From: a virus
Lineage: Duplodnaviria > Caudoviricetes
DNA: 64,000 nucleotides
Virus record (IMG/VR): IMGVR_UViG_3300046715_000123
Location: 432-64,431 of that record
Direction: 5' to 3' (one strand)
Shown: positions 1 through 64,000 of the stretch, piece after piece
Layout of the letters: the number at the start of each line of letters is the position of its first letter
Numbering within the stretch: the first letter of the stretch is position 1
Translations under genes and position numbers: made by a program
The notes under the pieces: generated by a model
What the model was told of the DNA's origin: nothing
The model's input: only the letters and a program-made list of their open reading frames with translations
Databases searched by the model: none

Positions 1-628
1 TCCGGCCGTCGAGGTACTCGTCGCACGTGATCGTGATGTCCGCCGGGTCCAACTCCGGTTCCTCGCCCAGCATCCGGGCCGCGACGTGCCGGCTCAGGCT
101 GCGGGCGTAGGAGGTGTTGCCGTCGATCCGGGCCAGTACCTCGATCGCCCGAAGCTGCGCCTCAGCCTCGGCGGCCTTCTCGATCGCCGTCGCCTTCTGC
201 TCCGGCGTCGCGATCTCCTCGACGTCCAGGAGGTACATGCGGACCTGCTTGGCGACGATCGACTCGGCGAGCAGCTGGCCGACGTTGAGGATCGTCCGAC
301 GGTTGAAGACCGAGAGGCTTCGGACCTTGCTGGCCCCGTTTGCGGAGGACAGGTTGTCCCTCACAAACTCGCGGAGCTCGTCGCCGCGGAGCACCTGCAG
401 GCCGTTCTCGGTGAGCTCGTCTCGGTGGCGCTGGACGACTTTCTTGATGACGTCGTCGTGCACCTCGTAGTACGAGGCGACACCGTCAGCGGTGGCGTGG
501 ATGCCATCCGGGAGCAGCGCCAGAGCCTTGACCTTGTCGAGCACGTCGACCCGGCCGGCGGTCTGCGCCCGCATCGTGCGGGACTCCGTGAGTACCAACT
601 CACTGGGTTGATCTGGGACCATGGTCAT
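1..628 (-). CDS. Antirepressor-like/DNA-binding phage protein (3' end runs off window)
   Basis: Not in ORF track (no stop in window); read manually MTMVPDQPSELVLTESRTMRAQTAGRVDVLDKVKALALLPDGIHATADGVASYYEV...; GGAG upstream; follows cro/xis. Confidence 0.6.
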   Translation of the reverse strand, partial: MTMVPDQPSELVLTESRTMRAQTAGRVDVLDKVKALALLPDGIHATADGVASYYEVHDDVIKKVVQRHRDELTENGLQVLRGDELREFVRDNLSSANGASKVRSLSVFNRRTILNVGQLLAESIVAKQVRMYLLDVEEIATPEQKATAIEKAAEAEAQLRAIEVLARIDGNTSYARSLSRHVAARMLGEEPELDPADITITCDEYLDGR

Positions 629-735
629 CAGGTCCACTCCGGTTTCTCTCAGGGAACGATGGGTGGATCGCGCGGCGTGTGCCGCGGTGGCCCCGGCTGC
701 CGGTGTGCGAACCGGCGGTTGGGGCCTCATGCCGA

Positions 736-1023
736 CTAGGCGGCGGCGCGGGCCGGCTTGCGGCGGGGGCGACCGGCACGCGTGGGGGCGTTGCGGTGCA
801 TCGCGGCGATCTCGGCGAGGTCCGAGTCGGAGAACATCAGGACCCGGCTCATGCGGTGGTGGGGGAAGCCGCCGTGGTTGACGCCGTCGCGGAGCCAGCG
901 CTGGCCGCGGAGGTCGTCTTCGCCTTCGGTGGCGAGTCCGAGCCTCACGGTGGCCTGCTTGACGTTGTAGAAGCCCTCGAGCTTGAGCGGCGTCTTGGTG
1001 GGGGGAGCTTTTCGGGTGGACAT
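736..1023 (-). CDS. Excisionase-like HTH DNA-binding protein
   Basis: YNVKQATVRLG...FPHHRMSRVLMFSDSDL is MerR/Xis-like; near integrase; start moved to ATG 1023. Confidence 0.65.
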   Translation of the reverse strand: MSTRKAPPTKTPLKLEGFYNVKQATVRLGLATEGEDDLRGQRWLRDGVNHGGFPHHRMSRVLMFSDSDLAEIAAMHRNAPTRAGRPRRKPARAAA

Positions 1024-1024
1024 G

Positions 1025-1276
1025 TCACCTCTTCTCGGGTGGATTCTCTGGGGGTGCGAGGAGCTGGGTGGAGTCGGCCAGTAGGCCGCAGGCTTCACGG
1101 AGCCGCTGGTAGGGACCTGGTCTCATGCGGGTGCGGTATCCGTTTTCGAGGTGGTTGAGGTAGCGCCGGCTTATGAGCGCTTTTCGAGCCATCTCGGCTG
1201 TGCTCAGCCCTGCCTGCTTGCGGAGCTTGCGGATTTCCGCCCCTTTCACCTGGTAGGTGGGAGGGGTTGCTTCCAT
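1025..1276 (-). CDS. Cro-like XRE HTH regulator
   Basis: IRKLRKQAGLSTAEMARKALISRRYLNHLENG XRE signature; divergent from repressor. Confidence 0.85.
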   Translation of the reverse strand: MEATPPTYQVKGAEIRKLRKQAGLSTAEMARKALISRRYLNHLENGYRTRMRPGPYQRLREACGLLADSTQLLAPPENPPEKR

Positions 1277-1285
1277 GCGTAGAAC

Positions 1286-1461
1286 CTAGCGGAAGTTGGC
1301 GGCTACGTCTAGCTGATGTTCGCAGAAGCTAGCGGAAGATCGCTACCCGACGGTAGGCGTTTCGAACGCATGTCGCGGCGCAGGCGTGATCACTGTGCGC
1401 CTTTGCGCCACTACGTTCCGGACTCCTTTGGCCCGGTCCTAGCGGGTCCTAGCGGGTCCTG
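1286..1461. promoter_or_regulatory. Lysis/lysogeny switch region with repeated operator-like motifs
   Basis: CTAGCGGAAG at 1286 and 1329; tandem GGTCCTAGCG at 1435 and 1445; between divergent XRE genes. Confidence 0.55.
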
Positions 1462-1474
1462 CGAAGATGTCGAC

Positions 1475-1891
1475 ATGACGACCCCCGACCTCGATCGCCT
1501 GGCGACGCTCGTACAGAAGCGACGCACCGAGCTACGACTCGGTATCGAGCCTGCCGCCAAGCTCGGCGGCATCTCCAAAGACACGTGGAAACGAGTCGAG
1601 GCGGGCCAGAAAGTCTGGGACCGCTCCTACGCCGGAATCGACGACGCCCTCCAATGGGCCACCGGCAGCTGCCTGCGCATCCTGGCCGGCGACGACCCCA
1701 TCGTCAGCGAACCCATCCCCGACACCACAGACGTGAATGTGTCCGACGTCCCCAAGTCGGAACTCGCCCGGCTCGTTGGCGATGCCGTCCAGAGCGCAGC
1801 CATCGCCACGAAGGGGTCACTGACGGGCGACGAGATCGCGAAGCTGAACGAGCGCGTACTCCGAGAGCTCCACGAACGAGGCGTGATCTAG
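1475..1891 (+). CDS. Immunity repressor (XRE HTH)
   Basis: RRTELRLGIEPAAKLGGISKDTWKRVEAG HTH followed by LQWATGS; upstream of integrase. Confidence 0.8.
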   Translation: MTTPDLDRLATLVQKRRTELRLGIEPAAKLGGISKDTWKRVEAGQKVWDRSYAGIDDALQWATGSCLRILAGDDPIVSEPIPDTTDVNVSDVPKSELARLVGDAVQSAAIATKGSLTGDEIAKLNERVLRELHERGVI

Positions 1892-2054
1892 GCGAAATTC
1901 AGCCGATCGGCGTACAACCTTTCCGCTTCACAGCTGTGTTCATACATTTCGTTGCATCACTTTGGTCCCCCGTGGTCCCAACAGACACGGAACGTGGCAG
2001 AGTCGTTACTACGCCTTGGGGGTTCCCCGTCCGCACCCAGAAGGGGGACCAGGT

Positions 2055-2249
2055 ATGCGGAGCACTCTGTCCATAGTCGATGTCGGCCCGAAGTTCGCAG
2101 GATGGGCCGGCCCAGCCAATGGGAGAATGATCTGTGTAGCGCCTCCCGAGATCCGCACGAGCGAGGAAGCGCAGCGCTCGATGCGCGAGATCGTGAAGCG
2201 TGTAGGAGGAGACTGTGAGGGATGCCGGGGCTGTTGGCTCGGCACCTGA
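2055..2249 (+). CDS. Small hypothetical protein with C-terminal CxxCxxC
   Basis: AAGGGGG upstream; ends GDCEGCRGCWLGT; between repressor and integrase. Confidence 0.55.
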   Translation: MRSTLSIVDVGPKFAGWAGPANGRMICVAPPEIRTSEEAQRSMREIVKRVGGDCEGCRGCWLGT

Positions 2250-2324
2250 GCACGACGGTTGCGGGGTCCTGGCGGTAGGGGTACCTGCCGGACCGCCGCG
2301 CCCAGCAACACCCAAGGGGGTCCC

Positions 2325-3662
2325 ATGCCTTACGTGGAGGCGCGCGGCAACAGCATCCGCGTGAAGTGGTGGGGCGGCGAATACCGCCTCGACGCCGACG
2401 GCAAGCCGACGCGGAAGAAGAAGTACGAGAGCGCCTCAGGCCCAGAGCCGGGAGTCCCGTTCGAGGACGAAAACGAGGCGTACAACTACGGCCTCGACCG
2501 CGAGCACGAGGTCCGCCACGGCACCCACATCCCCCGCGCCAACGCCAAGACGCTGATGGAGGACTACTGCTGGCTGTGGCTGGAAGCCCAGGACCTCAGG
2601 GACACGTCCATCAGCCGGTACAAGTCCAGGCTGCGAGCCCGGATCATTCCCTACTGGGGAGAGCGGCCCGTCGGCGACATCACGACGTGGGAGTACGACG
2701 CCTGGAAGAAGAGCCTGCAGAAGGCGGCGGCAGCCGGCGAGATTGGCCACCACTACGTCGACCAGTTGCTCAGCCTGTTCAACCTGCTGATGACGGACGC
2801 CGTCGTCAAGTACAAGCTGCGCAACGAATCGCCCATCATCGTGCAGCGGCGCCGGGGGAAGTACCGCAAGAAGAAGCGTGAGATCAAGCGGCCGATGGAG
2901 ATGGCCGTCCTCCACAAGCTGGCGACCAACGCGTACCACGTCTGGGGGTTCACCGGCTGGACCTACATGTGGACGCTCGGCTTCACCGGCATGCGCCCGC
3001 CCGGGGAAATGTGGGGTCTGCGCCGCGAGTTCACCTCGCCGACGTGGCCGGCCAGCGATCCGGACCAGGAGCAGCGGGAGGCGATGTTGGACCGCTACGG
3101 GCCGGACACGATGCCCGCCCTGCGGATCCAGTATCAGTCGCAGTACGAGGGCGGCGTGCGGTCTCAGGTCGGGCCGAAGTACGACTCGTACCGGACGCTC
3201 GTCGTGCCGCCGTTCCTGCACGAGATGCACGCTGCTCTGCTCGCCTCGCATGATTCGCCGTGGGTGTTCCCGGCCCTGGGGGGCGGCCAGATGGGGACCC
3301 AGTGGGGCAAGACCTACTGGCCGTACATTCGCGGAGGGTCCCCGCAGAGGTCGGCGCGCAAGGACTACATGCGTCGCGAGATCCAGCCGGTCAAGGAGAT
3401 GACGGGCAAGCGGATCTACCTGCTGCGGCACGGGCACCGCGAGTGGCTCGAGGAGGACGGGCATTCGCGGATCGCGATGGAGACCCGGATGGGGCACGAG
3501 GTGGCCGGTGTCGAGGGCCTCTACGCGAACCTGACGCCCTCTATGGAGCGGCGGATCGCTGACACGCTGGAGGAGCGGTGGGAGGCGTTCTGGGGGATGG
3601 GGGTGTGGTGGGCTCCGCCGTTTCCCATTAGTCTCCCAGAAGGGTCACCTGGCGAGGGATAG
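2325..3662 (+). CDS. int: Tyrosine integrase
   Basis: TGMRPPGE, YLLRHGH, MGH and EGLY catalytic motifs; arm-binding-like N-terminus. Confidence 0.92.
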   Translation: MPYVEARGNSIRVKWWGGEYRLDADGKPTRKKKYESASGPEPGVPFEDENEAYNYGLDREHEVRHGTHIPRANAKTLMEDYCWLWLEAQDLRDTSISRYKSRLRARIIPYWGERPVGDITTWEYDAWKKSLQKAAAAGEIGHHYVDQLLSLFNLLMTDAVVKYKLRNESPIIVQRRRGKYRKKKREIKRPMEMAVLHKLATNAYHVWGFTGWTYMWTLGFTGMRPPGEMWGLRREFTSPTWPASDPDQEQREAMLDRYGPDTMPALRIQYQSQYEGGVRSQVGPKYDSYRTLVVPPFLHEMHAALLASHDSPWVFPALGGGQMGTQWGKTYWPYIRGGSPQRSARKDYMRREIQPVKEMTGKRIYLLRHGHREWLEEDGHSRIAMETRMGHEVAGVEGLYANLTPSMERRIADTLEERWEAFWGMGVWWAPPFPISLPEGSPGEG

Positions 3663-3856
3663 TCGCAGGTGAATGCGGGAATGAGGGGCGGTGCATCGGC
3701 ATGGTGACCATGCTGCTGACGCTCTGACGGACGTGTCGTCTACCTGCAGTCCAGCGCTTTCACCTGCGGGCGGGCAATTCCCAGGTAGCGGAAGTGTGCG
3801 GAAGTTGGCCGAAGCGCGCAGTCGCTCCCCATGATCGTCTCCCATCTGTCTCCCAT
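3621..3856. other. Putative intact attP
   Basis: Arm-type TCCCA repeats on both sides (3621, 3631; GTCTCCCAT 3837, 3848); inverted CGCAGGTGAA/TTCACCTGCG (3665/3759); central dyad GCATGGT-G-ACCATGC 3699-3713. Confidence 0.65.
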
Positions 3857-3900
3857 CCGCTTGGTCATCTGAACGCCACTGCGGTATGGATGCGTAGTAG

Positions 3901-3958
3901 AAGGGCTGGGGCCGGAGTCACCTTGGGGGCAGCCGATGGACTCCGGCCCCGGCCCTTC
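3901..3958. terminator. Long hairpin, probable terminator
   Basis: AAGGGCTGGGGCCGGAGTC...GACTCCGGCCCCGGCCCTT inverted repeat. Confidence 0.5.
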
Positions 3959-4326
3959 GTTCAACGCGTGCCCGGTACACCGATTATGGCCTGCCGGGGC
4001 CTTGCGTGCGGGAGTCCAGCACTGAAGCCGAGTGCCCGCGATGGTCCACCGGTCGGCCGTCGAAGGGGGTACTGCACGGCCGGGCGGTGAACCAATCGAT
4101 GCCGCGGCGTTCAGGTGTCCGCGGCACCGAATCTTGTATGGGAACAACTGTTCGAGACGACGACTCTACTCGCAGTCACCAGGCATATGCCAGTGCGCTG
4201 TCGCGTGTGACGCCTTCGTCTTCTCTACGGCGGGGGTGGGTCCGTCCGTCGCAGAACTTTCCATGATCGGAAGATGCCGCAAAACTGCTGCTGACATATG
4301 ATCATGGTCGCTAAGAGGTTGGTCCC

Positions 4327-4557
4327 GTGCCAGCCGACCAGCCCCAGTGGGTTCTCGACGCCCGCCGAGCCGTCGGTGACCGCATCCGCGTGCGGAGACT
4401 GTGGCTCAACATGACCCAGGAATCGCTCGCCTTCACGAGCTGCCTGGACCGGTCGACGATCCAACGCATGGAAGCCGGCCAGGAGATGAAACTCAGCCAC
4501 CTGCTGCTCGTCGCCGAGGCGTTGCGTGTGCATGTGACCGACCTCCTTCACGGATGA
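4327..4557 (+). CDS. Small XRE HTH regulator
   Basis: IRVRRLWLNMTQESLAFTSCLDRSTIQRMEAG. Confidence 0.85.
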   Translation: MPADQPQWVLDARRAVGDRIRVRRLWLNMTQESLAFTSCLDRSTIQRMEAGQEMKLSHLLLVAEALRVHVTDLLHG

Positions 4558-4825
4558 CCGCAGGCGCCCGTGAGCGCTCACGCTTTGACTACAAGTCAGT
4601 GAACATGCGACTCAACTACCCCGACAAGGTTCACGACTCAACCGTCTACACATCATCCACACAATCGTCGCGTTGACAAATAGCTCAGCGCGACGCATTG
4701 ACCAGGGGTTTCCTGAGAGGCAAGGCGGACGCCAGGTAAGTACCGCCGCTTCCGGAATGCCGCCTCGGCAATTTGTCAGACTCCAGCTGGTTGCCTCAGG
4801 CCACCGCGCATCCTCTGACTGCGGT

Positions 4826-5002
4826 TCAGTCCCGTTCCACGACCGGTGCGTGCACCTTGCGGCACACGCATGCGCATCGTGTCAGCGGGCTCGCCGGCCC
4901 TGGCCCCGCCTTGAGGTCGATGTTGCCGTCGCAGTAGCCGCATTCGCCGAGGCTGCACGGCGGGCATACGTCGTCGCGGCGGTCGGCTGGCGGGCTGGTC
5001 AT
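4826..5002 (-). CDS. Small Cys-rich hypothetical protein
   Basis: MTSPP...CPPCSLGECGYC...CACVC; start overlaps upstream stop. Confidence 0.5.
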   Translation of the reverse strand: MTSPPADRRDDVCPPCSLGECGYCDGNIDLKAGPGPASPLTRCACVCRKVHAPVVERD

Positions 5003-5181
5003 AGGACGCCTCGGAGGCCGTGCGTGGTTTGGGCGGGGCAGACGTAGACGCCGCCGATGCCGACACCGGTTGGGGAGATTTTCTCGCCGATGCGGAGCGG
5101 CTGGTGGTCGTGGCTGCCGCAGGGGCAGCGGGGTTCGTCTGGGGGTGCACTCTCGGGCGCCCGATCCGTAGGCTCGGTCAC
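4999..5181 (-). CDS. Small hypothetical protein (possible Zn-binding)
   Basis: VTEP...CPCGSH...VYVCPAQ. Confidence 0.45.
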   Translation of the reverse strand: MTEPTDRAPESAPPDEPRCPCGSHDHQPLRIGEKISPTGVGIGGVYVCPAQTTHGLRGVL

Positions 5182-5338
5182 GTCGACGCTCCACTCCGTC
5201 GGCCACGCCCCCGGACCGTGCCATCGGTCGCGGGGGTTTTCTCTGTGCTGGTGACGATACCCCGGCAGGCTAGGGGGTATAGGTCGGCTGGGTCGACTCG
5301 TCTCGCGCGTCCGGCTAGGTCCACCTAGCTTCGGGATC

Positions 5339-5584
5339 ATGAAGTGGGAGCCGGAGGTGCCTAGGTGGCGGCAGGTGTACGCGGTCCTGTCCGAGCGGAT
5401 CATCGACGGCACCTACGCGCCTGGGGGCAGGCTTCCGTCAGCGATGGCGATCTGCGGCGAGTTCGGGATCAGTCAGGTGACCGCGAAGCGTGTTCTGACG
5501 GAGCTACGGAGGGCGGGGCTGGCGGAGATGCAGGTTGGCATCGGGACGTTCGTCACCGAGCTACCGCAGTCACCCACTTCGTAG
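5339..5584 (+). CDS. GntR-family HTH-only regulator
   Basis: WRQVYAVLSERIIDGTYAPGGRLPS...EFGISQVTAKRVLTELRRAGL...GIGTFV. Confidence 0.9.
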   Translation: MKWEPEVPRWRQVYAVLSERIIDGTYAPGGRLPSAMAICGEFGISQVTAKRVLTELRRAGLAEMQVGIGTFVTELPQSPTS

Positions 5585-5617
5585 CCCGCTGACAGACCCC
5601 GCGGCTAGGCTTTGACC

Positions 5618-5797
5618 ATGCCCCCCACTCCCCCGCCTGACGGTGTGCTGCGCACGGCTGCGGCCGTGAACGCGGACATCCGTGCGCTGTGGCCGCACCC
5701 TCAGGTGCCGCTCACAGACGGGCAGCGGGCCGAGTACGGGCGGCTGATCGCGGAGTGGGCGGCGGCGGTCCGGGCCGAGGTCGTTGAGGCGGCGTGA
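5618..5797 (+). CDS. Hypothetical protein
   Basis: RTAAAVNADIRALW...EYGRLIAEWAAA; followed by hairpin. Confidence 0.6.
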   Translation: MPPTPPPDGVLRTAAAVNADIRALWPHPQVPLTDGQRAEYGRLIAEWAAAVRAEVVEAA

Positions 5798-5803
5798 CAG
5801 CGC

Positions 5804-5837
5804 GACGCCCCGCCTGAGGAAAGCAGGCGGGGCGTCG
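5804..5837. terminator. Bidirectional terminator hairpin
   Basis: GACGCCCCGCCTG...CAGGCGGGGCGTC between convergent genes. Confidence 0.6.
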
Positions 5838-5848
5838 TTCCTTCGTGC

Positions 5849-6067
5849 TCAGTGCTCGGCAGCCGAACTGACGGACGGGACGGGGCCGTATCGCAGCCGC
5901 AAGGCTTCCAGGGTGACGTCCAGGGCGCTGGCCATGGCGGTGCGCACGCCGCGGACGCTGCTCGCCGCCAACTCGGCGGCCAGGGCCTCCTCCTCTCGCT
6001 GGAGGCGCATGCGGTCCTGGTGTAGTTCCTTGAGGCGGGCCAGCTTCTCCGCGATCGTCTCGTCCAT
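5849..6067 (-). CDS. Small coiled-coil/HTH-like protein
   Basis: 72 aa; TGATG coupling to upstream gene. Confidence 0.6.
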   Translation of the reverse strand: MDETIAEKLARLKELHQDRMRLQREEEALAAELAASSVRGVRTAMASALDVTLEALRLRYGPVPSVSSAAEH

Positions 6068-6549
6068 CAGGCATTCACCATCGCGGGCGGGGCGAAGTCC
6101 TCATGCCGGGAACCGCCCGCGCTGAAGACGTACAGGAAGATCGCGGCACCGTTGTGGTAAGTGAGGGTGGCGCCGTAGCGGATGGCGCCCGGGGTGTCAC
6201 GGTCCTGGTAGCAGGCAACGCTGCTGGTCTCGTCGGCAGCGACGGACACGGCCAGGGCGGCTAGATACTTCTCCACCGCCGCCACGTCGAGCTTGTTGCC
6301 GCTGGCGGGGTCGGGGATGTCGAGGGCCGGGTGCGGCTTGCCAGTGACCGGCGGCGCGGGCTGGTCGTGGCGTTCTCCGTCGGCGAGCCGGCCCACGATC
6401 TGAACGTTGACGGGCACGCCGGCGCGGGTGGTGGCGATGACGCCGTGCGGAGAGCGGTCGAAGCCGGCCTCGCTGTAGGTGCGGGCGGTGAGGCGGCCGT
6501 CGCGGTTGATGGCGTCGGCCAGGAGGCGCTCGAAGCGGTCGGGGCGCAT
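6067..6549 (-). CDS. Hypothetical protein
   Basis: MRPDRFERLL...; GAAAGG RBS; GC3-biased codons. Confidence 0.65.
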   Translation of the reverse strand: MRPDRFERLLADAINRDGRLTARTYSEAGFDRSPHGVIATTRAGVPVNVQIVGRLADGERHDQPAPPVTGKPHPALDIPDPASGNKLDVAAVEKYLAALAVSVAADETSSVACYQDRDTPGAIRYGATLTYHNGAAIFLYVFSAGGSRHEDFAPPAMVNA

Positions 6550-6625
6550 GGGGGCCTTTCTGGGGTGGGCGGGTAGCGTGGGGCTGGTGGCCCCCACCCA
6601 ATTCACCTGGGTGGGGGCCACGCCG

Positions 6626-6760
6626 TTAGATGCGGACCGTGCTCTTGCCGCTGCCGGAGCACTTGGCTCGGCTTCCGGCCGCCTGGTGCGGCGGGCAGTC
6701 CTTGCCCACCGGGGCGCCCACCAGGGCTCCGCAGACACGGCATGCGCTCTTCGGCGCCAT
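6626..6760 (-). CDS. 44-aa Zn-finger-like microprotein (below ORF-track cutoff)
   Basis: MAPKSACRVCGALVGAPVGKDCPPHQAAGSRAKCSGSGKSTVRI; GAGGG RBS. Confidence 0.6.
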   Translation of the reverse strand: MAPKSACRVCGALVGAPVGKDCPPHQAAGSRAKCSGSGKSTVRI

Positions 6761-6811
6761 ACCAACCCTCTTTTCTCTTGTCGGGCGGGCAGGGCGCCCG
6801 CCGTCAAGACC

Positions 6812-6849
6812 AGTATACCAAGCCGGTTGGGGTACACCAAGCAGGTTGG
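6812..6849 (-). promoter_or_regulatory. Promoter with tandem operators
   Basis: TATACT -10 on minus strand (6812-6817) overlapped by two GTA(T/C)ACCAAGC(C/A)GGTTGG repeats (6813, 6832). Confidence 0.6.
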
Positions 6850-6971
6850 CTAATTGAGGGGTGGCTGTCGTGTCGCCGTCCGAAGCCTGACAAGAGAGCG
6901 CCCCGCGCCCGGTGCATCAGCCGGGGCGGGGCGAGCGCGTGCAGCCAGCAGCGCGGATAGATGATCCGATT

Positions 6972-7196
6972 CTACGGGGCGTCGCCGACATCACCGGGCT
7001 CGGGCCACGTCGCCAACGCGGTGCCGGTCTCCTCGTCGACGAGGGTGACCCGGGCGCCCGGCAGGCCGCTGTACTCGCCGACCCACGCGGCGAACTTGCG
7101 GCGGGCTGTCACCTCGGACGACCACCAGCCGTACATCACCGGTCGGCCGTCGGCGGTCAGGGTGAGGTGGAAGCGGTCGGCGTTCACATAGCTCAC
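6972..7196 (-). CDS. Hypothetical protein
   Basis: RFHLTLTADGRPVMYGWWSSEVTARRKF...TWP; phage-like small protein. Confidence 0.65.
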   Translation of the reverse strand: MSYVNADRFHLTLTADGRPVMYGWWSSEVTARRKFAAWVGEYSGLPGARVTLVDEETGTALATWPEPGDVGDAP

Positions 7197-7197
7197 G

Positions 7198-7452
7198 CTA
7201 CGACCTGGCCGCCCGGAAACCGGCGATCATGCAGTCGCGGCACGAGTCCCGCCACCGCAACCCCAAGCCGGGCACGGACAGCACCTGCGTCGCAACCGCC
7301 GGCTCCCCGCATGACGAACACGGGCGGCGCATCCACGACAACGGGTGCACACGCGCCTGCCAGCCCGACAGGCGCGGCGGCACATCCGGGGCCGGCTCCA
7401 GAGCGGCCGGGTCGATGCCGAGGGCGTCGAGGATCCGCGTGTCGTCTCGCAT
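7198..7452 (-). CDS. Hypothetical Zn-ribbon protein
   Basis: CSSC...CRDC; GAGGAGG RBS. Confidence 0.6.
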   Translation of the reverse strand: MRDDTRILDALGIDPAALEPAPDVPPRLSGWQARVHPLSWMRRPCSSCGEPAVATQVLSVPGLGLRWRDSCRDCMIAGFRAARS

Positions 7453-7532
7453 CGCTGCCTCCTCGGATGACAGAGCCCGCCGCGACGGGGGACTGCGCGG
7501 CGGGCCTACAAGCAGTCTGGCACGGGGCGGGG

Positions 7533-8531
7533 CTACAGGCCGATCCCTCTCATCGGGTTGTCGCGCCATTTGTCGACGGGCCGGATGTACTCCAGCACTT
7601 GGGGGCTGGTCTTGGACCAGCGGCCGTGGTCGGCGATGAAGCTGACGGGCTGGCCTGCCTTCGCTGCTTCGGTGGGGCCGCCGGCTCGGATGCCGTGGGC
7701 GGTGAACGCATCAGCGTTCGGCAGTCCGGCCGCTTTGGCAAGGTGCTTGACGCGTTCGTTGATGGACCAGCCGGACATGCCGCCGGGCTGCAGCTGGCCC
7801 CAGCGGTTGATGCGGCGCAGCAGGGGCCCGTCGGTGATGCCGTGCTCGGCGAGGGAGGCCAGCCAGGCGCGGGCTACGCGGATGGGGTCGGTGTCGGGGT
7901 GCACGCCGTGCGGGATGTTCACCTCGGCGCCGTCGGCACCTTGGTCGGTCTTGGACTTGCGGATGAGGACGGTGATGCCGTCGTCGGTGAACGTCAGGTC
8001 GGAGATGTGGAGGGCGGAGAGTTCGGAGCGGCGGGCCATCATGGCGAATCCGATGACGAGGAGAACGCGGTCGCGTTGTCCTGTGGGCGTCGTCGGGTCG
8101 GTGGCGTCGATCATCTTGCGCAGCGGGTCGAGGGTGACGGGGGCGGACTGCCGCTTGCGCTTCCCGACTTCGGCGCGGTCCCGCTTGTGGGTCTTGAGGA
8201 TCCGCAGGGCTGCCCTGGTGTCGGGCTGCCCGTCGTGGCCTGCTTCCCGGTGGGCAACGCGGATGGTGGCGATGGCCTGCTCGATGGTGGACGGTGCCTT
8301 GTCTTGGTCGCAGAGGTGGCTGACGTAGTCGGCGAGGGTCTGCGCGCTGGCGGGCAGAGTGTCGCGTCCGCGTTCCTCGCACCAGGCGATGAAGTCGCGG
8401 GCCTGCCTGCGGTAGGCGGTCTTGGTGTTGTCGGGGATGGACCGGTCGAGGCGGTCGAGGGCTGCCGGGGAGAGGGCCGTGTTTGGGTCGTGCGGGGCGA
8501 CTTCGGCCGGGCGGGGTTCGAGGTCGGTCAC
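7533..8531 (-). CDS. Cre-like tyrosine recombinase/resolvase
   Basis: SAM-like N-domain (NTKTAYRRQARDFIAWC); ARRSEL, KSKTDQ, HGIRAG, GRW, LEY; Trp in the second His position as in Cre; no arm-binding domain. Confidence 0.9.
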   Translation of the reverse strand: MTDLEPRPAEVAPHDPNTALSPAALDRLDRSIPDNTKTAYRRQARDFIAWCEERGRDTLPASAQTLADYVSHLCDQDKAPSTIEQAIATIRVAHREAGHDGQPDTRAALRILKTHKRDRAEVGKRKRQSAPVTLDPLRKMIDATDPTTPTGQRDRVLLVIGFAMMARRSELSALHISDLTFTDDGITVLIRKSKTDQGADGAEVNIPHGVHPDTDPIRVARAWLASLAEHGITDGPLLRRINRWGQLQPGGMSGWSINERVKHLAKAAGLPNADAFTAHGIRAGGPTEAAKAGQPVSFIADHGRWSKTSPQVLEYIRPVDKWRDNPMRGIGL

Positions 8532-8779
8532 GATGCCTCCGGGCCGATCAGATCGACGATTCGCCCTACGATCCGCGCCTTCTGTCCGGGCAAGTCCAGC
8601 TCGTCCATGCGGAGCCGCTGCAACTCCGCCAGCTCGTGCGCGTAGCCGTTCATCAGCCCGTTGGCCTGCTCTTCGCTCGCCCCGCCAGCCAGCAGTGTCC
8701 GCCGAAGCGCGAGCGATGCGGCAGTGGAGGCGGCAGGGGTGGCGTCCGGCTGGCGGGGAGCTCCCTCTGCGGCACTCAT
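8528..8779 (-). CDS. Hypothetical protein in recombinase operon
   Basis: Overlapping start/stop with both neighbours. Confidence 0.6.
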   Translation of the reverse strand: MSAAEGAPRQPDATPAASTAASLALRRTLLAGGASEEQANGLMNGYAHELAELQRLRMDELDLPGQKARIVGRIVDLIGPEAS

Positions 8780-8976
8780 CGTTCGCCTCCCCAGAGACTC
8801 GTGCACAGCGCGGCATCGTGCGGGCCGCTAATGATGAGGCATCCGCGCTCGTGCCGACCAGTGCGCACCGTAAACGGGTGCCACGGTGCGCCAGGGGCGG
8901 CTGGACGCTCGGTGTGGTAATCCTTCGGCCGCCCACATACGCAGCGGATCTCTTTGAGTGTCAGGTCGTCAGGCAT
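8776..8976 (-). CDS. Small Cys/His protein, probably leaderless
   Basis: MPDDLTLKEIRCVCGRPKDYH...; TGGTAGAAT extended -10 just upstream of ATG. Confidence 0.5.
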   Translation of the reverse strand: MPDDLTLKEIRCVCGRPKDYHTERPAAPGAPWHPFTVRTGRHERGCLIISGPHDAALCTSLWGGER

Positions 8977-8992
8977 AGCTGATTCTACCATT

Positions 8993-9028
8993 TCTGACCC
9001 TCCATAAGTCAGGTTATGGAGGGTTAGA
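8993..9028. other. lox/dif-like tyrosine recombinase crossover site
   Basis: TCTGACCCTCCATAA-GTCAGG-TTATGGAGGGTTAGA: 15-bp inverted arms (1 mismatch) around an asymmetric 6-bp spacer. Confidence 0.75.
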
Positions 9029-9051
9029 GTGTTCTCGCAGGAACGACAGAA

Positions 9052-9092
9052 CGCCCCCGCTCCCCTGCCGGTTGGCAGAGAAGCGGGGGCGC
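9052..9092 (-). terminator. Probable terminator at end of late/lysis transcript
   Basis: CGCCCCCGCT...AGCGGGGGCG hairpin. Confidence 0.5.
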
Positions 9093-9098
9093 GGTGGT

Positions 9099-9269
9099 TC
9101 ACGCGGGTTCGTCGTAGGGCAGCGGCGGGTCGTACACCGGCTCCTGGAATGGGGCGATGGACGGCGCCGGGATCGGCTGCGGGTCGAGGCGGCCCATCTG
9201 CTCGAGCGAGCGGGCGTCGGCCGCGGAGTCGTCACGGCGCGGCATGCGCGCGGCAGGGGGTTGAGGCAT
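9099..9269 (-). CDS. 56-aa Pro-rich hypothetical protein (below cutoff)
   Basis: MPQPPAARMPRRDDSAADARSLEQMGRLDPQP...; AGGAG RBS. Confidence 0.55.
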   Translation of the reverse strand: MPQPPAARMPRRDDSAADARSLEQMGRLDPQPIPAPSIAPFQEPVYDPPLPYDEPA

Positions 9270-9367
9270 ATGGAACTCCTAATTCACGTCGCCCAAATCA
9301 CAGATCAATAAGGCGAGTTGAGTACCTGGCGGGCCGTTAAGTCCTTGCGGTCCAGATAAAATGAAGC

Positions 9368-9817
9368 ATGGGAAACCTCACCGCCTCAGAGAGGCAGCGA
9401 TTCATGTCGCGCGTGCGCCGTGAAAACGACTGCCTCGTATGGACCGCACCCCTCGACAAAGACGGCTACGGGTCCTTCTACCTCCGCCGCAGGAACCGCC
9501 GCGCACATCGCGTCGCCTGGTACGACATGCACGGCGAGATACCCGACGGCATGGTCATCAACCACATCTGTCGCAACCGGGCGTGCGTCAACACCCAGCA
9601 CCTTCAGGTGGTCACCATCAGGGAGAACGTCCTCAAGGACTCCACCACCATCTCGGCGATCAACGCCCGCAAGACGCACTGCAGAAAAGGGCACCCCTTC
9701 GACCGCGTGTACAAGAGCTCGAAGGGCGGGAAACAGCGTAGCTGCAGCATCTGCGATGCGGCGAAGCACCGGCGACTGCAAGCGAAATGGCGCGCCGAAG
9801 ACAAACTGAAGGTCTAA
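9368..9817 (+). CDS. HNH endonuclease (homing type)
   Basis: CLVWT...GYG...AHRVAW...HICRNRACVNTQHL...EN; THCRKGH; opposite strand to lysis genes. Confidence 0.88.
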   Translation: MGNLTASERQRFMSRVRRENDCLVWTAPLDKDGYGSFYLRRRNRRAHRVAWYDMHGEIPDGMVINHICRNRACVNTQHLQVVTIRENVLKDSTTISAINARKTHCRKGHPFDRVYKSSKGGKQRSCSICDAAKHRRLQAKWRAEDKLKV

Positions 9818-10452
9818 GAGACCCGTCGCCTATTCGGCTCGACGCCCATACCGAGCAGCCCGCCAACACCGCCGTTTCCGTCGCCGGGGTTCTGCTCGTT
9901 GGACGTACAGGAGTACCGCGGATTCGACTCATCGAAATCCGACACGGGACTGCACGTGTACTCGACGCCGCTGTACGTGAACGTCCAGCCGGCGGGCGGC
10001 TTCCCGTCCGTCCCGTCGGCTCCGTCCCGGCCATCCCTGCCGGGCGCTCCGGAAGGACCAGGCACGGTGGAGTCAGCTCCTGGCGGCCCCGCGGGACCGG
10101 GAACCGTCGAGTCGGAGCCCGACCGGCCCGGCTGACCCGGCTGACCCGGTTCACCCGACGCTCCTGGTGACGGCGTGATGGTGGGCGCCGGTTTTCCGGG
10201 GTCGCCCTTGTCGCCCTTCGGTCCGACGACGCTCTTGCCCGGCTCGCCGCGACTGCCGGGCGGTCCGGCGATCGGCTTCGCGCCCAGCTGCTGCACCTGG
10301 CGGGCGAGCGCATCGCGGGCCTGGTTCGCTGTGTGCAGGTCGGAGGACAGGCTCTGCAAAGTGATGACGATCCACACGACGCCGGCCAGCCCCACGGTGA
10401 CGGCCACGAGGAACAGGATGTCGCTGCTTCGGCGGCTGGTAACGCGACTCAC
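9814..10452 (-). CDS. Membrane-anchored collagen-like protein in lysis cassette
   Basis: N-terminal TM, coiled coil, Gly-X-Y repeats. Confidence 0.8.
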   Translation of the reverse strand: MSRVTSRRSSDILFLVAVTVGLAGVVWIVITLQSLSSDLHTANQARDALARQVQQLGAKPIAGPPGSRGEPGKSVVGPKGDKGDPGKPAPTITPSPGASGEPGQPGQPGRSGSDSTVPGPAGPPGADSTVPGPSGAPGRDGRDGADGTDGKPPAGWTFTYSGVEYTCSPVSDFDESNPRYSCTSNEQNPGDGNGGVGGLLGMGVEPNRRRVS

Positions 10453-10742
10453 ACCTTCACCCCCTGCGACGCCAGGTAGATCATGACGGCGAGCATGATG
10501 GCCGGTGCGATGAGTGCGGTGAAGATGAGGCGCCGGTCGGCTGCGTGGCGGTCGGCTTCCTTCTCTCGATCGTCCTCGATCTCTTGGATGTCTCGTTGCA
10601 TGGTTTCCATGGCGCGGTCGCGGGCGGTCTCTCGTGCGTCGTATACGTCCCGGCGCACGAGTTGGTCGAGGCGCAGGGAGAGGTCGGCGCGCACGTCGGT
10701 GATGAGCCGCCAGAGCTCAGAGTTCGACGGCTCATCGGCCAC
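10449..10742 (-). CDS. Lysis-cassette membrane protein (coiled coil plus C-terminal TM)
   Basis: C-terminal LIFTALIAPAIMLAVMIYL; position after holin. Confidence 0.75.
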   Translation of the reverse strand: MADEPSNSELWRLITDVRADLSLRLDQLVRRDVYDARETARDRAMETMQRDIQEIEDDREKEADRHAADRRLIFTALIAPAIMLAVMIYLASQGVKV

Positions 10743-10755
10743 GGTGGTGCTCCGA

Positions 10756-10956
10756 TCAGTCCTGTGCGTTGCTCACGGTGCTGCTGGCCTGCCGGTTGGG
10801 GACGGCCCAGGTCACGCCGTAGGCGCCGAGGACGGCGAGGGCGATGGTGATGCCCTCGGCGGCCGTCACGTGACCGTCCTGCACCGCCGTGACGGCAGCC
10901 GCGGCACCGGCGGCGAGCCCGCCGGCGATGGCCTTCAGCGTCTTCGAGATCTTCAT
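10756..10956 (-). CDS. Holin
   Basis: 66 aa, two hydrophobic segments, GVTWAVPN; directly after endolysin. Confidence 0.78.
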   Translation of the reverse strand: MKISKTLKAIAGGLAAGAAAAVTAVQDGHVTAAEGITIALAVLGAYGVTWAVPNRQASSTVSNAQD

Positions 10957-10959
10957 GGG

Positions 10960-11787
10960 TCAGGCTCCCTTGGTCTGCAGAGCGGCGAGCAGGGCGTCGA
11001 GCTTCGCTTCGGTCCTGCGCGCGACGGTCTCGAGGTTGCGCACGGACGTCTCGAGCGAGATGAACTTGTTCGTCTCGGCGGTCGCCGGGTTGGGGTTGTC
11101 GATGACCCCGTCGATGGTGAGGACCGTGGTGGCGATCTTCCGGGCGTCGGCGTCGCTGATGGTGGCCACGCTGCTCGTCTCCTTCACGGGGGTTGTGGTG
11201 GTGGGGGTCTGCGCGGCCTGAAGCAGGCGGGCGATGGGGAAGTTGCCGGGGTCGCCGTGGTCGTTCTCCGGGACGTGCTGATGCCCGCAGAGCCCGCTGA
11301 AGCCCTCCCACTCCGAGGCGGTCATCCGCTGGCCGCCCGCGCTGCCGTAGCTCGACGGGTAGGCGAGCCACTTCCGGGCCGTGGACTTCAGCGGGATCGG
11401 GTACGTCGCCGCCAGCCACGTGACGAGCTTCGCCAGCCCGGCGAGTTGGGCGTCCGTCGCCGTCGGCCAGAAGACGCCGGGGCCGCCCTTCGCGCAGGTG
11501 CCGACCAGTTCGATCTGGACGACGTTCAGCGTGTTCGTCTCCACCCCACCCGGCTTGTTGACGAGGGCGCGGGCGGACATGTTCGCGGGGAAGTGCTGCC
11601 GGACGCGGCCGTCCGGTTGCACGGTGAACGTCGGCGCCTGGCTGCCGCCGCCATAGGACGGCCAGGACGAACCCTCAGTGGTGTGCAGCACGATGACGTT
11701 CGGGTGGGGCATCGTGTCGCCCTGGTAGGCGGACGCGAACCACTGGCTCTTCGTGTCGGCGCCCGGATAGATGTGCGGTGTGGCCAT
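10960..11787 (-). CDS. Endolysin, N-acetylmuramoyl-L-alanine amidase
   Basis: IVLHTTEG, QIELVG, GHQHVPENDHGDPG Amidase_2 motifs. Confidence 0.9.
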   Translation of the reverse strand: MATPHIYPGADTKSQWFASAYQGDTMPHPNVIVLHTTEGSSWPSYGGGSQAPTFTVQPDGRVRQHFPANMSARALVNKPGGVETNTLNVVQIELVGTCAKGGPGVFWPTATDAQLAGLAKLVTWLAATYPIPLKSTARKWLAYPSSYGSAGGQRMTASEWEGFSGLCGHQHVPENDHGDPGNFPIARLLQAAQTPTTTTPVKETSSVATISDADARKIATTVLTIDGVIDNPNPATAETNKFISLETSVRNLETVARRTEAKLDALLAALQTKGA

Positions 11788-11848
11788 GCGTGCTCCAGAC
11801 ATGACGAAACCCCGGGCCAGGACGGCGCGGGGCTGAGGAAAGATGAGG

Positions 11849-12493
11849 TCAGGGTGCGGGTTCGACGATGATCGCACCGGAGGTGGTGTCGGCGGTTGAG
11901 GCCGATCCGGAGGAGATGTTCCACTGCGGGACGATCGTGATCGTCTCTCCCGGCGTCAGCCCGGTGAGCAGGGTCCGCTTCGAGCCGACGACTCGTTTGG
12001 CCTGCGCGGACAGGCCGGTGCGCTGGAGATCCTGGAACGCGTAGCCGAGATTTCCGCTGGCCCGCCACGCAGCCCAGATCGTGCTGGTGTCCGTGTTCAG
12101 GTTCGCGATCGACGCGCTCACGGTGATGTAGGCGCGGCCCGACGGCGGGACGACGAACTGGGGCCGCGGCCAGGCAGCCGACGAGTAGTCGACGGTGACC
12201 TGGATCTGGTTGTACGGGGCGTCCGACACCTGGAACGTCTGCACTGGGATCGGAGGCCAGGCGAGCCACGCGCCGTTGTGGCGGATCTCCAGGCGGCCCT
12301 CAGCTGTCAGCCACGTCATCATGCCCTCAACGGGCGTAGCGATAGCCGCGTTGCGGGCCGTGGTCGATGCGAACCGGAGGATGCTTCGGGGGATGACGCC
12401 GTCGGCGAGGGCTTTGATCGCGGCCGGGATCGATGGGGCGTCGGTCAGCTGCCACAGGCTGATGTTCTGGCCGTAGCCGTCGGGAGTCGGCAT
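11849..12493 (-). CDS. Minor tail protein
   Basis: ILRFASTTARNAAIATPVEGM motif; end of tail module. Confidence 0.7.
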   Translation of the reverse strand: MPTPDGYGQNISLWQLTDAPSIPAAIKALADGVIPRSILRFASTTARNAAIATPVEGMMTWLTAEGRLEIRHNGAWLAWPPIPVQTFQVSDAPYNQIQVTVDYSSAAWPRPQFVVPPSGRAYITVSASIANLNTDTSTIWAAWRASGNLGYAFQDLQRTGLSAQAKRVVGSKRTLLTGLTPGETITIVPQWNISSGSASTADTTSGAIIVEPAP

Positions 12494-12503
12494 GCGTGGT
12501 TCC

Positions 12504-12779
12504 TTAGCTGGTGGCGAGCGGGCCGATGGCGAGCCAGTTGCCGCTGCTCGATTGACTGATGACGATGACGTCGCCCACCGCGGGGGCCGTGTAGGACTTG
12601 AGGCGGCGGATGGCGGGGATGCCGTCGGCGTCGACGGTTCCGCCCGCGTTGACAGTGGTGACGACGGCGAGCCGCCAGTCCGCACCGTGCACGGACGGCG
12701 CCTGCTCCCCGGCCCGTTTCGCCTGCTGTTTGAGAGCCCAGGCGAGGTCCCGGTGGACGGCATGCGCGCTCTTACTCAC
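12504..12779 (-). CDS. Minor tail protein (OB-fold-like)
   Basis: RRLKSYTAPAVGDVIVI; synteny. Confidence 0.65.
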   Translation of the reverse strand: MSKSAHAVHRDLAWALKQQAKRAGEQAPSVHGADWRLAVVTTVNAGGTVDADGIPAIRRLKSYTAPAVGDVIVISQSSSGNWLAIGPLATS

Positions 12780-13867
12780 GCGTCCTCCTTGGCGCTGATC
12801 GTGCTGATCGGGAAGTCGCCGCCGATATCCAGGGGCACACTGAAGCTGGCGACCTGGTGGAGTTCGCGGGTGCCGTCCTCGTGGCGCAGCCGCACCACGT
12901 CCCCCGGCTCCAGTGCAGGGTTCGGCAGCGACGAGATGTCGCCGGAAGCGTTGGGGGCTTTCGCCTGCGCGAGTTTCAGCGTGGCCGCCTGCTGGCACGC
13001 TGGCGTCGTCGTCAGTGTCGACGAGCTGTAAAACGTGGGCCGACGCCCATACGGCCCGCCCCAGTACGTCGGGCTGTTGGGGTCGTTGTCGGTGGCCAGG
13101 TAGCGCACCGGCGGCACGTTGTCGGACGTGTTCTCGCCGCTGGCCAGCACGCCATTGTTGACGCCAGCGCTGGACATGGCGCGGTTGGCGGAGATGTAGA
13201 CGCCGCCATCGACTGCCTCGATGTCCCATACCGGTGTCGCCGTCGACAGGTCGGGCAGGACGCTGATGACGAACACCCCGTCGGCGTTCGGGTACACCTC
13301 GGCACCGGCGGCGGCGGCGATCTCCTGGCAGCCGGCCCACGGATCCGCCTCGATGTCGAACGTCCGCTTGCCGATGGCCTGGTCGGTGATGGCGCTGGTG
13401 ACGGCTGCGCCCGGAATGGAGCGCTGGATGAGCGCGGTGACCGCGGAGACGACAGTTCCGGACGCGGTGTAGGGGGCGGTGAACTTGTCGTCGGCGATGA
13501 TCGCCGCCAGGTCTTTGCCCTGCAGATTGACGGGGCCTTCGTTGACGTCGCCGTCGACGGAGTCCAGGCGGAACACGCCGAGGGGTACCAACTCGCTGCT
13601 GCCGTCGCCGTAGTCGACGCCGCGGGAGATCCGCAGCTGCGCCCCATAGGTTGCCAACTGGTCGGCCGGGGTGCGCGGGATCAGGCTGGGGTCGGCGACG
13701 GTGACAGTGCAGGTGCGGCGGATCGCCTGGCCGCGGTCGACCGTGACCGAGCCGCCCGTGTGCGGCACATCGACGACCCGGCCGTCGGTGAGGAACAACT
13801 GCACCTGCGTGACCGGGGTGTGGCTGTCGGCGAGGCGCTTCAGGAACCGGTCAGAGACGGGGTACAT
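12776..13867 (-). CDS. Tail hub/baseplate protein (DUF5047-like)
   Basis: MYPVSDRFL...GGSVTVDRGQAIRRTC...PNPALEPGDVV. Confidence 0.75.
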   Translation of the reverse strand: MYPVSDRFLKRLADSHTPVTQVQLFLTDGRVVDVPHTGGSVTVDRGQAIRRTCTVTVADPSLIPRTPADQLATYGAQLRISRGVDYGDGSSELVPLGVFRLDSVDGDVNEGPVNLQGKDLAAIIADDKFTAPYTASGTVVSAVTALIQRSIPGAAVTSAITDQAIGKRTFDIEADPWAGCQEIAAAAGAEVYPNADGVFVISVLPDLSTATPVWDIEAVDGGVYISANRAMSSAGVNNGVLASGENTSDNVPPVRYLATDNDPNSPTYWGGPYGRRPTFYSSSTLTTTPACQQAATLKLAQAKAPNASGDISSLPNPALEPGDVVRLRHEDGTRELHQVASFSVPLDIGGDFPISTISAKEDA

Positions 13868-13869
13868 GG

Positions 13870-16104
13870 TCACCCCGTCCGGCGGTCGAGCAGTAGATCC
13901 TCGCAGGTGGCATACACGGGAAGCAGGTCGGCGCAGGTCGCGAACTCGGTCACCACGTCCTGCCACGTCCTGCCTGCGGCCCCGTTGACGCCTGCGGTCA
14001 TCGGCATGTCCGACTCGGTCAGCGGCAGCGTCCACGCCCGCCACGGTTCCATGGCCGTACCGCCCACCCTGCCCTCGGTGATCTGGGCGACGGTGACGTA
14101 CATGTCGTCGACGCCCATGCCAGGTGCGGCCTGCCACAGCAGTGTGTTGCCGGAGTCGAGGAGCAGGTGCAGGGCCCGGCGTTCTTCGTCGGAGCGGGTC
14201 CAGATCTGCAGGTCGCCCTCGAGGCCCTGGCGCACCCCCGACAGGACCACCTTGTTGCGGCGCCCGCGGACCACGAACGAGCTCTGTTCGACGGGCCGCT
14301 GCCAGTCCGGGGCCTTCGCCACCACCACCCGCAGGTTGCGCTGCGGGTTCGACGGGTCCTTCAGCCAGCACTCGTTGGCGTCGGCCAGGGTGAGCGTGAC
14401 CGCGTCCGAGGAGCGGGTAGACGCGATCCCGCCGGACGAGTTGTAGATCTCGACCTGGTAGGCGATCGGCACGTTGAGCGGCGCCTCATGATCCTCGACG
14501 ACCAGCAGATCGGAGGTGACCGCCTGATGGTCGATGAGGCCTGCCGACCCGCGCACGAGCATGCGGGCACCGTCCTGCCCGATCCGGTACACCGACAACG
14601 TGAACCCGCCGGTCGGCAACTCCCGCAACGTCAAGGTGACATAGCCGTCGTCGGAGTGGACCTCGATCGCGGTCAGCGGCAGAACCTGCCACAACGCCAC
14701 CTGGTCGATGTGCAGCACGCTGGTCGCCGCCGACGCCGCCAGCACAAATTCGACCGCGGCCTGCGTAGCCCCTGCGGGGGCTATCGCGTCCGCCGGCAGG
14801 GCATACCAGGCGCCGCCGCCTGGAAGGATATATTCGTGCCCGGCCGAGGTGCCGAGGTCGGTGTTCGTAGCGTCGTACCAGCGGATGAAGACGTTGCCGG
14901 TCGCCCATGTTCCGGCTGCGACGTGGGCGATGGGCTGTGCCCGGAAGTTCTGCCCCTCGATGACACCGGGGAACTTCGGTGAGCGGATTGTGCTGGTGGT
15001 CGCCGTCGACGACGTCACCGCGAGCGCGTAGGCGCCTTCGAAGAAGCTGGCACCCCATGGTGTGGTGCGGGCCAGTGTCGCCACGCCGGCGGTCGTCGTC
15101 CAGCCTCCCGTTCCCATCTCGAAGCCTGCCGCGTCGTAGGTGAGGATCGACCCGGCCGCGAACTTCGGCGCCACCGTGACGACAACCGTCTCCAGTCGCA
15201 GTACCTGCCCAGCACTCGCCCCGTCCAGGCCGGCCGCCACGCTGCACGTGGCGGCATTCGCCGGGGCTACGGCGGATGCCCACTGCCGGTACATGCCCGT
15301 CCCCGGCGGCGCCAGCATCGACCTCGCGGCCGATATCTGGTTGCCGTTGCTGTCGTAGAACCGCAGCTCAATCCACGCCGACGCCGACAGGACCGGGGGT
15401 TGCAGGTAGGCGTAGGCGATGTAGTCGACCCCCGGGGTGACCGTCGGCCGGTCCACCGCCAGCACGCTCGCGTTACCTGCGGCGACCGCCGTCATCGCCA
15501 GCGTGTGCCCGCCCGCCAGGTAGTTGTTGACGTCCCAGTTCAGCACCGGCACCTGCCGGGACACCGTCGCGTTCACGACCGGTACCCAGCCGGAAGCGTC
15601 GACCTCAGACGATTCCGTGTTGAACGGCAGCAGGTTGCCCTGAGTGCGGATCGGCAGGCCGAGGTAGACGTTCTCCCAGAAGTGGGAGACGTTCGCGCCG
15701 GTCTCCGTCGACGAGAGCAGCACCCGTGCCTGTGCTGCGATCGGCGGCGCCTGACCGGCCACGCTCACCCGGTGCCAGCCCGACGACGACCCAGACGTGG
15801 TGACCGACCAGGTCGTGTTGAGTTCAACCCCCAGGTTCGTCAGCCACTGGATGCCGATCCGCTCCGGCACCGGCCCAGCCGTGTCCGAGAACGCGTAGTA
15901 GGTGGCGCCAGGGGTGATGGGGTAGGAGGAGACGGTGCGGGCCTGCATCTCGCCCGCAGCCACCGACCGCACCGACAGGCATCCGTTGCCGTTCCGGCCA
16001 CCCGTGCCCTGCGTGATCGTGCAGTTCACCTTCGACGTCCAGCCCGACGTGTTCGGGTCGATGGACTCCGTCGTTGAGCTGAGGAGATTCCCGGGAATCG
16101 ACAA
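13870..16104 (-). CDS. Distal tail protein with tandem carbohydrate-binding-like domains
   Basis: Three ~150-aa beta-rich repeats plus C-terminal Dit-like domain; follows tape measure. Confidence 0.7.
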   Translation of the reverse strand: MSIPGNLLSSTTESIDPNTSGWTSKVNCTITQGTGGRNGNGCLSVRSVAAGEMQARTVSSYPITPGATYYAFSDTAGPVPERIGIQWLTNLGVELNTTWSVTTSGSSSGWHRVSVAGQAPPIAAQARVLLSSTETGANVSHFWENVYLGLPIRTQGNLLPFNTESSEVDASGWVPVVNATVSRQVPVLNWDVNNYLAGGHTLAMTAVAAGNASVLAVDRPTVTPGVDYIAYAYLQPPVLSASAWIELRFYDSNGNQISAARSMLAPPGTGMYRQWASAVAPANAATCSVAAGLDGASAGQVLRLETVVVTVAPKFAAGSILTYDAAGFEMGTGGWTTTAGVATLARTTPWGASFFEGAYALAVTSSTATTSTIRSPKFPGVIEGQNFRAQPIAHVAAGTWATGNVFIRWYDATNTDLGTSAGHEYILPGGGAWYALPADAIAPAGATQAAVEFVLAASAATSVLHIDQVALWQVLPLTAIEVHSDDGYVTLTLRELPTGGFTLSVYRIGQDGARMLVRGSAGLIDHQAVTSDLLVVEDHEAPLNVPIAYQVEIYNSSGGIASTRSSDAVTLTLADANECWLKDPSNPQRNLRVVVAKAPDWQRPVEQSSFVVRGRRNKVVLSGVRQGLEGDLQIWTRSDEERRALHLLLDSGNTLLWQAAPGMGVDDMYVTVAQITEGRVGGTAMEPWRAWTLPLTESDMPMTAGVNGAAGRTWQDVVTEFATCADLLPVYATCEDLLLDRRTG

Positions 16105-16115
16105 GACAACCCCCT

Positions 16116-19100
16116 CTAGCCCGCGTTGAGTACGGAGATCAGTTCCTGCTGGCCTGCCTGCATGACCGCCGTCGCCTCGCCCCGCACCCGACCCAGGAAC
16201 TCCCCGGAGTCGAGCCGCAGGTCACCCTCGAAGGACATCGGCCCCGACTGCCCGCGCCCGGCCAGTGTGGTGAGCGCGTTGGCCTGCGAGGTGGTGAACA
16301 CCGGCTCCGGCCGCCCGGTGCCGTTGTAGGCGAGGTTGAGGCCGGGCTGCAGGTAGCCACCCGAGTCGTACTTGCCGGGTTCGAACCCGTACCAGGAGCG
16401 GAACAGCTTGTCGTTGTAGCCGCGGGCCCGGCTTCCGACGATGACGCCGTCCCCGCCACGGGACTCGACTTTCGTCTTGCCCAACGTGCCAGCGGTGTGG
16501 CCGACACCGGCGTTCGTGATGCCGATGCGGAACGGCGAGTTGCCGTGGTAGACCCAGCCAGGCGGGGCGGTCTTCCCGGAGAAGGCCCCGGTCGCCCAGC
16601 GCCGGTGCGGCTTCTGGCCCCGGATCACCGACTCGATCGCGGACATGAAACCGGAGCAGTCCCAGCTGGGGTTGCCGTTGCCGCCCCACTGGTAGGGCTT
16701 GCCGTTCTGGGTCTTGGCCCACTTCAGTGCGGCCTGGATCTTCGGGCCGCCAATGCCGCCGGCGCCCTTCTTGTCGGCGTCCTTTGAGTAGCCGAACAGG
16801 GCGTCGAGGATCTTTGTGGGGATGTGTCGGACCAGGCTCCCGAAGCCTGTGTCCATGCCGGGGAAGTTCTTCAGGATCGGGTCGACGACGTACTTCACAC
16901 CCGCACGGGCCGAGGCCTCGAGGGTGTCTGTCAGCCAACTGGCGGACTTCTTGATGCCGTTCCACGCGGCGGAGCCGACACCGGCCAGCTTGTTCGCCGC
17001 ACCCCCGATCCACCCGAAGATGCCGCCGTCCTTGTACCGCAGCGTGTGATCGGTCGGTGTCATCGGGTTCCCGCCGAAGACGGGAGCGAGCGCGGCCTTG
17101 ACGCCGTTCGCGCCACGGGAGCGGGCGAGCGCGTTCATCGAGCCCACGAACCCGGAGCCGACCGCGCGGGTGAACTCGGGCCGCATGATGGCCTCGCCGC
17201 CCGACAGCTCGAGGGCTCCACCCGTGGGCGAGATGAACTTGTGGACGTCCCGGCCCGGGGTGTAGCCGGGCATGATGCCGCCGGACGCGAACGTGAACTT
17301 GGACAGCTTCGGTGCACCGAACGCGCCAGCAACCTTGTTCCAGACGCCGACGATGCCGTTGTTGTAGACGGTATCGACGATGAACTGGACCGGCTTCCTC
17401 GCAACGTTCTTGATCTTGTCCCACTGGGTTTTGATCGCCCCGACCGCGTCGGAGAACACTCCGCCCAAGCCCTTGATGATGCGCTTCCAGCCGTCAAAGA
17501 TCGGCTTGATGCCCACCCGGTACACGGTCCCGATCGCAGAACTGATCTTGTCCCAGGCCGGTTTGATCGCCTTCTCGTACAGCCACTTCGCCCAGCCGCC
17601 GACCGTCTTCAAGCCCTCCCAGAAGAACCGGAATATCGGCTTGAGGACGTTGTTCCACATGAATTTGGCGCCCAGTACGACGCCGTCCCAGGCCGGTTTG
17701 ATCGCGTTCTTCCACAGCCAGGCTGCCAGGGAGCCGATCTTCTGGAACGCAGGCTTGAACGCATTCGTCCACAGCCACATCGCGAACTTGCCGAGCAGCT
17801 TCACCGCGACGATGATCGGCAGGATCACCGCGACGACGATCGCCGTCAACAGGATCCGGGCGGCCAGCGAGATCGCATCCCATGCGGGCTTGATCGCGTT
17901 GTTCCACAGCCACAAAGCCCACCGGCCGACCGTCTGCAGGGCTTGCCAGATGAACGTGAACACGGGCTTGAGAACGTTGTTCCAGACGAACAGGGCAGCC
18001 GTCTTGATGCCGTCCCATGCCGCCTGCACCGCGGTCCGGAACCAGCCGAACTTGTTGTACGCGTAGATGACCAGCGCGATAAGAGCGAGGATCGCCAGGC
18101 CGATTAGTACATACGGGTTTGCTGCCGCAGCCGCGTTAAACGCCCACTGCGCGATCGTCCACAGCTTCGTTGCCACGATGATGCCGTAGATGAGCAGGAT
18201 GAACCACGGCGCCTTGTCCGCGATGATCCCGATCGCCTCAGCCAACCCGCCCAGCAGCTTCAGCAGCGGGCCCGACAGCGGTGACAGTGCCTCGCCGACG
18301 TTCAGCAACCCACGGCCGATCTTGCCGAGGGTGTCCGCGAGGAGCGGCCCCTTGTCGGAGGCGTAGCTCAGGAACCGCTCGAACTCCGGCGACCCCTTCA
18401 GGTTGGCGCCCCAGTTCGCGAACCGTTTCGTGATCCGCTGCAGCCGGGAGCTGATGCCGTCCATGTGCGGCAGGAAGGCGTCGATGATGCCCGCCATCCC
18501 CTTCAGAACGTTACCGAAGGAGATCCCCAGCCCGGTGATCGCAGGCTTCACCGATCCCTGCAGATCCTTCTTGAAGCCCTGCCAGAACGGGGTCTTCACC
18601 GACGCCGACGCGCGGTCCTGCAACCCCTTGATGGCATCCGCGGCACCCTTCACGAACGGGGTGAGCGTCGGCAGCGTGTTTCGAAGCGACACCAGCGCCC
18701 GCGTGAAGATGGGCATCACCGCGGGCTGCAACGACTTCGCCCACGCCGAGAACGCTGTCCGCAGGTTGAGGAACGCGTTGAACGTGTCCCGCGCACTGGG
18801 GGTCAGTTTCGCCAGTTCCGCCTGGTACTTGGCCTGCGCGACCGCAGCCTGATCCATGCCGCTGGCCGCCGACAACGACGCCGACTCGATCTGCCGCTGA
18901 GCGCTGGCCACCGAGTCCGCAGCGTTCTGCTGCGCCACCGCCACATTCGCGGTCGCCTCACTGACCCGCTGCTGAGCCTCAGCAACCTGCCGGGCTGTCT
19001 CAACCTGCGTGCGAGCTGCCTCAGCCTGCGCATCCTTCACGGCCTGCTGCTGGGTGGCGACGTTCTGCTGCGCCTGCATGAGCCGGTCCTGGGCACTCTT

Positions 19101-20450
19101 GTACGTGTCGGTGCCCTTGACGCCCGCCTTGTTCGCGGCGGTCGTCTCCGACTTCAGGCGCTTCGTCTCGGTGGTCTGCTCCTTGAGCCGCTGCACGGCC
19201 TGGTCGTAGGCCAGCAAGGCTTTCTGCTTGTCCAGCTCGGTCGCGTTCGCGTTCCGCAGGACGGCGTTCCGCTGAGCGGTCGCCTCCTTCAGTTGGATCT
19301 CCGCATCCCGCTGCGACAAGACCGAGTCGGCGAGCTGGTTGTTGAGATCCTCAAGCTCCTGCGCGGCCTGCTGACGTGCGGCGGTCAGATCCTCCTGGGC
19401 CTTCTTCGCCGACACCTGAGCGGCTGCAAGAGACTTCTCCGCGTCCTGCACCTGCCGGGCCGCCTGCTGGTTCCGCTGGGCTGCCTGCACGATCGCGTCC
19501 GCCGCGGCCTGCTTCGCCTGCTTCACCTGCTGCTGAGCCTGAGCGATCTGCCGGGCGCCGTTACGCTCCGCCGTCGCCAAAGCCTGCTGGGCACCGGCCA
19601 TCTGCAGTGCTTTCGACGCACCCTGCGACGACGCCTGACTGCCCTTGATCGTCTCCGTCGTGGCCGCCTGCTGCGCAGCCTTCTGCGCCTGCAGCACAGT
19701 GCCGATCTGCTTGAACGCCGGAATCGCCACCAGCGCAATCCCGCCGATACCCGCACCCGCGGCCGTAGCAGCAGCAGCAATCGCCCCGAGTCCAGCCGCG
19801 ACGACGGGCAGCACCGGCAGGATTGCCGGCCCGAACGTGAGCGCCGTCGCGACCAGCAGCTGCATGCCAGAGACCGACTTGGACGTGTCGATGTCCACTT
19901 TCTTGCCGTCGACGGCGTCAACCTCGGCCCGCAACGCAGCCAACTGCGCCAACGCTGCGGCCGTGTCAGCTCGGACCTGGACGTTCGGGTGCTCGGCACC
20001 CAGACGACGCAGACGCGCCTCAATGTCCGTGATCTCCGCCAGCGCGACCCCGGCGTCAACGTCGATACCGATCCGCTTGTTCGACAGGGTTTCCAGACGA
20101 GCCCGCAGACGGGCCATGTCCGCGTCGAAGCCCGTCGACGACAGACGAACGTCAGCACGCGGCAGCGACTTGAACGCGGCCTCCAGGCGGGCCTTCAACG
20201 AGCGGGAGAACGCGCCCGCCGTCTCATCGCCCTGCCGCGCCGCGGCCGGCCGTGCCGCCCGGCCGCCCGCGTTGATGCCGTCACGGATCGCCGGGGTGAT
20301 GTGCGTGACGATCTGGCGGCCGATGATTCGCCCGACCTCGTCACCGATCTGCCCCGCGGGTGGTACGAGCGCCTGCTGGAGACGCCCGTAGATGCCCCGC
20401 GTGTTGGGTACGACGTCGACCTCGACGGAACCGATGCTGATCGCGGCCAA
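16116..20450 (-). CDS. Tape measure protein with C-terminal NlpC/P60-like peptidase
   Basis: 1444 aa, Ala/Gln coiled coil, Trp-periodic repeats, PYQWGGNGNPSWDCSG...GHT. Confidence 0.92.
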   Translation of the reverse strand: MAAISIGSVEVDVVPNTRGIYGRLQQALVPPAGQIGDEVGRIIGRQIVTHITPAIRDGINAGGRAARPAAARQGDETAGAFSRSLKARLEAAFKSLPRADVRLSSTGFDADMARLRARLETLSNKRIGIDVDAGVALAEITDIEARLRRLGAEHPNVQVRADTAAALAQLAALRAEVDAVDGKKVDIDTSKSVSGMQLLVATALTFGPAILPVLPVVAAGLGAIAAAATAAGAGIGGIALVAIPAFKQIGTVLQAQKAAQQAATTETIKGSQASSQGASKALQMAGAQQALATAERNGARQIAQAQQQVKQAKQAAADAIVQAAQRNQQAARQVQDAEKSLAAAQVSAKKAQEDLTAARQQAAQELEDLNNQLADSVLSQRDAEIQLKEATAQRNAVLRNANATELDKQKALLAYDQAVQRLKEQTTETKRLKSETTAANKAGVKGTDTYKSAQDRLMQAQQNVATQQQAVKDAQAEAARTQVETARQVAEAQQRVSEATANVAVAQQNAADSVASAQRQIESASLSAASGMDQAAVAQAKYQAELAKLTPSARDTFNAFLNLRTAFSAWAKSLQPAVMPIFTRALVSLRNTLPTLTPFVKGAADAIKGLQDRASASVKTPFWQGFKKDLQGSVKPAITGLGISFGNVLKGMAGIIDAFLPHMDGISSRLQRITKRFANWGANLKGSPEFERFLSYASDKGPLLADTLGKIGRGLLNVGEALSPLSGPLLKLLGGLAEAIGIIADKAPWFILLIYGIIVATKLWTIAQWAFNAAAAANPYVLIGLAILALIALVIYAYNKFGWFRTAVQAAWDGIKTAALFVWNNVLKPVFTFIWQALQTVGRWALWLWNNAIKPAWDAISLAARILLTAIVVAVILPIIVAVKLLGKFAMWLWTNAFKPAFQKIGSLAAWLWKNAIKPAWDGVVLGAKFMWNNVLKPIFRFFWEGLKTVGGWAKWLYEKAIKPAWDKISSAIGTVYRVGIKPIFDGWKRIIKGLGGVFSDAVGAIKTQWDKIKNVARKPVQFIVDTVYNNGIVGVWNKVAGAFGAPKLSKFTFASGGIMPGYTPGRDVHKFISPTGGALELSGGEAIMRPEFTRAVGSGFVGSMNALARSRGANGVKAALAPVFGGNPMTPTDHTLRYKDGGIFGWIGGAANKLAGVGSAAWNGIKKSASWLTDTLEASARAGVKYVVDPILKNFPGMDTGFGSLVRHIPTKILDALFGYSKDADKKGAGGIGGPKIQAALKWAKTQNGKPYQWGGNGNPSWDCSGFMSAIESVIRGQKPHRRWATGAFSGKTAPPGWVYHGNSPFRIGITNAGVGHTAGTLGKTKVESRGGDGVIVGSRARGYNDKLFRSWYGFEPGKYDSGGYLQPGLNLAYNGTGRPEPVFTTSQANALTTLAGRGQSGPMSFEGDLRLDSGEFLGRVRGEATAVMQAGQQELISVLNAG

Positions 20451-20471
20451 GGAGTCACCCCCTCCGTGGCG

Positions 20472-20933
20472 CTACGCGGCACCACCGTTGATCAGTTGGA
20501 AGAGCGTCTGTGCGCCTTCGTCGGTGAGCTTCGGCTTCGGCCGTACAGGCTTTGCGCCAGGGCGGCGAGTCGGCTCTGGAACGTCCGGCCGCTTGGCTTT
20601 CTTGTCGGTGTTGGCGCAGATCAGCACGTACTCGACACGACGGATCGCATCGAGTACGGATGCCAGGAGCTGCTCCTCCTGCGACCAACGCCCCTGTTCG
20701 GGCTCGCCCTGCTCCGCCTGCTCCGCCAGTTCGTCTTCCGGCATGGCGTTGCGGAGCGCCGTCCATGTGGCGGATTCGGGTGGTAGGTGCTGAATCAACA
20801 CCCGCAGCCGCCGCCACGTCATGGTGCCCCGGTGCACGTCCAGCAGGTCGACCCCGTGGTAGTAGCGCAGCAGGTCAGCTTCTACCGCCTCCGCGTGCGC
20901 CTCGACGACGGAGCGGGTCCATTGGATTTCCCC
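20472..20933 (-). CDS. Tail assembly chaperone, -1 frameshift extension (G-T type)
   Basis: -1 frame open from GGGGAAA (20927-20933): GEIQWTRSVVEAHAEAVEADLLRYYHGVDLLDVHRGTMTWRRL. Confidence 0.8.
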   Translation of the reverse strand, partial: GEIQWTRSVVEAHAEAVEADLLRYYHGVDLLDVHRGTMTWRRLRVLIQHLPPESATWTALRNAMPEDELAEQAEQGEPEQGRWSQEEQLLASVLDAIRRVEYVLICANTDKKAKRPDVPEPTRRPGAKPVRPKPKLTDEGAQTLFQLINGGAA

Positions 20934-21274
20934 AGGCTCTCACCGCTGCGAGTAGCTGCGTCCTGGGTGAACTCGAGGAACTCCACGATCGTGGGGTCGA
21001 GTTCGAGGTACAGCTCGTAGTCGTCAGGGTGGAAGATCTTCTGCGCGAACCCGTCGAGGTCGCCCTGGTTGAGCATGCGCTGCCACGACGATCGCCACGC
21101 CGACGGCGGAATGATCTGCACTTCCTCGTCGCACAGCGTCGCGGTCATGTAGTGGCCCTCCGCCTCAGCCTCCTGTGCTTCGGCCTCGGTGACCTCCTCG
21201 GGCTCCTCGACGCGGGCGCGTGACTGTGCACGCGGAGCGGACTTGCGGGCGGTGGTACGTGGATTGGTAGCCAC
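20882..21274 (-). CDS. Tail assembly chaperone
   Basis: Between major tail and tape measure; ends ...SLGK at slippery site. Confidence 0.82.
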   Translation of the reverse strand: MATNPRTTARKSAPRAQSRARVEEPEEVTEAEAQEAEAEGHYMTATLCDEEVQIIPPSAWRSSWQRMLNQGDLDGFAQKIFHPDDYELYLELDPTIVEFLEFTQDAATRSGESLGKSNGPAPSSRRTRRR

Positions 21275-21367
21275 GGCGCGGGCCTCCTTAGATCAACGGC
21301 GCGGGCAGAAAGGAAAGGTGGACGGGCCGGGCCCGCGCCGGCTGGCTATCTCGGCCCGTCCACCAGC

Positions 21368-21958
21368 TCAGGAACCCGTCGAGGTCGGCGTCGCCGGGAT
21401 CTTGTCGGTGTGGTACACGGTGTTGCCCGCGCCGTCCGGGTACGCGGTCACGGTGATCTCGTAGCCGCTCATCTCGTCCTGCTTGAACGTGACGTCGGAG
21501 CGGTCGGAGACCTCGCCGCTGGGGACGTAGAAGCCTCGGGCGTTCTCGCCGTCGAGGACGACGAACCACCAGGAGCGGCGGTCCGGCGTCGGCGACGCGG
21601 TCTCAGCGAACGAGGTGAGACCGCTGGTGCTGTCCGGGGAGAGGTCCCCGGCGGGAATCCGGTACATGACGGACTGCACGGCGACGCGGGCGGTCTCCCA
21701 CAGCGTCACCTTGAACGTGCGGATGCTCTTCGTAATCTGCGTGCGGAACGGCGAGGTCAGGCCCCAGGGGGTGAACTCCTGGGAGTCCTCGTCGAAGCCG
21801 TACACGAGACCGTCGTCGGAGATGGCGCCAAGCGGCTCCCACGGGGAGATGGGCTGGACGAGCGGGGAGGTGGGCGCGGTCGCGCCGAGGTCCGCCACCC
21901 AGCCGCCGCCGTTGGCGCCGATGATGGTGAGGTCCGCCGCGCGGGTGATGTTGACCAT
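21368..21958 (-). CDS. Major tail (tube) protein
   Basis: LGAISDDGL...FTPWG...YEITVTAYPD. Confidence 0.88.
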   Translation of the reverse strand: MVNITRAADLTIIGANGGGWVADLGATAPTSPLVQPISPWEPLGAISDDGLVYGFDEDSQEFTPWGLTSPFRTQITKSIRTFKVTLWETARVAVQSVMYRIPAGDLSPDSTSGLTSFAETASPTPDRRSWWFVVLDGENARGFYVPSGEVSDRSDVTFKQDEMSGYEITVTAYPDGAGNTVYHTDKIPATPTSTGS

Positions 21959-22034
21959 GGAAAGGGTCTCCAGACATGCGAGAACCCCGCACGGCGGCGG
22001 GGTGGGGTGGAGGGTCCGGCGCGGGCCCAGCCGG

Positions 22035-22433
22035 TCAGGAGACCGGGTGACAGTAGATCTCGTAGGTCGCCCCGACACGGCGGAGCGCGGTGTTCTCGTA
22101 GGGGCGGACAGCCGGCCGGGAGATGGTGCCTGTCCGACCGAACACGGCATGCTCGGTGACGCTGCCGCGCAGTTGTGTGAGGACCCATCCGCGGATGCTT
22201 GCCGCGAGTGCGATCGCATCGGCTCGGGTGGAGTGGTAGACGTCGATGTCGACGAACGGCCGGTCAAGCCGGAACCCGTCGTCTCCGCCGCCCGCCACCT
22301 GCACTTGCACGGTGGGCAACTCGTTGGCCAGGTTGTTGTCGAGCTCGTCGCGGACCACGACGTCCTCGCCGAGGGCGGCTCTGAGGGCGACCATGACGGC
22401 CAGTTCGACGTCTACAGACCCGACGTCAGCCAT
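22035..22433 (-). CDS. Tail terminator protein
   Basis: Synteny; GGGDDGFRLDRPFVDIDVY. Confidence 0.75.
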   Translation of the reverse strand: MADVGSVDVELAVMVALRAALGEDVVVRDELDNNLANELPTVQVQVAGGGDDGFRLDRPFVDIDVYHSTRADAIALAASIRGWVLTQLRGSVTEHAVFGRTGTISRPAVRPYENTALRRVGATYEIYCHPVS

Positions 22434-22758
22434 GGGCGCCGCCCGCCTGAGCCGCCCGCAGAAGCACGTGATGCGCAGGCACCCGCTCGGTGCCGTACTC
22501 CACCCAGCGCGCGTAGTAGGCCTCGTTGCGGACCGTGGCGACAGCGCGGTCGCGGCGTCGGCCGCCCCGCAGCGTGCTGTCCACCTTCCAGCTCTCCTTG
22601 TAATGGCCCGGGTGCGGGTCACCGGCACCGCCGACCGGCGACAGGGCCACCGCAGCGGCCCGGATCGCGTCGGCGCGGCGCACAAGGTCCGCCCGAACCA
22701 TCTCTGACCGAAGCAGTTGGCCCACGCCTCTCCGGTTCATCTTGAAGCGTGCTGCCAT
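22426..22758 (-). CDS. HK97 gp10-like neck protein
   Basis: YARWVEYGT...HHVLLRAA. Confidence 0.8.
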   Translation of the reverse strand: MAARFKMNRRGVGQLLRSEMVRADLVRRADAIRAAAVALSPVGGAGDPHPGHYKESWKVDSTLRGGRRRDRAVATVRNEAYYARWVEYGTERVPAHHVLLRAAQAGGAHG

Positions 22759-22791
22759 ACCCTCAACTCCTCACACACCAGAGGGGTCAAC

Positions 22792-23112
22792 GTGGAAGTC
22801 AAAGGCGTGCTCGGCAGCATCAGCTTCGACGGCGAATGGATCACCATCACGAAGACGCCCGTAGGGCAACGCCCGGCGCCCGTGCGGATACGCGCGGCGG
22901 ACATCACGGGCACCCGCTTCAAGTCGGCTTCCCGGCTCTTCCACGGCTACGTGCAGTTCGTGCTGCCTGGCAGCGAAGCCGCGGGCGAGAAGTCCGGCCT
23001 GATGAGCGGTGGTCGGCCGCCGTACAGCGACCCGAACAGTCTGTCGATCCCGCGCAAGAGCAACGACGCCGCCGAGAAGCTGGTCGCAGCCGTCGAGCAG
23101 GCCCGCGGCTAA
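22792..23112 (+). CDS. DUF4429-like (PH-like) protein, antisense moron
   Basis: GSISFDGEWITIT...GYVQF...DPNSL; GAGGGG RBS; opposite strand to structural operon. Confidence 0.7.
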   Translation: MEVKGVLGSISFDGEWITITKTPVGQRPAPVRIRAADITGTRFKSASRLFHGYVQFVLPGSEAAGEKSGLMSGGRPPYSDPNSLSIPRKSNDAAEKLVAAVEQARG

Positions 23113-23471
23113 CCGGTCACCCGGTCCGCAGCGAACTGCACCGGGCCGTGGGTTCCGGTGAATGGGGAGCGACCCCAGTCGCCGGGCTCGCCTGTGATCT
23201 CACAGACGACGCCACGGATCCGGGCCTTGTCCGTGGTGCGCAGCTTCGTCCCCGCTGGGGCGTAGACGGTCCAGCCGACGATGACGGTGTCACGGCCCTG
23301 CTGCTCCGCCCCGCCCACCGGGGGTGTCTCGGCCCGCGGGGTGACCACGCACCCGTGCACGTCGAACGACTCGTCCGGGCCGGGCAGCGGCTGCCCGCGA
23401 GGGTCTCGGCCGGGCGAGGCTCCGGTGCGCAGGATCCGCACCGTCTCCCCGAACGGATACGGGGCAGGCAT
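23109..23471 (-). CDS. Head-to-tail stopper
   Basis: Synteny; TVYAP...GEPGDW.SPFTG. Confidence 0.78.
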   Translation of the reverse strand: MPAPYPFGETVRILRTGASPGRDPRGQPLPGPDESFDVHGCVVTPRAETPPVGGAEQQGRDTVIVGWTVYAPAGTKLRTTDKARIRGVVCEITGEPGDWGRSPFTGTHGPVQFAADRVTG

Positions 23472-23888
23472 CTACACCCACCCCCAGCCCGGCTCGTACT
23501 CCAGCCCGGGCCCGTAGGTGTCGTCGATCGGATACGTCGGCGACACATCCGCCGTCGCCGGAGTCGGATCCACGGTGAACGCGCCACCGCGCCCGGCAAG
23601 AGACTTGAGGGCGCTCTTGTCGGCCTTCGTCAGATATAGGCCGCCAGAACCCTGAGGGCGCTGCACCGACATCGGGCCGATCGTCTCGTAGGACACCTGC
23701 TGCGGGTTGACATAGGCCCGGCCTGCAACGGACAGCACGACAGCGTCCGCACCTTCCGGTAGCGGCTTGACGACCGTCTGGCACAGCGAGACGGCCTTGC
23801 CGATGAGGAGGTCGGCGCGGGCGCCGTTGATCTCGTCAAGGCCGAGGAAGAGCCCCAGCTCCTCGGCAGTCGGAGCGGTGAACGCCAC
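23472..23888 (-). CDS. Head-to-tail adaptor
   Basis: RAYVNP...ETIGPMS...GLYLT. Confidence 0.78.
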   Translation of the reverse strand: MAFTAPTAEELGLFLGLDEINGARADLLIGKAVSLCQTVVKPLPEGADAVVLSVAGRAYVNPQQVSYETIGPMSVQRPQGSGGLYLTKADKSALKSLAGRGGAFTVDPTPATADVSPTYPIDDTYGPGLEYEPGWGWV

Positions 23889-23897
23889 TGTGACCTC

Positions 23898-24932
23898 CTA
23901 TCGGGCCAGGCCTTCCACGGCATCGCACCAGGTGGCGAGCTCTACGGTCGGATCGAGCTCCGCAGACCGGGCCTTGGCCCGTTTCGAGGCCAGCCGGTAC
24001 TCGGCAGTCGTCGTCAGCTTCCGCAGGACCGCCTCGTGGCCGTCGAGGTCGTTCCGGTCGACGAAGATGCCGGCCTCCCCCAGCGACTCGCACAACCCTG
24101 GAGTGGGGTGGGCGATGACCGGGATTCCGCTGGCGAGCGCCTCGGCGCCGGCCCGGCCCCACGACTCGTAGGACGACGGCATCAGCAGCACCTTCGTGCG
24201 GCCGTACACCTTCTCCCGCATGTCCTGGCCGTCCAGGTGTTCGACGACCTCGACGTTCGGCAGGTCCGGAAGAACCTGCTCCCCGTAGGCGCCGCGCACC
24301 GCGAGGAACTGCTGGTCCGGCATCCTGAGGGCCAGTGCCTCCAGCATGTTTCCGCCCTTCTCCGGGCAGCAGTTGATGAGCGTGACCGCCTTGCCGGGCT
24401 TCGTCGCGTAGTCCGCAGCGAACACCGGAGGCCGCACCACCAGCTCGGCGGCCGGCCGGACAGACTTCGGGTACTCGGCGAAGAAGAGCTCAGCCTCCGC
24501 CTGCATCCACTGGCTGTTGTAGACCGCGAGCGCTGTGCCCCCGGCGGCCATATCTCGGAACGTTGGCCGATGCGTGTTGTGGCAGATGACTGCCATCGGC
24601 TTGCTGTAGCCGCGGGCCAGGGCCGACGTCGACGGCACGCACTCCAGATGCGACACCAGAACGTCGGCCTTACGGACCGCGGTGGGGAAGTCGAGGCGGG
24701 ACTCCAGCGGAACGACCTTGATGCCGCGGTAGTCGTAAGGCTCGTTGGTCTTGCCGTACCGGGACAGCCATACCTGCACGTCGTGCCCGCGTTCCACCAA
24801 CGGCCGCAGCATGGAGACGAGCATGTGCTCGGCACCGGCGTTGTGCTGCGGAGGCATGAGGTGCACGCGGACCACGATCGACAGTGGCTTGGCTGTCCCG
24901 CCCGGCGCGGAAGCCGGGACAGCCCCCGCCAT
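23898..24932 (-). CDS. Glycosyltransferase, GT4/GT-B family
   Basis: GAEHML...GHDVQV and ESWGRAGAEALASGIPVIA (EX7E); start overlaps capsid stop (TGATG). Confidence 0.9.
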   Translation of the reverse strand: MAGAVPASAPGGTAKPLSIVVRVHLMPPQHNAGAEHMLVSMLRPLVERGHDVQVWLSRYGKTNEPYDYRGIKVVPLESRLDFPTAVRKADVLVSHLECVPSTSALARGYSKPMAVICHNTHRPTFRDMAAGGTALAVYNSQWMQAEAELFFAEYPKSVRPAAELVVRPPVFAADYATKPGKAVTLINCCPEKGGNMLEALALRMPDQQFLAVRGAYGEQVLPDLPNVEVVEHLDGQDMREKVYGRTKVLLMPSSYESWGRAGAEALASGIPVIAHPTPGLCESLGEAGIFVDRNDLDGHEAVLRKLTTTAEYRLASKRAKARSAELDPTVELATWCDAVEGLAR

Positions 24933-25888
24933 CAGGTACCGCTCGGGGTGCCGGTGAACTTCACGAACGCCTCGGCGTCGCCGAGGACGAACCCGTAGTA
25001 CGCCTCCGCGAGGAGGAGCACCAGGTTCTCCTGGAACGCGGAGTGAACGCCGCCGTCCTCGTCGATGTAGGTCGCCTCGCGGGAGATCTTCACCGAGATT
25101 TCCATGCCGACGCCGTAGGCGGTCTGGGACCAGTCGCCGCCAACCGCCCGTAGCCCGGAGTCGACCGTGCCGGACTGGCGACGCAGCTTCCCGGAGACAG
25201 ATCGCGAGTAGGCGATCGGCTCGCCGACCAGCGTGCCCGCCAGAGCCGCACCAGTACCCGGCTGGGTCGTGTCGACCAGGATCGGCCGGCCCGTGGTGTC
25301 CGTGGCGCCGAGGAGCTTGGTCTTCAGGCGGTGGTCGGCGACGGTGCCGGTGTAGTCCCAGTCGTCATCGACGATGTCGCCCATGCCCTTGACGAAGTCG
25401 CCCCAGATGCCGCCGTTGGCCTGTGTGGTCGTGCCGAGCGACACGGCCTTGGTGGTCTGGGTCAGGTAGTCCGTGAAGGGGCCGGTGGCGCCCTTCATGG
25501 TCTTGCCGTGGATGGTCGCCCGGTCGAAGGCGCGGGAAAACGCGGTCGGCAGATCACTCTGCAGCTGCGTCCACAGGCCGGCAGCGTTGGACTGCACGAC
25601 CTCCATCGCGACCGGAATGAGGACGGCGATCTTCTTGCCGGTCATCATCTTGATGCCCATGCCGCCCGTGCTCAGCGGCTTACGGCCGGCCTGCTCGACC
25701 CAGTCCGCCGTGGGCACGTCCAGCGGGACGGGCACGGCGGTGTTCGCGGACATCGACAGCGGCACCCGGCGAGCCAGCGACATGACCGCGGACTGCTCGA
25801 CGGACTTCTCGAAGACGGGACCGGTCAGGGTCGGGGGAAGGAACGTCGCATTGACGTCGCTCAGCTTGATGGGATTCGTGTGAGCCAT
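24932..25888 (-). CDS. Major capsid protein (HK97 fold)
   Basis: ADWVEQAGRKP...KKIAVLIPV...FQENLVLLLAEAYYGF. Confidence 0.92.
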   Translation of the reverse strand: MAHTNPIKLSDVNATFLPPTLTGPVFEKSVEQSAVMSLARRVPLSMSANTAVPVPLDVPTADWVEQAGRKPLSTGGMGIKMMTGKKIAVLIPVAMEVVQSNAAGLWTQLQSDLPTAFSRAFDRATIHGKTMKGATGPFTDYLTQTTKAVSLGTTTQANGGIWGDFVKGMGDIVDDDWDYTGTVADHRLKTKLLGATDTTGRPILVDTTQPGTGAALAGTLVGEPIAYSRSVSGKLRRQSGTVDSGLRAVGGDWSQTAYGVGMEISVKISREATYIDEDGGVHSAFQENLVLLLAEAYYGFVLGDAEAFVKFTGTPSGT

Positions 25889-25901
25889 GGAGGGCTTCCT
25901 C

Positions 25902-26489
25902 TCAGCGGCCCTTCAGGGCCTGGTCCATGAGTCCGGCGAAGATCTCGCCGGGGTCGGAGGTTGATCTGTTGCCATTGCCCGAGGAGCCCTGCGTGCGGTC
26001 CGGAGCCGGACGCCGCGGGGAGTTGTCGTCCGGGCGAGCCCAGTGCGGCTTGCGCTTGAGCAGGTCGTCGAGATCCCGCTTGATGGCGTCGGTGTCGATG
26101 ACGCCGTCCTCATCGACGTAGGCGGTGAGGACCAGGGCGCCGGCGGCGTCCTCCGGGTCCGCGAAGTCCTTCGACGCCAGCGCCTCGACCTTCGACGAGA
26201 CCGCCGCCCGCACGGCCTTCGCGGCACGTTCCTGCGCGGCTGTGAGCTGGTCGTTGAGGCGTTCCTGCTCGGACTTCTGCGCGTCCTCAAGCTCCTGCGC
26301 CTTCTTGGCGAGGGGCTCCAGCTCCTTCAGGCGCTTTCGGAGGTTCTCGTTCTCCGAGTTCTTCTTACTGAGCGCCTTCTTGGCTCGTGCAGCGTCGAAC
26401 GGCTCCTCTTCGGTGCCCTCCGCCTCCGGGGCGGTCTCGGGCTCCTGCGGCTCCGTCTCGACCTGCTCGGTCTCCTCGTTCTCGGGCAT
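25902..26489 (-). CDS. Capsid scaffolding protein
   Basis: Acidic N-terminus, coiled coil, directly before capsid gene. Confidence 0.8.
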   Translation of the reverse strand: MPENEETEQVETEPQEPETAPEAEGTEEEPFDAARAKKALSKKNSENENLRKRLKELEPLAKKAQELEDAQKSEQERLNDQLTAAQERAAKAVRAAVSSKVEALASKDFADPEDAAGALVLTAYVDEDGVIDTDAIKRDLDDLLKRKPHWARPDDNSPRRPAPDRTQGSSGNGNRSTSDPGEIFAGLMDQALKGR

Positions 26490-26545
26490 GGTGAAGTGGC
26501 CCTCCAGGGGCAGAAATGGCCGCCTCCAGGGCAGCCAGGGTTTGG

Positions 26546-27325
26546 TCAGTTCGAGCCCGGCAGCGGATTGCTGTCGTGCTCGGCGAGCGCCCGCCTGAAC
26601 AAGCGAAGCTGATCGCCAGAGTGGCCCTGCGCGAACTCGCGGTAGATGCGCTCCCACTCACGTGCATGCGAAGACAGCTCGAACCGCTGCCCCTTGAACA
26701 CCGGGATCACGCCGCAATGACAGCCGTCGTGCGCCCGGAAATCCGCCGTGTCCTGCTTGTACACCGCCCCGCGGGCCGCGAGCAGCTTGCAGAATGCGCA
26801 CGCCCCCCGCGCCGCTGAGCGCGCCCACGCGGTGGCCTGCTTGTCCTGCCGCACCGCCTCCTGGACAGTGCCACGGCCCGTGTCGGTGACCAATTTCTGC
26901 GCCACCTGCTCGGCCTTCGTCTCCGCCTGCGCCAGCCGCACTTCCAGCGCCTGGCGCTGCGCTTCCGTCGTCGCCGGATCCTCCGGATCCCGCGGCCACA
27001 AGTCCTTCGTCGCCCACCGCAACGACGCCTCCGTCTGCTCCGACGGGGGCGGATCCGTGACCGGCACCGTGAACACGCCGGTCACGCCAGCCGCCTCGCG
27101 CTGCGCGTCGTAGAAGTCCGCCGCCAAGGATGCCGACGTGCGCGCGTACTGGTCGACGACCGCGTTCATCGCCGCCAGCCAATCCGGCACCGACTCCCGC
27201 AACCGCTGCGGCAGGATCAACCGGCGAAGACCGCGCACATCCCGCACCAGCAGCCGCGTGAGGCCAATCTGCGCGGCCCGATACCGGCTGGCGGCATCGC
27301 CGCTATCCGAGACCGTTGCCGCCAC
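26546..27325 (-). CDS. Capsid maturation/MuF-like minor head protein
   Basis: ACAFCKLLAARGAVY...AHDGCHC. Confidence 0.78.
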   Translation of the reverse strand: MAATVSDSGDAASRYRAAQIGLTRLLVRDVRGLRRLILPQRLRESVPDWLAAMNAVVDQYARTSASLAADFYDAQREAAGVTGVFTVPVTDPPPSEQTEASLRWATKDLWPRDPEDPATTEAQRQALEVRLAQAETKAEQVAQKLVTDTGRGTVQEAVRQDKQATAWARSAARGACAFCKLLAARGAVYKQDTADFRAHDGCHCGVIPVFKGQRFELSSHAREWERIYREFAQGHSGDQLRLFRRALAEHDSNPLPGSN

Positions 27326-28736
27326 CGGTCACCTCCGCCGCAGCGGGAAGCTGGCCATTCTGGTCGCCGAGTGCGGCAAGACGCTGCATGAGCTGGCCAC
27401 TCGCGGCCTGCCCCGCGCTGCGCCGCCTCTCGGCCGCCACCCGGCGCCGCTGGTCCTCGGTGAGCCCGGCCATCTCCAGTACGACATCGCCATCAGCCGG
27501 CAGGATCCCGGCGGAGACCATCTTCACAGCGGCGTCCGTCTGGGCTGCGATCGTCGGCGTCGCCGGATTCCGCCACACCGCCTCGATGCGGCGGGACTTG
27601 TCCGGCGGCTCCCCGTCCCGCACCCACAGCGCGAGACGCATAGCGTCCCGGTGCGTAGCGCTGAACCGGCGGATCCGCCGCTCGGCCTTCTTCACCAGCA
27701 TCCCCTCGGAGCTACGGATCGCGTCCGCGCTCGCCGGGTTGTCGCTGGTGTAGCCGAGCATGTGCGGCGGCAGCCCAAGCTGCGTCGCCATGATCCGCGC
27801 ATACAGGTCGATGATCTTTGTCTGTCCGGACGGGTCGTGAGCCGTGAACGCGCCCACGGTCGGCACGTTGCCGTCCTCGTCCCGCTCCAGAGCAAGAACG
27901 CGGCCGATGTACGTGTCCCACGCCGACTTGGCATTGCCCTCCGCGTCCTGGAACGCCGACTCGGACGCGCCGAGAATGTAGCGCTGCGGTGCACCGAAGA
28001 ACTCCGCCGCCACCTCGATACCCATCAGCCGGCGACAAGCCGCATCCGTGATCGACATGACCTCGGGCGTGATCTCCGACTTCCCGATCCGGTCCGCCGT
28101 TCGCTGCCGGTTCGCCATCCGCAGGACCGGCACCATGCCCAGATTGTGCTGGTCCCGGGCAAAGACCTCCCAGCCGCCATCCACCTCGGCGGCGAGGATC
28201 GTCTGATCCGGCAGGTACAGCGTCGCGATCCGCACGCCGTCCTCCACCGACTCCCGTAGGGCCGCCGTCGCCATCCGAAGCCGCGCATCCCAGAACATCG
28301 TCATATCCAGCGGCGACTCAAACGTGATCAGCGGCGGATCGCCCGCCTCGCCCGACCCGACCGCCACGTACTCGCGGCCATAGGTGAGGGCGTCCAGATG
28401 CGCCAAGCTCGCCTCGTCGAACAGATCGTTGGACTCGGCGATCTCCTCAAGGTCCGACGCGTCCGACCCGTCAGCCCAACGGAACGCCTCCAAGTCGAGA
28501 CGCTGCTCCAGAGCCTCCACACCGATCCTCGGCCAGCCAATCACCGTGTGGAGCGTCTTCAACTGCGGCGGGATGCTAATTCCGAGATCTCGGATCAGCT
28601 GCTCGCCGTCGAAGTAGCTGTCGAGCAGCTCCAACTTGAAGCGGTGACTCAGCAGATCCGAGCGCAGCCCCGTCAGCAGCTGCTGCTCGTCATCCGACAG
28701 CGACAGCAGCGGCAGCTCAGGAATCGTGGCAGTCAT
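27303..28736 (-). CDS. Portal protein (SPP1 gp6-like)
   Basis: WPRIGVEALEQRL, NPASADAI, WRNPATPT. Confidence 0.92.
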   Translation of the reverse strand: MTATIPELPLLSLSDDEQQLLTGLRSDLLSHRFKLELLDSYFDGEQLIRDLGISIPPQLKTLHTVIGWPRIGVEALEQRLDLEAFRWADGSDASDLEEIAESNDLFDEASLAHLDALTYGREYVAVGSGEAGDPPLITFESPLDMTMFWDARLRMATAALRESVEDGVRIATLYLPDQTILAAEVDGGWEVFARDQHNLGMVPVLRMANRQRTADRIGKSEITPEVMSITDAACRRLMGIEVAAEFFGAPQRYILGASESAFQDAEGNAKSAWDTYIGRVLALERDEDGNVPTVGAFTAHDPSGQTKIIDLYARIMATQLGLPPHMLGYTSDNPASADAIRSSEGMLVKKAERRIRRFSATHRDAMRLALWVRDGEPPDKSRRIEAVWRNPATPTIAAQTDAAVKMVSAGILPADGDVVLEMAGLTEDQRRRVAAERRRSAGQAASGQLMQRLAALGDQNGQLPAAAEVTGGGNGLG

Positions 28737-30463
28737 CGAAGCACCACCACCCGTCCCTTGCCGCGCGCCGTCGAGCGCTTCACCCACGCCGGAGAGTTCA
28801 TGACCATGCGCCGCAGCATCCGCGCCCCGATCGCACACACAGCGAGGTCGACCTTTCGGGCCGACTCCCGATGTTCCTTACCGATCGTGTAGCCCCACGC
28901 ATTCGTGCGGCGCCTCGCGTTCGCCACATGCCGGCGCAACTCCTTGCCCCCGTCGTGCGTGAGCTGCCGCTCCAGCACATCCCGGTAGAAGCGATCCACA
29001 GCCTCCGTGAACGCCTGCTGACGCCGCCGGTCACGCATGTCCCACATCACCGCGTGCTGGCTGTGACCCGAGACGACAGCCTTCAGCTTCAGGCGCTTCC
29101 CGTACCGCTGCCCCCACGCGTCGATGAACCCGTCCCAGTACCGCTCACCATCCGCGTCGTCCTGGCCGGCGCCCGGGTCCGCGAAGAACGCCAGCGGCTT
29201 GAACCGGGCGAACGTCTGCTCCACCACGCCGTCGACCTCCTCGCGCGGCACCCGCCACGGACGGCCATCAGGCCAGCCCGCAGGCCGCTGCCACACACCC
29301 AGCGTCTCCAGATGCCCGTCCGACAGGCGGCACGCCACCAGGCCCGTAGCATCGTCCGACTTGGAGCCGTCGAAGAATAGGACGATCTCGTCGCCGTCGA
29401 CCAGGTCGATGCCCTCGTGCGGGCACGCATCCCACTCATACGGAGCGAGGAACGCGTCCTCTGCCGCGACGATCTGGTTGAACCAGAACCGGCGGCTACG
29501 GCTCGGCGGGTTACGAACGTCGAGGATCGACGCCTTCAACCGCTCGATGTCCAGCCACGTCGAATCCCCGCGGACCGCCCGCAGCGTCGGCTCGATCCAC
29601 TCCTCGGACAGCTTCGCCTCGGCCGGAGCCTCCAGGCTGTCGTAGAACAAGCCCACGTCAGCCACGCGTCCCGACTCCGCCGACTCGAAGGCCTCGCGGG
29701 TTCGCTCCGCCACCGAGTCCTCGCCGGGCTCGTAGGCGTTCGTGTTCGCCAACGTCCGCGACTGGCCGTCGGCGCTCTTGGTCGCGTTGCGCTCGATGAC
29801 CGCGGCCATCTCGTGACCCTGGTTCGACTCCAACCAGTGGTGCGTCTCCCCCAGGTTCACGGCCGTCGGACGGCCGCCCTCGAGCGCACGCGGCGAACTC
29901 GTGACTGCTTCCATCCGGGCACGGCCCTTGTCGGCATAGATGATCTCCTTGCCGAGGTCGATCCGGTACTCCTCGATCGCCCGCTTCGACAAGATGCTCG
30001 GGAACAGCGTCATCGTGTTCCGCGTCTGATCCTGCGACACCGCCGCGATCTGCACCCACGCCGCCGGATGCTGCACCCCGAGCGGCTGACCGGCCGGGAC
30101 GCCCCACTCGTTGCCCTCATCCGCGACCCCACCGAACCGGCACGGACCGACGAACTCGAACGCCGACCAGGTAGCGATAAGCGGGTCCTTGCCCCAGCCC
30201 TTCAGCCGCTGGATCACGCCGTCACGCCACAAGAACCGGTTCGTCGCCGGATCCATCGCGTACCACCACAGCGTCAGACGCGCCTGCTCTGCCGTGTACC
30301 GCCAGGGCGCCCCCGCGTAGTGCTGCAGATAGGTCGCTGACCAGGCCAGCGCATGCCAGCCAAGCGTGTAGTCCGGCAAGACGAACCGCCCGTCCGGGCC
30401 GCGCTTCCACGTCGGGCCGATCGTGAACGGCGTGACGACCTCGGGGACTTCCCCCTCAGCCAC
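28733..30463 (-). CDS. terL: Terminase large subunit
   Basis: RLKGWGKDP, AAVSQDQT, FFDGSKSDD, KVDLAV. Confidence 0.93.
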   Translation of the reverse strand: MAEGEVPEVVTPFTIGPTWKRGPDGRFVLPDYTLGWHALAWSATYLQHYAGAPWRYTAEQARLTLWWYAMDPATNRFLWRDGVIQRLKGWGKDPLIATWSAFEFVGPCRFGGVADEGNEWGVPAGQPLGVQHPAAWVQIAAVSQDQTRNTMTLFPSILSKRAIEEYRIDLGKEIIYADKGRARMEAVTSSPRALEGGRPTAVNLGETHHWLESNQGHEMAAVIERNATKSADGQSRTLANTNAYEPGEDSVAERTREAFESAESGRVADVGLFYDSLEAPAEAKLSEEWIEPTLRAVRGDSTWLDIERLKASILDVRNPPSRSRRFWFNQIVAAEDAFLAPYEWDACPHEGIDLVDGDEIVLFFDGSKSDDATGLVACRLSDGHLETLGVWQRPAGWPDGRPWRVPREEVDGVVEQTFARFKPLAFFADPGAGQDDADGERYWDGFIDAWGQRYGKRLKLKAVVSGHSQHAVMWDMRDRRRQQAFTEAVDRFYRDVLERQLTHDGGKELRRHVANARRRTNAWGYTIGKEHRESARKVDLAVCAIGARMLRRMVMNSPAWVKRSTARGKGRVVVLR

Positions 30464-30893
30464 CGATGCGGGACTGGTAGTCGGCGATCGCCGTCACAGA
30501 CGCCGGCGTCTGCTTCACGGCCGGCTTCCGCTCCAGCTCCATGCGGGCCCGGCGCCGGTCGCCCTCCGTCGTCAGCAGGGACGACATCGCAGAGTTCAGG
30601 GCAGCGACGTACTGGCCGTTCGGCGCCCGGTCCGTCGACAGGCCACGCGACATCAACTCCGCCACGTACCGGGCAACCGCCCAGTCCGACGGCTCATAGA
30701 ACGCGGCCTGGCCAGACTCACGCAGAGACACGTACCAGTCCGCGGCAATCGGATGCCACAGCGCATCCGGCTCCGGCAGATCCGGCAGCTCATCCGGCGC
30801 CCCCGCAGGGGCCTGGATCAGGTCCGGGCCGTCGTCCTTGTTGGTGCGACGGCGCTCCTCGCTGCGCTTCGGTATGGGTCCACGAGTGCCCAT
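30456..30893 (-). CDS. terS: Terminase small subunit
   Basis: MGTRGPIPKRSEERRRTNK...SGQAAFYEPSDW...TEGDRRR. Confidence 0.88.
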   Translation of the reverse strand: MGTRGPIPKRSEERRRTNKDDGPDLIQAPAGAPDELPDLPEPDALWHPIAADWYVSLRESGQAAFYEPSDWAVARYVAELMSRGLSTDRAPNGQYVAALNSAMSSLLTTEGDRRRARMELERKPAVKQTPASVTAIADYQSRIGG

Positions 30894-31039
30894 GACGACC
30901 TCCAGGGTCAGAGCGCACCACCAGGGCACGCGGGGCAGATGCAATGCGCCGGCCAGAGGCGCCACCAGGGCGAGAACCGGCACGGCGCGAACGGGCAGGC
31001 CAGGGCCTAGGAAACCCGTACAGAAAGCCAGGTGCTATA

Positions 31040-31100
31040 CGGCCCCGATCCGGAAGATCTGGGGGGTGGGGGGTACGCCCCCTATGTCCGGTTTGAGCGA
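31040..31100. other. Candidate cos/packaging-end region
   Basis: Non-coding stretch upstream of terS with GGGGGTACGCCCCC dyad; HNH-terS-terL layout is typical of cos phages; exact end not determinable. Confidence 0.35.
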
Positions 31101-31314
31101 TCGGGGTTGACTCGGAGGGCAAGTCCCATTGAGTGCTGAATGTCCGCTTTGGCCTTCATGTAGGCCTGTGCCACACACGACCGTTTCGTCAGCACTTATG
31201 CACTTCGAGTGTTGTGCTGCGTTATCGGCGCTTGCGTGTGCGGAACGACCTCAGCCTGCACCGCCTACACCACACCGAGCCTGGCTGCCACGTGCCCTGC
31301 CCCGCGCGCCTGCC

Positions 31315-31572
31315 CTACCGGCCGCTCCTCCTACCTGGGTTGAGCCTGCTGCCCGTACCCACTCCCGTGTTGCGTATGTGGAGGAGCTGGCAGTAGCCCT
31401 TGGCCCTAGCTCCCATGTACGTGTGGAGCTGCTTGGTGCAGCGGGTCCAGTCGCCTGGTGTTCCCCATCGGATCTTGGCTGCGCCTTCGCCGGTCGACCA
31501 GTAGCGCCTGAGAGTCTCGGCATTGCCCCGCTTACTGCGGGCTCCTCGTCCTCGTGCTGCCACCGTGATCAC
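31315..31572 (-). CDS. Small basic phage protein
   Basis: LRRYWSTGEGAAKIRWGTPGDWTRC...GYCQLLH. Confidence 0.7.
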   Translation of the reverse strand: MITVAARGRGARSKRGNAETLRRYWSTGEGAAKIRWGTPGDWTRCTKQLHTYMGARAKGYCQLLHIRNTGVGTGSRLNPGRRSGR

Positions 31573-31600
31573 CCTTCCTGCGGCGCGGGCTGCGGTACGT

Positions 31601-31891
31601 CTACCCCTTGAGCCCTGGGTGCTGCTCGGGTGGCCGCTTGTGTCCGTCCGCCGGCCGTGGCGCGGCGTTCCCTTCCTGGCTGGACTTCAGTCCGTGGCAG
31701 GTGGCGCACACGCCTTGGAGCCGGTCTTCTGCGTGGTCGTCGGTCTTTGCCTGGACGTGGTCGCAGTGCGTGGAAGGACGCACCCCGCAAATTTTGCAGA
31801 TGGGGTCGCGGGCCAGGATACGCGCCCTGATCTTCGCCCAGCCAGACGGGAGCCGGGCCTTACGATCAGACCCCTGCCACCGGCCGCTCAC
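31601..31891 (-). CDS. Packaging-associated HNH endonuclease
   Basis: WAKIRARILARDPICKIC...DH...LQGVCATCHGLKS; GTG start overlaps upstream stop. Confidence 0.85.
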   Translation of the reverse strand: MSGRWQGSDRKARLPSGWAKIRARILARDPICKICGVRPSTHCDHVQAKTDDHAEDRLQGVCATCHGLKSSQEGNAAPRPADGHKRPPEQHPGLKG

Positions 31892-32445
31892 GCGCGCCGG
31901 CTCCACCACCACACGCCGAGCGTGTTGCCGCGCATCGACTCGGTCCGGCCGCCGAGTTGGGCGAGCACGGTATCCATGTCGTCGGCGTCCCAGTGGTGGA
32001 CGTGCGCCTCGTTCGGGTTGCCGTCGACCTCGCCCTGCGGCGCTTCGACGATCGGCAGGGACACGAGGATGTTCTGGGCGCCTTCGGCGTCTTCGGGTCC
32101 GTCGACGATGCGCTGTAGCAGGGCGACGGCGTCGTCGCGTTCCATGTGTTCGAGGACGTCCCCGGCGATGACGAGGTCGCGGTGGAAGAGGTGCCCTTCG
32201 GACTGGCGGGCGTCTTCGATGTGAATCTCGTCGTACATGCCGCGAGTCTTCGTCGACTTCAGCTTGTACTTGGTGATGTACGGCTTGTGAATCTCGATGG
32301 CTGTCCACCACACGCCCTCGTGGGCGGGCCGGAACAGCTTGGCGTAGGTGCCTTCACCGGGCCCGATGTCGCACACGGTGTTGGGCTTGAGGGTGGTGAA
32401 GCGGGCGAGGGACCAGTCCTTGCCCTCGGCATCGCTGGTGGGCAT
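31888..32445 (-). CDS. Class I SAM-dependent methyltransferase (non-DNA type)
   Basis: VCDIGPGEG motif I; DVLEH. Confidence 0.82.
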   Translation of the reverse strand: MPTSDAEGKDWSLARFTTLKPNTVCDIGPGEGTYAKLFRPAHEGVWWTAIEIHKPYITKYKLKSTKTRGMYDEIHIEDARQSEGHLFHRDLVIAGDVLEHMERDDAVALLQRIVDGPEDAEGAQNILVSLPIVEAPQGEVDGNPNEAHVHHWDADDMDTVLAQLGGRTESMRGNTLGVWWWSRRA

Positions 32446-32455
32446 GAGCTGCTCC

Positions 32456-34339
32456 TTATGCCGGTTCGACGATCATCCAGGCGACGGTGGACGCGTCTCC
32501 GGTAACGGTGGACTTGATGACGAACGACGTTCCTGGAATGCGAGAGGCAACGACGGGCGCCCCGTAGGTGGCCGACGCTGCCTGCGTCGTAAGCATGATC
32601 CGCGAGTTCGCGGTGACGGCCGTGGTCGACACGGTCACGTTCGTCGTGCCGTTGAGCGTCGCAGTGCCCATCTTCGCGTTGGCGCCTTCGGCGACCATGA
32701 GGCCGCGGCCAGCGGTGGCGATGCGCATGTCCGCGGTGGTCAGGTCCAGGCGGTTGGCCGCCCCGCGGGCCAGGGTCACATCGGCAGCGGTCGAACCGCC
32801 CGGGCCCCACGTATGCGAACCGGATGCGGCTACGGCGTACCGGTTGACGGAATCGCCGCTAGCCCTGCCGCTGATAATGCCGTCGCTCGAGTTGGTGCGC
32901 TGGCTAGCGAACGTGGCAACGGACCCGGAAGACCCGGCGTTGACCTGGTTGCCGGAGCCGATCGCGATGTTGCCGCCTGCTGCGAGCGCGCCGCCCGTCG
33001 TCAAGGTGCCGCTCGTGGTCAGGTTCCCGGTGATGGTGTTGTTGACCTGGCTGGTGTTGTTGATGTAGCCGGTCACCACCGAGGTCGGTAGAAGAACGTT
33101 GGAGTTCTCTCGGATCACTCCGGGAGACGTGACCTGGATCGCCCAGGTCGGGTTGTTGACGAACGTGGTGCCGCCGAAGATGCAGCCGACGATCGACACG
33201 TTCCCGTTGTCCACCCGGATGTGCGGGTAGGTGGCGTTGGCCGCCTGCGAGTTGCCGTGGAGCATGCAGCCGCGGATGGTGACGTCGCCGTTGAGGACGA
33301 CGATGCCGGACTGCTGGTGGCGGTCGATGCCGGTTGCGGTGATGGCCACCATGGATGCCTGGTCGACGACGACGCCGTGTTGGCCGGAGGACCAGATGTC
33401 GCAGTCGGTGATGTGCTGGACGTTGGCGCCGACACCGATGTACATGCCGAAGTTGCCGGACAGGCCGATCAAGACCGTGTCGAATCCGCAGTCCGGCCCG
33501 TTGACGGTGATCCCGGCGTTCGCCGCCCGCATGATCCACGTGCGGTTGACCTTGACGGCCTGCCGTCCGGAGCCGATGAAAAGTCCGTCGTGCGGGGCGT
33601 TGTCGAAGTAGCAGTCGTAGAGATGCCAGGAGGTGTCCTGGGCGCTGGCGGCGTCCAGGTGGATGATGTCGCCGCTGGTGTTGCCCGCCTTGTTCCCGTT
33701 GAACGCCAGGTCGTGGATCTGGACGTTGTTGATGCCGTCGGCCGCGTGGATCAGGTGGCCGTTCACGCCGCTCTTCAGCTTCAGCGTGCTGGACCGGGTG
33801 GCGGGTACGGGATAGGCGTAGGCCGAACGCATGGCGCCGATCAGCACCATGCCCAGCCTGGCCTCCAGCGTCCCCACCAGATAGGTACCGGGCGGGAAGT
33901 AGACCGGACCACCCGCGTCAATGGCAGCCTGAACGGCCGCGGTGTCGTCGGTGACGCCGTCGCCCTTGGCGCCGTAGCCCTTCTTGACGTTGACCCAGTC
34001 GAGGGGGATCCGACTGTCGGCGTAGGCGCGGTCGCCGTGCGGGTCGACTGCTGCCGCATGCGCGGCCACCTTGCCGGTGGCGTCTGCTGCTGCCGCCGCC
34101 CGGTCACCATGGGGGTCGGTGGCCGCAACGTGATCGGCGACTGCCCCGGCTGCGGCGGCTTCGGCTGCCGGTGCGGCGAGCGCGGGCACGTCTGCGGCTT
34201 CGACGAGCCCGGTGACGCTGCCAGTGTGGCCGTTGACGGAGGACACGAGGCCGGCGGTGACGTCGATGACACGGGCCTGCTGGCCGCCGGTGACCTGGAT
34301 TTCGTCGACGGACTGCTCGCCAGTGACCTGGATTTTCAA
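32456..34339 (-). CDS. Tailspike/depolymerase-like protein, pectate-lyase-3/GH55-like beta-helix
   Basis: [26 protein letters not shown]...YFPPGTY; parallel beta-helix repeats; two DPHGDRA motifs; TTG start coupled to upstream gene. Confidence 0.82.
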
Positions 34340-35469
34340 CGGGTCACCTCCAACGACACGACCGCTTTGCCCTTCAAGAGCCGCACGACAGTGGCACCCT
34401 GCACGACTTCGAGGTCCCACACGCCGTTGCGGGTGAGGGTCTCAGTCTGCGCGGCGGGGATGGCCAACTGGATAGAGCCCCCGGTGATCGTCAGGTAGTC
34501 GGTGAGGTCGAGCATCAGGTCACCGGAGTCGGCGGGCGCGGACCGGATCTGCGCGCGCACCGACCAGCCTGTCCACGTGAACGCCGGGTCGTCGGCGACC
34601 GTGTACGTCTGCACGAACGTGGAGCCTTGCTCGATGTACAGGTCCCAGTCACCGGCAGACAAAGCAGCCACCTCCGGGATCTCGGTACCGGCCGCATCCG
34701 CGGTGAGCGTCGCCGTCGCGGTCAGGTCGGCTTCCGTGTGCGCGGACAGCAGGAGCGCCGCGCCAAGGCTTGCGTCGGCGGTCAGGACGGCAGCCGAGGC
34801 GACTGAGACGATGGCGCTCGCCGTGAGCGACCCGTCCACGGTGAGCGTCGCCGATGCGGTCGTCACGCCGCCGTCGGACAGGGTGTTGAACAGGTCGTAG
34901 GCGACTTCGTCTGCGGTTCCTGCGTCACGGTGCGCGGAGAGGTCGAGTGAGCAGTTGTCGACCGAGCCGGTAACCCAGGCGGGCGTTGCGAGTGTCCGCC
35001 GGTTGGTCCACGTTGTCCCGTCGGGGCTGGTGTCCCAGTAGACGTTGGTGCCGTCTTCGCGTAGGCGCAGGAACTTGTGAGTGGTCGACGAGTAGGTGAT
35101 GTCGACGGATCCAGCGTCGAAGTACCCGGTGTCGTTCTTGCACCGCAGGAGCCCGGTGACGGTGTTGATGACGAAGCCGATGCGGTAACCCTCTTGTGGG
35201 CCGCCCGCGTCGCCGATGCCGGGCGCGTTGACGAACACGGAGGCGTAGGCCTCGGTCGCGGTCGACGCGGCCGGGACGGTGGTGACGGCGACGAAGAACG
35301 ACGCACCCGCCATGGTCCAGCTGTAGGCGGTCTGGAAGCCGGCGAACCCGGTAGTGCAGGGGACGTGGGCTTTGCCGCCGGACTGGCTCGCGCCGCCGTA
35401 GGAGTTGCCCCAGTTCGGGCCTATCGAGCCCGCATTGAAGTTATCGATCAACGTCGACAGGGACGGCAC
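34336..35469 (-). CDS. Virion structural protein (lectin-like N-domain, BppU/LtfC-like C-domain)
   Basis: [22 protein letters not shown]; [10 protein letters not shown]...WDLEV. Confidence 0.65.
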
Positions 35470-35481
35470 GCCGACCTCCCA

Positions 35482-35871
35482 TCAACTGATCGACAATGCC
35501 AAAGACCCGGCAGTGAGTCGCAGTTCATCGCCCGCGGCGACGGTGCGGGATGCGGCGAGCGCCCCGTACCAGAGGCGGACGGGCGCCCCGGCATTGTCGT
35601 AGACCTCGACGCCGACGACGGTCGCGGCTGGCATGCCGGAAAACACGAGGTCGGCCGAGTTGCTGGTGGCGCCGTTGACGGCAGCGGCCATGGTGAGGTT
35701 CTGCCGGGCGTATGACCCACCGGCGACCTCGGTGCCTGCTGTGGTGTCGGTTCCGTTCGCGGTCACCAGCGCGACCTTGAGCGGCGCGGTGGGCCGGGTG
35801 GGTGCGGTGAGCGCGGGGTTCAGCCAGTCCATGGCCAGGTTCTCGCCCGTGTTGGTCAATGCGTCGGCCAC
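35482..35871 (-). CDS. Phage tail-fibre-associated structural protein
   Basis: GTEVAGGSYARQ...LWYGALAASRTV. Confidence 0.72.
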   Translation of the reverse strand: MADALTNTGENLAMDWLNPALTAPTRPTAPLKVALVTANGTDTTAGTEVAGGSYARQNLTMAAAVNGATSNSADLVFSGMPAATVVGVEVYDNAGAPVRLWYGALAASRTVAAGDELRLTAGSLALSIS

Positions 35872-35978
35872 GCGGCCTCCTTACGGGTAGGCGCCGCGTG
35901 GCGCGAGGTGAGCCCCGCCGTCCGTGACGGGGGCGTTGCGGACGGCGGGGCGTCGGGGTGACCGCCGTGGACCCCGAG

Positions 35979-36188
35979 CTATGCGGCGCGGTGTGCGCGT
36001 TCGCGTGTGGCGGCTTCGGCGCGGAGGACGTCGATGGCGCGGTAGCGGGGCCAGCCTTGCCTGTTGACGGGCTTGATCTTGCCGCGCTTCTTCCACTGGT
36101 AGATCACGTCGCGTCCGACGCCTGCGGCTTCTGCTGCTTCGGCGACGGTCCAGGTCTTTCGGGTGAGGTCCCCGTCGAGTTCGACCAC
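35979..36188 (-). CDS. HTH (MerR/Xis-like) DNA-binding protein
   Basis: TVAEAAEAAGVGRDVIYQWKKRG; AAGGAGG RBS. Confidence 0.75.
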   Translation of the reverse strand: MVELDGDLTRKTWTVAEAAEAAGVGRDVIYQWKKRGKIKPVNRQGWPRYRAIDVLRAEAATRERAHRAA

Positions 36189-36289
36189 GGCGGCCTCCTT
36201 GCATGCCGAAGGCCCCGCGCCGTGGGGCTGCGGGGCCTTGTGTGGGCATAGTGGTCCGTGCAGAAATCTGACACAAACTGCGATCACGG

Positions 36290-37027
36290 TCAAGCTGCTT
36301 GACCAAGTGTGATCGCTTCCGTCATCTCCTTCACGCGCCGGTCGTACTCTTCGCGGCTCAGCAGAAGCTCGCATTCGGGGTTGCGGCAGGAGATAAAGGT
36401 CTCCCCGTTGCAGTGGGCGAGCGTCTTCAGATGGCAGCGCGGGCAGGGTGCGGCCATCTGGACGCGCGGGTTGTTGCGGCTGGTGAAGAACTGGGCTGAC
36501 CGGTGCCAACTGGCGACCTGTCCTGCCGGGTTGGCGTTGTCGCGGTCGTGAGGCTCCTGGGCTGCCGGGTGGTGCTGCATGGCCCATTCCCAGTGCGCGC
36601 CGAGCAGGGCAACGGTGGCGGTGATGCGGCGGCCTTCACGGGCGGGCTGGGTGCTGCCAGTAGCCCGGACGCGGGCTATCTCGCGTAGATCTCGGATGTC
36701 GTTGGCGAGTTCTTCCATCTCGCCGAGGATGCGGTCGAGGAGGAGTCGGGATGCCTGGCCGGGCCAGACGGGGGCGCCGACGCGACCTATGGTGCCGGCG
36801 AGCTTCGCTGGTGTGCCGTAGAGCGCTTCGAGGTGGACGGCGGCGAGGAGTTCGGGGAGTTCGGCAAGTTGCTCGCGCCCGCGGCCGACGCAGCTGTAGC
36901 ACTGGACGGGCTGCCCCCAGGCGGGGGTGATGTGGTGTTCGGTGCCGTCGGCTTCGAGTGCGGTTTCGGCGCGGCGCCAGGCGTTGTTGCACGGGCCTGG
37001 GCAGGGTGCGGGTATGTGGTCGTGCAC
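36290..37027 (-). CDS. Zn-ribbon protein, possible late-gene activator
   Basis: CPGPCN...CYSC...CPRC...CRNPEC; just before late genes. Confidence 0.65.
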   Translation of the reverse strand: MHDHIPAPCPGPCNNAWRRAETALEADGTEHHITPAWGQPVQCYSCVGRGREQLAELPELLAAVHLEALYGTPAKLAGTIGRVGAPVWPGQASRLLLDRILGEMEELANDIRDLREIARVRATGSTQPAREGRRITATVALLGAHWEWAMQHHPAAQEPHDRDNANPAGQVASWHRSAQFFTSRNNPRVQMAAPCPRCHLKTLAHCNGETFISCRNPECELLLSREEYDRRVKEMTEAITLGQAA

Positions 37028-37172
37028 GGTGGCTCCTCGGCGGCGGGTACGGGAAGCATGGTGACGCTGAGTCAAGTGTGCACCAGAGGGTTGACACGCC
37101 GGCGGATGGCCTGCTGAGGGCAACTCGGCACTTCCCGCCCCACTCCCCCACCGCCCGCGTCACACTGCCCCT

Positions 37173-37394
37173 ATGGCGCTTCGTTTCGCGGTGCAGGCAG
37201 ACACGGAGCAGGAGTGCGCGGCCGGCCTGCGCCTGCTGGAGTCGCTGGGCCTGCAGACGGCGATGCTGCCGAAGCTGCTCACCGATGACCGGTGGATGGC
37301 CCGCGCCGTACCAGGCAAGACGAAGGCCCCGCCCGGAAGATCCGGTGCGGGGCCTGACGGGACGTCGGCCGTCATCCCCCCTGGACGTCGGTAA
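37173..37394 (+). CDS. Hypothetical protein
   Basis: MALRFAVQADTEQEC...RWMARAV. Confidence 0.55.
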   Translation: MALRFAVQADTEQECAAGLRLLESLGLQTAMLPKLLTDDRWMARAVPGKTKAPPGRSGAGPDGTSAVIPPGRR

Positions 37395-37911
37395 TCTCCA
37401 CGGACACCTTCGTGCCCGACGACGCGGTGCTGATCATCGACTCGGAGTAGTTGAGGCTCGTCCGGTCCGTCAGCTCGGCCGTCTCGATTACCGGCCCGGA
37501 TTCGTCGCCCCGGATCTCGTAGGTGATCTCGTACACGGCGTCCGGGTCGATGCTCTCGGTGTCGCCGAGGTAGGTCAGGTCCGGTTCGACTGTCACGTTG
37601 CAGCCCGCCGATCCGAAGCACTGACGGCTGGTGGTGCGCAGCTTGATCTCAAAGCTGTAAGCGTCGATCTCGTCGAACGCCGGCTCCGGGTCCGGCACTG
37701 CTGTGGTCGCTTCGTTCTCGGCCGGGGCGCTCGAGGTCGTAGCGGCCGGCTTGCTGTCGTCGCCTCCGGCCTGCACGACGACGATTCCGGTGGCAATGAC
37801 CGCGGCGATGATGGCGGCAGCAGACCCGATGATGATCGCATTGGCGCGTGACTTCTTCGGGTCGGGCGCGGGCGGCGGTACGTCGGGCATGGGTGGGATG
37901 AGGTCGGCCAT
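37372..37911 (-). CDS. Membrane-anchored extracytoplasmic protein
   Basis: Single TM, linker, CFGSAGC domain. Confidence 0.75.
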   Translation of the reverse strand: MADLIPPMPDVPPPAPDPKKSRANAIIIGSAAAIIAAVIATGIVVVQAGGDDSKPAATTSSAPAENEATTAVPDPEPAFDEIDAYSFEIKLRTTSRQCFGSAGCNVTVEPDLTYLGDTESIDPDAVYEITYEIRGDESGPVIETAELTDRTSLNYSESMISTASSGTKVSVEITDVQGG

Positions 37912-37912
37912 G

Positions 37913-38551
37913 TCAGTTCCATCCCCCGAAGAGTCCGGAGCTGAGCTGCGCGTCGCAGATGTTGTACCCGCCGGACGCGTGGCCCTTCTTCGTCTTTCCG
38001 TCGACGGTGACGGAGCAGTTGATTTCTCCGGAGCCCTGCAACTGGGCGGTCACCGTGTAGTACATGGCGTCGTCGTTCAGGGGCAGGGTGGCCTCGAACT
38101 TGCCGTTGGAGAACTTGCCGTCGCGGTTGTCCGAGTCGGAGCCGTAGGTGATGTCGAGGGGTCCGAGTGCGCCAGCGGGGGCGGTGCCCCACACCTTGAA
38201 GGTGACGACCTTCGGCTTCGGCTTCGGCTTCGGCTTGGCGGCCGGCTTGTCGTCGGCCTTCTTCTTGCCGTTGTTGGTGGCGCTGCCCGTGGGCTTGTCG
38301 CTGGTTTCGGGTGCGGTGACGTTGACGTCGCTGGATCCGCCGGCCTGGTCGTCGTTGCTGCTGCCGCTTCCGGCGATGGCGCCGCCGATGGCGATGACGA
38401 CTATCAGGGCGAGGACGCCGAGGCAGCCGAGGCCAACGATCTTTCCGGTGCTGGGCTTCTTCGGCGGCTGCGGCTGGAACGGCGGCTGGCCGTAGGGCTG
38501 CTGGGGTCCGCCCCATCCGGGCTGGGGCTGCTGCGGGTACTGGTTGCTCAT
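37913..38551 (-). CDS. Membrane protein with MmpS-like C-terminal domain
   Basis: Pro/Gln N-terminus, TM, linker, INCSVTVDGK...C. Confidence 0.75.
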   Translation of the reverse strand: MSNQYPQQPQPGWGGPQQPYGQPPFQPQPPKKPSTGKIVGLGCLGVLALIVVIAIGGAIAGSGSSNDDQAGGSSDVNVTAPETSDKPTGSATNNGKKKADDKPAAKPKPKPKPKVVTFKVWGTAPAGALGPLDITYGSDSDNRDGKFSNGKFEATLPLNDDAMYYTVTAQLQGSGEINCSVTVDGKTKKGHASGGYNICDAQLSSGLFGGWN

Positions 38552-38696
38552 GATCCCCCCTGGGGTTCGTGCTGTACGAGTAAAGGACTGGTGAAGGAAC
38601 CGTGCGGTTGCACGTTTCGTGAGGTGATTTCGGCCGCGAAGAGCCCCGGCCGGCGGAGGCCGGGGCCACGGCGTGCGACGAGTCAGACGGCTCCTC

Positions 38697-39173
38697 CTAC
38701 TGCTGGTTGATGTTCTTGGCCCACACGCTGCGGGTGTTGGTGTGGGTCTCCCGGTGGTCCTGGTAGACGGGGCCGGTGTAGTGGTGGTGGATCTCCGGCT
38801 CCGGCTTGGCGCGCTTCGCGAGGCGGGCGAGGGCGAGCACGAGGGCGGTCGGCGCGCCGAACACGAGACCGCACACGACCGGGTCGGCGTACTGCGACGC
38901 GTACATGAGGACGGCCGCACTGAGGCTGACCATGGAGACGGCGCCTCCCCCGGCCAGCATGAGCACGCTCGCATCGGTCGCGCCCTGACTCATCGGCGGC
39001 CGGCCCGGCTGGGCTATGGGCGGGGCGCTGCCGATGACGGCCTTGGGACTCGTGTCGTGCCGCCGGGCCTTGTCGATGGCATTGTCGACGGCGGCCTGAA
39101 TGACCGCGTCGGTGAGCGAGTTGGCCTGCCCAGCCTGGGGGGCGGTGGGCGTCGGCTCGGGCAGAACGGTCAT
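38697..39173 (-). CDS. Two-TM Spd-like membrane protein
   Basis: PPIAQPGRPPMS, two TMs, HHHYTGPVYQD; downstream of traB. Confidence 0.65.
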   Translation of the reverse strand: MTVLPEPTPTAPQAGQANSLTDAVIQAAVDNAIDKARRHDTSPKAVIGSAPPIAQPGRPPMSQGATDASVLMLAGGGAVSMVSLSAAVLMYASQYADPVVCGLVFGAPTALVLALARLAKRAKPEPEIHHHYTGPVYQDHRETHTNTRSVWAKNINQQ

Positions 39174-39194
39174 GGCGGATGGTTCTCCTTCGGG

Positions 39195-39536
39195 TCAGCG
39201 GTACTTGCGGGCGGCGGAGTCGGCGCGACGGACCTTCGCCTTGGCGTCGTTGCGGGCACGGCGGGCGGCAGCCTTCTCCGGGCCCTTCGCCATGCGCAGC
39301 GCGTGCTCGGCCTTGGCGAGTTCGTTCTCTGCGCTCTCGAGCGCGCCGAGCGCGATGCCGGCACTGCGGGCGTACCGCTCCTCAGCCTTCTGGTCGAGGC
39401 GGTCGATACGGTTCTCGATACGGGCGTCGACAGCATGCTCACTGCCGCGCTGCGCGGCCTGACGGCCGCCCTTGACGATGAGCCGGGCACGCTCGAAACG
39501 CTCACCGGCCGTGTACTGACGCGGGTAGTCGGACAT
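39195..39536 (-). CDS. Basic coiled-coil hypothetical protein
   Basis: AAGGAG RBS; Ala/Arg/Glu-rich. Confidence 0.65.
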   Translation of the reverse strand: MSDYPRQYTAGERFERARLIVKGGRQAAQRGSEHAVDARIENRIDRLDQKAEERYARSAGIALGALESAENELAKAEHALRMAKGPEKAAARRARNDAKAKVRRADSAARKYR

Positions 39537-39584
39537 GCGGTTCTCCTTGTCTGGGTGGGGTTCCACGGGCGGGTGCTGCACCCC

Positions 39585-39728
39585 CTCTACCGGCGCTACT
39601 TCGCAGGTCAGGGGCCTCTACCGGGGGTGCTACCGGGGTAAAGGGGCCCCGCTACTTTCGGGCCCCCGGTAGAGGGGTGTTGATGTTGGTCGGGTAGCGG
39701 GGTCGGTAGAGCCGGGGGGCTCTACCGG
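39585..39728. repeat. clt-like repeat cluster downstream of traB
   Basis: CTCTACCGG at 39585, 39616, 39720; inverted at 39666; variants at 39628, 39691, 39703 and GCTACT at 39595, 39651. Confidence 0.72.
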
Positions 39729-41828
39729 TCATGCCGCGGCGAGGTCGTTGAGGAGCTCGACGGGCACGGCGTCCTCGATGTCGCGACGCTGGTAGCCAGC
39801 CCGGTTCTCGCCGTTGATCTTCACTTGCTTGCTGGAGCGGCGGACGCCGGCCTTTTCCAGTTCGGCGGCGAGTTTCTCGGCGTCCCAGTCGCCGTAGGTG
39901 TCCTCGTCGATGCGGACGAGCGCGGCGAGCAGGTCGGTGGTGAACATGCGCACCGAGTGGCGCATCGCTTCGAGGACGTCGGAGATGACCTCGGGCACGG
40001 TGTACCCCTGCTCGGCTGCCGATGAGGTGACGTCGCCGAGCGCGTCGCCGGACAGCTGACCTGCGGCTTTCCGCAGGTCACGGCCCTTTGAGCAGATCTG
40101 CACGAACGCCGGCCCGTCGAGGTAGTCGGCCTTGACGGTGACGAACGAGGCCGGGCCGGTGACCAGGACACCGACACCCATGTGATCCTCGGACAGCACC
40201 GAGGCGTCGGCGCCCTGCGAGGCCTTGCCCTTGCCCAGCACCATGTCTGAGCTGGTCTGGTCGACGACCTGCGTCGAGTACCTGATGGTGATGATCTCGC
40301 GGAGCTTCGTCGGGACGCTGTCGGCGTCGGGGCGCTGGCTGGCGAAGTTGGAGATGAACCCGGCCGCCGGGCCGCGGCGGGCGATGCGGCACAGGTCGTT
40401 GATGACCTGATCCTTTTCGTCCTTCTCCATCGCCGTCAGGTACTCCTGCAGCTCGTCGATGGTGACGAAGATGAACGGCAGCTTGTACTTGACCTGCAGT
40501 TCCTTCGTCAGCTTGCCCTGCGGGCACAGCGAGGTGGGCAGGCTGCGGAAGAGGGCGAAGCGGCGTTCCATCTCCGCGAGGAGCTCCTTGAGCATGGCCT
40601 TCAGGGCGTCAATGGCGTCATCCTCGGCGCCCATGACCATGCGGTGGGCGACCGCCCGCATCGGCATCCAGTCGGCGCCGCCCTTGCCGTCGGCGACGTA
40701 GTGCCGCACCCACGGGTCGAGGATTCCCGCAGCTGAGAGCAGCCGCTGGCTGAACGTCTTGCCGCGGCGGGGCAGTCCGCCGAAGAACATCGACTGCCAG
40801 ATGATGGGCAGGGTGATCCGGTTCCCGCGGGCCTCGTGACCGAACGGGATCGGGTCCCACACGTCGAACTTTTCGGCTTTGACCAGCGGCGATACCACCG
40901 GCTCGGCCAGGTACGGGTCGTCGTCGGCAACCCACATGGAGACGCGGCCGGCGTGTCCGCCCTTGGCGGCGCGGACGCGGGACATGATGACCTGGATCTC
41001 GTCGACGCCGAGCTCGGCGGCGATCGAGGTGCGCTTGGCGAGGACGTCGGCTGCGGTCTTGCCGCCGCCGCGGGGCAGGTCGAACAGCACTGACCAGCCG
41101 TTTCCGTCACGGAGGGGCCCCATGATGCAGTTGACCTTGGGCCCTTCGTCGTCGCCCTTGCCCTGCTTGAGGAGACCGACTGCGCGCAGGGAGTCGTTGA
41201 GCTGCTGCGCGTCCATGGCGATCCGCAGGGGCGGCGTGCCGTGGTCGAGGATCTGCGCCTCGTCGGACCAGCCGATCGCGGTCAGGCCTGCGCAGACCAT
41301 GCAGCCGACGGCGAGTTGGAGGCCGAGGCTGGCGAAGGAGAGGGCGACCGCGCCGGCACCGAAGAACAGGGCTGCGGTTCCCCAGCGCCACCTGCGGGCT
41401 TCGGTGCGGGCCCGGTGGGCGATCTGGTAGCGAAGGGCGAGGTCGACGTCCTCGGGCTTGGCCTTGGACTGGGCGCGCAGTGCTTTGACGGTCCGGGTGT
41501 GGTCCTGAGCTGCGAGAACGGGCCACAGCTTGCGGCTGCCGCGGAACGCGCCGCGCGTCGAATACCCGGCGATCTTGACGGCGTACTTGGGGCTGCGGAT
41601 GCCGTGGTAGCGGGCGTGCCACCAGCCGACCTTCCACAGGGCGGCGTGATTGGCCTTGACGGACGCCCAGTTGCGAGCCCACGCGGGCAGGACGGGGGTA
41701 TCGGGGACGGTGAGCCAGTCGGCGAGCGCGTTGTCGGCCCGGTCGACGGCCTCGACGACTTCCTCGGCCGCTGCGATGACGGCCTCGTCGTTCTTGGTGA
41801 TGCTGATCGGTTCGGTCGTGGTGGTCAT
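39729..41828 (-). CDS. traB: TraB-like FtsK/SpoIIIE conjugative DNA translocase
   Basis: N-terminal TMs, Walker A GLPRRGKT, DGKGG, Walker B VTIDELQE, RRGPAAG, SQRP, C-terminal winged-helix-like domain. Confidence 0.88.
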   Translation of the reverse strand: MTTTTEPISITKNDEAVIAAAEEVVEAVDRADNALADWLTVPDTPVLPAWARNWASVKANHAALWKVGWWHARYHGIRSPKYAVKIAGYSTRGAFRGSRKLWPVLAAQDHTRTVKALRAQSKAKPEDVDLALRYQIAHRARTEARRWRWGTAALFFGAGAVALSFASLGLQLAVGCMVCAGLTAIGWSDEAQILDHGTPPLRIAMDAQQLNDSLRAVGLLKQGKGDDEGPKVNCIMGPLRDGNGWSVLFDLPRGGGKTAADVLAKRTSIAAELGVDEIQVIMSRVRAAKGGHAGRVSMWVADDDPYLAEPVVSPLVKAEKFDVWDPIPFGHEARGNRITLPIIWQSMFFGGLPRRGKTFSQRLLSAAGILDPWVRHYVADGKGGADWMPMRAVAHRMVMGAEDDAIDALKAMLKELLAEMERRFALFRSLPTSLCPQGKLTKELQVKYKLPFIFVTIDELQEYLTAMEKDEKDQVINDLCRIARRGPAAGFISNFASQRPDADSVPTKLREIITIRYSTQVVDQTSSDMVLGKGKASQGADASVLSEDHMGVGVLVTGPASFVTVKADYLDGPAFVQICSKGRDLRKAAGQLSGDALGDVTSSAAEQGYTVPEVISDVLEAMRHSVRMFTTDLLAALVRIDEDTYGDWDAEKLAAELEKAGVRRSSKQVKINGENRAGYQRRDIEDAVPVELLNDLAAA

Positions 41829-41831
41829 GGG

Positions 41832-42857
41832 TCAGCTCCCCGGGAGTGCGCGGACGTTGTCGGAGCCGAGTCCGGCGAGCTTGGGCTCGTCTTTCTCGAT
41901 GGCGTCTCGGACGCGCTGGCAGGTGGCGCGGGAGACGGTCTTTTCGGCGAGCCGTGCGGCGACGAGCGCGTCACGGATCTCGGTCCATTCGGGTCGCTGG
42001 CCGAGCTCGTCGTAGAGGGCGCGGACGCGCTCACGGCGGCGGTCGGTTACGGAGGTGGGCGCGCTCTTCTTCGGCTTCGTCTGAGCGCGCTCACGGCGCT
42101 CACGAACGGGCTTGGCGGGGCGCTCAGGTGCGCGCTCATTCGGGCGCTCAGTGGCGGGCTCCTGAGCGCGCTCACCGGCGCTCGCTGTGAGCGCCTTCCG
42201 CTCCTCCTGCGGGCGCTCACTGACGCGCTCAACTTCGACGCTCACGGGCGCCTCGCGACGCTCATCACGTCGCCGCCCCCGGCGCTCCTTGGCGGCTTTC
42301 GGTGGGGCGGTCATGAGGTGGACGCGCCACAGGATGAGGGAGGCGACGGAGGCGACCATGGCGATCAGCCACCACGTCGGCTTGGCGGTCGGGGTGAGCC
42401 CGAACAGGCGGGCGTCGGCAAGGTGGTAGGCGACGTTCGCCGTGATCGTCAGGGTGATCGCCTGCACGATGTCGCGGTGCCGCCGGAAGGCCTGGATGAC
42501 GTACACGTCGATGACGAACGGCAGCAGCCAGGCCACTGTGGCGTCGAAGCCGACCATGCGGGCGAGCGCGTACTCGCCGGACGCGGTGAGGCCGACGGTG
42601 CCGGCGATGATGGCGCGGGCCGCCCACGTGTCGAGGTTGTCGTCGCGCTGCTGCCGCACCTCCGCCTCGGCACGGGCCGCGGTACGGATGCGGTCAGCCT
42701 CCGATCGGGCGTCGGCGACGATCCGCTCCGCCTTGACGCCAGACTCGGCGTGCATTTTGTTGGCCTGGGCGAGGAGGGCTTCGGCTTCGGCGCGCGCCGC
42801 GACCGTCCGCTCGTCGCGGATCGGGAGCGGCTGGAAGGCACCCGGGTCGATGCTCAC
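41832..42857 (-). CDS. SpdB/SpdA-like multi-TM protein with C-terminal HTH
   Basis: Coiled coil, ~4 TMs (EYALARMVGF...AWLLPFVIDVY), charged linker, C-terminal helix pair; directly upstream of traB. Confidence 0.68.
   Translation of the reverse strand: MSIDPGAFQPLPIRDERTVAARAEAEALLAQANKMHAESGVKAERIVADARSEADRIRTAARAEAEVRQQRDDNLDTWAARAIIAGTVGLTASGEYALARMVGFDATVAWLLPFVIDVYVIQAFRRHRDIVQAITLTITANVAYHLADARLFGLTPTAKPTWWLIAMVASVASLILWRVHLMTAPPKAAKERRGRRRDERREAPVSVEVERVSERPQEERKALTASAGERAQEPATERPNERAPERPAKPVRERRERAQTKPKKSAPTSVTDRRRERVRALYDELGQRPEWTEIRDALVAARLAEKTVSRATCQRVRDAIEKDEPKLAGLGSDNVRALPGS
42027..42264. repeat. Intragenic GCGCTCA/TGAGCGC repeat array
   Basis: 9 GCGCTCA, 3 TGAGCGC, two perfect TGAGCGCGCTCA palindromes (42082, 42163). 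Confidence 0.75.
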
Positions 42858-43063
42858 GCGATCCTCCGGTTGCGGTACAGGTGCACGCCGAGCCAGGCGG
42901 CAAGCAGGAGTTGGACGGCGGTCTGGGCGAGGAGCACGGCAGCACCGTGCAGGACGAGCCCGAACACGGCCCACAGCAGCGAGCCGAGCGCGTCGGCGAC
43001 CGACGGGCAGACGCCGACGAGGATGAGGAAGCCTGCGATGAGCAGGCCGAGGAGCACACGCAT
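42854..43063 (-). CDS. Small hydrophobic membrane protein (Spd-like)
   Basis: 69 aa, almost entirely hydrophobic; coupled to next gene. Confidence 0.7.
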   Translation of the reverse strand: MRVLLGLLIAGFLILVGVCPSVADALGSLLWAVFGLVLHGAAVLLAQTAVQLLLAAWLGVHLYRNRRIA

Positions 43064-43175
43064 CGCGGGCTCTCCCTTCGATGGGGCGGTCAGTGGGTTG
43101 GTGCTGCGCCGGTTCTCCTTGGCGCCCGGTGGGGGACGGGCGCCGCGGGCAGCCGGTCAGCGGCGCCCGGCTTGG

Positions 43176-43406
43176 TCAGCGGACGCGTCGGATGGTGGAC
43201 GTGACTCGTCCGCCTTTCAGGTGCGGCAAGCGGCTGATGATCGCGCCGATGACTTCCTTCTCGATCTCCTTGGCCGTGAAGTTGCGGCTTCGGGTGGAGA
43301 CCACGTCCTTGTACTCGGCGAACTCCCCCCTCTTTTCGATGCGGACGTGCGCATGCCAGGTGCTGCCCATGGCGCTGTTGTTGGTCTTGCGGCTGAACAG
43401 GCCCAT
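43176..43406 (-). CDS. Hypothetical protein
   Basis: MGLFSRK...; GAGGAG RBS. Confidence 0.6.
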   Translation of the reverse strand: MGLFSRKTNNSAMGSTWHAHVRIEKRGEFAEYKDVVSTRSRNFTAKEIEKEVIGAIISRLPHLKGGRVTSTIRRVR

Positions 43407-43511
43407 GTCGTCGGGCTCCTCTCGGGTTGTGGGTTGGGTTGGTGCGTCTGGTGGCCGTGACGGCGAGTCCGCGGGGGTGTGGATTCCTCGCCGCCACGGC
43501 GGCTCTTGGGG

Positions 43512-43706
43512 CTAAGCGACGTCGTCGAGGACGGGCGGCTCGCCGGGGTTGCGCAGGTCGTACTCGGCGGCGAGGCGCTTGATGCGCCGCATGGCGATCT
43601 CGTCGCCCGAGTCGAGAGCGATCTCGTAGCTGGTCTGCAGGTCGAGACGGGCACGCTGCGCGGCCTCGTAGACGTCCAGAGCGTCGGCAATCAGGTACAG
43701 CGGCAT
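43512..43706 (-). CDS. Hypothetical protein
   Basis: GAGGA RBS; acidic 64 aa. Confidence 0.6.
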   Translation of the reverse strand: MPLYLIADALDVYEAAQRARLDLQTSYEIALDSGDEIAMRRIKRLAAEYDLRNPGEPPVLDDVA

Positions 43707-43876
43707 GGAAGTGGTTCCTCACTGGTCAGGTGGGACGGGTTGGGGGTGGCCGCGGGGCGTGACGGGGGGGTTGTCGGATCGCCCCGCGGCCGGTCTAGGG
43801 GGTTACTTCGGGCGGGACTCGGACCGCTTGTTGACGGTGGCGAGCTTCCGATGCAGGGCGTCACGCTCGGCATCAG

Positions 43877-44125
43877 TCACGACTGCTCACCCCACGCCCG
43901 GTAGCCGGTGGGCGGGTGCTCGGCGAGCCGCTCCCGCAGGTAGTCGGTGTCCCACTCGATGCCGGGCGGGCGTTCCTCCAGTGCGCCACGGAGAGCGATC
44001 TTCGCGTGCGTGACGCGCTCGAGCAGGATCCGGTCGTGGACCTCGCCGTCGCCGACCGTGGCCGGCGCCGGGATGTCGAGGGCTTCCAGGACGGCCTGCA
44101 GCAGCTCGCGCTCGGCCGTGGTCAC
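43877..44125 (-). CDS. Hypothetical protein
   Basis: LLQAVLEALDIPAPATVGD...YLRERLAEHPPTGY. Confidence 0.65.
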   Translation of the reverse strand: MTTAERELLQAVLEALDIPAPATVGDGEVHDRILLERVTHAKIALRGALEERPPGIEWDTDYLRERLAEHPPTGYRAWGEQS

Positions 44126-44364
44126 GACGTGGCCTCGACGATCACGAGGAACGTGTCCGACGCGAGGTCCATGACGACGTGGGCGGGGATGCCCTCACGG
44201 CGACGGTCGGCCGCGTACTCCTCCGCCGGCCAGGAGCCGCGCGGGCCACCCGCCTGGAAGCGCTCCAGGATCGTGCGCTGCGGGCGCGGGGCCGGCGGGG
44301 CGGTCCGGACGAAGGACGCGGCGGCGTGGGCGGCGGCGTCCAGAGCCTCGAGGGTCGTGCTCAC
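44122..44364 (-). CDS. Hypothetical protein
   Basis: ERFQAGGPRGSWPAEEYAA...VVMDLASDTFLV; coupled. Confidence 0.6.
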   Translation of the reverse strand: MSTTLEALDAAAHAAASFVRTAPPAPRPQRTILERFQAGGPRGSWPAEEYAADRRREGIPAHVVMDLASDTFLVIVEATS

Positions 44365-44756
44365 CGTGTCACCGCCGCTTCCCGGATGACGCCCGCGTAG
44401 GTGGTGGCCTCCGCGATCATCCGATCGATGTGGCAGTCGACGTGGTCGCCGAGCTGGTCGGTGAGGATCCACTGCCCGGGCGTGTACGGGTCGACCTGGT
44501 CGGGGTCCGTCTCGGCGGGGGTGGGCAGGCGGAACGAGTCGACCGCGAACCGGAAATAGCCGTCGGGCTGCTCGGTGGCGACCGTCAGCACGGTGCCGGT
44601 ACGGACCACCCGCAGGATGCGGGCGCCGGCCGGGGTGCCGATGGTGGCAAGCGCGCGGCGGGCGATGGACTCCCGGAGCTGACTCATGCGAGCCGCCGAC
44701 GAAACGGGGGCGGTCTCGGTGCGCACCAGCGCAGCCTTAAGATCTGTCGTAGCCAC
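44361..44756 (-). CDS. Hypothetical protein, first gene of transfer-module operon
   Basis: GAGGAG RBS; coupled chain leading toward traB. Confidence 0.6.
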   Translation of the reverse strand: MATTDLKAALVRTETAPVSSAARMSQLRESIARRALATIGTPAGARILRVVRTGTVLTVATEQPDGYFRFAVDSFRLPTPAETDPDQVDPYTPGQWILTDQLGDHVDCHIDRMIAEATTYAGVIREAAVTR

Positions 44757-44888
44757 AGGGTCTCCTCGTTAGAACCTGGTGGTCAGGCCCTGGCCAGGGA
44801 GTGGAGTCCCTGAGCTGGGGCCGTCTTCGTTTGTGGGTGCTGGTGGAGCAGCACAGCTGTCCCATTCGGACCGGTGGAGCGGCCCTGA

Positions 44889-44935
44889 GTGGCACTCCAC
44901 TAAAGTAGCGCCATCCCTAGACCGTGGCAATCCAC
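44889..44935. promoter_or_regulatory. Operator pair in divergent promoter
   Basis: GTGGCACTCCAC (44889) and GTGGCAATCCAC (44924), dyad GTGG-N4-CCAC. Confidence 0.55.
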
Positions 44936-44952
44936 TGTGGGATTCTTTCTTC

Positions 44953-45135
44953 ATGCCAGCCGGAATCCACCTCAAGAGAGCCCGCACGTACCGCCCTGAC
45001 CCGGAGCTGTACGAGCGCGCCCAAGATGCCGTGAAAGCGGTGGACTCCACCATGAACGACCACATCAACGCGTTCCTGCGCTGGCTCGTGCGCGACACAG
45101 ACGAGCTGCCGGAGCGGCCGGCCAAGCCGGAATGA
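44953..45135 (+). CDS. Ribbon-helix-helix-like repressor
   Basis: RARTYRPDPELYERAQDAVKAVDSTMNDHINAFLRW; divergent from transfer operon. Confidence 0.65.
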   Translation: MPAGIHLKRARTYRPDPELYERAQDAVKAVDSTMNDHINAFLRWLVRDTDELPERPAKPE

Positions 45136-45311
45136 CCTCGGGCAGCGACCGGGGGAAACCTCATGCCGTCCAGCCAACGCCTCGCGCGCGCACGGCAGAA
45201 GGACACTCCCCCGACACCGATCAGCCAGACGATCAGTAGCCAGACACCGCGGCGACACCAGGTCGCCGTCAGCACGCCAGACCCGAGCGCAACGAGCACG
45301 GGAGCCTCATT

Positions 45312-45950
45312 GTGGACGTCGTCGGCACATGGACCGGCCGATCAGCGTGCCTCCTCCAGGAGGCCATGCGGATGACGAACGAGGCGTTCGGTGAACGCCT
45401 CGGAATCTCCCCGCGCACCATCACCCGCTGGCACAGCGCCCCCGGGATGATCCACCGAACCGAGGTCCAGCAGATCCTCGACACGGCATACGAACAGGCG
45501 GGTGAGACGGTGCAGCGACGGTTCGCACTCCTGCTGCGCCCACCCGCCCCTCGCATGGAGGCGCAGGCCCTCAGGGTGGCGATAGCGGTCGTGGTGCGGG
45601 GCGATGACGTCCTGCTGGTGTGCCGGCGCGGGGATGGCGAGATCCGCTGGCAGTTCCCGGCCGGCATGGTCAAGCCGGGCTCCGACCCGTCGACGGTCGC
45701 CGTTCAGGAAACCCACGGGGAAACCGGGGTGCACTGCACGATCCGCGAGCAGTTGGGCGAGCGCGTCCACCCGGTGACCGGTGTCGTCGCCTCGTACTAC
45801 CTGGCCGATCACCTCGCCGGGGAGGCCGCGAACTTGGATCCGCTGGAGAACGTCGACGTCACCTGGGCGCCGCGCACTGCCCTCACCCGCTTCATCCCGC
45901 ACGACCAGATCTACCCGCCCATCCTGAACGCCTTGGAGGCTGCCGCATGA
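45312..45950 (+). CDS. XRE-HTH/NUDIX fusion protein (degenerate Nudix box)
   Basis: MTNEAFGERLGISPRTITRW plus WQFPAGMVKPGSDPSTVAVQETHGETG. Confidence 0.8.
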   Translation: MDVVGTWTGRSACLLQEAMRMTNEAFGERLGISPRTITRWHSAPGMIHRTEVQQILDTAYEQAGETVQRRFALLLRPPAPRMEAQALRVAIAVVVRGDDVLLVCRRGDGEIRWQFPAGMVKPGSDPSTVAVQETHGETGVHCTIREQLGERVHPVTGVVASYYLADHLAGEAANLDPLENVDVTWAPRTALTRFIPHDQIYPPILNALEAAA

Positions 45951-46357
45951 CCGAGACGACCACCGAGAAGCCCGGCATCTCCGCCGCGATCATCGTGTCC
46001 GAAGGGCGGGTGCTGATGGTCCGCCGCGCCGTGTCCGAGGGCGAGCTGATGTGGCAGTTCCCCGCTGGCGCAATCGAGGCCGACGAGGGCGCCGAGGACG
46101 CGGCAGTCCGGGAGACGCTCGAGGAAACTGCGCTGACCGTGAAGGCGGTGCGCCTGCTCGGCGAGCGCATCCACCCGAAGACCGGCCGGGCGATGTCGTA
46201 CACGGCGTGCGAGGTCGTCGACGGCGAGGCCCGGGTCGCGGACGACGACGAGCTGGACGCGGTCGCCTGGGTGGCGCACGGCGAGCTCGCCGAGTACGTG
46301 CCCTACGGCCTGTTCGGTCCGGTCCAGGAGTACCTCGACGGCGTGCTCCCTCACTGA
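45947..46357 (+). CDS. NUDIX hydrolase (Pif-like position)
   Basis: WQFPAGAIEADEGAEDAAVRETLEETAL; ATGA overlap. Confidence 0.88.
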   Translation: MTETTTEKPGISAAIIVSEGRVLMVRRAVSEGELMWQFPAGAIEADEGAEDAAVRETLEETALTVKAVRLLGERIHPKTGRAMSYTACEVVDGEARVADDDELDAVAWVAHGELAEYVPYGLFGPVQEYLDGVLPH

Positions 46358-46453
46358 AATGCGAACGGCCCGGTGCGCTAACACCGGGCCGATTCAACCA
46401 GCGAGCGCTAACTCGCTGATCTTCAACCGTCACTCGCCAGAGAGAAGGTCTCG

Positions 46454-46714
46454 ATGAACACCTTACTGCTGAAGCCCGTCCCCGCGCCTGCGTCATCCGT
46501 CACGCCGGACCCGCTCCTCGACACCCCACTCCCCCAACTGCTGGCCGCGCACGGCGTCGAGCTCGTCGACTCCCAGATCGCGGACCGCACGTTCTTCGGC
46601 GCGTTCGTTGAGCGCCGTGACGGCTCCCGGATCCTGGCGATGCCGTCCGGCCGGCCTGCGTTCGAGCGGGACACGGTGGCGCGGATGCTGCTCGCCGACG
46701 GCCTCGGCCTGTAG
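46454..46714 (+). CDS. Hypothetical protein
   Basis: LLDTPLPQLLAAHGVEL...FFGAFV...ERDTVARMLL; RBS; terminator follows. Confidence 0.65.
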   Translation: MNTLLLKPVPAPASSVTPDPLLDTPLPQLLAAHGVELVDSQIADRTFFGAFVERRDGSRILAMPSGRPAFERDTVARMLLADGLGL

Positions 46715-46726
46715 CCGCACACGACG

Positions 46727-46761
46727 AAGGCCCCCACTCCCAATCGGGAGCGGGGGCCTTT
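46727..46761. terminator. Bidirectional terminator
   Basis: AAGGCCCCCACTCCC...GGGAGCGGGGGCCTT between convergent units. Confidence 0.65.
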
Positions 46762-46825
46762 CGCGTGCTCGTGGAGCGGCAAGACCACCCGTGGCGCCAG
46801 AGCGGGGAGCCGGCGGGCAGCGGGT

Positions 46826-47077
46826 TCAGTGTACGGGCGGGCTGGGCGGCGCTGACTCTGCCCGGTCTGCCGCCTCCAGGCGGACCGAGGAGGCGAGGTC
46901 GCGGACGGCGCTCGCCAGCTCGTACACGGCGTCTGCGGTCAGGTCGCGGGGGGCTTCGGCGTCCTGCTGGCGCACGTAGTTGTCGCCGCGCCAGGAGATG
47001 ACGGCGCCGCCCTTGCTGGCGAAGATCTCGGGGCCGAGGACGGTCACGTCGCCGTCCTGGTAGGGGTACCTGGGCAT
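46826..47077 (-). CDS. Hypothetical phage protein
   Basis: YQDGDVTVLGPEIFASKGGAVISWRGDNY; AAGGAG RBS. Confidence 0.65.
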   Translation of the reverse strand: MPRYPYQDGDVTVLGPEIFASKGGAVISWRGDNYVRQQDAEAPRDLTADAVYELASAVRDLASSVRLEAADRAESAPPSPPVH

Positions 47078-47079
47078 GG

Positions 47080-47436
47080 TCACTGCTCCTTGGGCTGGTC
47101 GGTCCATCCGGGTGCGCCGTGGCGGTCGGTGCAGGGCTGGCAGTGGTGCTGCCCGGTGTGGCTGGTTGGGAGGGTGCACCAGCAGTCGCCCCACTGGGTG
47201 TTGGGGTCGTCGGCGCGGCGGGGTGGGTCAACGCCGCAGTAGTCATCGTCGTCGCCGGTTTGGGCCGGGGCCGGGCCGGATGGCGCGTCGAGGGCTTCGA
47301 TCACTGCGTACAGCTCGCTGGTGCCGATCAGCGTCTGTCGGTGGAGTCGGGCGGCGTCGCGGATCCGGTCGAGCCGCTCGTGCAGGGCGTCGAGGTCGTC
47401 GCTGTTCATCTGATCCAACGTCTTGCGCACGGTCAC
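47080..47436 (-). CDS. Hypothetical phage protein
   Basis: LDQMNSDDLDALHERL; Cys/His C-terminus. Confidence 0.6.
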   Translation of the reverse strand: MTVRKTLDQMNSDDLDALHERLDRIRDAARLHRQTLIGTSELYAVIEALDAPSGPAPAQTGDDDDYCGVDPPRRADDPNTQWGDCWCTLPTSHTGQHHCQPCTDRHGAPGWTDQPKEQ

Positions 47437-47612
47437 GGCCGTCTCCCGTTCTTGATCCGCCCGCCCGCGTCGAGGTGGCCGTCGGCGGTGGCGAGCATGA
47501 CGGCGGCGCGTTCCAGGACGTCGGCGGGTATCTCGCCCCGGTAGCAGCGGCGGAGAATGTCCGCGGTCCGGGCCGTGACCCGCACCAACGGCGGACGCGG
47601 AACGGCCGTCAC
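47433..47612 (-). CDS. Hypothetical phage protein
   Basis: GTGA coupling both sides. Confidence 0.45.
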   Translation of the reverse strand: MTAVPRPPLVRVTARTADILRRCYRGEIPADVLERAAVMLATADGHLDAGGRIKNGRRP

Positions 47613-48136
47613 GACGTGGCCTCGTCGTCGGTCCACCGGTCACCGAACTGCGTGACGTGCATGTCGTGCGGGCCTTCGACGTAGCAGGCGATCCCCAGCC
47701 CGTTGCCCTTGGCGAGCAGGGCCGGACAGGCGGCAGGCTGCGGCTCGTCGTCGGCCGGGTCCCAAGTGGCCAGCGGATCACGGTCGGTGGTCGCCCACGT
47801 GAAGGTCGGGCAGGGGTGCGGGTAGCCGCATTCGTTGCAGTCGCCGTCGGTGAGGCCTCCGCCCGTGACGTGCTTGCTGTGTGCTTCGGCGATGCGGGCC
47901 AGGCGGGCTGTCGGATCGTCGGCCAGCACTATGCGGGTGGCGCCGCCGTGCCCGTGCACGGCTTTGATCGAGGCGATGCCGCGCGGGTGCGGGGTGGTGG
48001 TGGGCCACTCGCCGAGCCAGTGGACCGCTGCTTCGCCGTCGCTGAAGATCGCCCCTTCGGCGACCTTGCCGGTGCCACTGACGCCCGAGACGTCGGTGTC
48101 GCGGACCAGTTCGAACAGGATGGGCTGGTCGGTCAT
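47609..48136 (-). CDS. Hypothetical phage protein
   Basis: FELVRDTDVSGVSGTGKVAEGAIFSDG...HGHGGATRI; CNECGYPHPCPT. Confidence 0.7.
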   Translation of the reverse strand: MTDQPILFELVRDTDVSGVSGTGKVAEGAIFSDGEAAVHWLGEWPTTTPHPRGIASIKAVHGHGGATRIVLADDPTARLARIAEAHSKHVTGGGLTDGDCNECGYPHPCPTFTWATTDRDPLATWDPADDEPQPAACPALLAKGNGLGIACYVEGPHDMHVTQFGDRWTDDEATS

Positions 48137-48218
48137 GGTGTTCCTCCAGGCGGGCGGCGGCCGGAACCACCGCCCGGGGTCGGGGCGGGTCAGGCGGCGG
48201 GGTCGATGGCCTCAGCGA

Positions 48219-48512
48219 TCACGGGGTGGGCTCCTCTCGGTTGGCGCGGCGGATCTCAACGGCCGGACTGCGCGGCGGCGGTGGGTCGTTACGGTGCTGC
48301 CAGGCATGCCAGCCCTGGACGGGGTGGGCGATCAACCAGCCGATGTTCTCGGCGGACAGCACCAGCCACACGGCCCACCAGCGGGCGCTGTGACGGGCGG
48401 GCCGCTTACCGACGTTCTGCCAGGCGGCCCACTGGGAGGCGCGGTGGCCGAGGCGGGCCCGGCCGAGGGCGTACCCCACGGCCAGGAGTGCGGCGTACAG
48501 GAGCTCGCTCAC
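48219..48512 (-). CDS. Small membrane protein
   Basis: LLYAALLAVGYALGR; Trp-rich. Confidence 0.5.
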   Translation of the reverse strand: MSELLYAALLAVGYALGRARLGHRASQWAAWQNVGKRPARHSARWWAVWLVLSAENIGWLIAHPVQGWHAWQHRNDPPPPRSPAVEIRRANREEPTP

Positions 48513-49633
48513 GGTCGGTCTCCGTCCTGCGGCGCCCCGCCAGCGGGCAGCCCGGCGGCGGGCTCGACGGTGTACGAGGTGGTCTCCCGGACGATGCGGC
48601 GTTGCACGGGTTGACCGTCGGCCCATGCCGGTGCGTTCTGGCTGGCTGCCTGGTAGCGGTCCACGGCGAGGGAGCGGGCGCCGAAGCCGCGGCTGTCGCC
48701 GGTCCACGTGTCGCCGTCGAGGATCTCCACACGCCAGCAGTGGAACGGCTCGTGGGCCTCCTCGTCGGTGTGGGGTGCGGCGGCCTGCACCACAGCGTCC
48801 GGCATGTAGCTGGCGACGACCGCACCGAGCGTCTGGGAGGCGATGGCAAGCACGCTGCCGCCGCAGAAGTCGCACGACGCACCGCCCGGCAGCTCGGCGA
48901 GCGTGAGGGGCTGCCATCCGGTCTCCTGCCGTGCGCAGGTGACGCAGTACAGGGTTCGGGTGCCGGGCGAGCGGTACGCCACGACACGGTCCGCGGCCTG
49001 CGTGTCGGCTGGTGTCTCGTCGGCCAGACGACGCAGCTCGTCACCCCACTCGCGGACCTGCTTGGCGGCGGAGCGTCGGTAGATGCGGGTCAGCCCCTCC
49101 TTGTCGCCGGTCTCGGCGTCCTTGGCGAGCCGGTCGGCGACCTCGGCGTACACGTCTGCCCGGTCGACGGTCGCGGGCAGCACCGCCAGCACCGCATCGG
49201 CGCGACTCTGGTAGCCCCGGTAGGCGGGGCTCTTCGTCTTGTCGAAACCCTCGGCCCACGTCCAGCCGTCGGCGGCGGCGAGGATGTCGGCGATCCGCTC
49301 CCGCAGCGCGGCCTGGCCGGTGGCAGGCGCCGCGACGGCAGACGAGACGGGCTCCCACCCCGTCTGGAACGCTTCGTCCGACGTGGCCGTGAAACAGTCC
49401 GCGAACTTCAGCACCCAGTCCCCGGGCTTGAGGCCCACCCAGTGGCTGGCGTCGCTGAGCAGTTGCGCGTCCTGGTCCGGGTCCTCAGCGCGGTCCTCCG
49501 GGTCGATCGTGTCGAAGTCGGGCCCGCAGAACGCGCGCAACTGGTCGGCGTTGCTGCCGGTCCATTGGACGGCTTCGATCTCGGTGGTGCGGTGGCGGTA
49601 GAGAGCGGCCTGCGGGTCGGTGGTGTCGGTCAT
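48509..49633 (-). CDS. Mosaic hypothetical phage protein
   Basis: EIEAVQWTGSN N-domain; CVTC/CDFC; AAGGAG RBS. Confidence 0.65.
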   Translation of the reverse strand: MTDTTDPQAALYRHRTTEIEAVQWTGSNADQLRAFCGPDFDTIDPEDRAEDPDQDAQLLSDASHWVGLKPGDWVLKFADCFTATSDEAFQTGWEPVSSAVAAPATGQAALRERIADILAAADGWTWAEGFDKTKSPAYRGYQSRADAVLAVLPATVDRADVYAEVADRLAKDAETGDKEGLTRIYRRSAAKQVREWGDELRRLADETPADTQAADRVVAYRSPGTRTLYCVTCARQETGWQPLTLAELPGGASCDFCGGSVLAIASQTLGAVVASYMPDAVVQAAAPHTDEEAHEPFHCWRVEILDGDTWTGDSRGFGARSLAVDRYQAASQNAPAWADGQPVQRRIVRETTSYTVEPAAGLPAGGAPQDGDRP

Positions 49634-49716
49634 GCTGCTGCTCCTTGATCGTGCGAGAGGATGGGCGGGCCGGTCGCCGCCTGCTTCCGACAGGCGGCGG
49701 CCGGTGTTGGGTGTGG

Positions 49717-50085
49717 TCACTGGCTCCAGCCGAGGAGCCGGAACTCGGCCCCCCGATCCTCCAGCTCGCGCTTCGAGTCGCAGACCTCGGCCGCCCAGAC
49801 CAGGCGGAGGATCGCGTCACCGTGCGACGACGGGACGGTCTGGTACTCGCCGTAGATGAAGCCCTCTTCGCCAAGCCAGATCGCGTTGTGCTTGTCCGTC
49901 GGCCGGTCGGCCATCGGGGCGATCCCGGCCTCGACGGCGGCACGCAGCCACTCTTCGGCCTCGCCGAGCAGCACCTTCTGGCTCTGCTGGCTCAGCTGGT
50001 TCCAGCTGGGGTTGAGGCCGCTGCCAGACTCATGGGCGATGTCCTGGCGGCGCTGGGCGAGTTGACGGGCGCGGGGGTCGGTCAT
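49717..50085 (-). CDS. Hypothetical phage protein
   Basis: GGAGGA RBS; GC3 bias. Confidence 0.65.
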   Translation of the reverse strand: MTDPRARQLAQRRQDIAHESGSGLNPSWNQLSQQSQKVLLGEAEEWLRAAVEAGIAPMADRPTDKHNAIWLGEEGFIYGEYQTVPSSHGDAILRLVWAAEVCDSKRELEDRGAEFRLLGWSQ

Positions 50086-50169
50086 CGGGTTCCTCCTGGG
50101 TTGTCGCCCCGACCGGCTGGTGTGGGGCGGGTTGTCGGGGTCGGGCGGCCATCAACGGGCGGGGGTCGG

Positions 50170-50676
50170 TCACACGCCGGGAGCGGCGCGCAGACGCTGG
50201 TTCTCGGCTTCGGCCTGCTTCAGCCAGCCCTGGTACGCCTCGCGGTCCTTGACGACGCGGAGGATCCCCTCGCCGTAGGCCTGAGCGCGGAAGCGGGCGG
50301 ACTGCCAGGCGGCCCGGTAGCGGTCGCGTTCGGCGCGCGCGGCTCGGATGTCGGCCCCCATGGCGGTGATGACCTGGGTGGCACGGTCGGCGATGGTGTC
50401 CGCGTCGGCCTGGTCGGCGAGTTCGGTGGTGAGGCGGCGGTACGCGTCGAGCAGCGCGTCGATGTCCTCGCGGGCGTGCCGCACGAACGCGGCGTCCGCT
50501 TCGGCCTGCTCGCCGGCCCCGAACTCCAGGTCGCCGACGCCCATCAGTTGGCCGTGGGTGGTGTTGGCGTGGAACGCGGGCCCGTAGGCCGGGTACGGCT
50601 CCCACGGCCCGGGGGTGGCGGCGTTGGTGCGGGCTTCGATGTCGTCGAGTTGCTGGGGGGTGAGCGGCAGGGTCAT
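50170..50676 (-). CDS. Ead/Ea22-like phage protein
   Basis: LDDIEARTNAATPGPW...DAAFVRHAREDIDALL. Confidence 0.65.
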   Translation of the reverse strand: MTLPLTPQQLDDIEARTNAATPGPWEPYPAYGPAFHANTTHGQLMGVGDLEFGAGEQAEADAAFVRHAREDIDALLDAYRRLTTELADQADADTIADRATQVITAMGADIRAARAERDRYRAAWQSARFRAQAYGEGILRVVKDREAYQGWLKQAEAENQRLRAAPGV

Positions 50677-50728
50677 CGGGTCTCCTCGGTGGGTGGTTGC
50701 GGGCGGGTTGGTTTGGGGTGGCAGCGGG

Positions 50729-51133
50729 TCAGGCCGCGGGTCGTGTGCGGGCCTGAGACGGCCCAGGAGCGATCCGGGGCTCCTGGGCCCCGTCCGACGG
50801 CTGCGGGACGCTCCTGGGGGCGCTGGGCGGCTCCCGTGGCGCCTCCGGGTCTGCACCTGCCAGCTCACCCACGCGGGCTTCGAGCCGCTGCACCTCCTCG
50901 TCGGCCGCCTCCCGATGCCGCTGCAAGGCGCGCGTCGTATCCCCCAGCGACCGCCGCGTCTTCTCCGCCTTACGGCGCTCAGCCCGCACATAGTCGGCAA
51001 GCACCACCGCCTCCGGAATCGTGAGAACACCACGGAGAGCACGCCCGAGCAGGACGTCGATGACGGCCTGACGGGTAGCGCGCTCATGCTGGCTCGGCTT
51101 CGGAGCACGAACCGAGGGCCTCTGACGCGGCAT
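50729..51133 (-). CDS. Hypothetical coiled-coil protein
   Basis: Coupled to upstream HTH gene. Confidence 0.55.
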   Translation of the reverse strand: MPRQRPSVRAPKPSQHERATRQAVIDVLLGRALRGVLTIPEAVVLADYVRAERRKAEKTRRSLGDTTRALQRHREAADEEVQRLEARVGELAGADPEAPREPPSAPRSVPQPSDGAQEPRIAPGPSQARTRPAA

Positions 51134-51450
51134 CACGCGGCCTGCCTGAATCCCTCGGACCGCCACCGGTACACGCTGCGCGGGGTGACGCCGACGATGC
51201 GGGCGATCTCCCCGGCCGGGGTGCCGCGTTCGGACAACCCGCGGGCGACCATGACGCGCTCCAACCGGGTCAGACCGTCAACCGGGCGGGCGTCACGGAC
51301 GATCAACTCGACGTCGTACTCGTCGGCAACCGTCCACTCGGTGTAGTCCGGGTTGCCGTGGCGGGCGATGCGGATCCGGTGCTTGTGGCAGATCCGCCGG
51401 CCGGTGCGGGCGTAGTTGGTGCAGCCGTCGATGTCACAGGTGCGGGTCAT
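51133..51450 (-). CDS. Zn-finger/HTH protein
   Basis: CDIDGC...CHKH plus EIARIVGVTPRSVYRWR. Confidence 0.75.
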   Translation of the reverse strand: MTRTCDIDGCTNYARTGRRICHKHRIRIARHGNPDYTEWTVADEYDVELIVRDARPVDGLTRLERVMVARGLSERGTPAGEIARIVGVTPRSVYRWRSEGFRQAA

Positions 51451-51881
51451 GCGGCACGCTCCGCGGGCGCCTTGTGGACGCTGAACCCGCCGTCGGGGTG
51501 CCGGATGATCCAGTCGCCGAAAAGGGCGACGACGTGGCCGGGCTTGGCGCCGATGCGCAGGCCGATCGTGACCACGTGCCCGTCGTCGTCGGTCTCGGTG
51601 AACTGCTTGGTGAAGACGCCGAGCCTGTCCAGCTCGTGGTCAACGCGGGCCAGGTTGCGAGGCGTGAGCTGCCACGTCTTGCAGCCGACTGCCTCCAGCT
51701 CGACGACGGGGCGGCAGTTGTCGCATTCGCCGCGGACGTCGGTGAGGTTGCCGTGCTCGTCCACGTCGCGGTCGTCGACGTCGCCGACGTACTCGCCGCA
51801 GCCGTTGCAGCAGCGCTTCATGGTGATCGTGCGGGAGGTGGCGGAGTGGATCCGGTCGGGGGTGTTGGTGCGAGCGTTCAT
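51447..51881 (-). CDS. Hypothetical protein with CxxC pairs
   Basis: KRCCNGCG...ECDNC; VALFGDWII. Confidence 0.65.
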   Translation of the reverse strand: MNARTNTPDRIHSATSRTITMKRCCNGCGEYVGDVDDRDVDEHGNLTDVRGECDNCRPVVELEAVGCKTWQLTPRNLARVDHELDRLGVFTKQFTETDDDGHVVTIGLRIGAKPGHVVALFGDWIIRHPDGGFSVHKAPAERAA

Positions 51882-52183
51882 GCGGCTGTCTCCTCGGCTT
51901 CCTGGTAGCGGCGGGCGTGGACGGTGGTGCGGGCGCGGCCTTCGTCGTGGCACGGGATGGTCGGTTCGACTTGGCATTCGGGGCAGCAGGCGGACAACTG
52001 CGCCCAGGCGGAGATCCGCTGCGGGTGCGGCTGCGGCAACTGCCGGCCGGTGGTGCGCAGGGCGCACGGCTTGTGCGCGGCCACCCCGCAGTGCGGGCAG
52101 GGGATCGCGCGGGCCGGGTGGTGCTTGGCGCGCATGAAATGCCGCAGCGACTCCGGCATGGGGGCACCAGCGTGAAGCGTCAT
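51878..52183 (-). CDS. Tandem zinc-finger protein
   Basis: CPHCGVAAHKPC...H and CPECQVEPTIPC...H. Confidence 0.7.
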   Translation of the reverse strand: MTLHAGAPMPESLRHFMRAKHHPARAIPCPHCGVAAHKPCALRTTGRQLPQPHPQRISAWAQLSACCPECQVEPTIPCHDEGRARTTVHARRYQEAEETAA

Positions 52184-52518
52184 CGGGACTCCTCCGCGCG
52201 CTCGGTGGCAGCGGCGATCCCGCTGCACTCCTGGCGGAGGCGTTCGCTCTCGACCTCGCGACGGGCTGCGATGCGGGAGTTGGTGGCGCAGATCTTCTCC
52301 ATGACCGCGGCATCTTCGAGGAGCCGCGGGTCGTTGTCCTCGCGCTCCTTACGGGCGGACCAGCACGGGGCGCAGAGCAACGGCTGCTTGTCGATGGAGC
52401 ACCAGGGGCAGGTGAAGGCTCCGGCTCCCAGGTGGAGGCCGCAGTCCGGCTCGTACAGGAACAGCGGGCGAGGCTGCTTGCAGTTGTCGCAGTTCGCTTC
52501 GATCGGCTTGTCTGTCAT
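52180..52518 (-). CDS. Cys-rich hypothetical protein
   Basis: CDNC, CPWC, CAPC. Confidence 0.6.
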   Translation of the reverse strand: MTDKPIEANCDNCKQPRPLFLYEPDCGLHLGAGAFTCPWCSIDKQPLLCAPCWSARKEREDNDPRLLEDAAVMEKICATNSRIAARREVESERLRQECSGIAAATERAEESR

Positions 52519-52817
52519 CGGTTCTCCTTGGGGCAGTTGCCGCAGTCGCAGGGCTGGTCGGGGAAGTGCTCGGTGTTGCGGTAGTGGCGGACCGCCGCAT
52601 CCCAGACATGGGCGGGGATCTGGCGTTCCGGCGGCGGACCCGGCGGACTCGTACCGCGGGGCCAGGCGCCGGGCCGGTGACCGGGCGGCTTCGGGACCAC
52701 GGGCTTCGGCTTGTCTTCGCGGCGAGAGCGGCCGGCCCGGATCTGATCGCGGAGGAACCTGCCGAGATCGCCCTGCTCCCGCATGTCGCGGACGTCGTCA
52801 CGCTCAACCTCAGTCAC
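52515..52817 (-). CDS. Hypothetical protein
   Basis: MREQGDLGRFLR...PGAWP; coupled. Confidence 0.6.
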   Translation of the reverse strand: MTEVERDDVRDMREQGDLGRFLRDQIRAGRSRREDKPKPVVPKPPGHRPGAWPRGTSPPGPPPERQIPAHVWDAAVRHYRNTEHFPDQPCDCGNCPKENR

Positions 52818-53464
52818 GACGTGATCTCGTCGTCGACGAGCACCGCGTCCGGGATGTCCGCCTCGGCCTCCATGCGGGTGAGACTGCGGGCGGAAGCCGC
52901 CTTGCGGCGCTCCATCTCCGCCTGCTCGGCAGCCGGATCCGTGTCGCCGGCTCGGGCCCCGTGGGGCGCCCGCTCGCTACCGCCGGGCGTCCGGCACGGC
53001 CGGCCTATCGCCGCGCCGCACTTCGGGCACTCCTTGCCGAGTGGGCCCGGCCGCTTCACCGCGGCCACCTCGCCCGGGACCGTGCGCCCGATCCCAGCCA
53101 GAAGCTCAGCGACAGGACGGCGCTTCATCTCGAGGCCATCCGCGGCGCGGGTGCGCAGGCCACGAAGCGCCGACAGGTATGCCTGAACGTCGTCCGGGTC
53201 CGCGTCCGGGATCTCCGCCGACAGGCCGGGGCCCTGGAAGTCCGCAGCCCGGTCGTCGCGCTGCTTACGAATCTCCGTGATGATCTCGGCCGGACTGACG
53301 AACGGCTGCTTACGAGCAACAGCGGCAGCAGCAGAACGGGCATCGGCGAGAGCGAAGTCCGCGAGGACGTCGTGCCAGGCGTCCGGGGTGTACTCGTCGA
53401 ACTTCTGGCCAGGACACAGCGCCCGCACGTAACGGGCCAAAATCACAACTTCATCGGGGCTCAT
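52814..53464 (-). CDS. Helicase loader/inhibitor-like protein with Zn finger
   Basis: AWHDVL...FVSPAEII; CPKCGAAIGRPC; follows replication initiator. Confidence 0.65.
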   Translation of the reverse strand: MSPDEVVILARYVRALCPGQKFDEYTPDAWHDVLADFALADARSAAAAVARKQPFVSPAEIITEIRKQRDDRAADFQGPGLSAEIPDADPDDVQAYLSALRGLRTRAADGLEMKRRPVAELLAGIGRTVPGEVAAVKRPGPLGKECPKCGAAIGRPCRTPGGSERAPHGARAGDTDPAAEQAEMERRKAASARSLTRMEAEADIPDAVLVDDEITS

Positions 53465-54420
53465 TGACCCTCCTGATTCATTCGGGCTCGGGCTCGGACC
53501 ATGGCGCGGTCGGCCCAGTCGTCGACTTCTTGCTGATTGCGGGAGGCAGGTCCGGTCTGTCCGACAGCGGCGGGCAGGTAGCTGACGCCGTCCTGCTGCT
53601 CGGGGGCCTCGAGGGTTCTCCAGCCCTGAACCCAGGCGGAGGTGCCTGCCGGTGGGCCTTTGAGGCGGGCGGAGCTGACGGCGTAGGCGACCATCGCCGG
53701 GACGCCGACTCGTTCGATGGCTTGGCGGGTGTACTCCCAGCCGGACTCGCGGAGGTCCCAGGCGACGCCCGAGAAGCCGGCGTTGGCGATGCCGCGCTTC
53801 AGTTCGGCGAGGGGATCCGGGAGTCCGCCCGATCGCTGCTCGCCGGCAGCACCAGTACTTCCGTAGGAAGTACTGGGGTAAGGAGTGGCACCGGCATGGA
53901 TACCCGTGACGGAAGCGTCACGCCGTGACTCATGCTCGTGACCTGCGACGGAGTCGAACAACGTCGATTTTTCCGAAGCACTTTCACTTTTTTTCGAGGA
54001 CGAATCGAAGGTAAAGTTGTTTTTTTCGTCGGCCTTTCGGTCGCCGTTTCCGTCCTCGCGGGCCCCCTCGCGGTGCTTCGCCTGGCGGTCGCGGGCCTTC
54101 TTCTTCTCCGCCTCGTGACGGGCACGGGAGGTGTTGCGGCCGTCGTCGAGGAAGTCGTGGAAGACGTAGTCGCCCGGGGCCGGGTCGGGACACGCGCTGG
54201 GGCAGTCGTGGCCGTGCTCGTGCCACAGGCCGGCCTTGACGAGCTTGGCCGCCTGGGGCTTGCTGCCGTACAGCTCGGCGACTACGCCGGGCACGATGCC
54301 GTCGGTCAGGTGCTGGGCCGCGTAGGCGCCACAGCGCAGCCAAAGACCGAGCGCAGCGTTCCCAGCCTTGATCAGCTTCGGGTGGGAGTGCGCCTTGTCA
54401 TCGATCCTGAACCAGGGCAT
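53461..54420 (-). CDS. Replication initiator-like protein
   Basis: MPWFRIDD...HPK...ALGLW...TDG...LVKAGLW...YVFHDF; AT-rich internal tract. Confidence 0.72.
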   Translation of the reverse strand: MPWFRIDDKAHSHPKLIKAGNAALGLWLRCGAYAAQHLTDGIVPGVVAELYGSKPQAAKLVKAGLWHEHGHDCPSACPDPAPGDYVFHDFLDDGRNTSRARHEAEKKKARDRQAKHREGAREDGNGDRKADEKNNFTFDSSSKKSESASEKSTLFDSVAGHEHESRRDASVTGIHAGATPYPSTSYGSTGAAGEQRSGGLPDPLAELKRGIANAGFSGVAWDLRESGWEYTRQAIERVGVPAMVAYAVSSARLKGPPAGTSAWVQGWRTLEAPEQQDGVSYLPAAVGQTGPASRNQQEVDDWADRAMVRARARMNQEGQ

Positions 54421-54451
54421 CAGCTTCCCCCTGGCTTCTCGTTGCAGTTCA

Positions 54452-55774
54452 TCAGGCAGCACCGCCCAGCGGCTGTGCAGCGATCTCCAGAGCTGAGAGG
54501 TGCCGCGGAAGGCAGACCGTGGGGTCCGTGCTCTGGTACGCGCCTGCCGCCGCAGCAGCCGCGAGGATGTCGTTGAGGTAGAAGTTGCCGTCCGCGGCTA
54601 CGCGGTTGTAGTGGCCGAGGAACGCGCCGCGTTCGTCGGCGGTCGGCCACCGGTTGGCGCCCGCACGGAAGCTGCGCGTCCAGAGGTCGACGGTTCGCTG
54701 CCGGAAGGCGTCGGCCCCCGTGTGCTCGAGCTCGTCCGCTCGCAGGCCGTGGTGGAGCTCGGACGAGTGATGGAAGCCGGCGAGGATTCCAGCGCGCCTG
54801 ATGCGATCCAGCGATATGCCACCGTCTGCGAGGTCGTCGACCTGGTCCTGTACGACCCTGAAGAGGAATGTGTCCGGCGGCTCGATATACGTGGTTGCAC
54901 CGTCGAGATCGGTCCAGGCGTCGCACCACTCGATGACGACGTTGGCACGCTCCTGATCGGCAGCACCCGCCGTTGCATCCTGAATGGTCGAGAGGCCTGC
55001 GGATCCGCCGAAGACGGCGTCAACGATCAGCCGCTCAGGATTGATCCAGTCGCTGCTCGCCTCGAGCTCAATGAGGCTGCGCGTAAAGTCGGCGCGCTCT
55101 CGATCTGAGGGCGCCTCTTCCAGATCGGCTGTCCAGGCGTGCGCCCAGCAATCAACAGCGGCCTGTCCAAGCGTGCTCAGCCCCCCGCTGTTCTTCTTGC
55201 CCGATGGGGCGACGATCTCGCGCGCCCGCTCGTGAAGGTCCTTGACCATGCGCCATCCGATGCCGCAGGCGTACCGGAAGGTGTTGTCGACCTTGACCGT
55301 CGGGTTGGTCATGGCCTTCTCGACGATGTCGGGCCAGACCTCTTGCGGCAGGCCGGCTTCGTAGAAGGAGTCGAGGCTGCCCTTCCAGCCGTCGGGAAGG
55401 TCGACGCGCACGGTCTTCCATCCGTCTTCGCGGGTCCAACTACTCCAGGCCTTCCTGAAGTGCTCGCGGTATGCGAGCTTCGGCGCCTGCTCCTCGCGCT
55501 TCTCGTCGGCCGCCTGCGTCATCGCGGCGGCCCACCGGAGCGCGTCGTCACTGACGTCGGCGACGATCGTGGCGTCCGGGCTGGCGCTGCTCTTGCCGTT
55601 GTTGCAGGGTTCGCAGCTGGTGGCGAGGTTGCTCGGTTCGTCGCCGCCGCCGAGCGCGACGGGCGTGACGTGGTCGACCCTCAACGGCACGTCCGGGGCG
55701 GACGCTCCGCAGTACCGGCAGGTGTAACTGTCCCGCCGGAGGATCTCGTACCGGAGGCGCTTGGAGACGGCCAT
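54452..55774 (-). CDS. HNH endonuclease with long C-terminal extension
   Basis: KRLRYEILRRDSYTCRYCG...DHVTPVALGG...NLATSCEPCNNGK. Confidence 0.85.
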   Translation of the reverse strand: MAVSKRLRYEILRRDSYTCRYCGASAPDVPLRVDHVTPVALGGGDEPSNLATSCEPCNNGKSSASPDATIVADVSDDALRWAAAMTQAADEKREEQAPKLAYREHFRKAWSSWTREDGWKTVRVDLPDGWKGSLDSFYEAGLPQEVWPDIVEKAMTNPTVKVDNTFRYACGIGWRMVKDLHERAREIVAPSGKKNSGGLSTLGQAAVDCWAHAWTADLEEAPSDRERADFTRSLIELEASSDWINPERLIVDAVFGGSAGLSTIQDATAGAADQERANVVIEWCDAWTDLDGATTYIEPPDTFLFRVVQDQVDDLADGGISLDRIRRAGILAGFHHSSELHHGLRADELEHTGADAFRQRTVDLWTRSFRAGANRWPTADERGAFLGHYNRVAADGNFYLNDILAAAAAAGAYQSTDPTVCLPRHLSALEIAAQPLGGAA

Positions 55775-55883
55775 CAGGGCTTCTTTCGATTGATCTTGGA
55801 CATGCGGAAGCTGGGGCGTCTGGCGGTGCCGGTTCGCACCTGCCATACTACTTTAAAGATTGGCCATATTGGAAGGATTGGAA

Positions 55884-56237
55884 ATGACTTACACTCTTGC
55901 CATGGCTGCTGACCAGGGCATTCAGATCGCGGAAGACGGCGTCGCAGAGGTGTCGATGACCGAGGCGCGCGCCCAGCTGACCCGTCTGATCCGCGGCGTC
56001 CGCGAGGACGGCCGACCTGGGGCCTTCACGGACCGCGGTGAACGCAGGGCCTACGTCGTCACGCCTGCGATGTACGACCGCGTCAAGGGCCCCAGCGAGA
56101 AGGAGCGGATGCTCGCCGAGCTGGTCGACAAGCTGGACGCGCTCTTCAGGGACCCGCAGTTCGCTGCCCGTGTCTCCGAGAAGGACCCCGAGCTCTACGA
56201 GATCCTCGACACCGGGTCGCTGCACCTGCTGCTCTGA
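55884..56237 (+). CDS. Phd/YefM-like antitoxin/regulator
   Basis: VSMTEARAQLTRLIRGV...FTDRGERRAYVV. Confidence 0.7.
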   Translation: MTYTLAMAADQGIQIAEDGVAEVSMTEARAQLTRLIRGVREDGRPGAFTDRGERRAYVVTPAMYDRVKGPSEKERMLAELVDKLDALFRDPQFAARVSEKDPELYEILDTGSLHLLL

Positions 56238-56267
56238 CCTCATCTCGTCCTCCTCTCGTTGTCTTCC

Positions 56268-56293
56268 AAGCCCCGCCTGTACGGCGGGGCTTC
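56268..56293. terminator. Bidirectional terminator
   Basis: AAGCCCCGCC-TGTAC-GGCGGGGCTT. Confidence 0.6.
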
Positions 56294-56305
56294 GTCGTGT
56301 GCGGG

Positions 56306-57775
56306 CTAGGCGGCCGGTCGGGCGCTGGCTGCGGGATCGCTGATGGCCCGCTGGTGCAGCAGGTGGAGTGCGGCGATGGCCTGTTGGGGGACGACGCCGT
56401 TGCCGAGGGCGCGGAGCATGGCCGGCCGGGTGAGGCCGGGGGTGTCGGTGACCCAGCCGTCGGGGAGGCCCATGAGCCATTCGGTGAAGACGGGGCTCAG
56501 TCGTTTCAGAGCATCAGTGGGCCAGGGGGCGGGGCGTCCGAGGACGCCTTCCCACCTGCGGATGGCTGGTCCGTAATCGCCCCAGTCAACGTGGGGTTGC
56601 CCCGGCCGTAGCTGGAGGATGTCCGCTCGCCGTCCGACCTGGTCGGCGTCGGCAGGAGCTTCGCCGGGCCGGCCGAGGTCGGGGTCGGTGCATCCGTGGC
56701 AGCCGGCGCAGAATCCTCCGGCGTCGTGGAAGGACTCGGGGCATCCGCAGGTAGGGCAGTCGGGTTCGACAACCTCCGCACCGCGATCCCCAACGGCGTG
56801 CCCTGCCCGTTCCCGTTGATCCCCTTCGCAAGGTTCCGCTGCCGCCTGGCCTCCCAGGACTCCAGCGACTCCCCGTCGTTCGGATTCGATGCCGTCGGGG
56901 TCGGCAGCAGGTTCACGACCACCTCGTTCAGCGGCCGGGAGTTCGTTCCGATGAGATTCGATTCGCCCGACTTCCAGTCCCGAGCGGCCGGTGTCGGCAG
57001 CAGCGAGATCGCCGTCCGTAGGTCCGGACCGCCTGTCCCGTGCGCTCCGGCCCCGTTCGTGTCCGAGGTCCGCGGCGTCGGCAGGAGCTTCCGCGTCTCG
57101 TCCCTCAGACCCCAGCCCGCCGAGGAGCCACGATCCGTCCCCCCGTCCGACGCCACCGGTGTCGAGAGCAGCCGGCCAGGCGTAGATGAAGACGCGCTTG
57201 CGGGGGTGGGGAGCGCCGACCTCCGACGCTGCCACGCGGCACCATTCCGCATCGAGCCCGAGGGTGGCCAGGTCTCCGAGTACGGCTCCAAGAGCTCGAA
57301 GAAGCCGTCCTGCTCGGGCTTCTTCTTCCAGAGCCTCAGCGTCGAGTCCCAGTCCACGATCAGCTTCCGCCGAGAGGAGCCCTTCGACATTTTCGATCAC
57401 CACCAGACGGGGTCGGAGTTCGTGGATGGCGCGGGCGTAGTGCACCCACAGGCCGGAGCGGGAGTCGGCCGTCAGACCGGCGCGCTTCCCGGCGGAGGAG
57501 ACGTCCTGGCAGGGGAAGCCGCCGGTGAGGATGTCGACGGGCCCGTGCTCCTCGATGACGGACGGCCAGTCGACCTTGGTGATGTCGCCGAGGTTCGGGA
57601 CGTCGGGCCAGTGGCGGGCGAGGATGCGGGCGGCGTACTGGTTCTTGTCTTCCTTGCCGTTCTTGTCGGGCGGCTCGTACTGCGAGTGCCAGACCACGTC
57701 GGCGTCGAAGACGTCCATGACGGCCAGGTCCAGGGCGCCCGTTCCTGTGAACAGGGATCCGATGCGGAGGCTCAC
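56306..57775 (-). CDS. DNA (cytosine-5) methyltransferase
   Basis: SLFTGTG (I), GGFPCQD (IV), ENV (VI), PHPRKRVF (VIII), EWLMGLP (IX), LGNGVVP (X). Confidence 0.9.
   Translation of the reverse strand: MSLRIGSLFTGTGALDLAVMDVFDADVVWHSQYEPPDKNGKEDKNQYAARILARHWPDVPNLGDITKVDWPSVIEEHGPVDILTGGFPCQDVSSAGKRAGLTADSRSGLWVHYARAIHELRPRLVVIENVEGLLSAEADRGLGLDAEALEEEARAGRLLRALGAVLGDLATLGLDAEWCRVAASEVGAPHPRKRVFIYAWPAALDTGGVGRGDGSWLLGGLGSEGRDAEAPADAADLGHERGRSARDRRSGPTDGDLAAADTGRSGLEVGRIESHRNELPAAERGGREPAADPDGIESERRGVAGVLGGQAAAEPCEGDQRERAGHAVGDRGAEVVEPDCPTCGCPESFHDAGGFCAGCHGCTDPDLGRPGEAPADADQVGRRADILQLRPGQPHVDWGDYGPAIRRWEGVLGRPAPWPTDALKRLSPVFTEWLMGLPDGWVTDTPGLTRPAMLRALGNGVVPQQAIAALHLLHQRAISDPAASARPAA
56506..57390 (-). 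CDS. Overlapping alternative-frame ORF inside the MTase with five LL(P/S)TP repeats
   Basis: 294 aa, ATG start, SETWPPSGSMRNG motif, repeats LLSTPVASD/LLPTPRTSD/LLPTPAARD/LLPTPTASN/LLPTPTRSD; G/C-ending codons in this frame. Confidence 0.65.
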   Translation of the reverse strand: MSKGSSRRKLIVDWDSTLRLWKKKPEQDGFFELLEPYSETWPPSGSMRNGAAWQRRRSALPTPASASSSTPGRLLSTPVASDGGTDRGSSAGWGLRDETRKLLPTPRTSDTNGAGAHGTGGPDLRTAISLLPTPAARDWKSGESNLIGTNSRPLNEVVVNLLPTPTASNPNDGESLESWEARRQRNLAKGINGNGQGTPLGIAVRRLSNPTALPADAPSPSTTPEDSAPAATDAPTPTSAGPAKLLPTPTRSDGERTSSSYGRGNPTLTGAITDQPSAGGKASSDAPPPGPLML

Positions 57776-58629
57776 GCGGCCACCTGCTTCCGCTGCCGCT
57801 TCTGGCCGGTGCGCCAGTCCTGGACGATCTGCCGGACGGTGGAGATGGACATTTCGCCGTTGAGGCGGGCGAGGATCTGCTCGGGGGTGTCGCCGTGCCA
57901 GGCGAAGTGGATGATCTCTTCGCGGCGGAGTTCGGCACGTTCCCGGAATCCGAGTTCGGGGTCGGCGCTGTCCGGGTCGAACTTGGGGTCGTCGATGCCG
58001 CCGAAGTCCTCCCACCAGGTGGGGTCTTGCCAGCCTTCGGCTGCTGCCCGCCGCTCGTTCTTCCAGTTGTTGCCGCGGCTGTCCTTCAGTTGTTCGTAGG
58101 CGGCGGCGAGGGCGGTGGCGGCGAGGTTGTCGATGATGTTCCAGCGGGCTTCGGCGAGGAGGCTGATGCTGGCGACGCTGAGGCCGCTGAGGGTGCTGAT
58201 GTCGGCGCGGCTGTGGCCGAGGCTGTAGAGGGCGCGGATGCGGCGGATGGAGCCGATGGCGGGGCGTTCGGCGTTGCCGTCGAAGCGGTGGGGTTGGACG
58301 GCGAGGATGCGCCGGGCCTTTTCGGTTTGGCAGTTCTTGTTGCGGCCGGTGGTGATGTAGCTGATGACGGCTTGGGCTACTCCGGCTTCGCGGGCGATCA
58401 TTGTTTGGCTCATGCCGCTGGCGCGGAGCATCTGAACGTGGGGGAGGATTTCGGCGCAGGGGACGAGGTTGCGTTCGCCGCGCTGGCGGCGGATTTCGCG
58501 GTCGAGGTCGGCCCGGCGGTGGCCGCGTGTGCAGAGGGTGCAGCGGCAGGGCGGGCGGGTTCCGGTGCGGTTGCCTTTGTAGCGGGCGTCGGTGCCATGC
58601 GGCGGCAGCGGCTTGGTGGCGGTGGTCAC
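57772..58629 (-). CDS. HTH DNA-binding protein with HGT-CRC motif
   Basis: PHGTDARY...CRCTLC; MSQTMIAREAGVAQAVIS. Confidence 0.7.
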   Translation of the reverse strand: MTTATKPLPPHGTDARYKGNRTGTRPPCRCTLCTRGHRRADLDREIRRQRGERNLVPCAEILPHVQMLRASGMSQTMIAREAGVAQAVISYITTGRNKNCQTEKARRILAVQPHRFDGNAERPAIGSIRRIRALYSLGHSRADISTLSGLSVASISLLAEARWNIIDNLAATALAAAYEQLKDSRGNNWKNERRAAAEGWQDPTWWEDFGGIDDPKFDPDSADPELGFRERAELRREEIIHFAWHGDTPEQILARLNGEMSISTVRQIVQDWRTGQKRQRKQVAA

Positions 58630-58907
58630 AGCTCCCCCGTTCGGTGGTCGTTGATGGCGGCCCGGAGGCGTTGGAGTCCGGCGGGCCCGTAGTAGGCGAG
58701 TGCTGCGTCGAGGTACAGGTCGGTGTCGGTGCCGGGTTGTGTGTCGATGGCGGGCGGGTCGGTGTGGAGCAGGCGCCAGGCGGCCCGGCGGTCGCCGCGG
58801 CTGCGGTAGTCGCCGGCCTGGCGTGCGGCGCGGATGCTCCAGCGGATCGCCCACAGGCCGAAGGTGAGGCCGGCGAGGGCGATGGCGGCGTTGAGGATGT
58901 CGGTCAC
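58626..58907 (-). CDS. Small membrane protein
   Basis: N-terminal TM; GTGA coupling. Confidence 0.5.
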   Translation of the reverse strand: MTDILNAAIALAGLTFGLWAIRWSIRAARQAGDYRSRGDRRAAWRLLHTDPPAIDTQPGTDTDLYLDAALAYYGPAGLQRLRAAINDHRTGEL

Positions 58908-59017
58908 TGCCCCTCCCCCCGTCGGGCGGGCCGGTGGATGAGCGCGTACACGACGGCGGCGACACCGACGGTGAGGCCAAGGGCGGCGAGGAACACGGCG
59001 GCGGAGGCGGAGATCAT
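58904..59017 (-). CDS. 37-aa single-TM peptide (below cutoff)
   Basis: MISASAAVFLAALGLTVGVAAVVYALIHRPARRGEGQ; fills gap with overlaps at both ends. Confidence 0.45.
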   Translation of the reverse strand: MISASAAVFLAALGLTVGVAAVVYALIHRPARRGEGQ

Positions 59018-59331
59018 GCGGCCCTCCCCTGCATGGCGGCGACAGTGCCGGTCCAGGCGTTGACGCACGAGCCGTCGGCGGTGCGGCCGAACCCGTCGTG
59101 CTGGATGAGTCCGTCACGGCGCAGCTGGCTTGTGAGGGCGCCCCAGTCGTGCGCGGGGTCAGGGGGGTTCGGGAGCTTGAACTCCTTCTTGATCTGCCAG
59201 GTAAGCCAGTGGCGGCGCCCGGATGCGGCGACGGCAACGAATGTGGGCCGCACCTTCTCCGACCAGGTTTCGAAGTCCTCGCGGGGCTCGGGCTCGGGCA
59301 TGCCCTCGAGGGCGGCCTGTATCGCGGTCAT
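59014..59331 (-). CDS. Hypothetical (winged-helix-like) protein
   Basis: DWGALTSQLRRDGLI...W. Confidence 0.6.
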   Translation of the reverse strand: MTAIQAALEGMPEPEPREDFETWSEKVRPTFVAVAASGRRHWLTWQIKKEFKLPNPPDPAHDWGALTSQLRRDGLIQHDGFGRTADGSCVNAWTGTVAAMQGRAA

Positions 59332-60308
59332 GACGCCGTCTCCTCGGGTGTGCCGTGCTGCTCGAGCTCGGCGTCGGTCATGAGGCCGTGCGGGATCAGG
59401 CCGGTGCGCAGGGCGTCGCGGACGTCGGCGGCTGCCTCGCGGTAGGTGGCGGCGCGCTCGATGCGTGCGCGCTCGAAGGGGCCCGGCTCGTCGACGAACA
59501 GGCCCTCACTCGGGTCGGGAGCAGGCCCGGCCATCTGCTCCCAGCGGGAGGCAAGGTCGTCGAGGAGGGCCCGTACCTTCCGCTCTTCCGTCAGCGGGAT
59601 GAGCGGCCACTCCCCCTCGACCACCGCGTAGGGGTCCGTCTTCCGCAGGTGCTGCTGGAGTTCGCCGGCCTGGACTCGGGCCCACCAGATCTGCCACACG
59701 TGCAGCTGCTCGGGATGGACCTGAAGCTGCTGGTACTTCTCGCCGATGGCGACGGCCACCTGAACTGCGGCGAGCGCGTCGGCGTCCGCAGTGTGTGCGG
59801 CGGCCAGGGTGACGCCGTAGTGGACGGCGAGCGCCTCGAGCTTGCGGGAGCCACGGCGGAACTTGTCGGCCTGCTTGTCGAGGATGAACGGGTCGATGAC
59901 CGGGCCGGGCGGGGTCTCGCCGCCGAGGCGCTCCCACAGGGTGCGCAGCCCGTAGCGGCGGAGTTCGCGGTCGAGGACGGTGAAGTCGTAACGGCCGTTC
60001 ATGGCGACGACGGGGATGCCGGTGGACAGGGCCGAGGCGAGTACGTCGGCGATCTCGTCGGCGACCTGCGCGGCGGGCCGGCCGTTGGCGCAGGCCTGCT
60101 CCGTGGTGACGCCGTGGACGGCGGTGGCCTCGGCGGGAATCGGGATGCCAGGGTTGGCCAGCCACAGTCGGGCCCGGTCGGGCAGCGTGTCGATGCTGTC
60201 GCCGGGCTTGTAGTCGATGGCGGCGGCGGTGACGATGCGCGCGGTCTCGACGTTGATCCCGGTGGTCTCCAGGTCGAAGCCAAGCAGGGGTTCGGTGTGC
60301 CAGCTCAC
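59328..60308 (-). CDS. DEDDh 3'-5' exonuclease (DnaQ-like)
   Basis: FDLETTG, HGVT, NGRYD, AHTADAD. Confidence 0.88.
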   Translation of the reverse strand: MSWHTEPLLGFDLETTGINVETARIVTAAAIDYKPGDSIDTLPDRARLWLANPGIPIPAEATAVHGVTTEQACANGRPAAQVADEIADVLASALSTGIPVVAMNGRYDFTVLDRELRRYGLRTLWERLGGETPPGPVIDPFILDKQADKFRRGSRKLEALAVHYGVTLAAAHTADADALAAVQVAVAIGEKYQQLQVHPEQLHVWQIWWARVQAGELQQHLRKTDPYAVVEGEWPLIPLTEERKVRALLDDLASRWEQMAGPAPDPSEGLFVDEPGPFERARIERAATYREAAADVRDALRTGLIPHGLMTDAELEQHGTPEETAS

Positions 60309-60823
60309 GACGCCTCCCCGGCCTCGAGCTGCAGGAGGTTGAGGTGCGCCAGAGCGCCGTTGCGCCAGGCCTCGGCGATGGCTTCCTTGCCGCCCGTCGT
60401 GGGCCGCACGGAGTGGGTGAGCGACCGGGTGGCCCTCACTTCGACGCCGGGGACGTCGTGGAGTTCGCCGGTCTCGGTGTCGACGAAGCGGGCGACGCCG
60501 GCCGCGGTCATCTGGGCGAGGACCAGGTTGCGGTAGGCGGGCCGGACTTCGGTGACGAGGCGGGTGCTGATCTCGCTGGGGGCGATGCTGCGGACGAAGG
60601 TGAGGAAGGCGTCGTCGTCGACGACGACTGCGGCAGGCTTGGCGTCGGAGCGGCTGATGGTGGCGACCTTCGTGCCGTCCGGCAGGGTCGCGGTGACCTT
60701 GGAGATGCCGTTGTCGACGAGCTGCTCCTGCATGGCGCTCTTCACCTCCTTGAGGCGGTCGTTGACGGTGTCGGAGAGGGCCTTGAGGGCGGCCTCTTCG
60801 AGGGCGAGCTGTGCGAGGTCCAT
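60305..60823 (-). CDS. Hypothetical phage protein (Gp157/Gam-like position)
   Basis: Coiled coil; DTETGELHDVPGV; between recombinase and exonuclease. Confidence 0.6.
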   Translation of the reverse strand: MDLAQLALEEAALKALSDTVNDRLKEVKSAMQEQLVDNGISKVTATLPDGTKVATISRSDAKPAAVVVDDDAFLTFVRSIAPSEISTRLVTEVRPAYRNLVLAQMTAAGVARFVDTETGELHDVPGVEVRATRSLTHSVRPTTGGKEAIAEAWRNGALAHLNLLQLEAGEAS

Positions 60824-60891
60824 GAGGGCTCCGTGGTTTGCTGGTGGGGAGGCCCGCGCCGCTTTCCCCGGCGCGGGCCGTCATGCGTGGT

Positions 60892-61971
60892 TCAGGCGGC
60901 GGGGCGGATCTGTGCTGCGAGGGTGCGGATGGCCTGCGGTGCGGCCTTCTCGATGGGCATCCCGAGGGCCATGGCGGCGCCGTTCTCGAAGTCCTCGAGG
61001 CGCGCGGCTTCGGCGGCTGAGCGGAGTTCGTCGACCGCGGCGGCGTGGTCGTCATCCGGGGAGTCGACGATGGTCGCGTCGATCACCTCGTCGGCAGTGG
61101 ACGGCTCGGCCGCCGCCTTCTCCTTGCCGACATCGGCGATCTGCGTGAGGTAGTCCGGCCTCGCACCCTCGCCCTTGGCGTCCTGCCAGATCTGCCGCAC
61201 CGTGGCGGCATCCGGGGCGGCGAGCGCCTCGTGCAGGTAGTCCCGTCCGGCGGGCGTCAGCGATTCCGCGGGCACGTCCGCGGTCGCGGCGGCTACAGGC
61301 GCCGCCGGGGTCGTCCACTGGTCGGTCTGGCCGGGCTCGACGCGGCGCAGCTGCTGTACCTCGGCATCCAGGGGGATGCCGGCGTCGTCGACGCGGGCGC
61401 CGAGCTCCTCGGCTGTGTAGATGGCGCCGTGCAGCACCTCGGGGCAGGCGGAGCGGACGCATTCGGAGATGGCGCGGGCCCGCAGCATGGCCCTGGGGTA
61501 CTTCTCCCAGTTCTGCTTCTCGCCTTTCTGGCTCCGGGAGTAGGGGCGGTTGTTGCGGAGTTCGCAGAGCCCGGCGGTCACTGCGTCGTCGTAGGTCCAC
61601 GTGATGGCGTTTTCGAAGTCGGGGTCGTCGGACCGCCAGATGCTGACGGTGCACTGGCCCGGCTCCTGCCGGATGCGGACCTTGTGTCCGGCCTCGCGGG
61701 TGCGGGACAGCATCAGGTCGGCGGACTGGGTGGGCTTGCCTTTGATGACGTGGATGGTGGTGATCGTGGTGACCACGTCGAGGCCGAGCGCCCGGCCGTA
61801 CTCCATGGCCCACAGGACGGAGCTGGCGTTGTTGCGGTACTCCTGCGGGAGGAGCGAGGCGCCGGCGAGGGCCTCGGAGAAGCGCCAGGCTTCTAGAGGC
61901 GACATGTGGGCGAGGGACAGTGCGCCCCCCGGACGCTGCTGGGGTTCGGCTTTGACGAGTTCGGTGCTCAT
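60892..61971 (-). CDS. RecT-like ssDNA annealing protein
   Basis: LLPQEYR...IHVIKGKP...NWEKYPRAMLRARAISEC...YTAEEL. Confidence 0.78.
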   Translation of the reverse strand: MSTELVKAEPQQRPGGALSLAHMSPLEAWRFSEALAGASLLPQEYRNNASSVLWAMEYGRALGLDVVTTITTIHVIKGKPTQSADLMLSRTREAGHKVRIRQEPGQCTVSIWRSDDPDFENAITWTYDDAVTAGLCELRNNRPYSRSQKGEKQNWEKYPRAMLRARAISECVRSACPEVLHGAIYTAEELGARVDDAGIPLDAEVQQLRRVEPGQTDQWTTPAAPVAAATADVPAESLTPAGRDYLHEALAAPDAATVRQIWQDAKGEGARPDYLTQIADVGKEKAAAEPSTADEVIDATIVDSPDDDHAAAVDELRSAAEAARLEDFENGAAMALGMPIEKAAPQAIRTLAAQIRPAA

Positions 61972-62102
61972 TGGTGGTGCTCCTGTTCGCTTCTGAGCTG
62001 CGTGTTCTGCGCGAAATGGGTGTGCTGTTGGGTGGGCCGCAGCCCCGACGGGGGGGTGTCAGGGCTGCGGCCCTGGTGCCGTGGAGCGCTGGGGGTGGCG
62101 CT

Positions 62103-62525
62103 CTACACGGCAGCTCGAGTGACCTGGCCGGGGTCGGTGACCGCCCCGAGTCGTCCGGCCGCGGCGGCTTCCCGGAGCGGCATGACGCGGGTGACGACGG
62201 GGATCTCCTGCGTCTTCGCGGCGGCGGCCTCGGCGAACACGCGGACTTCCAGACGCCGTTCGAGGTCGGTGATCCGCCGCTCACGCAGCCGGATGATGTC
62301 CTCGGCCTGGCCGCGTTCCTTCTCGGCGATCTCGCGACGCTCCCGCTCCTGCCGCCAGGCGGAGTTGGTGGTGACGACGTCGTGCATGAGCTGGGCGAAG
62401 AAGTCGTCGGCGGCCATCTGGCGGGTGAAGAGCGTCCGGTTCTCCGCTTCCAGGTCGGCGACCTTGTCGACGGCGCGTCGGGAGCCGGTGCCCTTGAGGC
62501 CGGGTATCAGGCTGGCGATGCTCAC
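62103..62525 (-). CDS. Hypothetical coiled-coil protein
   Basis: RRAVDKVADLEAEN...; ATGA coupling. Confidence 0.6.
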   Translation of the reverse strand: MSIASLIPGLKGTGSRRAVDKVADLEAENRTLFTRQMAADDFFAQLMHDVVTTNSAWRQERERREIAEKERGQAEDIIRLRERRITDLERRLEVRVFAEAAAAKTQEIPVVTRVMPLREAAAAGRLGAVTDPGQVTRAAV

Positions 62526-62749
62526 GACGCGTTCCCTTCGTTGACGGTGCTTTCAGGCCAAGCGGTCGTGAACTCTGTATTCACAGCGTCGAGGGCGAGG
62601 CGCACCGTGTGCCGGTCGTCCGGGCCGGTGGGGCGCTGGGCTCCGGCCAGGTCGGCGGCGGTGTCGATGTCGGCGTGGGTGACGGCGTCCGGGTCGAGGC
62701 CGTGGTCGGCGAGGACGCGGGCGGTGTCGTAGGCGTCGAGGGCAGTCAC
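62522..62749 (-). CDS. Hypothetical protein
   Basis: Coupled early-operon gene. Confidence 0.55.
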   Translation of the reverse strand: MTALDAYDTARVLADHGLDPDAVTHADIDTAADLAGAQRPTGPDDRHTVRLALDAVNTEFTTAWPESTVNEGNAS

Positions 62750-62871
62750 TGGTTCCCCCTGTGGGCGGAGATGCGTTCGCCGAAGACGGCGAGGAAGGCG
62801 AGTCCGGCGAGGGCGGTCCAGCCGGTGATGCTGATCTGGCAGGCGGCCAGCAGCGACGGGACCGGGATCAC
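62746..62871 (-). CDS. Small TM peptide
   Basis: VIPVPSLLAACQISITGWTALAGLAFLAVFG; overlaps both neighbours. Confidence 0.4.
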   Translation of the reverse strand: MIPVPSLLAACQISITGWTALAGLAFLAVFGERISAHRGNQ

Positions 62872-63218
62872 GGGGCCACCGCCCGGTTGATGCGGTCGGT
62901 GAGGGTGTTGCTGGCCGCGGTCCAGGTCTGGGGGTGGTCCCAGTTGGCGCTCGGGTAGGCGCCTTGCAGGAGGGCGGTGATCTGCCGGGAGCCGCCCTGC
63001 TGGAACTTGAGGATCTGCCCGTCGGCGGTGAGAGCGCGGGCGATGAAGTGGCGTTCCCCGGTGCCGCTGGTGTCGGTCCACAGCGGGGTGACCAGCACGG
63101 TGGCGGCGTCGGGCGCGATCCGGTGGATGCGGTGCGACAGTCGGGTCTGGTGCCGGCGGCGACGCGACGCTGACGCCTTACGGGGGCGAATCGGCAGAGC
63201 CTCGATGACAGCCATCAC
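62868..63218 (-). CDS. Hypothetical phage protein
   Basis: LLQGAYPSANWDHPQTW. Confidence 0.6.
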   Translation of the reverse strand: MMAVIEALPIRPRKASASRRRRHQTRLSHRIHRIAPDAATVLVTPLWTDTSGTGERHFIARALTADGQILKFQQGGSRQITALLQGAYPSANWDHPQTWTAASNTLTDRINRAVAP

Positions 63219-63442
63219 GCGACCCCCCTCAGGCGGGCCCGGTCGGTTTCCATCGCGGTGAGGAGGTCTCCGAGTGCGGTGGTGAGGAGGCCGTGGGAGA
63301 TGCCCATCTCGGTGAGGTCGTGGATGTTCAGGCCCTTGGCGGCGGTGAGCTGCTTGCGGGCTATGGCCTCAGCGGAGGCGACCGAGCCGGCGAACGGCGG
63401 CAGCTCGTACTCCTCGAACCACTGGATCGAAGTCGTGGTCAC
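63215..63442 (-). CDS. Hypothetical protein
   Basis: AAGGAG RBS, coupled. Confidence 0.55.
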   Translation of the reverse strand: MTTTSIQWFEEYELPPFAGSVASAEAIARKQLTAAKGLNIHDLTEMGISHGLLTTALGDLLTAMETDRARLRGVA

Positions 63443-63726
63443 GGCGTCTCCTTGCGGGCGTTGCGGTTGGCGGCTTGGAGGGCGGCGATGTGCTCGGCCC
63501 AGCCGGGGTAGTCCTTCTCGGTGGCGAGGAGTTCGGGGTGCTGCTCCAGCCGGATGTCGAGGTGACAGGCGATCCGGTCCGACGGGGAGTGGGTGCGGGC
63601 AGCCGCCTGCAGGAAGCAGGCCTCGGCCTCAACTACGGGCAGCGGCACGTCCAGGGCGGCGATCGGGAGCGGGGCGGCGGCGGCCTCGCGCTGGCGGGCG
63701 ACCAGGGCCTGCATGTCGGCGGTCAT
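63439..63726 (-). CDS. Hypothetical protein
   Basis: Coupled early-operon gene. Confidence 0.55.
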   Translation of the reverse strand: MTADMQALVARQREAAAAPLPIAALDVPLPVVEAEACFLQAAARTHSPSDRIACHLDIRLEQHPELLATEKDYPGWAEHIAALQAANRNARKETP

Positions 63727-64000
63727 CAGGCACCGCCGGCCAGCGCAGCCACAGCGTCCGACCAGGCCGCGTCAGCGCTGACGCCGACGTAGCGGGCCTC
63801 GACGCGGGCGCCGAACTCGGTCAGCGCGTGCCGCGCCTCGAACGAGCCGGCCGGGGTGTACGCGGACCTCTGGGTAGCGCGCCTGGTGGTGGCGTTGCGG
63901 ATGTAGTCGATCGCACCCTCGGCGCTCTGCGACGAGTTGTACTCGCCGACCGGCTGCCACTGGCCGGGCTTGGCGTGGCACAGGGCGGCAATAGCGAAGT
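63726..64000 (-). CDS. Hypothetical protein (5' end outside window)
   Basis: Read manually ...PGQWQPVGEYNS...AYTPAGSFEAR...VEARYVG. Confidence 0.5.
   Translation of the reverse strand, partial: FAIAALCHAKPGQWQPVGEYNSSQSAEGAIDYIRNATTRRATQRSAYTPAGSFEARHALTEFGARVEARYVGVSADAAWSDAVAALAGGA

What the first reader, a model, noticed from the sequence alone, without database searches (positions are those of the whole stretch)
7533..9028. Cre-like recombinase with its own lox/dif-like target site
Seen: a second tyrosine recombinase with Cre-type catalytic set (R, K, HxxR, W, Y) and no arm-binding domain. About 460 bp upstream is TCTGACCCTCCATAA-GTCAGG-TTATGGAGGGTTAGA (8993-9028), 15-bp inverted arms around an asymmetric 6-bp spacer, with CATAA-N6-TTATG resembling dif cores. 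The site sits just upstream of a TGGTAGAAT -10 driving the three-gene operon that ends in the recombinase. Established: P1 Cre/loxP circularises and monomerises phage DNA. Inference: a multimer-resolution system for an extrachromosomal circle, autoregulated by binding its own site, and a possible new orthogonal recombinase/site pair for high-GC hosts. It fits the circle-transfer model.
Basis: partly seen in the sequence, partly recalled or inferred. Interest (0 to 1): 0.8.

Follow-up and report, generated by a model that had tools for sequence, protein, structure and literature searches.

The report
Phage Cre-like recombinase with own site
A Streptomyces-type temperate phage carries a Cre-like DNA recombinase together with its own palindromic target site, a genuine pair that belongs to a family already characterised on the Streptomyces plasmid SCP2, so it is a new member and not a new kind.

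Summary
A 332-aa tyrosine recombinase lies at 7533-8531 (minus strand). It has a Cre-type fold and catalytic set and no arm-binding domain. A 15-6-15 inverted repeat (8993-9028, arms 14/15) lies 461 bp upstream of its start, just before a TGnTAGAAT -10-like element and a three-gene operon with overlapping stops and starts.

The repeat is the only one of its quality in the window and the only copy in the genome. A PWM built from these sites finds the same kind of site (outer TCTG/CAGA, inner ATAA/TTAT, 6-nt asymmetric spacer) in 72 of 86 homologous loci. It is always on the upstream side of the recombinase gene. The arms covary, and the genes between site and recombinase differ from locus to locus.

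SCP2 MrpA is a published multimer-resolution recombinase that acts on a short site, mrpS. It is 34.5% identical to this protein, and the same kind of palindrome lies 16 nt before its start codon.

Best reading: this is an MrpA/mrpS-type recombinase/site pair that resolves multimers of the circular phage replicon and probably represses its own promoter. The pairing is well supported. The biological role and the autoregulation are inferred.

The scan has reported this family before on other DNA, and earlier follow-ups reached the same verdict. This is a new member of a known kind.

The parts
8993..9028 (.). 36-bp recombination-type site. It has 15-nt inverted arms (8993-9007 and 9014-9028, 14/15 complementary) around the asymmetric 6-nt spacer 9008-9013. 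Read in the direction of the gene it is TCTAACCCTCCATAA-CCTGAC-TTATGGAGGGTCAGA.
   Evidence: I5. Unique in the window and in the record. The same type of site lies upstream of homologues in 72 of 86 loci, with covarying arms.
8982..8990 (-). Extended -10-like element TGGTAGAAT (TAGAAT = 8987..8982), 5 nt downstream of the site. The first ATG (8976) follows 5 nt later, which suggests a leaderless transcript.
   Evidence: Read from the sequence. TACGAT, TAGGAT and TACAAT stand at the same 5-nt distance from the site in L004, L005 and L010. Not detected by the sigma-70 consensus scan, so this is an inference.
8776..8976 (-). First gene of the operon: a 66-aa Cys/His-containing protein of unknown function.
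   Evidence: No Pfam, NCBIfam or PHROG family. No homologue in the other loci at E <= 1e-3.
8528..8779 (-). Second gene: an 83-aa protein of unknown function. Its start overlaps the stop of the first gene (ATGA).
   Evidence: No family. No homologue in the other loci.
7533..8531 (-). Cre/MrpA-type tyrosine recombinase, 332 aa. Its GTG start overlaps the stop of the second gene (GTGA).
   Evidence: PDB profile search: Cre/Tre E 4e-27 over the full length, XerD 5e-6 and partial. AlphaFold model pLDDT 83.2. Foldseek top hits are all Cre/Tre, TM 0.68-0.71. SCP2.07c (MrpA) 34.5% identity over 100% of the query, E 2e-35.
9052..9091 (-). GC-rich hairpin (18-nt arms, 89% complementary, 4-nt loop) after the stop of the small upstream gene 9099..9269 (-). 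Probably a terminator that insulates the site and promoter from upstream transcription.
   Evidence: (I3) and the sequence. Function is inferred. It did not meet the T-run rule of the terminator scan.

Best explanation
The 36-bp palindrome at 8993-9028 is the cognate crossover site of the Cre/MrpA-type recombinase encoded 461 bp downstream. One monomer binds each 15-bp arm, and strand exchange takes place in the asymmetric 6-bp spacer.

The phage has one site per genome. The natural substrates would therefore be two directly repeated sites in a dimer or higher multimer of the circular phage replicon, which the enzyme resolves to monomers, as published for MrpA/mrpS of SCP2 and for Cre/loxP of P1.

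The right arm ends 5 nt before the extended -10 element of the operon. Recombinase bound to the site should therefore also repress its own transcription.

Shown here: the protein is Cre-like and catalytically complete. The site is real, unique and conserved next to homologous recombinase genes, and its arms covary.

Inferred: recombination activity, multimer resolution as the biological role, and autoregulation.
For: (1) The protein is Cre-like. In a PDB profile search, Cre/Tre score E 4e-27 over profile positions 22-324 of 334, while XerD scores 5e-6 over a partial stretch. Foldseek gives Cre/Tre as the top hits (TM 0.68-0.71) and XerD at TM 0.42. All seven catalytic residues are invariant.

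(2) The site is more than chance. It is the only 15-6-15 repeat with at least 14/15 matching in the window, against 0.025 expected. There is one copy in the record.

(3) The site is linked to the recombinase.
- The plain motif ATAA-N6-TTAT makes no demand on the outer 11 positions. It occurs in 63 of 85 homologous loci. In 59 of them it lies within 1 kb upstream of the gene, with arms matching 10-15 of 15.
- A PWM scan of whole loci on both strands hits 72 of 86 loci. Every hit is upstream of the gene and none lies inside or downstream of it.
- The site stays with the recombinase while the genes between them change: 2 small genes here, 1 in L004, a different one in L005, none in L008 and L011-L014.

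(4) The arms covary. 13 of 15 arm positions show changes on both sides. There are 114 compensated cells against 41.8 +/- 4.8 in shuffles (0 of 500 reach the observed value) and 8-39 in slid controls. Arm types differ between loci within one host genome (L031/L033, L068/L069), which argues against a host factor as the binder.

(5) There is a characterised relative.
- SCP2.07c (MrpA) is 34.5% identical over the full length.
- TCTGGCTCTTGATAA-CGTTCC-TTCTCTAGAGCCAGA lies 16 nt before its ATG, and parA lies downstream.
- Papers state that MrpA resolves plasmid multimers (PMC3218068, passage).
- They also state that an oligonucleotide-sized mrpS suffices for MrpA-dependent recombination in E. coli (PMC4685060, passage).

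(6) Related loci bear marks of exchange at the site.
- Of 398 locus pairs that are homologous on the gene side, 210 have no homology on the far side.
- In the pairs inspected, homology stops at the outer edge of the site, or inside it for L072 and L078.
- Spacers diverge faster than arms: 0.19-0.23 against 0-0.05 differences per position among close pairs.

(7) The replicon has a circular map. The ends of the record overlap by 174 bp with 1 mismatch.

(8) Homologues on the Streptomyces plasmid-phage ZL12 and on a phage-like S. janthinus plasmid are the only PF00589 proteins there, and each record also has a ParA-type gene.
Against: - No recombination, DNA binding or regulation was measured.
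- The phage has its own integrase, excisionase and attP region. No ParA-type gene was found in it, so a stably maintained plasmid stage is not shown.
- The sigma-70 consensus scan found no promoter at the site.
- 14 of 86 homologous loci have no PWM hit. Two of these have 7-nt-spacer variants, and L029 is largely masked upstream.
- I could not read Warth et al. 2011/2013. That the SCP2 palindrome is mrpS is therefore my inference from its position and size.
- The PWM and alignment A2 were built from sites chosen partly for being palindromic, so the percentage of paired cells is inflated by construction. The motif-only set is the cleaner control.
- A T:G combination at arm position 10/27 in 16 distinct sequences would also fit an RNA stem, although all 16 belong to one clade.
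Confidence: 0.7

Rival explanations
1. The pair works in integration, cointegrate formation or module exchange and not in multimer resolution. The recombinase would join the element to other replicons, or to degenerate secondary sites, at the spacer.
For: Homology between related loci ends at the site in many pairs. L072 and L078 have one canonical arm and one deviant arm with a conserved spacer, as a hybrid junction would. Many homologues lie in chromosomal contigs.
Against: The window phage already has an integrase/excisionase pair. In 5 of 5 whole genomes with close relatives there is exactly one window-type site, the one beside the recombinase gene, and no second junction. A looser motif search in 5 further genomes found no second canonical site. 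Both arms are canonical in most loci.
Confidence: 0.1
2. The system circularises injected, terminally redundant linear phage DNA, as Cre can do for P1. Multimer resolution would be secondary.
For: The element is a phage and the enzyme is Cre-like. The record has a circular or permuted map.
Against: The end overlap is only 174 bp and may come from assembly. The site lies about 20 kb from the terminase genes at about 28.7-30.9 kb (gene list; function assigned from size and position only). Most homologues sit on plasmids or chromosomal elements where this role cannot apply.
Confidence: 0.07
3. The palindrome is only an operator. The recombinase, or another phage or host regulator, binds it to control the operon, and no strand exchange occurs there.
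For: The site abuts the -10-like element. Dyad symmetry with covarying arms is also what a dimeric repressor site would show.
Against: The catalytic set is intact and invariant. Spacer positions 3 and 6 are conserved and the spacer is asymmetric. The orientation and distance of the site relative to the gene vary from 10 to over 1400 nt. The small intervening genes are not conserved. Arm types differ within one host. The SCP2 homologue is a published active recombinase.
Confidence: 0.06
4. The palindrome acts as an RNA or single-strand DNA hairpin, such as a terminator or a 5' UTR structure, and is unrelated to the recombinase.
For: A 15-bp stem would fold. T:G combinations occur at one arm position in one clade.
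Against: In the window it lies upstream of the predicted -10 element and downstream of a separate GC-rich hairpin. There is no T-run. No Rfam family matches above chance: the best hit has E 0.63, 18.6 bits against a gathering score of 90. Conserved base identities (outer CTG/CAG, inner ATAA/TTAT, spacer T3 and C6) point to sequence-specific recognition.
Confidence: 0.03
5. The site is a dif-like target used by the host XerC/XerD, as in elements that exploit Xer.
For: The spacer is 6 bp and the inner ends read CATAA/TTATG. The resemblance to dif is recalled and was not tested.
Against: Arms vary widely between elements in the same genus and even the same genome, while the adjacent recombinase varies with them. 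A host enzyme would need constant arms. The element encodes its own complete recombinase.
Confidence: 0.03

Closest known systems
MrpA/mrpS of Streptomyces coelicolor plasmid SCP2* (Warth, Haug & Altenbuchner 2011; Warth & Altenbuchner 2013). Seen only as citations and passages in PMC3218068, PMC4685060 and PMC6486577; the papers themselves are not held.
   Same: The protein is homologous (34.5% identity over the full length, E 2e-35). The SCP2 sequence carries a palindrome with the same 15-6-15 geometry, outer TCTG/CAGA, an inner ATAA on one arm and a C.T..C spacer, directly upstream of the gene. The replicon is circular.
   Different: This pair sits on a virion-forming temperate phage that also has Int/Xis and has no detected ParA, not on a low-copy plasmid next to parAB. 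Two unrelated small genes lie between site and recombinase. The left arm differs from the SCP2 arm at 6 of 15 positions, so cross-reaction is unlikely. Activity is untested.
Cre/loxP of phage P1
   Same: It is phage-borne, has the same fold and catalytic set, and is a simple recombinase with a single palindromic site near its gene. Multimer resolution and cyclisation as the roles of Cre are recalled.
   Different: Identity is only 23.5%. loxP has a 13-8-13 layout (passage in PMC10250229), against 15-6-15 here. P1 is a plasmid prophage, whereas this phage carries an integrase.
[quoted passage not shown]
   Same: Identity is 34.6%. It is the only PF00589 protein on a phage that is also a plasmid, and that record has ParA. 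pZL12 is described as a plasmid with phage particle genes and ParAB in PMC4487206 (passage).
   Different: The best palindrome upstream has different inner ends (GAAAT-N6-ATTCC) and lies about 800 nt away. No function is published for it as far as my searches show (the primary paper is not held).
Xer/dif systems, including the single-recombinase forms XerS/difSL and XerH/difH (recalled)
   Same: The central region is 6 bp and the inner ends are A/T-rich. In the single-recombinase forms the gene lies beside its site (recalled).
   Different: The protein is far closer to Cre than to XerD, XerA or XerH. The arms are 15 bp. The system lies on mobile elements with arms that differ from element to element.

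Membership tests
MrpA/mrpS-type (Cre-type simple tyrosine recombinase with adjacent site) | Detectable full-length homology to MrpA (SCP2.07c) | tested here: met
   tblastn gives 34.5% identity, query residues 1-332, E 2e-35.
MrpA/mrpS-type (Cre-type simple tyrosine recombinase with adjacent site) | Two-domain Cre-like fold without an arm-binding domain | tested here: met
   Pfam SAM-like plus catalytic domains. Cre aligned over profile positions 22-324 of 334. Model pLDDT 83.2. Foldseek hits to Cre/Tre with TM 0.68-0.71.
MrpA/mrpS-type (Cre-type simple tyrosine recombinase with adjacent site) | Complete catalytic set R-E-K-H-R-W-Y | tested here: met
   R167, E170, K194, H279, R282, W305 and Y315 are invariant in 24 sequences and align to Cre R173, E176, K201, H289, R292, W315 and Y324.
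MrpA/mrpS-type (Cre-type simple tyrosine recombinase with adjacent site) | Short palindromic site (inverted arms around a short asymmetric spacer) upstream of the recombinase gene | tested here: met
   15-6-15 site at 8993-9028. The same layout is found at SCP2 and in 72 of 86 homologous loci. That the SCP2 palindrome is the published mrpS could not be checked against the paper.
MrpA/mrpS-type (Cre-type simple tyrosine recombinase with adjacent site) | Recombination between two sites without accessory factors; resolution of multimers | not testable with these tools
   Needs a reporter assay. Only the published statements for MrpA are available.
MrpA/mrpS-type (Cre-type simple tyrosine recombinase with adjacent site) | Context: stability region of a circular plasmid next to parAB (context of SCP2, not strictly defining) | tested here: not met
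   The map is circular. No PF01656 ParA-type gene is found in the record at E <= 0.01. The element is an integrase-bearing phage.
Cre/loxP proper | 34-bp site with 13-bp arms and an 8-bp spacer | tested here: not met
   The site here has 15-bp arms and a 6-bp spacer. The loxP geometry is taken from PMC10250229.
XerCD/dif | Recombinase of the XerC/XerD family acting on a conserved chromosomal site | tested here: not met
   NCBIfam XerD and XerC models score 51 and 34 bits against cut-offs of 330 and 335. In the PDB search XerD scores 5e-6 against 4e-27 for Cre. Arms differ between elements within one genome.

The most novel reading that the evidence does not exclude
The actinomycete MrpA-type systems would form a large natural set of mutually insulated recombinase/site pairs: at least 70 here, with arms that change together with the enzyme and spacers that diversify faster than the flanks. 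Co-resident copies would be kept apart by spacer incompatibility, for example L075 and L081 on one contig, which have identical arms and spacers CGTTCC versus TATGCC. In this phage the pair would serve a third DNA lifestyle beside integration and virion packaging: a plasmid-like, possibly TraB-transferable circle whose multimers must be resolved.
Probability: 0.2. Interest if true: 0.6.

Novelty: new member of a known kind. Interest (0 to 1): 0.35.

Why it matters
It gives a well-defined, probably heterospecific relative of MrpA/mrpS and Cre/loxP from a high-GC phage. Together with the roughly 70 natural site variants collected here, it could be tested directly as a set of orthogonal recombination tools for Streptomyces and other actinomycetes.

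A published mining pipeline for Cre-type pairs searched only for 8-bp spacers (PMC10250229), so sites with 6-bp spacers like this one would have been missed.

Biologically, it shows that a multimer-resolution-type module is kept by an integrating temperate phage and not only by plasmid prophages. This hints at a replicating circular stage. It does not open a new kind of mechanism.

Tried and rejected
**Checks that found nothing**
- The promoter/terminator consensus scan of 7400-9400 found 0 promoter-like sites and nothing at the site. The -10 element therefore remains a reading of the sequence.
- An Rfam scan of 8700-9400 gave only a chance hairpin hit (E 0.63).
- The two small operon proteins, the 56-aa upstream protein and two further neighbouring ORFs (6067-6840 and 7198-7569, minus strand) have no Pfam or NCBIfam family, and the two operon proteins and ORF 6067-6840 have no PHROG family. 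The two operon proteins have no homologue in about 100 fetched loci at E <= 1e-3. I therefore dropped the idea that they are conserved accessory factors.

**Readings considered and rejected**
- Invertible switch: rejected because the record has a single site.
- Integron-like cassette capture, to explain the variable genes between site and recombinase: rejected because no second site flanks them.

**Searches for a second or partner site**
- RATAA-N6-TTATY in 5 genomes gave only the known sites plus non-palindromic matches scoring 6-10 of 15. That pattern cannot match the own site of L009's genome, so I repeated the search with the window-type pattern in 5 genomes. This gave one site each, always beside the recombinase.
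- A search for the window's integrase in 5 related records found nothing. The tool itself warns that an empty answer shows nothing.

**Loci without a PWM hit**
- 14 of 86 loci had no PWM hit. A scan with other spacer lengths recovered 7-nt-spacer variants in L034 and L029 and nothing convincing in the other 12.

**Literature**
- Warth 2011 and 2013 and the pZL12 paper are not held.
- A full-text search for a stretch of the SCP2 palindrome found 0 papers.
- Supplements were not opened. The mrpS oligonucleotide sequences of PMC4685060 probably stand in a supplement that I could not see.

Full report
**What the window is**

The window is positions 432-64431 of a 64,431-bp virus record that CheckV rates as complete. 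It has 68.7% G+C. The first and last 174 bases of the record are the same apart from one mismatch, so the map is circular at about 64,257 bp.

Tape-measure and endolysin genes resemble those of Streptomyces phages, and part of the structural region matches two Streptomyces plasmids that carry phage genes. The genome also encodes:
- a 442-aa integrase (2334-3662, +) and an excisionase-like protein (736-1023, -);
- an FtsK/SpoIIIE-like protein, a replication initiator and a RecT-like protein.

No ParA-type gene was found.

**The observation**

The recombinase gene runs from 8531 to 7533 on the minus strand (GTG start, 332 aa). It is preceded by two small genes (8976-8776, 66 aa; 8779-8528, 83 aa) whose stops and starts overlap as ATGA and GTGA.

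The quoted inverted repeat is present at 8993-9028, with 15-nt arms matching at 14 of 15 positions and a 6-nt spacer. It ends 461 bp before the recombinase start.
- It is the only repeat of this quality in the window. Simulated sequences gave 0.025 per window, and 5 of 200 simulations had any.
- It occurs once in the record.

On the gene strand the site is followed after 5 nt by TAGAAT, which is preceded by TG, and 5 nt later by the first ATG. The consensus promoter scan did not report a promoter here, so this element is a reading of the sequence.

**The protein**

Pfam finds the catalytic domain and the SAM-like core-binding domain. The Xer models of NCBIfam score far below their cut-offs.

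A profile of 24 homologues matches Cre and its derivative Tre in the PDB at E 4e-27 over almost the whole length. XerD scores 5e-6 over a short stretch. The AlphaFold model (pLDDT 83.2) finds Cre/Tre as all top structural matches (TM 0.68-0.71) and XerD at TM 0.42.

R167, E170, K194, H279, R282, W305 and Y315 are invariant and align with the catalytic residues of Cre. There is no room for an arm-binding domain.

**Is the palindrome tied to the recombinase?**

I collected 5 loci from viral contigs, 80 from genomes (the best 80 of 170 confirmed relatives, 44-85% identity) and the SCP2 locus.

*Motif-only search.* The bare motif ATAA-N6-TTAT puts no condition on the outer 11 positions of each arm.
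- It occurs in 63 of the 85 viral and genomic loci.
- In 59 of them it lies within 1 kb upstream of the gene, and its 15-nt arms match at 10-15 positions.
- The few hits elsewhere (L055, L078, and a second hit in L042) include the poorest palindromes (9 and 10 of 15) and one perfect one (L042 at 673).

*PWM scan.* A weight matrix built from 55 distinct upstream sites was used to scan every locus in full on both strands.
- It scores at least 18 bits in 72 of 86 loci. L006-L008 are identical copies.
- Every hit is on the upstream side of the gene, and 69 of the 72 lie within 500 nt of the match start.
- None is inside or downstream of the gene.
- The matrix is derived from these sites, so the detection is circular. 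The absence of hits elsewhere is still a fair specificity control.
- Of the 14 loci without a hit, two have variants with a 7-nt spacer and one is largely masked upstream.

*The genes in between change.*
- There are two small genes here, one in L004, a different one in L005, and none in L008 and L011-L014.
- The two small proteins of the window have no homologue in the other loci.
- More distant homologues show the same plan. In a phage annotated as Microcystis phage Mwe-JY05 (45% identity) the order is site, two small genes, recombinase. In a phage-like S. janthinus plasmid the site lies just upstream of the gene. In phage Gilgamesh the order is site, four genes, recombinase.

**Covariation**

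In an ungapped alignment of 73 sites (66 distinct), the outer CTG/CAG, the inner ATAA/TTAT and spacer positions 3 (T) and 6 (C) are conserved. The middle of the arms changes, for example ACCCTCC, GGGTTGC, ACCCGCG and GATTAGC.
- 13 of 15 arm positions show changes on both sides.
- There are 114 compensated cells against 41.8 +/- 4.8 in shuffles (0 of 500 as high), and 8-39 when the partner column is slid.
- Caveat: many of these sites were picked partly because they are palindromic, which inflates the share of paired cells. The motif-only set does not have this bias and shows the same symmetry.

Different arm types occur in one and the same host genome (L031 and L033; L068 and L069). The binder is therefore encoded by the element and not by the host, and the only conserved neighbour is the recombinase.

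**The known relative**

SCP2.07c of plasmid SCP2 is 34.5% identical over the full length. It lies upstream of parA. A 15-6-15 palindrome of the same type lies 16 nt before its ATG.

Papers that cite Warth et al. 2011 state:
- that MrpA of SCP2 resolves plasmid multimers (PMC3218068, passage);
- that an mrpS site cloned from two oligonucleotides is enough for MrpA-dependent recombination in E. coli (PMC4685060, passage).

A 2013 paper on mrpS mutants is listed in the references of PMC6486577. I could not read the primary papers. That the palindrome is mrpS is my inference.

**Marks of exchange at the site**

- Among 398 locus pairs that are at least 75% identical over at least 400 nt on the gene side of the site, 210 share no detectable similarity in the 800 nt on the other side.
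- In the 12 pairs inspected, similarity stops at the outer edge of the site. In L072 and L078 it stops inside the site, leaving a deviant far arm beside a conserved spacer and near arm.
- Among sites with nearly identical arms, the spacers differ at 0.19-0.23 per position and the arms at 0-0.05 (the pairs were chosen for similar arms, so this comparison is biased).
- L075 and L081 lie on one contig with identical arms and spacers CGTTCC and TATGCC.

These patterns fit a crossover region whose identity sets partner compatibility. They are suggestive only.

**Against an integrative role**

Five of five whole genomes with close relatives hold exactly one window-type site, the one beside the recombinase. 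A looser motif search in five other genomes found no second canonical site. The window phage has its own integrase.

The plasmid-phage ZL12 and the S. janthinus plasmid have a ParA-type gene, and the homologue is their only PF00589 protein. This is the arrangement expected for a multimer-resolution enzyme of a plasmid prophage. pZL12 is described as a plasmid with phage particle genes and ParAB (PMC4487206, passage).

**Mechanism proposed**

Two monomers bind the arms, and two sites in a dimeric circle synapse. Y315 cleaves at the edges of the 6-bp spacer, and the dimer is resolved. Occupation of the right arm, which ends 5 nt from the -10 element, lowers transcription of the operon. Everything after the pairing of the site with the enzyme is inferred.

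**Comparison and novelty**

The pair works like Cre/loxP and is a member of the MrpA/mrpS family by homology, fold, catalytic residues and site layout. It is not loxP-like in geometry (15-6-15 against 13-8-13) and it is not a Xer enzyme.

What is particular here:
- the host element is an integrase-bearing, virion-forming phage without ParA;
- two unrelated small genes sit between site and enzyme;
- the transcript is probably leaderless.

A published search for Cre-type pairs looked only for 8-bp spacers and does not mention Streptomyces, Actinobacteria or MrpA in its main text.

The scan has met this family several times on other DNA, and earlier follow-ups filed it as MrpA/mrpS-type as well. 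I reached the same verdict from my own calls before reading them.

Verdict: observation confirmed, interpretation supported, new member of a known kind, moderate interest.

Noticed in passing
window 63827-64000 (record 64258-64431) and record 1-174, which is outside the window: The two ends of the record repeat each other over 174 bp with one mismatch. The record, classed as 'linear', therefore has a circular map of about 64,257 bp.
   Followed up: partly
L075:2310-2345 and L081:2254-2289 (same contig, about 52 kb apart): Two recombinase/site pairs in one genome have identical 15-nt arms and different spacers (CGTTCC and TATGCC). This would keep them from recombining with each other if spacer identity between partner sites is required.
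   Followed up: partly
L072:2369-2404 and L078:2317-2352: These sites look like hybrids. The spacer and the arm nearer the gene are canonical, but the far arm differs from that of close relatives at 6 of 15 positions, and the flank beyond it is unrelated. No reciprocal partner was found in those genomes.
   Followed up: partly
L034:1455-1487 and L029:1804-1836: These are variants of the site with a 7-nt spacer (13-nt arms matching 13/13 and 11/13).
   Followed up: no
sites in L011-L014, L017, L019-L024 and L026: In these 12 loci the conserved spacer polarity (C.T..C) is inverted relative to the recombinase gene. In the window and 59 other loci it points the same way as the gene. Unexplained.
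   Followed up: no
L107 (PP395638.1, 64447-70418): The closest relative in the phage database (45% identity) is annotated as a Microcystis phage. It has the same plan of site, two small genes and recombinase, in G+C-rich DNA next to a portal gene.
   Followed up: no
window 9368-9817 (+) and 54452-55774 (-): There are two HNH endonuclease genes. The first is transcribed divergently from the small gene that precedes the site. In ZL12 and the S. janthinus plasmid an endonuclease gene directly follows the recombinase.
   Followed up: no
window 55902-56237 (+): A small protein has a near-threshold match to the Phd/YefM antitoxin family (29.0 bits against a cut-off of 29.8).
   Followed up: no
window 9099-9269 (-): The 56-aa protein encoded just upstream of the site has relatives near the recombinase homologues of L049 and L062 (60-61% identity). 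No site of the family type was found in those two loci.
   Followed up: no
L042:662-697: A second perfect 15-6-15 palindrome of the family type (arms GCAGGCTTGCGATAA) lies 1.6 kb upstream of the main site of that locus. Its arms differ from those of the main site.
   Followed up: no
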